DNA from: Octopus bimaculoides
Lineage: Eukaryota
Assembly (NCBI RefSeq): GCF_001194135.2
Contig: NC_068983.1
Coordinates: forward strand, 151,364,200 to 151,428,199
Length of the DNA stretch: 64,000 nt
Direction: 5' to 3'
Shown: positions 1 to 64,000 of the stretch, one piece after another
Layout: every line of letters starts with the position of its first letter
How positions within the stretch are numbered: position 1 is the stretch's first letter
Notes under the pieces: model-generated
Database searches by the model: none
What the model was told of the DNA's origin: nothing
The model's input: the letters and a program-made list of their open reading frames with translations, nothing else
Position numbers and translations under genes: made by a program

Positions 1-19
1 GGCCGTTTCCTTATCTTAA
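1..19 (-). CDS. Candidate coding exon (exon 3) of a minus-strand gene, running off the left edge
   Basis: Minus-strand acceptor gtttttatgttttag (AG at 21/20). Joined to the 425-483 exon it keeps the frame open: ...AKQT|IKIRKR. Inference only; protein not recognised. Confidence 0.35.
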
Positions 20-424
20 CTAAAACATAAAAACATCCGAGTGCATAACGAAGACACAGATTCCGGCTGCCCTCAAACATAATTCGTTTTTTCTTTCATT
101 TTATCCGCGAATAATACATTGATTCATTCCATAGGCATGCGACTAGCTAATGGGAAGCCTCTAGAGAGTCGCTCAACCTACTAAAGATAGCGCAAAAATC
201 CTTCTTCGGCTCACAGCAATGACGATGACTTAGTCAGAAAGCAACTCACAACCGGAACAGGAATTGTTGTTACCAATGATGTCTAACTCCAGCATTAAAC
301 CTATTTCAGATAAAATCTATACAAAACTTCCTTGATGTGTTTTCCCTTTCATATTAAAGAAGTTAAGGAGTTAGCTGAAGGAGAATTAAATTTTAGCAGT
401 CTGAGGAATTGTATAGAGGCTCAC

Positions 425-483
425 TTGTTTGTTTTGCTTCTGCCATTGTCTTCCTCGTTGCTGTTGATTGAACCTTATCTTCC
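425..483 (-). CDS. Candidate 59-nt exon (exon 2) containing a probable start codon at 446 (MAEAKQT...)
   Basis: Minus-strand acceptor tatatttgcttgttcag (AG at 485/484), donor GTGAGC (424-419), ATG in ACAATGG context at 446-444. Confidence 0.45.
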
Positions 484-841
484 CTGAACAAGCAAATATA
501 TTCCAATCGTGACCATCCTATATGTGCCAGAATCTCTATACCACACTATCCAACGTGTCTTTTTTTTATAACACAATAGAACTTGATTTGAGAAAGATTT
601 TACTTTTATTTGTAGTTGGTCAACATATCGCTCAAAGCTCCACTTCCTTCAAGCTAATGTGGTGATGCTTTCTACCACGGAGTCAGTCATCATCCCCAAC
701 CAACGAACAAAAGTTGATCATGCTCAGTAATTGAATCATCGACCACCTTCGTACATTCAGTTCTTGATACACAATGTGAAGCTTATTTCGTTTTTATCGT
801 TATTGTATCCACCACTGACCACATCATTCCCTTTCACATAC

Positions 842-890
842 CATCCGGAAGTGGGGTACAGTACTACCAGAAAGAAAGACAGAGGAAGTG
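842..890 (-). other. Candidate first (mostly non-coding) exon
   Basis: Strong donor ATG|GTATGT (GT at 841/840). Pyrimidine-rich start CTTCCTCTGTCTTTCTTTC on the minus strand. 5' boundary is a guess. Confidence 0.35.
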
Positions 891-896
891 ACGTGG
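845..896. promoter_or_regulatory. ETS site plus ETS-CRE composite (housekeeping-promoter-like)
   Basis: CCGGAAGTG at 845-853 and GGAAGTGACGTGG at 884-896. Confidence 0.45.
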
Positions 897-1429
897 CAAT
901 TGAATGATACAACAATACTATTAGCAACAATATTCCCCCTTCTTTTTTTTTTTTTTAAAAGAAAAAAGGAAGAGAAGATTTAAATGGAATGAAATAAAGT
1001 TAAGAAAATATTAGAAAATAAAAAGCAGAGTTTGAACTTAAAAATCATTTTCCTGGAATGAATCAACAGAATTATGCTGGTAGTATATATACATGACATA
1101 CCTAAAATCCTATGGGAAATCTTTCCCTTCTCATGATGAGTTTGCAAATCTCACAAAATATTCGTGACTTCCTCTCTTTCAATAAAGACAATAAAGAGGC
1201 AAAATGCAAACACCCACCCGCATACCTACACATAGACACACATACACATAGACACACATACACATACCAATAAATATATAGATACTACGCACATACTAAT
1301 ACACGCATACAACAAGATTACCTTTAAACATTTATACATCAACAAATACATTTATTCAAATCCACACAGAATATTGAATGTACATATATACACATAAACG
1401 CACGTAAAACACACACTGAAAGAATGACA

Positions 1430-1431
<2 letters not shown>

Positions 1432-1505
<74 letters not shown>
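1432..1505. repeat. (TA)n microsatellite
   Basis: Perfect dinucleotide run. Confidence 0.98.
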
Positions 1506-1508
<3 letters not shown>

Positions 1509-1958
1509 TAGATTCACATGTCTGCAAACACACAGAGATGTGTGTACGTTCCGGCAAATTACAAAAACGCATGAATACAAATATTGACACCAACATACAA
1601 ATAATAATACAAACATCTACGCTCGGAGAAATATAAAAAAAAAGCAAAGAAACCAACAGAAACAACCACATACATATACGCACATATCCATACTTATAAA
1701 TCTTTCTCTAAAATAAGAGTATTCCTATGGTATGTATGTGTAAGTATGTGAGTATGTATATGAGTGTAACCAGAGAACAGGAGGAAGTTATACTCAAACA
1801 GTCGGCCTGTAAGCAATAATGTGACACTGCTAAAGTCACCTAAGGACCAAATGGTGTTCAGTGCTAAGCCGAATGACGGACTCAGTAACCAACAAGCAAA
1901 TTAATTGGAATGAATTTCAGTATAAGATGTAGTTTGTCTAAAATCTACTCACGCACAT

Positions 1959-2343
1959 GTGGAGGCGCAATGGCCCAGTGGTTAGGGCAGCGGAATTGCG
2001 GTCATAGGATCGCGGTTTCGATTCCCAGACCAGTAGTTGTGAGTGTTTATTGAGCGAAAACACCTAAAAGCTCCACGAGGCTCCGGCAGAGGATGGTGGC
2101 GAACCCTGCTGTACTCTTTCACCACAACTTTCTCTCACTCTTACTTCCTGTTTCTGTTGTGCCTGTAATTCAAATGGTCAGCCTTGGCACACTCTGTGTC
2201 ACGCAGAATATCCCCGAGAAGTACGTTAAGGGTACACGTGTCTGTGGAGTGCTCAGCCACTTGCACGTTAATTTCACGAGCAGGCTGTTCCGTTGATCGG
2301 ATCAACTGGAACCCTCGACGTCATAAGCGACGGAGAGCCAACA
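1959..2343 (+). mobile_element. Full-length tRNA-derived SINE (family D)
   Basis: A box TGGCCCAGTGG, B box GGTTTCGATTCCC, 3' hairpin at 2287-2312, CAA-type tail. Perfect 12-bp TSD ACTCACGCACAT at 1947-1958 and 2344-2355. Confidence 0.9.
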
Positions 2344-2435
2344 ACTCACGCACATACCTTATGAACTAACATGACTTGAATTGAACAAAATTGTTTGTCT
2401 TTATCTCTTCATTAAAAATGTCTCTTATTTTCTAT

Positions 2436-2609
2436 TTCTTATATGTTTCAGTCATTTGACTGCGGGCCGCTGGAGCACCGCCTTGAAGAATATTTAGTAG
2501 AGTTAATCGACCCCAGTATTTACTTTTTTACGGCCTGGCACTTATTCTATCGGTCTCTTTTACCGAACCGCTAGGTAACGGGGACGTAAACACACCCCCA
2601 CACCAACAC
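2436..2609 (-). mobile_element. SINE A/B family, 3' (B) domain only
   Basis: Homologous to 58231-58440, 29471-29665 and 37040-37204 (gtcattagactgcggcc...gaaccgctaagttacggggacgtaaacac). Confidence 0.85.
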
Positions 2610-3668
2610 ATAAAAATGTGGATGAACTTCTTTTCATTGAATCCATTTAACCTTCATTTCACTATTAAATAATAAAAATCATTCTTCACGAGACGAATCT
2701 TTAGTTTGCAATGGAAAGTACCAATAAACGAGCAACTTTCTCTCTCTCTCTCTCTCTCTCTCACTCACTCGACGCGCTCTCTCTCTCACACACATACTCT
2801 CTCTGTCCTTCTGTCTGTCTTTCTGTTTGCCTCTGTCTTTCTCTCTCTCTCTCACTCTCTATGCATGTACACACACACAGACAGACACACACACACACAC
2901 ACACTTCTCAAGCATCCGCATGTGCATTTGCGTGAGTATATCTTTTTACACACAGTCACACATTAAGTTATCAAACTTCACTGGATGATGAAATATACGA
3001 CAGAGTGAAATGTATTATTTATATGCAACACCTTACTGCTCTCTGATCCACCTACATATACATATAGGGATACAAACTTTGGTTAGATACTCTTCACACA
3101 CACACACGCACCCCCCCCATTCATAAACACACATAAGTTTATGCATATATGCATGCATGCACTTACCCACCAACTTGTATATAAGTACATATATATTTAT
3201 ATATATATAATTATATATTCATATATGTATATATATATATATGCATGTATGAATATATAACTATATATATATATAACTATATATATATATATATATATAT
3301 NNNNNNNNNNNNNNNNNNNNNNNNNNNNNNNNNNNNNNNNNNNNNNNNNNNNNNNNNNNNNNNNNNNNNNNNNNNNNNNNNNNNNNNNNNNNNNNNNNNN
3401 NNNNNNNNNNNNNNNNNNNNNNNNNNNNNNNNNNATATATGTATTTAAAGATACACGTGCTGACGCACAGACATATGCATACACACAGAAGTACTCACAC
3501 GCATATTTAAAATACCCACCCACCCTTGTATACAGGCATACATATATACATACTTATATAAAAACAACATAGACATGCATACATACATACATATATATAT
3601 AGAGAGAGACATACATACAATCCATCGAAACATATGTAGACATATATCAACATATACCTCGGCAATGG

Positions 3669-3894
3669 CTGTCAGCGTTTAGTTTCCCTAATGACCCCTT
3701 TAAATGGATCGAGCTGACGCATTATTTGACAGGAACGAACCGAAATGGGAAGGTAGGTATTAAGGTATATGGCACAAAAAAATAAAGGGGGCTCTTCGTA
3801 AGAATCACCTTTGACATCTTGACATTTGACATACGAGTGACAAGACAAACTGAAGAGCTGATTGGTGGCATCTGCTTTCTTCCTTGCATGACAG
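3669..3894. promoter_or_regulatory. Homotypic cluster of TGACA(G) TALE-homeodomain-type motifs; candidate enhancer
   Basis: Seven TGACA cores (3670 rc, 3727, 3812, 3820, 3827, 3838, 3889) plus TGATTGG, in a complex island between SSR blocks. Confidence 0.35.
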
Positions 3895-3933
3895 CCGTAC
3901 ATTTATTTACTATTATTTAACATAGTTGTATGC

Positions 3934-3964
<31 letters not shown>

Positions 3965-3965
3965 C

Positions 3966-3996
<31 letters not shown>

Positions 3997-4172
3997 CACA
4001 TAGACATACACACGCATACATATAAACACTTGAATGCAAAAGCATATGTATGTGTATGTAGATATATTCATGTATCCGCACGTGCATCTGTATGTGCCTA
4101 CGTGCGCACATACATAGATACCTGAATACCTGAGTACATACAAAAATAAAGCAAAATGCAAGTACTTTGGCA

Positions 4173-4345
4173 AGCGAGAAATAGCTGCCAGAGCACCCAC
4201 AAATCACGTTTCAGGGTTGGGAAAATATACGTAGATGTTAACGTTATCCTAGAACCCATACTATGTTGAAAAATAACGTTTGGTTTGTCAGGACTGGCTT
4301 TGATCATAGTTCTTCTACTCTATCGAAGATGGCCTGGGATTTTGG
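4173..4345 (+). mobile_element. Old dispersed repeat (family E, probable SINE/LINE 3' part); related pieces at 8552-8780, 12490-12535 (-) and 60945-60985
   Basis: ctttgat(c/t)atagttct is shared by 4298-4313 and 8575-8590 (15/16). An agaaatagc..ccaaat-like motif is shared with 12490-12535 and 60945-60985. Confidence 0.4.
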
Positions 4346-5213
4346 TTCCTGGCTACATCGACCTTTGTTATGACTAGGTAGTTAGCCGACCATCAGCATG
4401 CCGCAGAATTTTTTAGTTTCATAAATATTATCGTTTTAGGGATCCAGGATAAGACTGAGTTGATGTACTGGCAATCTTTATATCGTTGTTATTTTTAGTT
4501 TTAAACGATGTTTCAGTTTATTAACAAACCGGAGGTGAAGTGGTTGTGTATCAATTTGACCTAATAACACCACTAAATATCTGCAATAGAATGGCTTGTC
4601 GCAAACATGCACATGCAACAATAATTCTTTTAATTAATATAGTATATATAAACACATATATATACATGCACACACACAGACACACACTCACACACACCAC
4701 ACACACGTATAAATATGGAGAGAGAGAGACAGACAGAGAAAGAAAGGAAGTGAGAAAGGAAAAAGAAAGAAAGAACGAAAAAGAAAGAAGGAAATAAATA
4801 AATATATAAATAAAGAAAGGTTGAAAGAGTGAATGAACGAATGAATGAAAGAAAGAAAGAAAGAAAGAAATGCTGGTCATGAATCTTCAGTGCTGAGAGA
4901 GTTCATTAGAAAACGATTGGATGTCTGGCACCGCACATGCAGAAGATATATATATAGATATATCTGTTCTTTTATGCATTTCAGCCTAAAGGCTGTGTCC
5001 ATACTAGGGTACATGTGTGTGTCTCTATGCATGTACATCTATATATGTACATCTATGTATGTACACACACACACACACGCGCGCGCATACATATGTACGT
5101 CCATTGTTGAATATTTTATGTTAATAAGTTATATTTAAAAGTAACCATAACAGATGAATTTAAGCTCCATTTCTTTACCACTCTTGCCAGTTCTACCCTA
5201 TCTCTCCCTTTCT

Positions 5214-5255
<42 letters not shown>

Positions 5256-5265
5256 NNNNNNNNNN

Positions 5266-5303
<38 letters not shown>

Positions 5304-5342
5304 TCTCTCTTTGTTTCTTATTTATTGTCTTAGAGTTTCAGA

Positions 5343-5460
5343 GAAAATGCTCTGCGGAATTGGTTGCAGTTCTTTACAATCTGAGTTCAAAGCCCTCCAA
5401 GATCATCCTTACCTTTCACCCATACGGGATAGATAAAAGATCAAATACCAGTTAAATACG
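5343..5460 (+). mobile_element. Highly diverged SINE-C fragment
   Basis: aaaatgc..gcgg, ctgagttcaaa B box and gataaaa..taccagtt remnants. Confidence 0.5.
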
Positions 5461-5530
5461 GTCCCATTATGCAACTAATCCTTTTCCTTATAAATCTATT
5501 GATGTACTTTAATCAGAATCCATTTATATT

Positions 5531-5901
5531 CTCTTTTACTCCTTTACTTGTTTCAGTCATTAGACTGCGGCCACAAAAACATTTTAGCCGAATGACTCCA
5601 GTGTTGTTTTATGTTTTATCGACTCCAGTGTTGTCTTATTTTTTTAAAATGTTTCTAAGTTACGGGGGGGCGGGCGTAAACACACCAACACCAGTTGTGA
5701 AGCTGTGTGTGTGTGTGTATGTGTGTATGGAGGGAGAAACAGACAGACAGAAACGCACACACATATATATACGACGGGCTTCTTTCAGTCTCCGTCTACC
5801 AAATCCACTCAGAAGGTTTTGTTCGGCCCGAGGATATAGAAGAGGTCACTTACCCAAGGTGCCATGCAATGGGACTGAACCCGGAAGCATGTGGTTGGGA
5901 A
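5531..5901 (-). mobile_element. SINE A/B (CORE-type head + internal SSR + B tail), 5'-truncated
   Basis: rc of B box ggttcagtccc and CORE-like ggcaccttgggtaagt at 5769-5901, SSR at about 5705-5770, B domain at 5531-5700. Confidence 0.85.
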
Positions 5902-6579
5902 ATTTGTATATAATATGAAATATATAATATTTTTTCGCCTGTTTTGGGGGGACAGTTCAACATAATATTTAATGAAGTATATAAAATATTTAAAGCATTT
6001 CACATTATCGTTTTACTATTATAAACAATAAAATTTCCATTTTATTGGATGATAATATTCTAAATACCAAAACGAAATTTCCCTCATGTCCCGGAGAGAA
6101 AATACTTAGCATTGTGTGAAAAATAAGTTTTGGAACAGAAGATAACCATCGGTAAATGAAAATGGTGGTGTAAAAAACAAAACAAAAATACAAAGGTGTC
6201 TTAATGATTCATAAATGACGCACTCATGAGCACATATATATATATATGCATATATTCTTTTTGAACCTATGTATATTTGTATGTATGTGTGTATATATAC
6301 ATATATATATATATATTTATTTATATATGTCTATAGACATATATGTACCTACTTAAGTATATATTTACTTATATATGTGTATGTACATATGCCACTGTAT
6401 TTATATATCTCTACTCACACAAACACACACTCTTCTTCTGTTCCCCTTCTTTTCTGGTTTGCATTTTGTCTTAGCTTCTTTCTTTCTTTCTTCCTTACCT
6501 ATCCCCATCCCTTTCGCAGTACACAAAATAATACGTACATGTACACACACACACACAATCACACACATAGCCCCTGTCA

Positions 6580-6613
<34 letters not shown>

Positions 6614-7200
6614 TACAGAAAGCCACAATCCGTCTCCTTCCAATCCACAACACGCTGATCTTTTAAATTGCACTTCAAGCAGATTGCTGTCAGACTATTA
6701 GAATCTCTTTAGAATTTACTTTTACTTTACTTGATCGTGGTTTCACACGCACACAAACACACTTAGACATACAATGACACACACATAAAAAAAAAAGTAC
6801 ACACAAAACACACGCACTTACGTATGTTAATATTGCCCCCTCACAAACACATACATGTATCTATCATCTCTATACATATATGCGTCTAGAGAATTATATA
6901 TAAAATACATACCAGGCACTCTTCATCCACTTTCTCTCCTATAACACTACTTCCTCTCCTATAACACCACTTCCTCTTCCTTCTTCTGCTCTGTATTACC
7001 TCTCCCTTATCCCTTTAGCTACACCTGCAGTTGCCCTGCCTGTATTTGTCTTAACATTATTTATGTTTCCATTGAATAATGCCTTCTGCTAACAGCTTTC
7101 TTTTTATGGCATCTCTGCATACAATACACACACACACACACAAACAAACCACACACACATGCATGCATACATTTGTATGTGTGCGTGGATTCGGTGTTCA

Positions 7201-7249
7201 CAGCTGATGAAGTAAGCACGCATGCGTCCTACGGTCTAATGACGTCATT
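7201..7249. promoter_or_regulatory. Cluster of palindromes: CAGCTG, ACGCATGCGT, AATGACGTCATT (full CRE)
   Basis: Directly visible at 7201-7206, 7218-7227 and 7238-7249. Confidence 0.3.
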
Positions 7250-7402
7250 CGTAGCCAAGTGATGTATTTTCCCAAATATTGATAAAAAAAAAAAAGAATA
7301 ATACATTTTCCACATGTTAGGTATTTCCAGGTCCGAGTGTACACGAACGTGTTGTATATACACGTCTATACTTCAGTCAACGCTGAAGTATATGAACACA
7401 TA

Positions 7403-7518
7403 TAGGAGCAGGCGTGGCTGTGTGGTAAGAAGCTTGCTTCCCAACCACATGGTTCCGGGTTCAGTCTCACTGCGTGCACCTTAGGCAAGTGTCTTCTACT
7501 ATAGCTTCGGGCCGACCA
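7403..7518 (+). mobile_element. SINE A head + CORE, 3'-truncated into (TACA)n
   Basis: A box TGGCTGTGTGGT, B box GGTTCAGTCTC, accttaggcaagtgtctt. Confidence 0.9.
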
Positions 7519-8023
7519 TACATACGCACGTACATACATACGTACATGCATACATACATGCATACATATACATACACATGCATATATATATAATGGGGTA
7601 TATATACATATGCATGTGTATCGTAGTGTGGGAGGGCGTGGATGTGTGTGTGAGAGAATGTATGGGTGTTATGATAAAACTGATAGCTTTCAATTCTAGC
7701 GCCTCCAAATCCTTCTTACTATGACCTTTACCGTCACAACCACAATCACCGTCATCTTCATCAAAGCCACTCTCACTGCCACCATTATTACCATCGTCAT
7801 CACTATCATCAATATCAGCAGCAAAACTAACATCATAATTAACATAACAGTCTTCAACTACCAGCATAATCTGCAGCATAAAAACAAACAACAATGAAGC
7901 AACGAAGACGACCTCTAAGTGATCGTTGGACTTAAAAAATGTAGCAGAAAAATTTTCCTCATTGTACTCGCTTGTCTGTTTTTAAAGAACATTTTAAATA
8001 ATATGGCTGTAGGTTCCTTGCAT

Positions 8024-8543
8024 ATGATCGATCTCGATTACTGGGACCGCCTTGAAGCTCTGAAACTACTCTCTCCAGCGAACCTGCGAGCGGTACATCA
8101 TTTCTACGATGTGGAGAATATACCGCCAGCATTGCCCAAACGACCTAAACATTAGTTTCAAGGTTCATCCAAAGCTGGGGCCACGGGCCATACGTCCCCT
8201 GCCCAATTCAGGATCACAACATATAGGTAGACTGCGACACAATTTCTTTTCCTCATCAGGCCCTGCCCTGTTTAACATTGCCCCAAAACTGATCAAAGAG
8301 GAAAAGGGCCCCGTCACCTTTAAACAGAATCTGGACAAATTTCTTCAAGGAATACCAGGTAAACCACCTATACTTGGATACAACTCACTCAACAAGAACT
8401 CCCTACTTGAATGGATTATGATACCACAAAACTTGACTCAAAAAGGATTTAGATAATCCTATCACGTGGTGCTATAAAGTTAGACATGGCCTGGACCAAT
8501 CTTTGGTCGAAACATATCTAAGTTTATCAAAGTTTAAGTTTAT
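8024..8543 (+). mobile_element. 5'-truncated CR1/L2-group LINE 3' end (ORF2 C-terminus, frameshifted)
   Basis: YWDRLEALKL /fs/ YSLQRTCERYIISTMWRI...RHNFFSSSGPALFNI...FKQNLDKFLQGIP...NSLLEW matches the CR1/L2-type post-RT C-terminal pattern; short AAGTTT tandem tail. Confidence 0.85.
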
Positions 8544-8777
8544 GAAAAAAGTGGGACGCTCATGCTTGGAATGACTTTGATTATAGTTCTGTTTGATCAC
8601 GGTTGAACAGTAATAACATAATAATAGTTTTTACCGTTAAACGATGGGATGGTCACGGCTGGCTTGCAGATTGTGGTGGTGTTAGAAATGGCGGTCATTA
8701 CTTTTATCACGAAGCACACACACACGTGTGAATATCAATGATTGATGTGTTCGATCGGAGCTGACCCGGGGCTAAAC

Positions 8778-9149
8778 AGCAGCAGCAGCACCACCACCAT
8801 TAGCACCAGCACCACCAGCACCAGCACCACCACCACCACTACTACCAACAAACAACAACAACATATCCATAATCACATTATCACAAGCCATTAACACCAA
8901 CGCAATGAATAACGTCAAAACCACCGCCACCACCACCACCATCACCATCACCATCACCACCACCACCATCACCATCACCACCATCACCATCACCATCACC
9001 ACCACCACCACCACCATCACCACCATCACCATCACCATCACCACCACCACCATCACCATCACCATCACCATCACCACCACCATCACCACCACCATCACCA
9101 CCATTACCATCACCATCACCACCACCATCAACACCAGTAACACAGCTAT
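8778..9149. repeat. Compound (CAG/CAC/ACC/ATC)n trinucleotide tract ending in a gap
   Basis: Visible period-3 repeats. Confidence 0.9.
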
Positions 9150-10090
9150 NNNNNNNNNNNNNNNNNNNNNNNNNNNNNNNNNNNNNNNNNNNNNNNNNNN
9201 NNNNNNNNNNNNNNNNNNNNNNNNNNNNNNNNNNNNNNNNNNNNNNNNNNNNNNNNNNNNNNNNNNNNNNNNNNNNNNNNNNNNNNNNNNNNNNNNNNNN
9301 NNNNNNNNNNNNNNNNNNNNNNNNNNNNNNNNNNNNNNNNNNNNNNNNNNNNNNNNNNNNNNNNNNNNNNNNNNNNNNNNNNNNNNNNNNNNNNNNNNNN
9401 NNNNNNNNNNNNNNNNNNNNNNNNNNNNNNNNNNNNNNNNNNNNNNNNNNNNNNNNNNNNNNNNNNNNNNNNNNNNNNNNNNNNNNNNNNNNNNNNNNNN
9501 NNNNNNNNNNNNNNNNNNNNNNNNNNNNNNNNNNNNNNNNNNNNNNNNNNNNNNNNNNNNNNNNNNNNNNNNNNNNNNNNNNNNNNNNNNNNNNNNNNNN
9601 NNNNNNNNNNNNNNNNNNNNNNNNNNNNNNNNNNNNNNNNNNNNNNNNNNNNNNNNNNNNNNNNNNNNNNNNNNNNNNNNNNNNNNNNNNNNNNNNNNNN
9701 NNNNNNNNNNNNNNNNNNNNGGTAATAACTCCCAAATCATCAATTCCCTCATTCGTTTATCAGTCTAAGTCAGTCAGTCAGTCAGTCAGACATTTTCTTC
9801 TTTACATCCCTAATAGTTTATCTCTTCTTCTCTTCCTTCACCACCTTTTCCTCTAGCCTTCCAGCCAGCCAGCCAGCCAGCCAGTCAGCCAGCTAACCAA
9901 CCTACCAGCCAGCCAGCCAGCCAACGAGTCAGTCACTCAGGCAGTCATCAGCCATGCTGCTGTCCGCCGGGGCCCAGTACAAGGAATAAGTTCACACCTT
10001 CTTACTGTTTGTGCAGCTGTGTCCCTCCTCATGACAAACTAGCCGGTCTGTTCCGTTCTCATTTGCTTTGTCTCCCTCTATCTCTCTCTG

Positions 10091-10125
<35 letters not shown>

Positions 10126-10317
10126 TTCCCTCCCCTCTCTCTCTCTTTCCCTCCCCCTCTCTCTGTCTTTCCCCCTCTCTCTCTCTCTTACCCTTCCCCC
10201 TCTCTTTCTTTCCTTCACACACACTCAAACACTTCCTAAGCTGCATTCTACTTTCACTTTCTGCCGCGATGCCACCACTTCTGCCTTGTTATTGTCATTA
10301 TTATTAAAACCACCATC

Positions 10318-10531
10318 TAAGGCGGCGAGATGGCAGAATCGTTAGCACGCTGGTCGAAATGCTTAGTGTTATTTCGCCCGTCGCTACGTTCTGGGTTCAA
10401 CTTCTGCCAAGATCGGCTTTGCCTCTCATCCTTTCGGGATCGATAAATTAAGTATCAGTGAAACACTGGGGTCGATGTAACCGACTCATCCTCTCCTCTT
10501 CAGGCCTTGTGCCTATAATAGAAAGGATTAT
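10318..10531 (+). mobile_element. SINE-C, full length, C1 tail
   Basis: taaggcggcgagatggcagaatcgttagc head, B box gggttcaacttc, tail aggccttgtgcctataatagaaaggattatt. Confidence 0.92.
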
Positions 10532-10540
10532 TAAAACCAC

Positions 10541-10730
10541 TAAGGCGGTGAGCTGGCAGAATCATTACCGCGCCGGACAAAATGTTTAGCGGCATTTCGT
10601 TCGTCTTCACGCTCTGAATTCAAATTCAACCGAGGTCAACTTTGCCTTTCATCCTTTCGGGATGAATACTAGAGCTGATTTACCCACTACCCACAAATTG
10701 CTGGCCTTGCGCTAAAGTTTGAAATTATTG
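10541..10730 (+). mobile_element. SINE-C, C3 tail, internal deletion; head-to-tail with the previous copy
   Basis: Head taaggcggtgagctggcagaatc; tail ctggccttgcgctaaagtttgaaattatt. Confidence 0.88.
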
Positions 10731-10852
10731 TAATTAAAACCACTGCAATCAGTTTTAAAACAATAAAGACGACAACGACCACGACGACCACCACCACTAC
10801 CACCATCACCAGAACAACAAATTCACTATCAATATTATATCCAGAGCAAATC

Positions 10853-11050
10853 GGCGAGCTGGCAGAAAAGTTAGCACGCCGGGCGCGTCTGTCTTTACGT
10901 TCTGAGTTCAAATTCCGCCGAAGTCGACTTTGCCTTTCATCCTTTCGGGATCGATAAATTAAGTAACCAATTACGCACTGGGATCGATCTAATCGACTGG
11001 CCCTTCCCCGCAAATTTCGGGCTTTGTGTCTAGAGTAGAAAAGATTATTA
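10853..11050 (+). mobile_element. SINE-C, C1 tail, lacking the 18-nt head hairpin
   Basis: Junction gggcg|cgtctgtc at 10885/10886; the rest is near consensus. Confidence 0.9.
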
Positions 11051-11273
11051 TGTCCACACCCAGCAACTCCATTCCACTGTAACATTTATATATCATCTTA
11101 CAAATATTCATATACGCTAACCTATAGACAGACTATAACGTACTGATAGATAGAGATTCAATCACACAGGCTCATAGTCATTCGTAATACATAAGTTCGT
11201 ACACTGCACACGAACAGCAATGCTGAGTTCAGTACGTCGCATCGCAGTATTCAAAAAATGCTATAGCATATGG

Positions 11274-11432
11274 TGTATTTTAACGTGTGTAAGGAACCCT
11301 TGTTTGTCAAAAATTAGGTTTAAAAAATGGGAGTTTCTTATACATAGATAGTATTATAATCCCTTACAAACCTTTTTTTTTTTAATTTTAAGCCCCCAAA
11401 ATTAAGGGGTTTCTTATACGCGTTAAAATATG

Positions 11433-11434
<2 letters not shown>
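11274..11434. mobile_element. MITE with ~24-bp imperfect TIRs (Tc1/mariner-pogo/Tc2-like)
   Basis: tattttaacgtgtgtaaggaaccc (from 11276) versus rc of ggggtttcttatacgcgttaaaata (to 11430). Superfamily call is inference. Confidence 0.6.
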
Positions 11435-11477
<43 letters not shown>

Positions 11478-12214
11478 CTACTAACTATACAAGCTACAGA
11501 TTTTGGTGTATGAACACTGAATCTTCTAATATCTCGAACGAATGACTACTTAAATATAAAGTGCGTGCTAGAACACTTGATGAAGTAAGCTCCGAAATGA
11601 ATTAATTAAAGAGACACTGTTAGCAATGAAAACGGTAGTTTTGTAAATGGGTAATTCTTGTCAAAACAATAAGGGAAGCAACTGAAAAAGTCAAGGCCAG
11701 CGTATGTTATAGAATGTTTCGTGGTGAAACTGTTTAAGAAGAGAGAAAATATTCTAGTATATTCTGCTAACAAGCAATTCTCCACTCCTCTACGTAGCAG
11801 CTTTCTCCGTTGGCGTTCAGTATACTTGAAGATATGGTCTTCATTGAACATCATGGGTGAACACGGTTATAATTACGTTTAATTTGAGTTGCACTCAAGT
11901 CTCACTCAAACTATATTCAAGTCATCTATATTTTGAAACAAAGCATCAATTCTGCAAAACAAACACACACACTGAATAGTAAGCTGTGGCCATAGGTGTA
12001 TTGGAGGAGGGGTGGTGGTGGTGGTGGTGATGGTGATGGTGTTGCTGTTCGTGGTGGTGGTAGTGTTGGTGGTGGTGGTGGCGGTGGTGGTGGTGGTGGT
12101 AGTGTTGGTGGTGGTGGTGGCAGTGGTGGTGGTAGTAGTAGTGGTTTTGTTGTCTAGCCCTGATTGAAATGACACATGATCGAGCAATGCAAGGAACCCA
12201 TTGTCCAGTGTGAC

Positions 12215-12467
12215 CATGGGCCCGGGAACAGGGGGTGCAGGTGGTGCAAGTGCACCCCCTAGAATTTTTGCGGAGTGCAGAACCAAAATTTGCAGCCCTA
12301 CTTATTTTACTCAGGTTTACAAAACCGTGAATAAAAAAGTGATGTGTAAAAAGTACCTTGAAGTTAGGTTCCTTCTCAAAGAACAAATCACAAAAATAGA
12401 CCAAATTTGTAAAAAATTTTGGACCTGGGTTTGCACTCCCTAAGCAAATTTCGTTCCTGAGCCACTG
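12215..12467. mobile_element. hAT-type MITE (253 bp)
   Basis: TIRs CATGGGCCCGGGAAC / CAGTGGCTCAGGAAC (11/15). Perfect 8-bp TSD AGTGTGAC at 12207-12214 and 12468-12475. Confidence 0.88.
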
Positions 12468-13055
12468 AGTGTGACCGTTTCTAAGATGCGATCTGAGGGA
12501 TATTTGTCCGCTATTTCTAGTAGGACGAGGGACCTTGTACAGACTGTTTTGTTGGCTCGTGATGGTCAGTTGTAAAGGAGATGCTAGTAGAGATAAAAGT
12601 GATAGTATTAATCCTATCAAAGATTGTAGCGATTTTGTTGAAGACGACAGCAAAGACAATGATAATGATTAGCATAAAGAGGATTGCAATGAAGACACTG
12701 ATGATGATGTTGATTATGATGATGATGATGATGATGAAGATGATGATGACGACGACGACGATGACGATGACGACAATAGCCACGAGTTCCATCCTCAAGA
12801 TGGAGCAGCAGTTTCAACGAGCAGCCATATTCTGAACAGTACACAAAACGGCTCCTCTGTCAAACTTTCCGGAGACGTAGTCCTTATGGTATCAAATCTC
12901 AAGTCAACGCCAATCAAAGCCATTCTACTATTTCAACTCGAATTGTAATATTGAACTTTCTGTTAGAAGTGACAATCAAGACGATGACGCCAGTAATAGT
13001 TTTGGTGGGGACCATGACGACAGTAGAAATGACAGTAATTGATGATGATGATGAC

Positions 13056-13103
<48 letters not shown>

Positions 13104-13681
13104 AATAATGATGATGATGATGACAATGAAGATGATGACGACGACGACGACGACGACGACGACGATGCTGCTGCTGCTGCTGATGATGATGATAATCATA
13201 AATGAACGGATAAATGAACAACAGAGCGAAATATCACGCACGTTAGCTGGTGGTAACATGTGAAGAATGGGAAAAATGGAAACACAGGGATGGAGAAAAA
13301 AAAAAAAAAAGATGGAAGAAAAGAGAACGCATCACTAAAAGGACAAATAAATAAATAAATGAATAAATGAATAAATAAATAAATAAATAAATAAAGATGG
13401 TGACATCGTAAAAAACAAAAAAGTGTTTAAAAGAAACACAAAAAAAATAAATAAAAGCAACCACACTTTTGGGATGGAAACTTTTGGTGTTGAAGGAGTA
13501 AAAGAACCAAAACCAAAAAAAAAAAAAAAAAAGAAAACATACCAAGAAAGAGGACAAAAAGATTTAATCTAAGTATTTATTTTGTTGTTTTGTTGTTTGT
13601 ATTTTCTTATTTCATCAAAAGTCAAGTTGAAAACAGATGTGAGTTTAGTTATCATTCAACAGCTAAAACACCCACAGCTCA

Positions 13682-13714
13682 ATATTATTATTATTATTAT
13701 CATCATCATCATGA

Positions 13715-13767
<53 letters not shown>

Positions 13768-13799
13768 ATCATCATCATTATTATTATTATTATTATTAC

Positions 13800-13866
<67 letters not shown>

Positions 13867-13873
13867 ATCATCA

Positions 13874-13941
<68 letters not shown>

Positions 13942-13970
13942 ATCATCATCATTATTATTATTATTATTAC

Positions 13971-14010
<40 letters not shown>

Positions 14011-14020
14011 ATCATCATCA
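13682..14020. repeat. Higher-order compound microsatellite [AAC(ATC)3-4(ATT)n]x4
   Basis: aacatcatcatc at 13765, 13864, 13939 and 14008; ACT variants at 13798 and 13969. Confidence 0.95.
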
Positions 14021-14586
14021 TCGTCCTGTTTGAAGGTTATCGTTGCTATTGTTATTGTTATTGTTATTGTTGTTATTGTTGTTGTTGTTGGTGTTGTTAT
14101 TTTAATTAGCGTTGCTATTGTTGCATCTGGTAATGTTGTTCTCCTTTCAGTTGTTGTTATTGCTGTTGTTGTTGTTGTTGTTGTTGTTGTCATTGTTATT
14201 ACCATTATCTTATCATCTGAAATAAAAGTTTTCCCAGCATTTATTTTAGCTGGTGATGATTTATACTTAATGGGTCTCGCCTTATCAATTTAGAACGCGT
14301 TTGTGAGTTTTTGCGCGTATAGTGTACCTCGNNNNNNNNNNNNNNNNNNNNNNNNNNNNNNNNNNNNNNNNNNNNNNNNNNNNNNNNNNNNNNNNNNNNN
14401 NNNNNTGTGTGTGTATGCAGATGTGTATGTATATGTATGTATATATATAGATTTATGTGTGTATGTGTATATACGTATTTATAAACACACACACACACAC
14501 ATACAAATATATATATATATATATATATATGCATATCTAACATGTATACACACACACATATATGTATATTCATTTGCGTGTGTGTG

Positions 14587-14625
<39 letters not shown>

Positions 14626-15029
14626 ATCTGGCACACATACACACATGTGTATTCATTTATGTATATCTTTATGTGTATGTGTGTGTGTGTATACATACAT
14701 GTATACACCGACAGATAGAGAGACAGACACATATACATATACACACATTGGTACAGGCACAGTAGCACAAATTGATGTCTGTGTAACGATAGTGTAAATG
14801 TTACTTAACCCTCCAGAGATTTCTACAGATTGAGGGCCACGAAGCATCTGACATTCATACACTTATTGTATAAATAAGAATACAACATCAATAACAATTT
14901 GACGATGACGACGAAGCCAGCGACCACAACGCCGATGACGCTGACGATGTTGATGAAATGGGAAAGAAAAGCTGCAAGAACGACAGGACCAGGGAAGGGA
15001 GCCTCTTGATCAAAGACGGTGAACAGAGC

Positions 15030-15071
<42 letters not shown>

Positions 15072-15895
15072 CGACGATGACAATGATGATGATGAGGATG
15101 ATGATGAACAACAGCAACAACAACAGCAATTCTAGAGAGCAAAAAGCATCAGCAATCCTCTTGACGAAAGAGAGAAATTAAGAAAGCTTTTGGTAGGGCG
15201 ATACAATATCATCAAACCATCGTATGGAGCCATTAGTATACTCAGCTTCCTATCTTTGCGTATCTTGATGGGATTACGTATGGGAGGGAATTCCCTCTAT
15301 CACACATACTTGTATATATATATATATATNNNNNNNNNNNNNNNNNNNNNNNNNNNNNNNNNNNNNNNNNNNNNNNNNNNNNNNNNNNNNNNNNNNNNNN
15401 NNNNNNNNNNNNNNNNNNNNNNNNNNNNNNNNNNNNNNNNNNNNNNNNNNNNNNNNNNNNNNNNNNNNNNNNNNNNNNNNNNNNNNNNNNNNNNNNNNNN
15501 NNNNNNNNNNNNNNNNNNNNNNNNNNNNNNNNNNNNNNNNNNNNNNNNNNNNNNNNNNNNNNNNNNNNNNNNNNNNNNNNNNNNNNNNNNNNNNNNNNNN
15601 NNNNNNNNNNNNNNNNNNNNNNNNNNNNNNNNNNNNNNNNNNNNNNNNNNNNNNNNNNNNNNNNNNNNNNNNNNNNNNNNNNNNNNNNNNNNNNNNNNNN
15701 NNNNNNNNNNNNNNNNNNNNNNNNNNNNNNNNNNNNNNNNNNNNNNNNNNNNNNNNNNNNNNNNNNNNNNNNNNNNNNNNNNNNNNNNNNNNNNNNNNNN
15801 NNNNNNNNNNNNNNNNNNNNNNNNNNNNNNNNNNNNNNNNNNNNNNNNNNNNNNNNNNNNNNNNNNNNNNNNNNNNNNNNNNNNNAGAGAGAGAG

Positions 15896-15935
<40 letters not shown>

Positions 15936-16155
15936 GTGTATTTGTGTGCGTGTGTGTGTGTGTGTGATGAGAGAAAAGAACGTGGGTTTGTACTTGGTAT
16001 TCCATTATTGGTGTGCTGTTCCTATCACATTGTAACCCTCCTCAGGTCGCATAGAACCTTTTGGGATAACACAGCCACAGGGAGTTTAATGTGATTAACG
16101 ATAAGAACCGAAACATGAACGATAAAATTGTCGCGCATTGAACGCATCTACTCGC

Positions 16156-16156
<1 letters not shown>

Positions 16157-16234
<78 letters not shown>
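16157..16234. repeat. (GT)n microsatellite
   Basis: Perfect run. Confidence 0.98.
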
Positions 16235-16236
<2 letters not shown>

Positions 16237-17730
16237 TCATATATTCTCGAATTAGTGACTTCTTTTTTGTAAGCCACTTAGTACAAATCCGAATTGAATT
16301 ATCTAAATCTGTCATTGTCTCACTTGAGTTATTTCCCTTAGCTCTCTCTTCATAATCATGCTTCTAAAATATCTTCATTCGTTGATCGAGCAGGTTTGAG
16401 AAGACTATCTTTCACTGACGTTGTCCTGTAAAGTGAAAACGTGTGTTACTGTGACCTTCACGGCTAACGACTATTAGATTTATTCCCCTTACGGATGTCA
16501 ACTGAATTTACAGAAATTAATTCCAGGTTTCTTGGAATTATGCTCCCTTTAACACAGCTGAAAGTTTACAATTGCTATAAGGATTTTTCTTTGGAAACTT
16601 TCTTTGATTAAGAAGCAAATTTTAATCAAGAATTGTTCTGCATGCGTCATTTAGTACATTTTTTCTTACTTATATGCTTATACTTAAGTATGTTCATCTC
16701 TCTGCCTCCTCCTCCTCACTTCTCTGTCTCTCACTCTAAATATACGCTAATCTCCAGTAGTACACGATGTAACTATGCTAGCAAAGGCATGTCATCATAA
16801 ACAGTGCTTCTCCTAGGTGGCTATGAGTGAGTCACCGTTCGGTTGCTGGACATACAAGATATGAAAGCTAATTATCCTTCAAAATCGCATGCAATTAAAG
16901 TAAATATGGAACCAGACATTGGATAATAAATTCCTGTATGCATTATGTCGGAGAAAAGCGTTGTTTTGTCATGGTTGGACTGCCTTGCATCACTGATCTT
17001 ATATCAGAAGTTATCTTGAGCAAAACAAAAATGGCATAGCTTTAAATATGGTGAGTAGTGTAATTGGCATCCGTACTGCCATCGTAAATATCAATACCAT
17101 TATCATGATGGCTAGTACTTAACAGCAACTTCAGCAATTAATACTAATATTTAAACACGATCACTGTGGTCATAACACCTACATTAACTCCATGGACAAC
17201 AGCGTGTCAGTTACAAACATTGCTGTCATAAGCAATGTTGCCAGCAACAACAGTAGAGCTAATGAAGTTGTCACTACTCAGTCTGCTCGAACTGTTAGAG
17301 AGAGTAGACAAATTTTCCTTAGCAGCGACAATACGTTGGATAATGTGAATACTGGGTTTCTTGCAGATAGGAAAATGGCGGGACACCATTAATCGTAGAT
17401 CTACTCAATCTGGTCTCATCCGGGGTGAAACATAACTAATAATAGCATGAACATTATATTGTCATAACAATAAAATTATCTTCATAATCAGGCATAGACA
17501 ACAATTACATTGTCGCAAATGACAATAATGTTATCAGGAGAGAAAGTAGGACAACATCAGAAATATTGTCATAAGTACTATCAGAACAACATGACTACAG
17601 TCTATGGTTACAGTCTATGAAATCATCATAAACAACAATCTTATATTTATGTTCTCGGCGTTGATAACGGTATACAATCATCATAAAAGACGGTTGTCAT
17701 CTTCATAATGATCACTCACACATTATAATT

Positions 17731-17870
17731 CGGATCTTTACATCCTGAGTTCAAATCCTGCAGAGGCTAACTTTTCTTTTCATCTTTTCTATGTCTTTAT
17801 CATTAATGTAGTAGTTCGATGATATCGACTGTCTCCTCCCCTCAAAACCGCTGAACTTATGTCTAAATTA
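17731..17870 (+). mobile_element. Diverged SINE-C fragment
   Basis: tctttacatcctgagttcaaatcctgcagagg...tcgact..ctcccctcaaa. Confidence 0.6.
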
Positions 17871-18516
17871 AACTATGCACAGTATCCTTGAAGATCAAAA
17901 TATTTACTACGAGCCAAAAAGGAAGCGTTTATGTCCTACTGTCATAAGAAAAGGAACGCTGGATAATTTTGTTCCCTATTCCCAACGAATTTGACAGAAA
18001 AATGTACTAGTGTTTCTTTGATCGTATTGCGATTGGCCAAGGGGTAACCAACCACAGTAACATGTTAGCAGTTATCATTTCAAAGTATAATAGAAAACCT
18101 CAAATTTGTTTTTGTAAGTTAATTATCGTAACGGTATTAACATCATACATATCGTTGGTACCATAATAATGACCGCAATCATGAGCTTTTCCAATAACCA
18201 GCACAGCGATTACCACTTCCATCAGCATCATAATACTCCTCATAGCTACATATTGTTCAAGCTATTAATATCATCCATTTCATTTCAAATATCGCATGCC
18301 ATTGTCATAAATCTCAACATTTCTGCGAAGGCCATGAACACAACCTCTTCTCCCAAACTAAAACACTAAAAGGTATGTAAATATTTTGATCATAAACACA
18401 ATAAACATAAATACGCTACTCTCGTCATAAGCACTAGCTTTAATGACGAAACTGTCAATACTAATGCTATGACATCAATACTTGAGTTGGAAATAACGTC
18501 TAGTTTGCTGTCTCAA

Positions 18517-18735
18517 ATATCCTTTCTAATATAGGCACAAGACCTGAAATTTGGTGAGGAGGGGGTCAGTCAATTACATCAACCACAGTACTCAACTGGT
18601 ACTTATTTTATCGACCCCGAAAGAATGAAAAGCAAAGCCGATCTCGGCGGAATTTGTATTCAGAACGTAAAGACGGACGAAATGCTGCTAAGCATTTCTC
18701 TCGGCTTGCTAACGAATCCGCCCAGGTCAGCGCTT
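18517..18735 (-). mobile_element. SINE-C, near full length, C1 tail
   Basis: ataggcacaagacctgaaattt...ggcggaatttgtattcagaacgtaaagacggacgaaatgctgctaagc. Confidence 0.9.
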
Positions 18736-19224
18736 TTCACTCTCTTAAATATGAATGTTAATATCATAACCTTAAAAGAATATCCAAAATAACCCATTCG
18801 TTCTCTGACGGCATCTTGGCTTACCAACGATACCAAATTTCACTGGTCACATAATCTCGTGTACATAAACGTAGCAAACATCTTAGAGAAAAAGAAAAAA
18901 AGTCGCATGATGTCATTTTGTGATTGTATTCAACCAACCAAACCACTTCATTTTGGCGCGGATCACTTTTGCAAGCTGATCATTTTGAGCCATATGTAGC
19001 TCATATAAAACAACATGGTTTTCCGTGGCTAATCAGGGTTTGTCGTAGGAACGCCCGACTTCTTGCCGTGAAACACGTTTCTTCGCACACACACTTTCTC
19101 ACCCTTTATCATTCTCTCTAGCCCTCTCACATTCAAATATGAAGAAAACACTTTTACTAATAAAATACCGACCGGCTTGAGACCGTAAAAGACACAGATA
19201 TATATATATATATANNNNNNNNNN

Positions 19225-19348
19225 GAAAGGTGGTGTAAACAACAAATGGATGTATTAGTATAACGCTCGGGAATAGAGAAAGTCTTTAACGTTTCGAGCC
19301 TACGCTCTTCAACAGAAAGAAACAAGGAGAGGAACAAGGAGAGAAAAA
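19225..19348 (-). mobile_element. Penelope-like element terminal-repeat fragment
   Basis: Carries the PLE-type minimal hammerhead signature. Left edge is lost in a 10-N gap. Confidence 0.6.
19283..19320 (-). ncRNA. Minimal type I hammerhead ribozyme-like motif (variant core)
   Basis: UCUUU-CUGUUGA-A-GAGC(GUAG)GCUC-GAAAC-GUU-AAAGA: stem I 5 bp, stem II 4 bp, palindromic AACGUU stem III. Core differs from CUGANGA at one position. Confidence 0.65.
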
Positions 19349-19377
19349 AATATGTGTAGTGGTCAGCGATCTATATA

Positions 19378-19413
<36 letters not shown>

Positions 19414-19921
19414 TGTATGTATACCTTCTGACAGTCACTATATGAAAACAACAATATTTCGTCATTTCTTATGAATAGAATAGTTGCAGGATAAATTCCA
19501 CGCAATGTGAACATTTTAGTTCTTACAAATTAATAAATATATTTTTTCTTTACTTTCTCTCTCTTTTCTATTACACGCACGCACACTCAGGCATGCAAGC
19601 CTGTGTGTGTGCCTGGCTGTGTGTATGTGTATGTGTGTGTGTGTGTGCGTGTGTGTGTGTACGTACATTGGCCAGTTTCTTTTCAGAAAAGACGCACCAA
19701 AACTTTTTAATTCTCTGAAAAAGAACTTAGTACGAAACATCCGAAATTTCCCTCAAAACAACATGAAATTTACTTACACTCACTCACCCCACAAATACAC
19801 ACACAAACACACACACACACACACATACACACGCGCGCGCACTTACACACGCAAGCGCATCTATATGTTATTCATATGTATATATGTTATAAATATTATG
19901 CGTTGTATGTATGTATATCTG

Positions 19922-19965
<44 letters not shown>

Positions 19966-20580
19966 CATATATATATATAAATGTATATATNNNNNNNNNN
20001 NNNNNNNNNNNNNNNNNNNNNNNNNNNNNNNNNNNNNNNNNNNNNNNNNNNNNNNNNNNNNNNNNNNNNNNNNNNNNNNNNNNNNNNNNNNNNNNNNNNN
20101 NNNNNNNNNNNNNNNNNNNNNNNNNNNNNNNNNNNNNNNNNNNNNNNNNNNNNNNNNNNNNNNNNNNNNNNNNNNNNNNNNNNNNNNNNNNNNNNNNNNN
20201 NNNNNNNNNNNNNNNNNNNNNNNNNNNNNNNNNNNNNNNNNNNNNNNNNNNNNNNNNNNNNNNNNNNNNNNNNNNNNNNNNNNNNNNNNNNNNNNNNNNN
20301 NNNNNNNNNNNNNNNNNNNNNNNNNNNNNNNNNNNNNNNNNNNNNNNNNNNNNNNNNNNNNNNNNNNNNNNNNNNNNNNNNNNNNNNNNNNNNNNNNNNN
20401 NNNNNNNNNNNNNNNNNNNNNNNNNNNNNNNNNNNNNNNNNNNNNNNNNNNNNNNNNNNNNNNNNNNNNNNNNNNTATATATATACATATATATATATAT
20501 ATATTATATACACATGTACTTATTTTTAATATACATAAAATATATGTACGCATATATGTACGTGTGTGAATATTTATATG

Positions 20581-20642
<62 letters not shown>

Positions 20643-21152
20643 TTTGTGAGTGATTGTATATACGCGTGTTTCGTCGTTTGTGTCTCTGTTTATATATGTA
20701 CGTCTGTTTCTTTGTCTAGGTATCAGTTTGCACGTTGACTATGCCAGTATGCGAATATAAAGAGTACATAACCCATGCGTGTTCAGCCAATAATAGACGT
20801 CAATTCTTTTATATAAAACATGATGGATGCCTTTCTCTTTGGAAACAGATTTCTGCCAAATCTGAACTTCAACACCAACATTACTCCCCACCCTTCCGCG
20901 CCACCACCACCACCACCACCAGCACTACAACAATAACAACGTAAACGACAGTAACGTTTCACAACCACACCATCTTGTAATCACGACCAGCAGCAACAGC
21001 AGCAGCAGCAGCACCACCACCACTACCACCACCACTACCACTACCACCACCACCACTGCCACCACCATCACAACAACAACAGCAACGATAACGGAAAACC
21101 CAAAACTATGACGATCAAAATTACCACTTGCTGTATGTAGCANNNNNNNNNN

Positions 21153-21210
<58 letters not shown>

Positions 21211-21338
21211 AACTAGCACTACCACTTCTACTTCTACTACTGCTGCCGCCACTACTACTCTACTCCAAAATCTACTACTACCACCACCACCACTACAGAA
21301 ATAATCCTGAAAAGAGTGCTTCTTGAATTCTACTTTCT

Positions 21339-21394
21339 TTCTTCTTCTTCTTCTTCTTCTTCTTCTTCTTCTTCTTCTTCTTCTTCTTCTTCTT

Positions 21395-21445
<51 letters not shown>
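21339..21445. repeat. (CTT)n(CTA)n compound microsatellite within a ~1.1-kb degenerate trinucleotide domain (20860-22000)
   Basis: Visible repeats. Confidence 0.95.
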
Positions 21446-22060
21446 TTACAATTACCAACAAAATTAATACGAAAACTAACAATACTGCCACTAGCACTAC
21501 CGCAAACACCTCCACTACCACCAACACTACTAAGTATACCAACACAGTTACAACAACCAACACCACCATTACTGACACCAGCACCATTTCTACAACCTCC
21601 TTCAACATCACCACCACCACCAACAGCAACAACTCCCCCACACCACTGTCTATACCATCAGCGTTATCACCCCCTCTACTCGTGCCATTCCCACCAACAC
21701 AGCGGCACCATAATTTACTGTCTTCACTACAGCATCTATTACAAACATTTCTATACCACCACCACCACCACCACCGTTACCACTACCGTCATACTACTAC
21801 TACTACTACTACTACAACCAACACCATTCTGCAACCACCTCCACTACCACAAGTACTTCCACCATCACCATTGCCAGCGCCACCGCATCAGCCACTTCCG
21901 TCGCCGCTGCCGCCACTCTATCCACCAAACCTATTCCTTCTGCCCCCCCCCCTCCAACAATCCCACCATCACCACCAGAAACCTTTAAGATACTGTCACA
22001 TAATTTCTTTTATTATTTGTTCAATCTTTAATTGTGTTGTTTCTTCATATATTCTCACTG

Positions 22061-22127
<67 letters not shown>

Positions 22128-22477
22128 CTCTCTCTCTCTCTCTCTCCCTTTCTCTCAATGTCTTCTCTTCTCTGGCTATTTCTTCCCTTTCTTTGTTTAT
22201 TTAGTCTCAAGTACTACAGCGTAAATCATAATTTAAACGCCAACAATGTCAGTCGAAACGATGATGATGGTGATGATGATGACGCTGATGATGATGATGG
22301 TGATGATGATGGTGGTGGTGATGATGATGGTGGTGGTGGTGGTGGTGGTGGTAGTGGTGATTAGGTAGGGACAGGCAAAATATGATGGTAAAGGCGACCG
22401 CGATAGAGAAGAGCATCATCACTATTATAATGATTGCAATGAAGTGAGACAAACAACAACCACAACAACAACAGCAC

Positions 22478-23738
22478 TAATAATCCATTCTACTACAAGC
22501 GAAAAGCCTGAAATTTGAGGGGAGGGGGACTGGCCAATTACACCGACCTCAGTGCTTAACTGGTACTCATTTTATCGCCCCACCCCCCACCCACGAAATG
22601 ATGAAAAGCTAAGACGACCTCGGTTGCAAATGAACCCAAGACGAAAAAACGAACGAAAATGCCGTTAAGATTTTTGTCCGGCGTGCTAACCATCCAGCCA
22701 TTTCGCCGCCTGAACAATAACTGGCACAAGACCAGCAATTTCAGGTAAGGGTAGTTTTGGGGACAGGAGATAAGTCGATTACATTGACCCCCAGTGTTCA
22801 ACTGGTACTTATTTTATCGACCCCGAAAGGATGAAATGTAAAGTCGACCTTGGCGGAATTTTTAGAGGCAGGCGAAATAGCGCTAAGCATTTTTGCCCGG
22901 CCTGCTAACGATTCTGCCAGCTCGCCGCCTTAATAAAAATAATAGTAAAGGCACAAGTCCTGAAATTTGGGGGAGGGGAGTTCTCGATTACATCGACGTC
23001 AGTACTCGACTGGTACTTATTTTATCGATCCCGAATGGATGAAAGGCAAAGTTGATCACGGTGGAATTTGAACTCAGAACGTAGCGACGGGCGAAATACT
23101 GCTAAGCATTTCGTTCAGCATGTTAACTATTCTGACAGCTCGCCGCCTTATATTATAATGATAATAATAATAATCTTTTCTGCTGGAGGCACAAGGCCTG
23201 CAATTTTGGAGGAGGGGGATAGTCGATTGCATCGACACCAGTGTTTCACAGCTACTTAATTTACTGACCCCGAAAGGATGAAAGGCAAAGTCAACTTCGC
23301 TGGAATTTGAACTCAGAACGTTGCAGTAGACGATTCTGCCTGCTCCCCACCTTAGATAACAATGATAATAATAATTCTTTCTACTATAAGCACAAAGACC
23401 TGAAATCTGGTGGGAGGTGACCAGTCAGTTAGATCGACCCTAGTACGCAACTGGTATTTAATTTATCGACCTCGAAAGGTAAAGTCGACTTCGGCGGAAT
23501 TTGAACTCAGAACGTAAAGACGGACGAAATACCACTAAGCATTTTACCCGCCGTGCTAACGTTTCTTATTTCTTTATTGCCCACAAGGGGCTAAAAATAG
23601 AGGGGACAAACAAGGACAGACAAAGGGATTAAGTCGATTAGATCGACACCAATGCGTAACTGGTACTTAATTTATCAACCCCGAAAGTATGAAAGGCAAA
23701 GTCGACCTCGGCGGAATTTGAACTCAGAACGTAGCGGC
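22478..23738 (-). mobile_element. Head-to-tail array of six SINE-C copies (about 22478-22711, 22722-22932, 22949-23150, 23170-23354, 23371-23564, 23565-23738)
   Basis: Repeated ggcacaag...tttatcgaccccgaaagg...ggcggaatttgaactcagaacg...ctcgccgcct units, all on the same strand, separated by AAT-rich linkers. The last copy has the C2 tail and runs into a gap. Confidence 0.92.
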
Positions 23739-24176
23739 NNNNNNNNNNNNNNNNNNNNNNNNNNNNNNNNNNNNNNNNNNNNNNNNNNNNNNNNNNNNNN
23801 NNNNNNNNNNNNNNNNNNNNNNNNNNNNNNNNNNNNNNNNNNNNNNNNNNNNNNNNNNNNNNGTGGTGGTGGTGGTGGTGGTGGTGGTGGTGGTGGTGGT
23901 GGGATGATGAGTGATAATGATGGTGTTGGTGTAGTTGTTGTTGTTGTTGTTGTTATTGGTGTTGGTGAAGATAGACACTGATAATACTGTTGCTGATAGC
24001 CTTAATATTAAAAGCCTGCACCGGCCGTAGATCACGTTGAATTTGACAGCTTGCCACGCACAGCCAACCACTTACACACACAAGTGCTCACACACTTGCA
24101 GACAGACATTCCTTCAAACACCACATACACAAGCAAACTCACAAACAAAAAAGCATATATCTTAATCAACATTAAG

Positions 24177-24187
24177 TATCATCAACC

Positions 24188-24237
<50 letters not shown>

Positions 24238-24458
24238 GTCTTCGTCTTCGTCGTCGCCGTCATCATCTTAGCATACATCATCATCAGCGTCATCACAGCC
24301 ATCAGCGCTTTAGTCACCACAACAACTCTTATCGGGAGCAGAATCATCATTACGGTCTTTTGCATCGTCATCTTCGCCGTCGTCATTTCATCATCTTCAT
24401 CATCACCATCATCACCGTTGTCGTCGTTGTCGTTGCTACCACCACCACCACCACCACC

Positions 24459-24513
<55 letters not shown>

Positions 24514-25387
24514 CCATCGTCACTACTACTATCATCACCATCTTCATCATTATCGTTTCATCATTGTCGTCGTCGTTGTTGCCATCATCTTCGCGTCGTC
24601 ATTTCATCACCACCATCATCATCATCATCATNNNNNNNNNNNNNNNNNNNNNNNNNNNNNNNNNNNNNNNNNNNNNNNNNNNNNNNNNNNNNNNNNNNNN
24701 NNNNNNNNNNNNNNNNNNNNNNNNNNNNNNNNNNNNNNNNNNNNNNNNNNNNNNNNNNNNNNNNNNNNNNNNNNNNNNNNNNNNNNNNNNNNNNNNNNNN
24801 NNNNNNNNNNNNNNNNNNNNNNNNNNNNNNNNNNNNNNNNNNNNNNNNNNNNNNNNNNNNNNNNNNNNNNNNNNNNNNNNNNNNNNNNNNNNNNNNNNNN
24901 NNNNNNNNNNNNNNNNNNNNNNNNNNNNNNNNNNNNNNNNNNNNNNNNNNNNNNNNNNNNNNNNNNNNNNNNNNNNNNNNNNNNNNNNNNNNNNNNNNNN
25001 NNNNNNNNNNNNNNNNNNNNNNNNNNNNNNNNNNNNNNNNNNNNNNNNNNNNNNNNNNNNNNNNNNNNNNNNNNNNNNNNNNNNNNNNNNNNNNNNNNNN
25101 NNNNNNNNNNNNNNNNNNNNNNNNNNNNNNNNNNNNNNNNNNNNNNNNNNNNNNNNNNNNNNNNNNNNNNNNNNNNNNNNNNNNNNNNNNNNNNNNNNNN
25201 NNNNNNNNNNNNNNNNNNNNNNNNNNNNNNNNNNNNNNNNNNNNNNNNNNNNNNNNNNNNNNNNNNNNNNNNNNNNNNNNNNNNNNNNNNNNNNNNNNNN
25301 NNNNNNNNNNNNNNNNNNNNNNNNNNNTCATCATCATCGTCATCGTCATCATCATCATCATCGTCATCGTCATCGTCATCGGCATCG

Positions 25388-25438
<51 letters not shown>

Positions 25439-25560
25439 CTTTCACTTATACTAACAACTTCATGATAATTATGAAGCCTCCTTATCACAACCACCAACGC
25501 CACCATCACTTAATTACCACCGCAACCACCATCTTCCTCCTTCTCATCGTCTTCCACATC

Positions 25561-25616
<56 letters not shown>

Positions 25617-25620
25617 CACA
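24177..25620. repeat. Degenerate (CAT/CAC/CGT)n domain spanning a 696-N gap
   Basis: Visible period-3 repeats. Confidence 0.9.
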
Positions 25621-25896
25621 CTGAGGTCGATAACCTCAATTGATATTCACAAATTGTATGCCGTGCCTAGAGACAATCGCCATATTGGATATTGCTGAAT
25701 ACTTCACTCTTAATATCGTGATGAGTTCTTGAAGTTAATCTCGTAGAGCAAACGACATAAAGATCTATCGCAAAATTCCTTCAGCATCTCTATTCTGCGA
25801 GCTTGTGAAGGAGACCACTGCATGGTCGCTTGATCTACTAAAATTAGCAACCAATATCCTATTAGGATCACTATTCGAAAAAAAAAAAAAAAAATA

Positions 25897-26062
25897 TAGG
25901 CGCAGGAGTGGCTGTGTGGTAAGTAGCTTGCTTACCAGCCACATGGTCTCGGGTTCAGTCCCATTGCGTGGCACCTTGGGCAAGTGTCTTCTACTATAGC
26001 CTCGGGCCGACCAAAGCCTTGTGAGTGGATTTGGTAGTCGGAAACTGAAAGAAGCCCGTCGT
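25897..26062 (+). mobile_element. Young SINE A (tRNA head + CORE), followed by (TA)n and a gap
   Basis: ggcgcaggagtggctgtgtggtaag...gggttcagtccc...ggcaccttgggcaagtgtcttc; nearly identical to 45550-45715. Confidence 0.95.
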
Positions 26063-27130
26063 ATATATGTATATATATATATATATATATATNNNNNNNN
26101 NNNNNNNNNNNNNNNNNNNNNNNNNNNNNNNNNNNNNNNNNNNNNNNNNNNNNNNNNNNNNNNNNNNNNNNNNNNNNNNNNNNNNNNNNNNNNNNNNNNN
26201 NNNNNNNNNNNNNNNNNNNNNNNNNNNNNNNNNNNNNNNNNNNNNNNNNNNNNNNNNNNNNNNNNNNNNNNNNNNNNNNNNNNNNNNNNNNNNNNNNNNN
26301 NNNNNNNNNNNNNNNNNNNNNNNNNNNNNNNNNNNNNNNNNNNNNNNNNNNNNNNNNNNNNNNNNNNNNNNNNNNNNNNNNNNNNNNNNNNNNNNNNNNN
26401 NNNNNNNNNNNNNNNNNNNNNNNNNNNNNNNNNNNNNNNNNNNNNNNNNNNNNNNNNNNNNNNNNNNNNNNNNNNNNNNNNNNNNNNNNNNNNNNNNNNN
26501 NNNNNNNNNNNNNNNNNNNNNNNNNNNNNNNNNNNNNNNNNNNNNNNNNNNNNNNNNNNNNNNNNNNNNNNNNNNNNNNNNNNNNNNNNNNNNNNNNNNN
26601 NNNNNNNNNNNNNNNNNNNNNNNNNNNNNNNNNNNNNNNNNNNNNNNNNNNNNNNNNNNNNNNNNNNNNNNNNNNNNNNNNNNNNNNNNNNNNNNNNNNN
26701 NNNNNNNNNNNNNNNNNNNNNNNNNNNNNNNNNNNNNNNNNNNNNNNNNNNNNNNNNNNNNNNNNNNNNNNNNNNNNNNNNNNNNNNNNNNNNNNNNNNN
26801 NNNNNNNNNNNNNNNNNNNNNNNNNNNNNNNNNNNNNNNNNNNNNNNNNNNNNNNNNNNNNNNNNNNNNNNNNNNNNNNNNNNNNNNNNNNNNNNNNNNN
26901 NNNNNNNNNNNNNNNNNNNNNNNNNNNTTTAAATATGCTTCTGAAAGACACAAGCACAAAAAAAAAATTGAAAATAAAAAATAGATAAAATAAAAACAAA
27001 TTTTAAGATGTGGAATAAAACAGAAATACAAGTGGTATATTATTACATGGACAGCGAAGTTCAAGGACATTTCTAAATCCTAGTGCATACATAGATATTA
27101 GAGGCAAAAGGAGGACAGGGAGGAACAAAA

Positions 27131-27227
27131 GAAGAAAAAGAAGAAGAAGAAATAGAAGAAGAAGAAGAAGAAGAAGAAGAAGAAGAAGAAGAAGAAGAAG
27201 AATAAGAAGAAGAAGAAGAAGAAGAAG
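27131..27227. repeat. (GAA)n microsatellite
   Basis: Visible run. Confidence 0.95.
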
Positions 27228-27714
27228 ACCTCGTGTCTCACCACATATTTCTGTATTTCATATTAAAAAAAAAATATCTATCTTCCCACATTTTTGCATT
27301 TTATTTATCCTACTGCTTTGTTTAAAGCCAACAGCAGATAAAATAATGGTTGTTTGGAGAGTCGTGTGGATTCATTTCTTAAATCCTTAGTAGTTATAAT
27401 AGATTTCCTTCCTCTTTCTCCTCCACCTCACGAAAACAACATTCACACTTAGAAACGTATAGATATAAAGGGACGGCCATATTAAAGTCTTGTGCGGCCA
27501 TCTTACCGTAGCTTGTATTGCTCTGCAATTTTTCGCTCAAACAGCAATGACAAAGCATTCCTTTAGGATAGGGCGGTGGGGGCTGAAACAGAATGTGGGG
27601 GTCTCAATCTTTTTGATCGTACACCGACAATGTTGTCTGAGACGGAAAAAACATATGCTCTACCATTTTGTGTTCATCCTTCTATTTATTTTGTTTGAAT
27701 CACACACACACACG

Positions 27715-27755
<41 letters not shown>

Positions 27756-29470
27756 NNNNNNNNNNNNNNNNNNNNNNNNNNNNNNNNNNNNNNNNNNNNN
27801 NNNNNNNNNNNNNNNNNNNNNNNNNNNNNNNNNNNNNNNNNNNNNNNNNNNNNNNNNNNNNNNNNNNNNNNNNNNNNNNNNNNNNNNNNNNNNNNNNNNN
27901 NNNNNNNNNNNNNNNNNNNNNNNNNNNNNNNNNNNNNNNNNNNNNNNNNNNNNNNNNNNNNNNNNNNNNNNNNNNNNNNNNNNNNNNNNNNNNNNNNNNN
28001 NNNNNNNNNNNNNNNNNNNNNNNNNNNNNNNNNNNNNNNNNNNNNNNNNNNNNNNNNNNNNNNNNNNNNNNNNNNNNNNNNNNNNNNNNNNNNNNNNNNN
28101 NNNNNNNNNNNNNNNNNNNNNNNNNNNNNNNNNNNNNNNNNNNNNNNNNNNNNNNNNNNNNNNNNNNNNNNNNNNNNNNNNNNNNNNNNNNNNNNNNNNN
28201 NNNNNNNNTAGCTGGGCCCCGTGCCGTCAGAAATGACGACAAATTGTAGTATTTTATACATAAATAAGGTACAATAATAATTCTTTTATTACTAAATTTT
28301 TAGTGAAAAATCTATCCGCAACTAACATCCTTTCACTGCTTGTTTCCTTCAAAAGAATTTTCAAGTTTTCCTTCCTTCTTGTCCGACTTAAGGCCACATA
28401 AAGCTGGCCGTGACTAAATACGGGAGCTGGCAAGTAAATACCAAAGGCAGTGTTGAAACGTTGTTTGATTTTTCTTTTCAGCGTTGAATGTTCACCATCC
28501 CACTTGTATTGCACACACACACACAAAACACACACAAATACACACAAATATTCACATACCTCCCTTTTACATACACGCATATAAACTCACACCTAAGGTC
28601 TCAAAATGACCCTTTTCGTTGAATTATGAGCACAGAAATCCTCCGTTGAACCAATACTAAGAGCATTGAATCTAGCTTATACTGGTTCAAAGAAGACGGC
28701 TGAGGCATACAGTGCACGTCTAATTTTCCCTTAGGATAATCTACGACGAGGGACATAGAAGTCTATGTAAAGCATGTAGACAAAAGCTGCATCCGCTAAA
28801 AGACGACCTAAATTTATTTCATGAAGAGCAGCATAAATTCTTCAAGAATGAAAAGTATCGCTGCAGATTGTTTACTCTGGCGGTTTCAGCAAGGAACAAA
28901 GAGGCATGTAGCCAGATAAACCCCAAGATTTATATGATCCACCTTCGATGGACATTCCGCTTCAAGGATTGCGAGATACAGTCTTCAAAGGGCGTAGAAA
29001 TGAAGATGTTCACCATCTGATATCATTGGTAATCGTTAGTAAACCAGTGTGTGAGTGTCTGTATGTACTAGTATATATATATATGCGTATGTGTGTGTGT
29101 GTGTGTGTATGTATGTACGTGTGTGTGCCTGTGTGAGTTTGTGATTGTGTGTGTGTATGTGTGTGCGTGCATGTTTGCAATGAAGAGAGATGATCAATGC
29201 GTATCTATATGTTTTTATGCCATCTTATTGCAATATTAGAAAAGTTGTAGCTAAAAAAACACTTGGAAGTATATAATTTATTTCCGTGATACAATTAAAC
29301 GAAATAAACTAAAATCTAATTTACACCCTACGATAATATATGAGTGGGTGTGTTAGGGCTGTGTTTATATACAAATATTCAAGCATCTATATATCTACAT
29401 ACATATACATCTATATATAAGTATACACAGACACACATATGTACATATACATACATATGCATCCATTCAA

Positions 29471-29665
29471 CCCTTTTACTTGTTTCAGTTATTTGACTGC
29501 GGTCCTGTTGGAGCAGCAGCTTTAATCGATCAAATCGACCCCAGGACTTATTCATTGTAAGCCAAGTACCTATTCTATCGGTTTTCTATTGCCGAGCCGC
29601 TAAGTTACGGTGACGTAAACACAGCAACATCGGTTGTCAAGAGATGGTGAGGGGCCAAACACAGA
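29471..29665 (-). mobile_element. SINE A/B 3' (B) domain leading into (CA)/(TA)n and a gap
   Basis: Homologous to 58231-58450. Confidence 0.85.
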
Positions 29666-29678
29666 TACACACACACAA

Positions 29679-29710
<32 letters not shown>

Positions 29711-30360
29711 ATNNNNNNNNNNNNNNNNNNNNNNNNNNNNNNNNNNNNNNNNNNNNNNNNNNNNNNNNNNNNNNNNNNNNNNNNNNNNNNNNNNNNNNNN
29801 NNNNNNNNNNNNNNNNNNNNNNNNNNNNNNNNNNNNNNNNNNNNNNNNNNNNNNNNNNNNNNNNNNNNNNNNNNNNNNNNNNNNNNNNNNNNNNNNNNNN
29901 NNNNNNNNNNNNNNNNNNNNNNNNNNNNNNNNNNNNNNNNNNNNNNNNNNNNNNNNNNNNNNNNNNNNNNNNNNNNNNNNNNNNNNNNNNNNNNNNNNNN
30001 NNNNNNNNNNNNNNNNNNNNNNNNNNNNNNNNNNNNNNNNNNNNNNNNNNNNNNNNNNNNNNNNNNNNNNNNNNNNNNNNNNNNNNNNNNNNNNNNNNNN
30101 NNNNNNNNNNNNNNNNNNNNNNNNNNNNNNNNNNNNNNNNNNNNNNNNNNNNNNNNNNNNNNNNNNNNNNNNNNNNNNNNNNNNNNNNNNNNNNNNNNNN
30201 NNNNNNNNNNNNNNNNNNNNNNNNNNNNNNNNNNNNNNNNNNNNNNNNNNNNNNNNNNNNNNNNNNNNNNNNNNNNNNNNNNNNNNNNNNNNNNNNNNNN
30301 NNNNNNNNNNNNNNNNNNNNNNNNNNNNNNNNNNNNNNNNNNNNNNNNNNNNNNNNNNNN

Positions 30361-30418
<58 letters not shown>

Positions 30419-30913
30419 TTACCAAGCAATGTATTCAGTAAAGAGCATAAATTTTTTTCCCTTCTTTATCTTATCTCTTCACAAATCTCTCGTATTTTTC
30501 TTTGTCTCTCTTTACTTTTCTCTGTCTACATTTACGTTTTTTTTTCCATTTTAATTACTTGGTCTTCTTACACTGCACCAATATTTCGAACACACACACA
30601 CGCATGCACATGTATTTGAATGCGTATTCCACCATTCGTGCATCCTCCTTTCTTGTATCCATTCACTCATTTACCTTTCCCTCTATTAAAATTAATTTTA
30701 CAGCGATTTTAAGAGAAAAGTCCTCCACCTCCTATTCCATCAAAAAACTATTACACATTTTTGTGCTAATAACTGTTTGAAAATATAGGCAATTTGATGA
30801 AGCGATACATATACATCTATATACAAGTTATGAATGTGCACAGGCATATACAAAGATCTATACATATTTATGTTTGTATATGTATATGCACGAATATCTA
30901 TCTATCTGTCTAC

Positions 30914-30969
<56 letters not shown>

Positions 30970-30985
30970 TTCTCTCTCCATATAT

Positions 30986-31063
<78 letters not shown>

Positions 31064-32339
31064 NNNNNNNNNNNNNNNNNNNNNNNNNNNNNNNNNNNNN
31101 NNNNNNNNNNNNNNNNNNNNNNNNNNNNNNNNNNNNNNNNNNNNNNNNNNNNNNNNNNNNNNNNNNNNNNNNNNNNNNNNNNNNNNNNNNNNNNNNNNNN
31201 NNNNNNNNNNNNNNNNNNNNNNNNNNNNNNNNNNNNNNNNNNNNNNNNNNNNNNNNNNNNNNNNNNNNNNNNNNNNNNNNNNNNNNNNNNNNNNNNNNNN
31301 NNNNNNNNNNNNNNNNNNNNNNNNNNNNNNNNNNNNNNNNNNNNNNNNNNNNNNNNNNNNNNNNNNNNNNNNNNNNNNNNNNNNNNNNNNNNNNNNNNNN
31401 NNNNNNNNNNNNNNNNNNNNNNNNNNNNNNNNNNNNNNNNNNNNNNNNNNNNNNNNNNNNNNNNNNNNNNNNNNNNNNNNNNNNNNNNNNNNNNNNNNNN
31501 NNNNNNNNNNNNNNNNNNNNNNNNNNNNNNNNNNNNNNNNNNNNNNNNNNNNNNNNNNNNNNNNNNNNNNNNNNNNNNNNNNNNNNNNNNNNNNNNNNNN
31601 NNNNNNNNNNNNNNNNNNNNNNNNNNNNNNNNNNNNNNNNNNNNNNNNNNNNNNNNNNNNNNNNNNNNNNNNNNNNNNNNNNNNNNNNNNNNNNNNNNNN
31701 NNNNNNNNNNNNNNNNNNNNNNNNNNNNNNNNNNNNNNNNNNNNNNNNNNNNNNNNNNNNNNNNNNNNNNNNNNNNNNNNNNNNNNNNNNNNNNNNNNNN
31801 NNNNNNNNNNNNNNNNNNNNNNNNNNNNNNNNNNNNNNNNNNNNNNNNNNNNNNNNNNNNNNNNNNNNNNNNNNNNNNNNNNNNNNNNNNNNNNNNNNNN
31901 NNNNNNNNNNNNNNNNNNNNNATAAATACATATGATATAATATAATATATATATATATATTTAATGGTTGGAGTAAAACACATATTTTATTTTGTCCGAG
32001 TTATTTATTAATTAGGAGAAAATAAATACATATGATATAATATAATATATATATATATATTTATATGCATATATATTTGTGTGTGTGCATGGATCAAACT
32101 GTTTTGATCCATATATTTTGAGTGCCCCTCTTCTGTTTGTCCACTCACTCGTACACACACACACACACACACACACGAACATACATCTTACAAGGGTGTA
32201 TGGCTTGTTGATATATAATCCATGCATTCGCTAAGTGTTCAAGAAGTTTCAATCAGACATAGACACGCTCTGGGTCCCTATACACTCGAAGCAGAAGTAA
32301 ATCCACGATGTAACAGCTGGAAGAGCAGAATCCTGGAAC

Positions 32340-32490
32340 AGCGGTCTGGCTGATTATCATTGAAAGCCGCGTTGACTAAAACAACGTGTAATGAAGTATC
32401 TTGCTCAAGGGCACGATGCATCACACGCTCCAAGAATCTTACAATCTCTTAGATGGTTTGGCTGTAGATTGTGAATCTCTTAGGCCACTT
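32340..32490 (-). mobile_element. Old CORE-type SINE remnant
   Basis: rc reads ggcaagtggcctaagag (A-box-like) ... tgcatcgtgcccttgagcaagatacttca (CORE-like); similar to 45870-45900. Confidence 0.4.
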
Positions 32491-32654
32491 GCCTTCGCTG
32501 GGTGTGTGTGCGTGTGTACGTACAAACACGCGCACACATACAAAGGTGGACTTAGAGATAGCACACCAAAACTTAATGCCGGCTACTAGGGACTTCCACG
32601 TCGTGAAAGGTAGAAGGACGTGCGCGCGCATACAACGAGTTTTCATACATTTTT

Positions 32655-32706
32655 CCAAGATTCACTCACAGGGTCTTGGTTGTCTCAAGGCTATAGTAGA
32701 AGAGAC
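32655..32706 (-). mobile_element. SINE A internal fragment
   Basis: rc of gtcttctactatagcctc...ccaaagccttgtgagtggatttgg. Confidence 0.65.
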
Positions 32707-32844
32707 ATAGGAGTCATAACTTCCCTGAAGATCCTGTGCACCCACAAGGAGAAACTCAGAGTAGCGAGAGACACATTCCACCAAAATAAAATATATTATT
32801 AATCTCTACAACAGCATTGAGCGATCATTTTACCATTGCTATAG

Positions 32845-32911
<67 letters not shown>

Positions 32912-33390
32912 NNNNNNNNNNNNNNNNNNNNNNNNNNNNNNNNNNNNNNNNNNNNNNNNNNNNNNNNNNNNNNNNNNNNNNNNNNNNNNNNNNNNNNNNN
33001 NNNNNNNNNNNNNNNNNNNNNNNNNNNNNNNNNNNNNNNNNNNNNNNNNNNNNNNNNNNNNNNNNNNNNNNNNNNNNNNNNNNNNNNNNNNNNNNNNNNN
33101 NNNNNNNNNNNNNNNNNNNNNNNNNNNNNNNNNNNNNNNNNNNNNNNNNNNNNNNNNNNNNNNNNNNNNNNNNNNNNNNNNNNNNNNNNNNNNNNNNNNN
33201 NNNNNNNNNNNNNNNNNNNNNNNNNNNNNNNNNNNNNNNNNNNNNNNNNNNNNNNNNNNNNNNNNNNNNNNNNNNNNNNNNNNNNNNNNNNNNNNNNNNN
33301 NNNNNNNNNNNNNNNNNNNNNNNNNNNNNNNNNNNNNNNNNNNNNNNNNNNNNNNNNNNNNNNNNNNNNNNNNNNNNNNNNNNNNNNNNN

Positions 33391-33439
<49 letters not shown>

Positions 33440-33538
33440 CACACACATACACACACACTCACATATGTTATATATATATAGAAAGAGAGACATTGTGTGT
33501 GTGTGAGTGTGGAGGAGGTGAGAGAGAGAGAAATAGAC

Positions 33539-33575
<37 letters not shown>

Positions 33576-34264
33576 TAGAGAGAGACAGAGAGAGAGAGAC
33601 ACAGACAGAGAGGGAGAGAGCGAGCGAGGAAGAGAGAGTGAGAGCAAGAGAAGGTGAATGTACAAATATATTCTTCAGAATTGAAATGAAATAGATTCGT
33701 GAAGTAATCTCTTGAGCCGCCGAGTGCTTATCACTTACTGTAGAGTTCTTACGACTTTTCTGCGTGTATATTATACTTTATAAGCTGCATGTCTTGGAAA
33801 TAATTACTTCGCATAAAGGACGGTAGTACAATATAGTAATAGATACTGAAGCGCAATGTGAGTGAAGTGAAGTAGGGTTAAAAAGAAATAGAACTCTATA
33901 GAATTAATGGAGAAAGGGAGAGGGAAGAGAGAGGAAGTGAGTGAAAGAGAGAGAAAGCGAGAGAGAGAGAGAGAGCTTAGTGAAAAGACAGCACAACATA
34001 CAGGTAAGGGTGTGCAGCTAAGAGAGTTAAATCTTCGGGAACATATATGATATATAATACAGATTATTGTATAAATAAAACTTCCTTGCTTTTAAGTGTG
34101 AAGAAATGAAAAAAAGGAGGAAGAAGAACGAAATGAGGAGCACAGACAGATGGTGGTTTATAGAAGGAGGTAGATGGATATAGGGGGTAGATGGGGCATA
34201 GTTAGATAAGTAAATAAACAAATAGGTACATAGATACACAGCCACACGTATTGAGAAATAGTTA

Positions 34265-34310
34265 TAGATAGAAATTATATATAGACAGACAGATAGATAG
34301 ACAGACAGAC

Positions 34311-34343
<33 letters not shown>

Positions 34344-34362
34344 TACAGACAGACAGACAGAC

Positions 34363-34394
<32 letters not shown>
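34265..34394. repeat. (GACA)n/(GATA)n tetranucleotide compound repeat
   Basis: Visible run. Confidence 0.95.
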
Positions 34395-34416
<22 letters not shown>

Positions 34417-36354
34417 GGGGTGTTATATATCTACTGAATATGTGTTTGTGTATGTGTGTATGTGTGTGTATTCTGATATGTGTATATTAGTTTCTATCAC
34501 NNNNNNNNNNNNNNNNNNNNNNNNNNNNNNNNNNNNNNNNNNNNNNNNNNNNNNNNNNNNNNNNNNNNNNNNNNNNNNNNNNNNNNNNNNNNNNNNNNNN
34601 NNNNNNNNNNNNNNNNNNNNNNNNNNNNNNNNNNNNNNNNNNNNNNNNNNNNNNNNNNNNNNNNNNNNNNNNNNNNNNNNNNNNNNNNNNNNNNNNNNNN
34701 NNNNNNNNNNNNNNNNNNNNNNNNNNNNNNNNNNNNNNNNNNNNNNNNNNNNNNNNNNNNNNNNNNNNNNNNNNNNNNNNNNNNNNNNNNNNNNNNNNNN
34801 NNNNNNNNNNNNNNNNNNNNNNNNNNNNNNNNNNNNNNNNNNNNNNNNNNNNNNNNNNNNNNNNNNNNNNNNNNNNNNNNNNNNNNNNNNNNNNNNNNNN
34901 NNNNNNNNNNNNNNNNNNNNNNNNNNNNNNNNNNNNNNNNNNNNNNNNNNNNNNNNNNNNNNNNNNNNNNNNNNNNNNNNNNNNNNNNNNNNNNNNNNNN
35001 NNNNNNNNNNNNNNNNNNNNNNNNNNNNNNNNNNNNNNNNNNNNNNNNNNNNNNNNNNNNNNNNNNNNNNNNNNNNNNNNNNNNNNNNNNNNNNNNNNNN
35101 NNNNNNNNNNNNNNNNNNNNNNNNNNNNNNNNNNNNNNNNNNNNNNNNNNNNNNNNNNNNNNNNNNNNNNNNNNNNNNNNNNNNNNNNNNNNNNNNNNNN
35201 NNNNNNNNNNNNNNNNNNNNNNNNNNNNNNNNNNNNNNNNNNNNNNNNNNNNNNNNNNNNNNNNNNNNNNNNNNNNNNNNNNNNNNNNNNNNNNNNNNNN
35301 NNNNNNNNNNNNNNNNNNNNNNNNNNNNNNNNNNNNNNNNNNNNNNNNNNNNNNNNNNNNNNNNNNNNNNNNNNNNNNNNNNNNNNNNNNNNNNNNNNNN
35401 NNNNNNNNNNNNNNNNNNNCCTGTGTGGCTAATAAAAGAAATGTATCTATCTATCTATCTATCTATTGAAATACAAAATATTTCAATTTTTAAAAAAATT
35501 TCCTAATAATATTTAATTATAGAAATACAATAAGATATTTTTTTAATATTGAGTGATTGGTTATGGAGGTCCAGTAGAACGAAATAAGACTCAGAGGGAT
35601 CAACAGGGGAAAAAATAGTTGAGTTCAAATCCTGCCGTGGATGGACTGCACTGAAACCTCATACGAGATTCTTTTTATACTCATAGTTAACCCTGGATGG
35701 TATTACAGCAATCCACGGTATTCAACCTGCTGATAGCAGACGCTACCTGGTGATAATAAGAGTAAATATAAAAGAGCAGAATAACTACTGTCTCGGGTTA
35801 AGTGTGGTGGAAGACAATAGGTGACCCAGTACTAACTAATCAAACACAGGGTGGCCGAGGTCACTTGAATGGGGCGAAGAGGAAGAAGATGTGGTGATGG
35901 CGTTAGATGTATTGGTGATATTGGTGGAGTTTGTGAGATAATGTTGGGGTGTTAGTGGTGGAGGTATGTGACAGCGGCGGTGGCGGGATGCGATGGTGAT
36001 GGTGATAGTGGTTAAAGCTTGTGGTGTTAACGATGGTGGAGAGGGCGATAATTTTGTGATGTTGGAGGAGGCAGTGGTATTAGAAGTGGTAGAGGTAGTC
36101 TAAGGAGTAGTGGGGTGTACAGATGAGCTATGGTGAGGAGAAAGAAAGAGAGAAGCGGGTGCAGGATTTGTAGCAATCTCAGTTAGCCTTTTACCCCATA
36201 CGATCTACCCGGTTTAAAAGCTATAATCTGGCAAACAGACTGTGACCCGACTGACGTCTTGTATGTACCTCTCGCACTCAACAATACTATCATCTTACCT
36301 CTTCAGCTTCCCCCTCCTTTCTCTTCTCCTCTTTCACCCCTATTTATCATCGTC

Positions 36355-36615
36355 TTCCGTCTCTCTCTCTCTCTTTCTCTCGACTCCCTTCACTCTGCTT
36401 TTTGTTAATCTGTTTATATCTTTCTCTCTCTTCCTCCAGCCCTCTCTCTCCCCCTCGCTCCCTCCTCTCTCTCCCCCTCTCCTCCTCCTCTCTCCCTCCT
36501 CCTCTCTCTCTCCCTCCTCCTCTCTCTCTCCCTCCTCCTCTCTCTCTCCCTCCTCTCTCTCTCTCCTCCCCCTCTCCCCTCTCGCCCTTTCTCTCTCTCC
36601 TCCTCCTCTCTTTCA
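36355..36615. repeat. Polypyrimidine (CT/CCT) tract with an ~18-bp subunit
   Basis: tccctcctcctctctctc repeated about 4 times. Confidence 0.85.
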
Positions 36616-36859
36616 TTCATATAATGCACGGATTCTTACATTCATTTAAATACACGTGCAAGCAGAAAGGTGAAGAAAAGAGACACGGAAGAAAAAAAGA
36701 AACGATAAAACCGCAGAAAATCTTAATCTTCTACAGAACTTTCTCACTCTTTTATATTTCCTATCCTGTTCCAGCATGACCACAGACAACAACCTGGAAC
36801 AAATAGAAGAATATATAGACGCACAATTACATGTTTAATTGTATGCATATACCCATACA

Positions 36860-37204
36860 TAGGTGCAGGTGTTGTTGTGTGGTAAGAAGTTTGCTTCCTG
36901 ACAACATGGTTCCGGGTTCAGTTCCAGTGTCTTCTACTGTGGTCTTGGGCCGACCAAAGCTTTGTGAGTAGATTTGATTGACGGAAACTAAAAGAAGCCT
37001 GTCGTATATTTTGATATGAACGTGTGTCTTTGTATTGGTATGTTTATGTCCCTGTAAACTAGCGGTTCGGCTAAATGACCCGATGGAATAAGTACAAGGC
37101 TTTTAAAAAAAGTACTGGGAGCAATTCATTCGACTAAAACTTCTTCAAGGCGGTGCCCCAACATGGCCGCAATCTAATGACTGGAGCAAGTAAAGGGTAA
37201 AAGA
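36860..37204 (+). mobile_element. SINE A/B, full span, diverged, with part of CORE deleted
   Basis: Head aggtgcaggtgttgttgtgtggtaag, B box ggttcagttcc, gaagcctgtcgtatat, then B domain to gtaaagggtaaaaga. Confidence 0.88.
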
Positions 37205-37684
37205 TTTAATTAGCAGGAGTGTTATACAGTGTAAGTGTAAAGTAAACTTATGACTACGCGTTTTTTGTTTAGCTTTGCACACATTTTAACTATCACCGCT
37301 ACCATGATCACTATCGTATCCCTCCACCACCCCTATAATATACCTCCATCACAAACACCACCGCCACCATCGTTTCTGCACACCTACACCAAGAGGTGTG
37401 AAGACATGGTAGTTAAACTACATGCTTTTCTTGGTAGATAGTGGAAGAAATGAACCGATTCGTTTCAGCATTACCATTTTAGTGGATCGAGGGTCAACCA
37501 CAGTATCTTCTTTTTATTTCTTATTACACGAGAAATATAAAGAAATGCAAGTTGAAAATGTACTTGGAAATGTACTTGAAAATGTATTTTTGCGGATCTT
37601 CTAATGAACTGTATGTTAAGAATTTCTTTAACTCTGTTTAACTGGACCGGTGCGTGGTACTAATACAGCAGCACGGTTCTGAAC

Positions 37685-37748
37685 GGACTGAACCCGGAAC
37701 CATGTGGTTGGGAAGCATGCTTCTTACCATGCAGCCACTCCTGTGCGT
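37685..37748 (-). mobile_element. SINE A tRNA head only
   Basis: ggactgaacccggaaccatgtggttgggaagc...cagccactcctgtgc. Confidence 0.85.
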
Positions 37749-38700
37749 GTATATGTATATATATATATATATNNNNNNNNNNNNNNNNNNNNNNNNNNNN
37801 NNNNNNNNNNNNNNNNNNNNNNNNNNNNNNNNNNNNNNNNNNNNNNNNNNNNNNNNNNNNNNNNNNNNNNNNNNNNNNNNNNNNNNNNNNNNNNNNNNNN
37901 NNNNNNNNNNNNNNNNNNNNNNNNNNNNNNNNNNNNNNNNNNNNNNNNNNNNNNNNNNNNNNNNNNNNNNNNNNNNNNNNNNNNNNNNNNNNNNNNNNNN
38001 NNNNNNNNNNNNNNNNNNNNNNNNNNNNNNNNNNNNNNNNNNNNNNNNNNNNNNNNNNNNNNNNNNNNNNNNNNNNNNNNNNNNNNNNNNNNNNNNNNNN
38101 NNNNNNNNNNNNNNNNNNNNNNNNNNNNNNNNNNNNNNNNNNNNNNNNNNNNNNNNNNNNNNNNNNNNNNNNNNNNNNNNNNNNNNNNNNNNNNNNNNNN
38201 NNNNNNNNNNNNNNNNNNNNNNNNNNNNNNNNNNNNNNNNNNNNNNNNNNNNNNNNNNNNNNNNNNNNNNNNNNNNNNNNNNNNNNNNNNNNNNNNNNNN
38301 NNNNNNNNNNNNNNNNNNNNNNNNNNATATATATACCGAGAAAGAGACAGACAGACAGAGAGAGGAGGAGAAAAGGAAGAGAGACAAAGCTATATAGATA
38401 GTTAGATGAGAAGCAGTCCCACATGAAGAGACAATGAATGAGTGAATAGGGGTAGTGAGGCAGGAGCGACATATGGATCCATGTCTTTGATAAATGGAAA
38501 CTGAAAACGAAAAGACAATATCAGACACAAAAAGAGCAAAACATACTAATGCATGTATGTATGTATGTATGTATGTATGTATGTATGTATGTATGTATGT
38601 ATGTATGTATGTATGTACGTATGTATGTATGTATCTATCTACCTACCTACCTACCTCCTACCTATCTATCTACTTATCTATCTATCTATCGATCCTATCT

Positions 38701-39388
38701 GGATCTTGTTCAAAACGGGGGCACCAGTATTTTCTTAACGAAACACTTTGAAACTTGGGNNNNNNNNNNNNNNNNNNNNNNNNNNNNNNNNNNNNNNNNN
38801 NNNNNNNNNNNNNNNNNNNNNNNNNNNNNNNNNNNNNNNNNNNNNNNNNNNNNNNNNNNNNNNNNNNNNNNNNNNNNNNNNNNNNNNNNNNNNNNNNNNN
38901 NNNNNNNNNNNNNNNNNNNNNNNNNNNNNNNNNNNNNNNNNNNNNNNNNNNNNNNNNNNNNNNNNNNNNNNNNNNNNNNNNNNNNNNNNNNNNNNNNNNN
39001 NNNNNNNNNNNNNNNNNNNNNNNNNNNNNNNNNNNNNNNNNNNNNNNNGGGAAGGAGCAAGTCAATTAGGGTTAGGGTTAGGGTTAGGGTTAGGGAAAAC
39101 GAACACACGTGTGTTGCCTCTGCAAAATGTCAGAAGTAATGGAGATTAAATACGCTTTACACCGCTTAAACTGCCAAAGGAGTAACTTATAAACAGCTGA
39201 ATACTTGTCAGTGATTGGTTGAAATTATCGAAATAAGACAATTTTTTACATGAAATAAATTCGAATACAAAATTCTTTTTCTATTGTATAACACAAAATA
39301 GATAAGTATACGAAGTTTGAAAGTCTTTCGGCACCAAAAACACTACATAAAACATTGAAAACTGGTGCCCCCGTTTTGAACAAGATCC
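38701..39388. mobile_element. Non-autonomous DNA transposon with perfect 28-bp TIRs, inserted in (ATCT)n
   Basis: GGATCTTGTTCAAAACGGGGGCACCAGT at 38701-38728 equals the rc of 39361-39388. ATCT lies on both sides (possible 4-bp TSD). Contains a 289-N gap. Confidence 0.88.
39066..39095 (+). repeat. (TTAGGG)5 interstitial telomere-type repeat
   Basis: Five perfect units inside the TIR element. Confidence 0.95.
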
Positions 39389-39452
<64 letters not shown>

Positions 39453-40031
39453 GTGTGTGTGTGTGTGTGGGTGTGGGTGTGTGTGTGTGTGCATGTATCT
39501 ATGTATAGGCAAGTATGTAATATAAGTATATACCATGTACACACACAAACGCACACAGACGCACACATACACACACAAACACATGCACACACACACACAC
39601 ACACACATGCCTGAATCAAGCTGGAACCAGATTTAGCACAAGACAAATAGTCAGAGATAATTATCTCGGACTGATCATCTGTTGAGATGAGAATTTTAAG
39701 TAGGAGACCTAAGTGGTAAAGAATAAGTCGATGTTGTTTTTGTTGTAGTGATAGTATTTTACTGTAATCGTCACCGCTCTTCTCCTCTTCGAACACACTC
39801 CATCTGCTACCTTATACATTCCACCACATGTAGACCCTCCTTCACGTACACCTGATTCCATTTTCAATCTTGGGAGATACTATTCCTTCTTTTAGTTTTT
39901 GTGAGTTCTTTTTTTTTTGTGTGGAGGTAGAAGTGGAGGGAGGAAGGTTCATTTTCTTTTCTTTCTGTCATTCTTCCGTTGATGTTTCATTAATTTCATT
40001 CATTTCGTTTTCGACTTATTCTTTCTTCTTT

Positions 40032-40099
<68 letters not shown>

Positions 40100-40320
40100 A
40101 TACATACATACATACACATATACGTGTGTGTGTATGTGTTAAAAACGTATAGTATATGCACAAACGAAAAACAGACACAGAAAGAAGAGTCAGACGAAAT
40201 TTCGCGCCTTTACCGATGATATTGTTTCCCTTCTGGTGACACTTACACACACACACACGTACACACACATGTATGTATTTTGCAAGACTACTGAGAGAAG
40301 GCTGAAAATGCGTCCAATTT

Positions 40321-40359
<39 letters not shown>

Positions 40360-41427
40360 TTTATTTAATTAAAACAAGTTTAGCATTTTTACAGAAAGAG
40401 AAAATAGGTATAGTATATTCTATGCATTTATATGTATAAAAAATATAACAAAAAATGTTTACGCAGAATGAATAAAATTGGTGTAGCTAAATTTGGCATA
40501 TATAACGCAAGGGAGAAAATGGAAAACACCGGGTCCCATGTTACTTCGAGTATTTTTTTGCATAAGAAAAAAATTAATGTATCTATTTTCGTGCGTGTTG
40601 CGCGTTAAAGAGGTTTGTAATAGGGAAAAAAATATATATGGAACAGACCAGGATCCATCCGGTTTACTCTGATATTCAGCTTTTTTAAAGTATTGGGCAA
40701 TTTTTTCCATAAGTAAGAACGATGCGAGTTAAATCAATAAGTAAACAAAAACTAATGGGTAACACGTGTTTCGGTAGCGTGGCTTATTCTTGATACGAGT
40801 CTATTACATAACTTAATAAATAACAATATGTAAATATGTATTGCTACATAACCATTCCATTTCTTCAGGTGATATTTTGTCAAATATAAATGTATGCATG
40901 TATGCATGCCATTATTCAGTTTTATTTCAAGAGTTGTTGCCAATTCAGAAAGAGCTGGTTTCTAACCTATATCCAAGGCTCCTTTTTTAGAAATTCAACA
41001 TCAACAACAGGGTACTTTTGTATGTATGTATACATGAAGATTTGTATGCTTTGTTTTATATGTCTCTCATGCGTATATTTGCATATCTAGACATGATCGT
41101 ATGCATGTATGTCTATTGTAAGGTACATATTAGCTCAATTTGAAATACGGTATAAATATTGCAACAGATATTTCTGTTATCACAGATCTATGAGCTTCTT
41201 ATGTTTCTATATCGTCATTAGCAAGTAAAAGATGGTTATTCTCAGTACGATCGAAATATATCCTAGTCATAAATGTCGATAACTGGGATATATTAAACCG
41301 AAATATTCGGGCAAAATTAATATTCATTTTAATATCTAAATGTATATTTACGAACGTAAATTTCGTGTTTATTTTACATATATCCATTATATGTACATTA
41401 TATGTACCTATATGTACAATATATACA

Positions 41428-41857
41428 TTATATTGGACAAAATGCTTAGCGGCATTTTTTCGACTCCTCACTTCTAAGTTCAAATGCCTCCACGGCGGAC
41501 TTTGCTTTGCAATCTTTAGAGATCGATAAAAGAAGTTACATTTGAGTACTGTGGTCGATGTAAACGATTTTCCCCTTCCCTCAAAATGGCTGGCGTTGTA
41601 CCAAAAATGAGAAAGAATTATTATTGTGGTTCAGCATCGTGTTTATATTGGACAAAATGCTCAGCGGTTTCTCCCGACTCTTCGTGTTCTGAGTTCAAAT
41701 GCCCTCACGGTCGCCTTTGCTATACATCCTTTTACGATCGATAAAATAAGTTTCATTTGAACACTGGGGGGTTGATGTAAACGACTTCCCCTTCCCCTCA
41801 AGATGGCTAGCCTTGTAGCAAAAATGAGAAAGAATTATTATTGTGGTTCGGCATCGT
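41428..41857 (+). mobile_element. Local tandem duplication (~215-217 bp x2) of a 5'-truncated, diverged SINE-C plus flank
   Basis: Both units start ttatattggacaaaatgc (41428, 41643) and end aaaaatgagaaagaattattattgtggttc(a/g)gcatcgt (41640, 41857). Confidence 0.88.
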
Positions 41858-42900
41858 TCGTCGAACACTCCGCGTTGTTGTAACAGAAAGGTATATCAAG
41901 ACATGTATTGAAAAATACCTGTACACGCACAAGCTCACCCGATACGCTTGAACAAGCACACACAATCATCTCACCTTAGCTGCAACAAATCACGAAACAG
42001 TTGTCATACTTGAACCCAGTCAAATACTTATTTTATGACCTTCAATTTTAGGGAGTGAAAAGAATGATAATTACTGACACGAACTAACCATTGTTGTCCA
42101 TTTCTAAATTTATTTCTTCCTTCATTAATTTACTAACTCTAACTACACATTAATACCTTTTTGTAATGTTAGTTACTTGCGTGTCCGGAAGAGCAGCTAA
42201 TATTTCCTCTTTAATTAGTACTGAAAAGTCATTAAATCCATTTCCTATACTAACCTAGCATACTGTTAGAGAATACAAAACGGCTCAACATTATATCGGT
42301 TAACATATTTTCCAGGCGTTGATTTAAACGAGACATACCTACATGAAAATTCTCACTCTAATTACACACGTGCGTCCCTCACATGCATATATACATACAT
42401 ACATACATACATACATACATACATACATACACATACATACATACATACATACACACATGCATACACACACATACACATACAAGCACATGGATGTATAAAA
42501 CACCTATGGAATGTCAGTAGACACGACTGTGATGCGGCAAAATTGATACAGGAAATCTCTTATAATTAAATACATTTTATGCCAGCCAGCCAGCGTAGTA
42601 GCAGCAGCAGCAGCAGTAGCAGTAGTAGTAGTAGTAGAAGAGGTGGCGGTGGTTTCGCTGTTAGTTGTAACTAAGGTGAAGAAGTTGAGTTAAGTTTCGT
42701 ATACTGTCTGTCTGTTCGTGTTGATGTCTAGGCCTGATTAGAATGTAACTCCTGCTTCACCCACACCTAATGTCATACAAGTTATTAGCTTTCTTCCATT
42801 TCTTATCGTTCTTCTCTTCTTGTTGTATTTGATATCTTTTATTTTTTGAAGGCATCAGAATCGGCGCGTGTGGTGGATGGCAAATGTAATGATAATAATA

Positions 42901-43230
42901 ATAAGAATTCTTTCTATTACAGGCATAAAGGCCTGAAGTATTTGACAAAGGAGCTAGTCGATTACATCGACCCCAGTGTTCGACTGGTACTTATTTTATC
43001 GACCCCCGAAAGGATGAAAGGCAAAGTTGGCTTCGGCAGAATTTGAACTCAGAACGCGAAGACAGACGGAATACCACTAAACATACATAACAACAACAAC
43101 CACAACAGTAATAAGAATGATAATAATAAAGCTTTTGAATTTTGGCACAAGGCCTGAAAACTTGTGGGGAAGGAATAAGTCGATTACATTGACCCTAGTG
43201 TTCAACTGATACTTATTTTATCGACCCCCG
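42901..43230 (-). mobile_element. Two SINE-C pieces (42901-43083, 5'-truncated; 43131-43230, 3' half)
   Basis: gtcgattacatcgaccccagtgttcgactggtacttattttatcgaccccc motif occurs twice. Confidence 0.88.
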
Positions 43231-43400
43231 ATCTAGTCTTTCTCATTCGCAAAATGAGCCCCCCCCCCTTTATTTTGCTCAGATTGCTTTCATTCAGTTT
43301 TGGTGTATCGATGCAACTCTGAATTTTGATTACGATCAACCAATTACTTTGACTCGTAAATTAAAGAATCTGATGTTATTTGGGATTATTTGGGTAATTT

Positions 43401-43449
43401 TAACCAATCAACAGACAGCGTGACATTAGCAGCTTGTTACCATGACAAC
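43401..43449. promoter_or_regulatory. CCAAT box + RFX X-box module
   Basis: AACCAATCA at 43402-43410 and GTTACCATGACAAC at 43436-43449, a full-length X-box consensus match. Confidence 0.45.
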
Positions 43450-44318
43450 TGTTGTGGTTTACTGTTGTCTGTGCCGCTGTTGTTTATGTTGATTTCACCC
43501 ACCTGTTTTGTTTTAATTTTTCCGTGTGTTACATATTTTTCTGTGCTTCTGTGTGTTAGTATTTACCTGTGCTTTTTCTCTGTGTTAGTATGTTTTGGGG
43601 ACTCGTTGGCTCTGATAGCTGGATTTATGATTTCACTAGATTAATTCGATTCATAAAAAAATTTTAATTAGGAGTATTTCTTAAACCGTTAGCTTACATT
43701 TCAACAGCTTAACTGAAATTTAGCTCACGTAACAGGAACTGAGAGGGATATCGTGGAACAAAGAAACTGTAGGTGATACAGATAATTTGACATTATTTTT
43801 TAATCCTGCATGCAAAAACGTATAAGATACAGGTATTCTTTACCTTGGGACAAATTCTTTGTTGACCAGTGTTGTTAATCTTATCGTAGTTTACAAATCC
43901 AAACATGAAAATGTTACTCAACTTTGGAGTTTTGGACACAGACGTTCCCTTTTCACACAAACACATGCACTTATATATTAATGATATACATAAATACATA
44001 GCAGGTATACATAATACTGAAGTACGCATAAAGTAAACGCATACAGACAAATATGTTAATATAACAAATTTTTAAAAAATAATAAAAACCTACAATCAAT
44101 AAAGAGACAAAAGAAACAGTAAGATGATACATGTTGACTTTATTAGATATTTCTGTTTCTTTAGAAACCTACAATAAAATTAGGTATTTCTATTTATTTA
44201 GAAACCTACAATGAACTGGTCAGACGCTAAACTATACATTTCACAGGCTACAGCCTTAAAGTTGACACCGCTCCGCTAAACGCAGAAAATTTCTGTCTCG
44301 CTATTTGACTAAAAAAAT

Positions 44319-44362
44319 CGGAACCATGTGGTTAGGAAGCAAACTCAGTCACGCCTGCGCTC
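44319..44362 (-). mobile_element. SINE A head fragment
   Basis: cggaaccatgtggttaggaagc...cacgcctgcgc. Confidence 0.6.
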
Positions 44363-44412
44363 ATATGTCTTTTTCTTTTCCTTTACATAATCGATTCTTT
44401 GTAAGCTCGACC

Positions 44413-44835
44413 CAAGGCCAGATTAAGACCCATCGAGGCCCCAAGCACTTAAGAAATTCTGCTGCCCTCATAAAAGATTATGTAATTCAAAATATAAACC
44501 ATAATAAATCCTAAAATAGAACTTTTCTCAAAACGAAACAAAACAGTAAGAGGGAAAACAATGTCTATTTTTGTATACTTCCACTTCATTTATATTTGAA
44601 AAGTTTCCTCCAACCTTTTTGAATTGCAAAGTCTTTGATCAGATCCTCAAAATTAATCTTAGGTAACACATCTGCATCCATACTTAGTAAAGATAAAGGC
44701 ATCCCGAATATTATTTTAGCAAGTTTAAAGTAATTTCTTTCGTGCCGTAAACCATTTACCATTTCTGTGGCGCTCTCTACTTCCGTTGATGCCCTAAGCA
44801 CGAGCCTGTTTTGCTTAATGGTTAATCCAGCGCTG
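44413..44835 (-). mobile_element. Internally deleted hAT transposon (423 bp) with a transposase C-terminal remnant
   Basis: TIRs CAAGGCCAGATTAA / CAGCGCTGGATTAA (10/14). Perfect 8-bp TSD GCTCGACC at 44405-44412 and 44836-44843. Minus-strand peptide LSLLSMDADVLPKINFEDLIKDFAIQKGWRK resembles the end of the hAT dimerisation domain. Confidence 0.9.
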
Positions 44836-45549
44836 GCTCGACCCCATTAGCTTTTAAGATTGCCTTCCACCGTCGACACAGTAGCGAATAAATCATCATA
44901 GCTATCCTTATCGTTAGAATCACTATCCCTATCGTCATCAGTATCTATATTATTATCATCACCAAGATCATTATAGTCATATTTGTAACGATCATTATAA
45001 CCATCACGTTTCTTCTTATCATTGCATCCATGATAGTATTCATCACCGTGATCATCGCTATTAACAGCGCCATCGTCGACGTCATAGTCTTCATCATAAT
45101 ATATTCATAATCATCATTGTCACCATTATCATCATCATCATTACAAAGATAGCCAGCAGCAGCAGCAGCAGCGGTAGCGGTAGCAGCAGCAGGAGGAGTT
45201 GCAGGAGTAGCAGCAGCAACAGTAACATTAACTACTATTACTATATTACATGATATCCTGCTGCCTGTAGACGTCATTAGTGTGAAATGAAGCCGAAATA
45301 ATAAGTGTTTCACAAGTAAAATGATATTTAAGAAATAGCGATTACAGAGGAGAGTCAGAGGAAGTTATAAAGGAGTGAAATACATTTGATTGATGTGTGT
45401 CTCCTACATAAATTTATAAAACCATACATACATGTATATATATACATATATATATATATATACATATATATATATCATTATTAATCATAGGGCAGCAAAA
45501 GAAATTATATATATATATACATACACACACACACACACACACACATATA

Positions 45550-45715
45550 TAGGCGCAGGAGTGGCCGTGTGGTAAGTAGCTTGCTTACCAACCACATGGT
45601 TCCGGGTTCAGTCCCACTGCGTGACACCTTGGGCAAGTGTCTTCTACTATAGCCTCGGGCCGACCAAAGCCTTGTGAGTGGATTTGGTAGACAGAAACTG
45701 AAAGAAGCCCATCGT
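45550..45715 (+). mobile_element. Young SINE A (tRNA head + CORE), followed by (TA)(TG)n(AG)n
   Basis: Near-identical to 25897-26062. Confidence 0.95.
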
Positions 45716-45717
45716 AC

Positions 45718-45775
<58 letters not shown>

Positions 45776-45811
45776 GTGTGTGTATGTATGTATGTATACG
45801 CGAGAGCGCGT

Positions 45812-45950
45812 GTTCAAATGGCTAGGCTGTTACTCTTAAGATCATAGTTTCGATTCCCCGTTGAGACGATGCGTTGTATTCTTGAGCAAAGCACTTCAGT
45901 TTATGTTCCTCCGCGATCACTTCGACATCAGACATGTGGTGCACCGTGCA
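45812..45950 (+). mobile_element. Old tRNA/CORE-type SINE remnant
   Basis: B-box-like gtttcgattccc followed by gttgtattcttgagcaaagcacttca. Confidence 0.45.
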
Positions 45951-46148
45951 TTTATACAAACAATGCCGGTTTGATGCAAGGATGAATTGCAACTTCGAAA
46001 GTATAAATGAAGTCTACTACATCTTTTGCTGAGAACATTTTTTCCAATTGAAACAACCGAATACATGCACTGAAATACGTACACAGACATAAGTTTATAA
46101 ATACGTGCATACATATGCAGATACACGCGTACATGGTCACGCCCCCCC

Positions 46149-46209
<61 letters not shown>

Positions 46210-46714
46210 CAAAATGGGACAAGCACGCAAAACATCCAGATAGTTAGGTGATACAAGAATGGGACAACAAAACATCCAGATAGACGATACAGAGAAAACA
46301 AGGACGGGCTATTCGGAATTTTCTTTCCTCAGTCGAGTTCCAGATTATCTTAGCAATACATATATATGGCAGATATTCTCAAATTTATTAATCTGTTGAT
46401 AAGTTCTCGAGGTGTAGATGGCGGAACGACGAAGTTATAGCCTTCGCGATTAGATGCAATACATATATCGTAGATTCATGAAAAGCTATTGTTCTTGTTT
46501 TGATAGTTATCAACTATCAACTCTCATGATGCATGTCTATGCATGTCATCCTGCACATACAAATCTATAATACATATCTTGTTGATACAGATATATCGCA
46601 AATGTTCTATTTTCTAATTCAATTTTGAATCAGCTGTCCCATTTATTTTAGACCTTTGCTTTAGTTGTTTGTTTTTATTGTTGTTGTTTAGACCAAATGT
46701 GACTTTGTACCTCA

Positions 46715-46815
46715 GTAACTTTGCGATATTTTGCTTGGCTTCTTTACGCTTTGAGTTCAGATATCGCCGGTCGACTTTGGCGTTCATTCTTCCAAGTTCG
46801 ACGATGAAAATATAA
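46715..46815 (+). mobile_element. Diverged SINE-C fragment
   Basis: tctttacgctttgagttcagatatcgccggtcgactttgg. Confidence 0.6.
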
Positions 46816-46992
46816 TTGATATAATCGATTGAACACAAATAATTCATATTGATCCTATGTTCCCTTCTTTCCATTTGAAGAAGGAGTCTACTATCAGTCT
46901 ACTCTTTTTAAGGAGTCTACTTGCAGTAAGAAAGTGCACACGTGAAACTGTGATGGATAAGATATATGTGTGTTGTGTTGAAAGTAATGTGG

Positions 46993-47172
46993 AGCGTCTT
47001 ACGTATAGATCATATTTTTATCATAGTAATATCAGACAACTAGCATATCAAGTGAATCTCTCACGTACAGGTCATATTTTTATGGTGGTAATATCAGACA
47101 ACCGGCATATCAAGAGTGTCTTGCGTATAGGTCATATTTTTATGACGGTAATATCAGACAACCGGCGTATCA
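46993..47172. repeat. ~60-bp minisatellite, 3 copies
   Basis: gtaatatcagacaac at 47026, 47088 and 47148 (periods 62 and 60). Confidence 0.92.
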
Positions 47173-47243
47173 GTTAACTTGTAAAAACCCCTCGTTTTGG
47201 CGACGATTTGCTGTTGTACCATTCTTGTTGGTTAAGATGGGCA

Positions 47244-47412
47244 TTCGATTACATTGATCTTAGCACTAATACTTTCTATTACCGACCTACTCTGAACTCA
47301 GGGAAAGATGAAAGCAAAGTCGACTTGAACGGGATTTGATTTCAGGACGAAAAAATAAACGGAACAAATAGCACGAGGTATATCGCCCGACGCTCTAACG
47401 ATTCTGCCAATC
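47244..47412 (-). mobile_element. Highly diverged SINE-C
   Basis: tcgattacattgatc...gatgaaagcaaagtcgactt...ctaacgattctgccaa. Confidence 0.65.
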
Positions 47413-48009
47413 TGAGTTTATGTTAAAAAAATCAATATTAGATTTCCGTCTCACCGCTGTGTTTCCATTAGCTTCTATCTACGAACGTTCATCCTGAATA
47501 AATATCATTCTTCTGTTTATTCCTTGACAACATGGTAGCCACATGTAATTGATTCATGGAAACTACATTCATGTTAGACTGTAAATTGAAGTGGAAGAAA
47601 CGATAGGAAGTTGGTCCAAATGCCTTATAATATTTACTTACATACTCCGATGTATTTAAGTTTAAATCGTATAGAATCCGGGTATGTGTTGTAGCTTTTT
47701 AGTCCCATTCAAGATGCGACTTAGTTGATTAGGAGTTAAAAGGATTTCTTGTGTAGTTATCATTTTAACCTTATTATTTTTTTTTCAGGAATGGTGTGCC
47801 TACACACATACTCACAGACACACACACACTCACAGACACACAGAGACACACACACACACACACACACACGTATATATATATATATATATATAAATATANN
47901 NNNNNNNNNNNNNNNNNNNNNNNNNNNNNNNNNNNNNNNNNNNNNNNNNNNNNNNNNNNNNNNNNNNNNNNNNNNNNNNNNNNNNNNNNNNNNNNNNNNN
48001 NNNNNNNNN

Positions 48010-48049
<40 letters not shown>

Positions 48050-48078
48050 TGTATATGTGTGTGTGTGGATGTGTATAG

Positions 48079-48109
<31 letters not shown>

Positions 48110-48150
48110 TGTATGTATGTATGTAGAACTGCATTATATCGTATTTCCAT

Positions 48151-48353
48151 GGCAGCTAGCTGGCAGAATCGTTATCACGCCGCACAAAGTGCTTAGCGGT
48201 ATTTCGCCCGTCTTTACGCTCTGAGTTCGAAATCCGCCGATATCGACTTTCGGAGTCGATGAAATAAGTACCAGTCAAGTGTTGGGGGTCGATGTAATTG
48301 ACTTACTTCCTTCCCAAATTTTCATGCTTATGCCTATTGTAGAAAGGATTATT
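48151..48353 (+). mobile_element. SINE-C, C1 tail, small internal deletion
   Basis: agctggcagaatcgttatcacgcc...ctgagttcgaaatccgccga...tgcctattgtagaaaggattatt. Confidence 0.88.
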
Positions 48354-48494
48354 TCATATCCCACTTACATCTTCCGAAGATGATAAAGTGTGACTTAAAA
48401 ATATGTCTACTATTTGTAGGTCCTCGTGCATCTTATTATAACAAATTCAATGCAACAGTTTTATTAAACGGGTGTAAACTCAATTGTTTCAGTA

Positions 48495-48886
48495 TGAGAA
48501 ATTAATAGCTTAGGGAGGTGCTGCCTTCTAGTGTGTGTATCGAAAGGTGGACGAAAGTGGCAAGTCTGGTAAGACCGAATGGATCGACTCTGAGTATGCT
48601 TTCCTAAGCAGGAAGAATGAAACTGGAAGAAGGCACTTTCCCATACCTTGGGGATGGTGGAGTAATCCGGGATTTTTGCGTGGGATTTATCCCGAATTAC
48701 CCGAAGTGAACTGCTCCGCTATTGGGGGTTCTATTTATTTATTTGCTTATTTATCTATTTCTTTAATTTCTATTATATATCCTTTGTTATATCTTGTGGT
48801 AGTGTAAACTCCACCTGTTTTTGTTTTTGTTTTCGTCCTTTGAAATTGTACTCAATCTTTTGGGCCTTTGTGGCCAATAAGAAAAG
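48495..48886 (+). mobile_element. 5'-truncated L1/Tx1-clade-like LINE 3' end
   Basis: Frame 48512-48607 reads REVLPSSVCIERWTKVASLVRPNGSTLSMLS* (resembles the L1/Tx1 ORF2 terminal segment), then a T-rich 3' UTR ending in GGCC-TTTGT-GGCC-AATAAGAAAAG. Clade call is from recollection of the pattern. Confidence 0.5.
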
Positions 48887-48894
48887 TCATTAAA

Positions 48895-49334
48895 TAAGGC
48901 GGCGTGCTGGCAGAATCGTTAGCACGCCGGGCGAAATACTTAGCGGTATTTCGTCTGCCGTTACGTTCTGAGTTCAAATTCCGCCGAGGTTGACTTTGCC
49001 TTTCATCCTTTCGGGGTCGATAAATTAAGTACCGCTTACGCACTGGGGTCGATGTAATCGACTTAATCCATTTGTCTGTCCTTGTTTGTCCCCTCTGTGT
49101 TTAGCACCTTGTGGGCAATGAAGAAATAAGAATCGTTAGCACGTAAGACAATATGCTTAAGGGTATTATTTTGTCCGTCTTTACGTTCTGAGTTCGTATT
49201 CCGCCGAGTTCACATTGCCTTTTATCTTTTCGGGGTCAATAAAATAACTATCAGTGAAACACTGGGGTCAATGTTATCGACTAGTCCCCCATAACCAAAT
49301 TCTAGGCCTTGTGCCTTCAGTAGTAAGGATTATT
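48895..49334 (+). mobile_element. Compound SINE: near-consensus C2 copy (48895-49130) fused to a headless, more diverged C1 copy (49131-49334)
   Basis: Junction gaaataag|aatcgttagc at 49130/49131. Confidence 0.92.

Positions 49335-64000: not shown

What the first reader, a model, noticed from the sequence alone, without database searches (positions are those of the whole stretch)
23551..23640. Top candidate: SINE C2 is always fused at the same nucleotide in the A-box of another SINE-C (site-specific SINE-into-SINE insertion, or a dimeric SINE)
Seen: all three C2-tailed copies end ...GAAATAAG and continue directly into AA(A/T)CGTTAGCACG of a C1 copy lacking its first ~19 nt (junctions 23564/23565, 49130/49131, 63077/63078). 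At 49 kb the C2 half is near consensus while the C1 half is much more diverged and of a different subtype, which favours independent insertions into pre-existing copies over amplification of one dimer. Established: Tx1-clade LINEs are often target-specific (other transposons, snRNA and tRNA loci). Inference: C2 borrows a Tx1-type endonuclease that cuts at GGCAG^AA in the Pol III A-box, disabling the host's promoter and replacing it with its own - a hyperparasitic SINE. n=3, and AG/AA microhomology or recombination could also contribute.
Basis: partly seen in the sequence, partly recalled or inferred. Interest (0 to 1): 0.82.

Follow-up and report, generated by a model that had tools for sequence, protein, structure and literature searches.

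The report
Two-unit SINE with one fixed junction
Three copies of a short mobile element in this window are each joined, at exactly the same base, to a second copy that lacks its first ~18 bases; this is most likely an ordinary two-unit (dimeric) SINE, not a SINE that hunts other SINEs, although one of the three copies does not fit the simple picture.

Summary
The 67-nt "C2" segment occurs three times in the window. Each time it runs straight into AA(A/T)CGTTAGCACG of a second SINE-C unit that lacks half of its A-box (21-mer junction: 3 hits, 0.01 expected).

The C2 "tail" is a homologue of the normal C1 3' domain. It carries a ~20-nt insertion and has lost the terminal GGATTATT(ATT)n. The junction has AG microhomology and lies in the loop of a 12-bp hairpin in the SINE head.

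At 23.5 kb and 63 kb the two halves are equally diverged. No orphan half-head or target-site duplication lies upstream of either evaluable copy.

My best reading (0.6) is a dimeric SINE. A small deletion in a head-to-tail SINE array, which are very common here, made the junction once. The dimer is then mobilised through the right unit's C1 tail.

The 49-kb copy is a true mosaic: the left half is 5.3% from consensus and the right half 18.8% (p=3e-4). It needs either homologous exchange with a resident old copy or recurrent position-specific insertion. Nothing in the window supports a Tx1 link.

The parts
23632..23738 (-). Locus C, left unit (core). The 5' part is missing because of assembly gap 23739-23862.
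   Evidence: nhmmer model positions 60-234 are matched together with the linker.
23565..23631 (-). Locus C, 67-nt C2 segment (linker): taatccctttgtctgtccttgtttgtcccctctatttttagccccttgtgggcaataaagaaataag
   Evidence: Differs at 1 of 67 nt from the locus J linker.
23369..23564 (-). Locus C, right unit. C1-type, starts at AAACGTTAGCACG, lacks the 5' arm of the head hairpin, and ends ...agaaagaattatta.
   Evidence: 9.9% from the young consensus, against 6.5% for its left unit (p=0.49).
48897..49063 (+). Locus G, left unit, full length, with intact head and A- and B-box-like motifs.
   Evidence: 5.3% from the young consensus.
49064..49130 (+). Locus G, 67-nt C2 segment (linker).
   Evidence: 4 of 67 differences from J and 5 of 67 from C.
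49131..49335 (+). Locus G, right unit. An old C1 copy of the 'cagtgaaacact' subtype that starts at AATCGTTAGCACG. It diverges from the other right units immediately after these 13 nt.
   Evidence: 18.8% from the young consensus. 22-23% from the other right cores.
63145..63312 (-). Locus J, left unit, full length.
   Evidence: 4.0% from the young consensus.
63078..63144 (-). Locus J, 67-nt C2 segment (linker).
62879..63077 (-). Locus J, right unit. Young C1 type, starts at AAACGTTAGCACG. Its tail is cut short at ...agaaaaga.
   Evidence: 6.0% from the young consensus.
48853..48884 (+). Possible decayed C2-like 3' end (…ttgggcctttgtggccaataagaaa). It is followed by gtcattaaat and then the full head of the locus G left unit. 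It shows what an unfused tail-to-head arrangement looks like.
   Evidence: nhmmer E=1.3, model positions 199-229; local alignment z about 4-5. Weak.
54950..55005 (+). 3' region of copy I2. It resembles the C2 segment (ATCCATTTGTCT… exact 12-mer) and is followed by unrelated low-complexity DNA, not by a C1 unit.
   Evidence: profile alignment to model position 195; z=3.5-4.2 against C2 linkers and <=0.6 against C1 tails. Moderate to weak.

Best explanation
C2-C1 is a composite (dimeric) SINE.

Anatomy (shown):
- The left unit is a complete young SINE-C with head hairpin and A- and B-box-like motifs.
- The 67-nt 'C2 tail' is an internal linker. It is a C1-type 3' domain with a ~20-nt T/G/C-rich insertion, and it has lost its terminal GGATTATT(ATT)n.
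- The right unit is a SINE-C that begins in the loop of the head hairpin. It therefore lacks half of the A-box, but it keeps the normal C1 3' domain and ATT tail.

Mechanism (inferred):
- SINE-C copies here pile up head-to-tail, because new copies land at ATT-rich sites that the previous copy's tail plus TSD regenerate.
- In one such array a deletion of about 30 nt removed the end of the upstream tail, the spacer and the first ~16-18 nt of the next head. It joined them at an AG microhomology.
- The fused unit is transcribed by Pol III from the left promoter. The partner LINE of C1 copies it through the right unit's C1 tail, so every descendant carries the same junction.
- The 49-kb copy is a secondary mosaic. 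Young left unit, linker and the first 13 nt of the right unit were joined to a resident old C1. This happened by homology-dependent exchange: gene conversion, or priming of the dimer RNA on a nicked resident copy.
For: - The junction is identical, with no variable-length tail, in 3 of 3 copies.
- The linker aligns to the C1 3' domain (CCTTGTGGGCAATAAAGAAATAAG vs CCTTGTGCCTATAATAGAAAGGATTATT) but lacks the terminal repeat that all C1 copies carry.
- There is AG microhomology at the break.
- The break lies in the 6-nt loop of a 12-bp hairpin: -22.8 kcal/mol, z=-4.75; the consensus head folds at -17.6.
- The halves are equally diverged at loci C and J (6.5 vs 9.9%, p=0.49; 4.0 vs 6.0%, p=0.6).
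- Left and right trees have the same topology, ((C,J),G).
- There is a single head and no orphan …GCTGGCAG or duplicated AATCGTTAGC upstream of 48897 or 63312.
- The head at the 49-kb locus looks young: 1 mismatch in 31 nt, P=0.013 if it belonged to the 18.8%-diverged resident copy.
- Raw material is abundant. 12 of 12 adjacent SINE-C pairs are on the same strand, tail to head (p=2e-4).
- Complex SINEs make up 13% of known SINE families (PMC3531059).
- Partial or full conversion of older SINE copies by younger ones is documented, at about 2% of young Alu copies (PMC554112).
Against: - Right halves differ from one another far more than left halves plus linkers do. C-J: 36/194 vs 11/174. G-J: 55/201 vs 18/235. 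C-G: 48/193 vs 14/174. Fisher p ranges from 5e-4 to 4e-8 and holds without CpG columns. Part of this comes from the poorly alignable C1 3' domain. For C-J the cores alone (13.4 vs 9.3%) are not significantly different.
- The 49-kb right half is clearly older than its left half (p=3e-4). One mosaic in three is more than a ~2% conversion rate predicts.
- The right halves of C and J share no exclusive derived state.
- n=3, and the genome could not be sampled further.
Confidence: 0.6

Rival explanations
1. Homology-guided spread. A master dimer exists, but its RNA or cDNA usually integrates by pairing its right-unit sequence with nicked or broken resident C1 copies. This converts monomers into dimers. 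The junction is inherited, and the 3' part of each right unit is the resident's.
For: - It explains the identical junction together with heterogeneous right halves.
- It explains the switch to unrelated sequence right after the 13 shared nt at 49 kb.
- It explains the lack of an orphan head or TSD.
- Cotranscribed target sequence is reported to aid precise integration of target-specific LINEs (discussed in PMC4494074). SINE-by-SINE conversion is documented (PMC554112).
Against: - The halves at C and J are equally aged, which plain dimer insertion already explains.
- No young-to-old switch point is visible inside the right units of C or J.
- Such a process is known only as a rare side route (about 2%).
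Confidence: 0.12
2. C2 is an autonomous-looking monomeric SINE whose partner LINE endonuclease cuts GGCAG^AA in the A-box of SINE-C. Each C2-C1 is then an independent site-specific insertion that disables the host copy's promoter.
For: - 3 of 3 copies have the same junction and the same orientation.
- The 49-kb locus has a young C2 on an old C1.
- A SINE with near-exclusive insertion into one site of another transposon is known: SINEU-3 with Tx1-Mar LINEs, 90% in Mariner-N4_AMi (PMC4494074).
- L1-Tx1 LINEs are reported as recently active in Octopus vulgaris (PMC13282606). This is relevant only if the window is from an octopus, which was not shown.
Against: - No upstream half-target and no TSD at either evaluable 5' end. 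SINEU-3 has a 16-bp TSD.
- The C2 3' end is a truncated homologue of the C1 3' domain. The same or a sister LINE is therefore expected, and C1 copies are not A-box-specific.
- The head at 49 kb looks young (P=0.013-0.12).
- No LINE 3' end abuts AATCGTTAGC in the window, and there are no tRNA genes to test.
- 9 intact heads are unoccupied.
Confidence: 0.1
3. Recurrent de novo dimerisation during reverse transcription. C1 RNAs are cleaved in the loop of the head hairpin. The reverse transcriptase runs off at that 5' end and jumps, by AG microhomology, onto the 3' end of a C2-type RNA.
For: - The break lies in the hairpin loop with AG microhomology.
- The model explains heterogeneous right halves without any targeting.
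- Recurrent 5' addition of RNA-derived sequence to SINEs is described (PMC4494074).
Against: - It does not explain why the acceptor is always C2 and never the far more abundant C1 RNA.
- It needs a defined C2 RNA 3' end at ...AAUAAG, with no terminator there.
- The old-looking 49-kb right unit would have to come from a transcribed decayed copy.
Confidence: 0.07
4. Assembly artefact. The draft (16% N, 26 gaps) joined reads from different SINE copies, which created the mosaic at 49 kb.
For: The window is a gappy short-read-like draft. SINE copies are dense.
Against: - The only exact sequence shared between a dimer junction and a monomer head is about 15 nt (AGAATCGTTAGCACG). That is too short for a k-mer or overlap join.
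- The junction is seen three times in different flanks.
Confidence: 0.03

Closest known systems
Dimeric / complex SINEs (Alu, Twin of Culex, B1-dID; category defined in SINEBase, PMC3531059)
   Same: Two related Pol III-derived units are joined head to tail at one fixed nucleotide. Only the left unit keeps a full promoter. The right unit carries the functional 3' end. Monomers coexist with dimers.
   Different: - The linker here is a recognisable decayed 3' domain of the same SINE.
- The right units are unusually heterogeneous.
- One of three copies is a young/old mosaic.
SINEU-3 and Tx1-Mar LINEs inserting into Mariner-N4_AMi in crocodilians (PMC4494074)
   Same: A SINE is found almost always at one position inside another transposon family. 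Tandem copies sandwich a TSD. That paper raised the same hitchhiking-versus-targeting question and settled it with 5'-truncated copies.
   Different: - SINEU-3 has a 16-bp TSD and retains target sequence on both sides.
- LINEs with the same target are known for it.
- Here there is no TSD, no upstream half-target and no LINE with that target.
- The host here is a sister SINE.
Gene conversion / replacement of older Alu copies by younger subfamilies (PMC554112; Kass, Batzer & Deininger 1995 as cited there)
   Same: A young SINE sequence ends up in the frame of an older resident copy with no new TSD. This gives mosaics like the 49-kb locus.
   Different: In Alu this affects about 2% of young copies. 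Here it is 1 of 3, and the converted tract would add a whole extra unit.
Target-homology-assisted integration of rDNA-specific R2 elements (cited in PMC4494074: Eickbush 2000, Fujimoto 2004)
   Same: Downstream target sequence carried on the RNA could pair with the target and fix the 3' junction.
   Different: R2 encodes its own site-specific endonuclease. Nothing of the kind is seen here.
Octopus tRNA-derived SINEs OK, OR1, OR2 (Ohshima & Okada 1994, cited in PMC4824008)
   Same: From memory, the window looks like a cephalopod draft with very abundant tRNA-type SINEs. SINEs make up 11.6% of the O. vulgaris genome (PMC13282606).
   Different: I could not compare sequences. The source organism was not identified by any tool. 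ARAGORN and Rfam do not recognise the head as a tRNA.

Membership tests
SINE (SINEBase definition, PMC3531059) | Short (<1 kb), interspersed and multicopy | tested here: met
   About 22-24 copies of ~200 nt in 53 kb of non-N sequence.
SINE (SINEBase definition, PMC3531059) | Head derived from tRNA/5S/7SL (>=60% identity) with an internal Pol III promoter | tested here: inconclusive
   There is an A-box-like TGGCAGAATCG and a B-box-like GAGTTCAAATTCC. ARAGORN finds no tRNA, and Rfam gives no tRNA hit even at E<=10.
SINE (SINEBase definition, PMC3531059) | 3' tail of simple repeats, with target-site duplications | tested here: met
   C1 copies end GGATTATT(ATT)n. Copies A1 and A2 are flanked by AAAACCAC(T).
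Dimeric (complex) SINE | Two complete or nearly complete SINE units in one element with a fixed junction | tested here: met
   Left unit plus linker plus a right unit lacking 15-18 nt. The junction is identical 3 times.
Dimeric (complex) SINE | The dimer amplifies as a unit: TSD around the whole dimer, halves of equal age, congruent phylogenies | tested here: inconclusive
   Halves are of equal age at 2 loci and unequal at the third. The tree topology is congruent but the branch lengths are not. TSDs are not decisive.
Dimeric (complex) SINE | >=100 copies per genome | not testable with these tools
   No copy of the genome is in any searchable collection.
Target-specific retroposon (Tx1-mobilised SINE such as SINEU-3) | Target sequence is retained on both sides of the insert, usually with a TSD | tested here: not met
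   The 5' flanks of 48897 and 63312 are unrelated to the SINE head. There is no duplicated AATCGTTAGC.
Target-specific retroposon (Tx1-mobilised SINE such as SINEU-3) | A partner LINE shares the 3' end and the same target | not testable with these tools
   There is no such LINE in the window. The LINE-like ORF at 8109-8456 has no Pfam or database hit.
Target-specific retroposon (Tx1-mobilised SINE such as SINEU-3) | Independent insertions: 5'-truncated copies at the same target, and hosts of different ages | tested here: inconclusive
   One host is clearly older than its insert. There are no 5'-truncated C2 copies in the window.

The most novel reading that the evidence does not exclude
C2 is a parasite of its sister SINE. 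The left unit plus linker repeatedly enters resident SINE-C copies at one nucleotide in the loop of the head hairpin / A-box. It does so either through a site-specific LINE endonuclease or through RNA-DNA homology, replacing the host copy's promoter with its own.
Probability: 0.2. Interest if true: 0.75.

Novelty: new member of a known kind. Interest (0 to 1): 0.3.

Why it matters
If it is a dimer, it is one more composite SINE. Its value is modest but real: the linker still shows how the dimer was born, by a tail-to-head array plus a small deletion at a hairpin apex.

If the minority reading holds, it would be the first SINE known to target another SINE's promoter. That would be a clean case of hyperparasitism among non-autonomous elements. 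It would also be a natural example of sequence-guided retro-insertion.

The 49-kb mosaic makes the question testable with a simple genome-wide tabulation.

Tried and rejected
External copies. I scanned for the linker and for generic SINE-C patterns in:
- metagenome contigs;
- prokaryotic genome contigs;
- viral contigs.
All gave 0 hits.

Protein route to more host DNA:
- The LINE-like ORF gave nothing.
- A window ORF is not on record.
- The Helitron/PIF1 fragment gave 75 short metagenomic hits. Four fetched contigs (L001-L004) carry no SINE-C.

Literature:
- No paper text contains the SINE sequence.
- The SINEBase supplements and the octopus genome paper are not held.

tRNA identity of the head: ARAGORN and Rfam were both negative.

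TSD analysis of the composites: only weak AT-rich candidates, not informative.

Rejected ideas:
- RNA editing as the cause of the diverged 49-kb right unit. Its changes are a mix of transitions and transversions with CpG decay.
- The right unit as the newcomer. It is the older half at 49 kb.
- Misassembly. The shared exact sequence is only about 15 nt.

Full report
CONTEXT

The window is a gappy draft with 10,511 N in 26 runs. It is AT-rich (38% G+C) and dense in microsatellites. No tool identified the organism. It looks to me like a cephalopod assembly, but that is memory, not a result.

A ~200-nt SINE ('SINE-C') is present in about 22-24 copies. Its head carries an A-box-like TGGCAGAATCG and a B-box-like GAGTTCAAATTCC. 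ARAGORN and Rfam do not call it a tRNA. Ordinary ('C1') copies end ...CCTTGTGCCTATAATAGAAAGGATTATT(ATT)n.

CHECK OF THE OBSERVATION

The copies are at 23565-23631 (-), 49064-49130 (+) and 63078-63144 (-).

Each runs without any spacer into AA(A/T)CGTTAGCACG of another SINE-C unit. The 21-mer across the junction has three perfect matches against 0.01 expected.

A profile alignment places the start of each right unit at model position 16, AGAATCG. So 15-18 nt of head are missing, and an AG is shared by both partners at the break.

Nine other copies have intact heads. None of the other truncated copies starts at this position.

WHAT THE C2 SEGMENT IS

In a 22-copy alignment the C2 segment aligns with the C1 3' domain. 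It carries an extra ~20 nt (TTTGTCTGTCCTTGTTTGTCC) and stops at ...GAAATAAG, where C1 continues ...GAAAGGATTATT(ATT)n.

It is therefore a C1-type 3' domain that has lost the terminal repeat every functional C1 copy has. In the three copies it shows no length-variable tail.

The cores of the left units belong to the same young subfamily as monomers A3 (10850-11050) and H (51322-51544) and as the right units at 23.5 and 63 kb.

WHERE THE BREAK LIES

The head folds into a 12-bp hairpin, CGGCGUGCUGGC / GUUAGCACGCCG, with loop AGAAUC. The 49-kb copy folds at -22.8 kcal/mol (z=-4.75) and the consensus at -17.6. The junction lies inside that loop. The right unit keeps the 3' arm only.

CONTEXT OF ARRAYS

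SINE-C copies are strongly clustered. All 12 adjacent pairs less than 200 nt apart are on the same strand, tail to head (p=2e-4). One array has six units (22478-23738).

At 10.3-10.8 kb two copies sandwich the repeat AAAACCAC(T). Another copy sits inside a long (ATT)n. New copies thus land at ATT-rich sites that the previous copy's tail plus TSD regenerate. Tail-to-head neighbours, the substrate for a dimer-forming deletion, are therefore plentiful.

A weak C2-like 3' end at 48853-48884 is followed by GTCATTAAAT and the full head of the next copy. It illustrates that arrangement. Deleting ~27 nt there would give almost exactly the C2-C1 junction.

DIMER OR TARGETED INSERTION

For a dimer:
- The junction is invariant and tail-less.
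- The linker is a truncated 3' domain.
- There is AG microhomology at the break.
- The halves are equally aged at 23.5 kb (6.5 vs 9.9% from the young consensus, p=0.49) and at 63 kb (4.0 vs 6.0%, p=0.6).
- Left and right parts give the same topology, ((C,J),G).
- There is only one head at each evaluable 5' end (48897, 63312). No retained …GCTGGCAG and no duplicated AATCGTTAGC lies upstream.
- Because the C2 3' end is a homologue of the C1 3' end, the same LINE partner is expected. C1 insertions are not A-box-specific.

Against a simple dimer:
- The 49-kb copy has a left unit 5.3% from the young consensus and a right unit 18.8% from it (8/150 vs 28/149, p=3e-4).
- Its right unit belongs to another subtype. 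It diverges from the others immediately after the 13 shared nucleotides.
- In all three pairwise comparisons the right halves differ 2.5-3.5 times more than left halves plus linkers. Fisher p ranges from 5e-4 to 4e-8, also without CpG columns.
- For the C-J pair this excess rests largely on the hard-to-align 3' domain.
- The right units of C and J share no exclusive derived state.

RECONCILING THE TWO

The junction must either have been made once and then moved onto an old resident copy, or be made repeatedly.

Homology-dependent replacement of older SINE copies by younger ones is documented for Alu at about 2% of young copies (PMC554112). It would give exactly the 49-kb structure. It needs no new TSD and gives a seamless single head.

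The head at 49 kb looks young: 1 mismatch in 31 nt, P=0.013 if it were the resident's, or 0.12 for the first 18 nt. This fits replacement from upstream better than retention of the resident's head.

The alternative is recurrent site-specific insertion. It has a real precedent in SINEU-3/Tx1-Mar, 90% of whose copies sit in one Mariner family with a 16-bp TSD (PMC4494074). Here it would need a homology-mediated 5' join to hide the missing half-target and TSD. It would also need a LINE with that specificity, and none is visible.

A third possibility is a reverse-transcriptase jump from an RNA cleaved in the hairpin loop. It does not explain why the acceptor is always C2.

Misassembly is unlikely, because only ~15 nt are shared exactly between a dimer junction and a monomer head.

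WEIGHING

Complex SINEs are common, at 13% of families (PMC3531059). A SINE that targets a SINE's promoter would be new. The 49-kb mosaic favours the recurrent models by perhaps two- to three-fold. The missing half-target and TSD, the truncated C1-type linker and the young head weigh the other way.

My estimates are:
- dimer with occasional exchange, 0.6;
- homology-guided conversion as the main mode, 0.12;
- endonuclease-targeted insertion, 0.1;
- template jumping, 0.07;
- artefact, 0.03.

LIMITS

n=3. One left unit is cut by a gap. Every attempt to obtain more of this genome failed.

Noticed in passing
window 22478-23738 (-); also 10320-11050 (+), 41435-41790 (+), 42944-43230 (-), 54557-54977 (+): SINE-C copies form head-to-tail arrays. 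All 12 adjacent pairs <200 nt apart are on the same strand. One array has six units. The next head abuts the ATT-rich tail of the previous copy.
   Followed up: partly
window 10285-10775 (+): Two different SINE-C copies sandwich the repeat AAAACCAC(T)...attattAAAACCACcatct[A1]ggattattAAAACCACT[A2]attgtaattAAAACCACTgcaatc. This indicates successive insertions into a target site regenerated by the TSD.
   Followed up: partly
window 51270-51600 (-): A near-full-length young SINE-C sits inside a long (ATT)n microsatellite on both sides. Either it targeted the microsatellite or its tail seeded one.
   Followed up: no
window 41430-41850 (+): Two SINE-C-like units have the same 5' truncation point (…tattggacaaaatgct) and the same 3' flank (gaattattattgtggttc). 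They are ~72% alike. This looks like an old tandem duplication or a separate headless family.
   Followed up: no
window 48897-48938 and the other intact heads: The SINE head forms a 12-bp hairpin whose 6-nt loop is the centre of the A-box-like motif. In the 49-kb copy an A>T change makes the stem perfect.
   Followed up: partly
window 5740-5900 (+), 45585-45753 (-), 25932-26068 (-), 58459-58621 (+), 7438-7518 (-), 36926-37009 (-): A second, unrelated ~160-nt interspersed repeat (…ggtgccatgcaatgggactgaacccggaa…), 78-88% alike between copies. Copies are often next to (TG)n/(TA)n runs and assembly gaps.
   Followed up: no
window 28254-28460 (-): A short ORF fragment has the C-terminal motif of Helitron/PIF1-type helicases (…PAPVFSHGQLYVALSRTRR…). 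The best database hit is 66% identical, and many hits are named PIF1. Pfam does not reach threshold.
   Followed up: partly
window 8109-8456 (+): A 115-aa ORF looks like the C-terminus of a LINE ORF2. It has no Pfam hit and no database relative. Its 3' flank does not resemble the SINE-C tail.
   Followed up: partly
whole window: 16% of the window is N, in 26 runs. Most gaps are bordered by (TA)n, (CA)n or trinucleotide repeats. Repeat content and SINE counts are therefore underestimates, and one of the three composites is cut by a gap.
   Followed up: no
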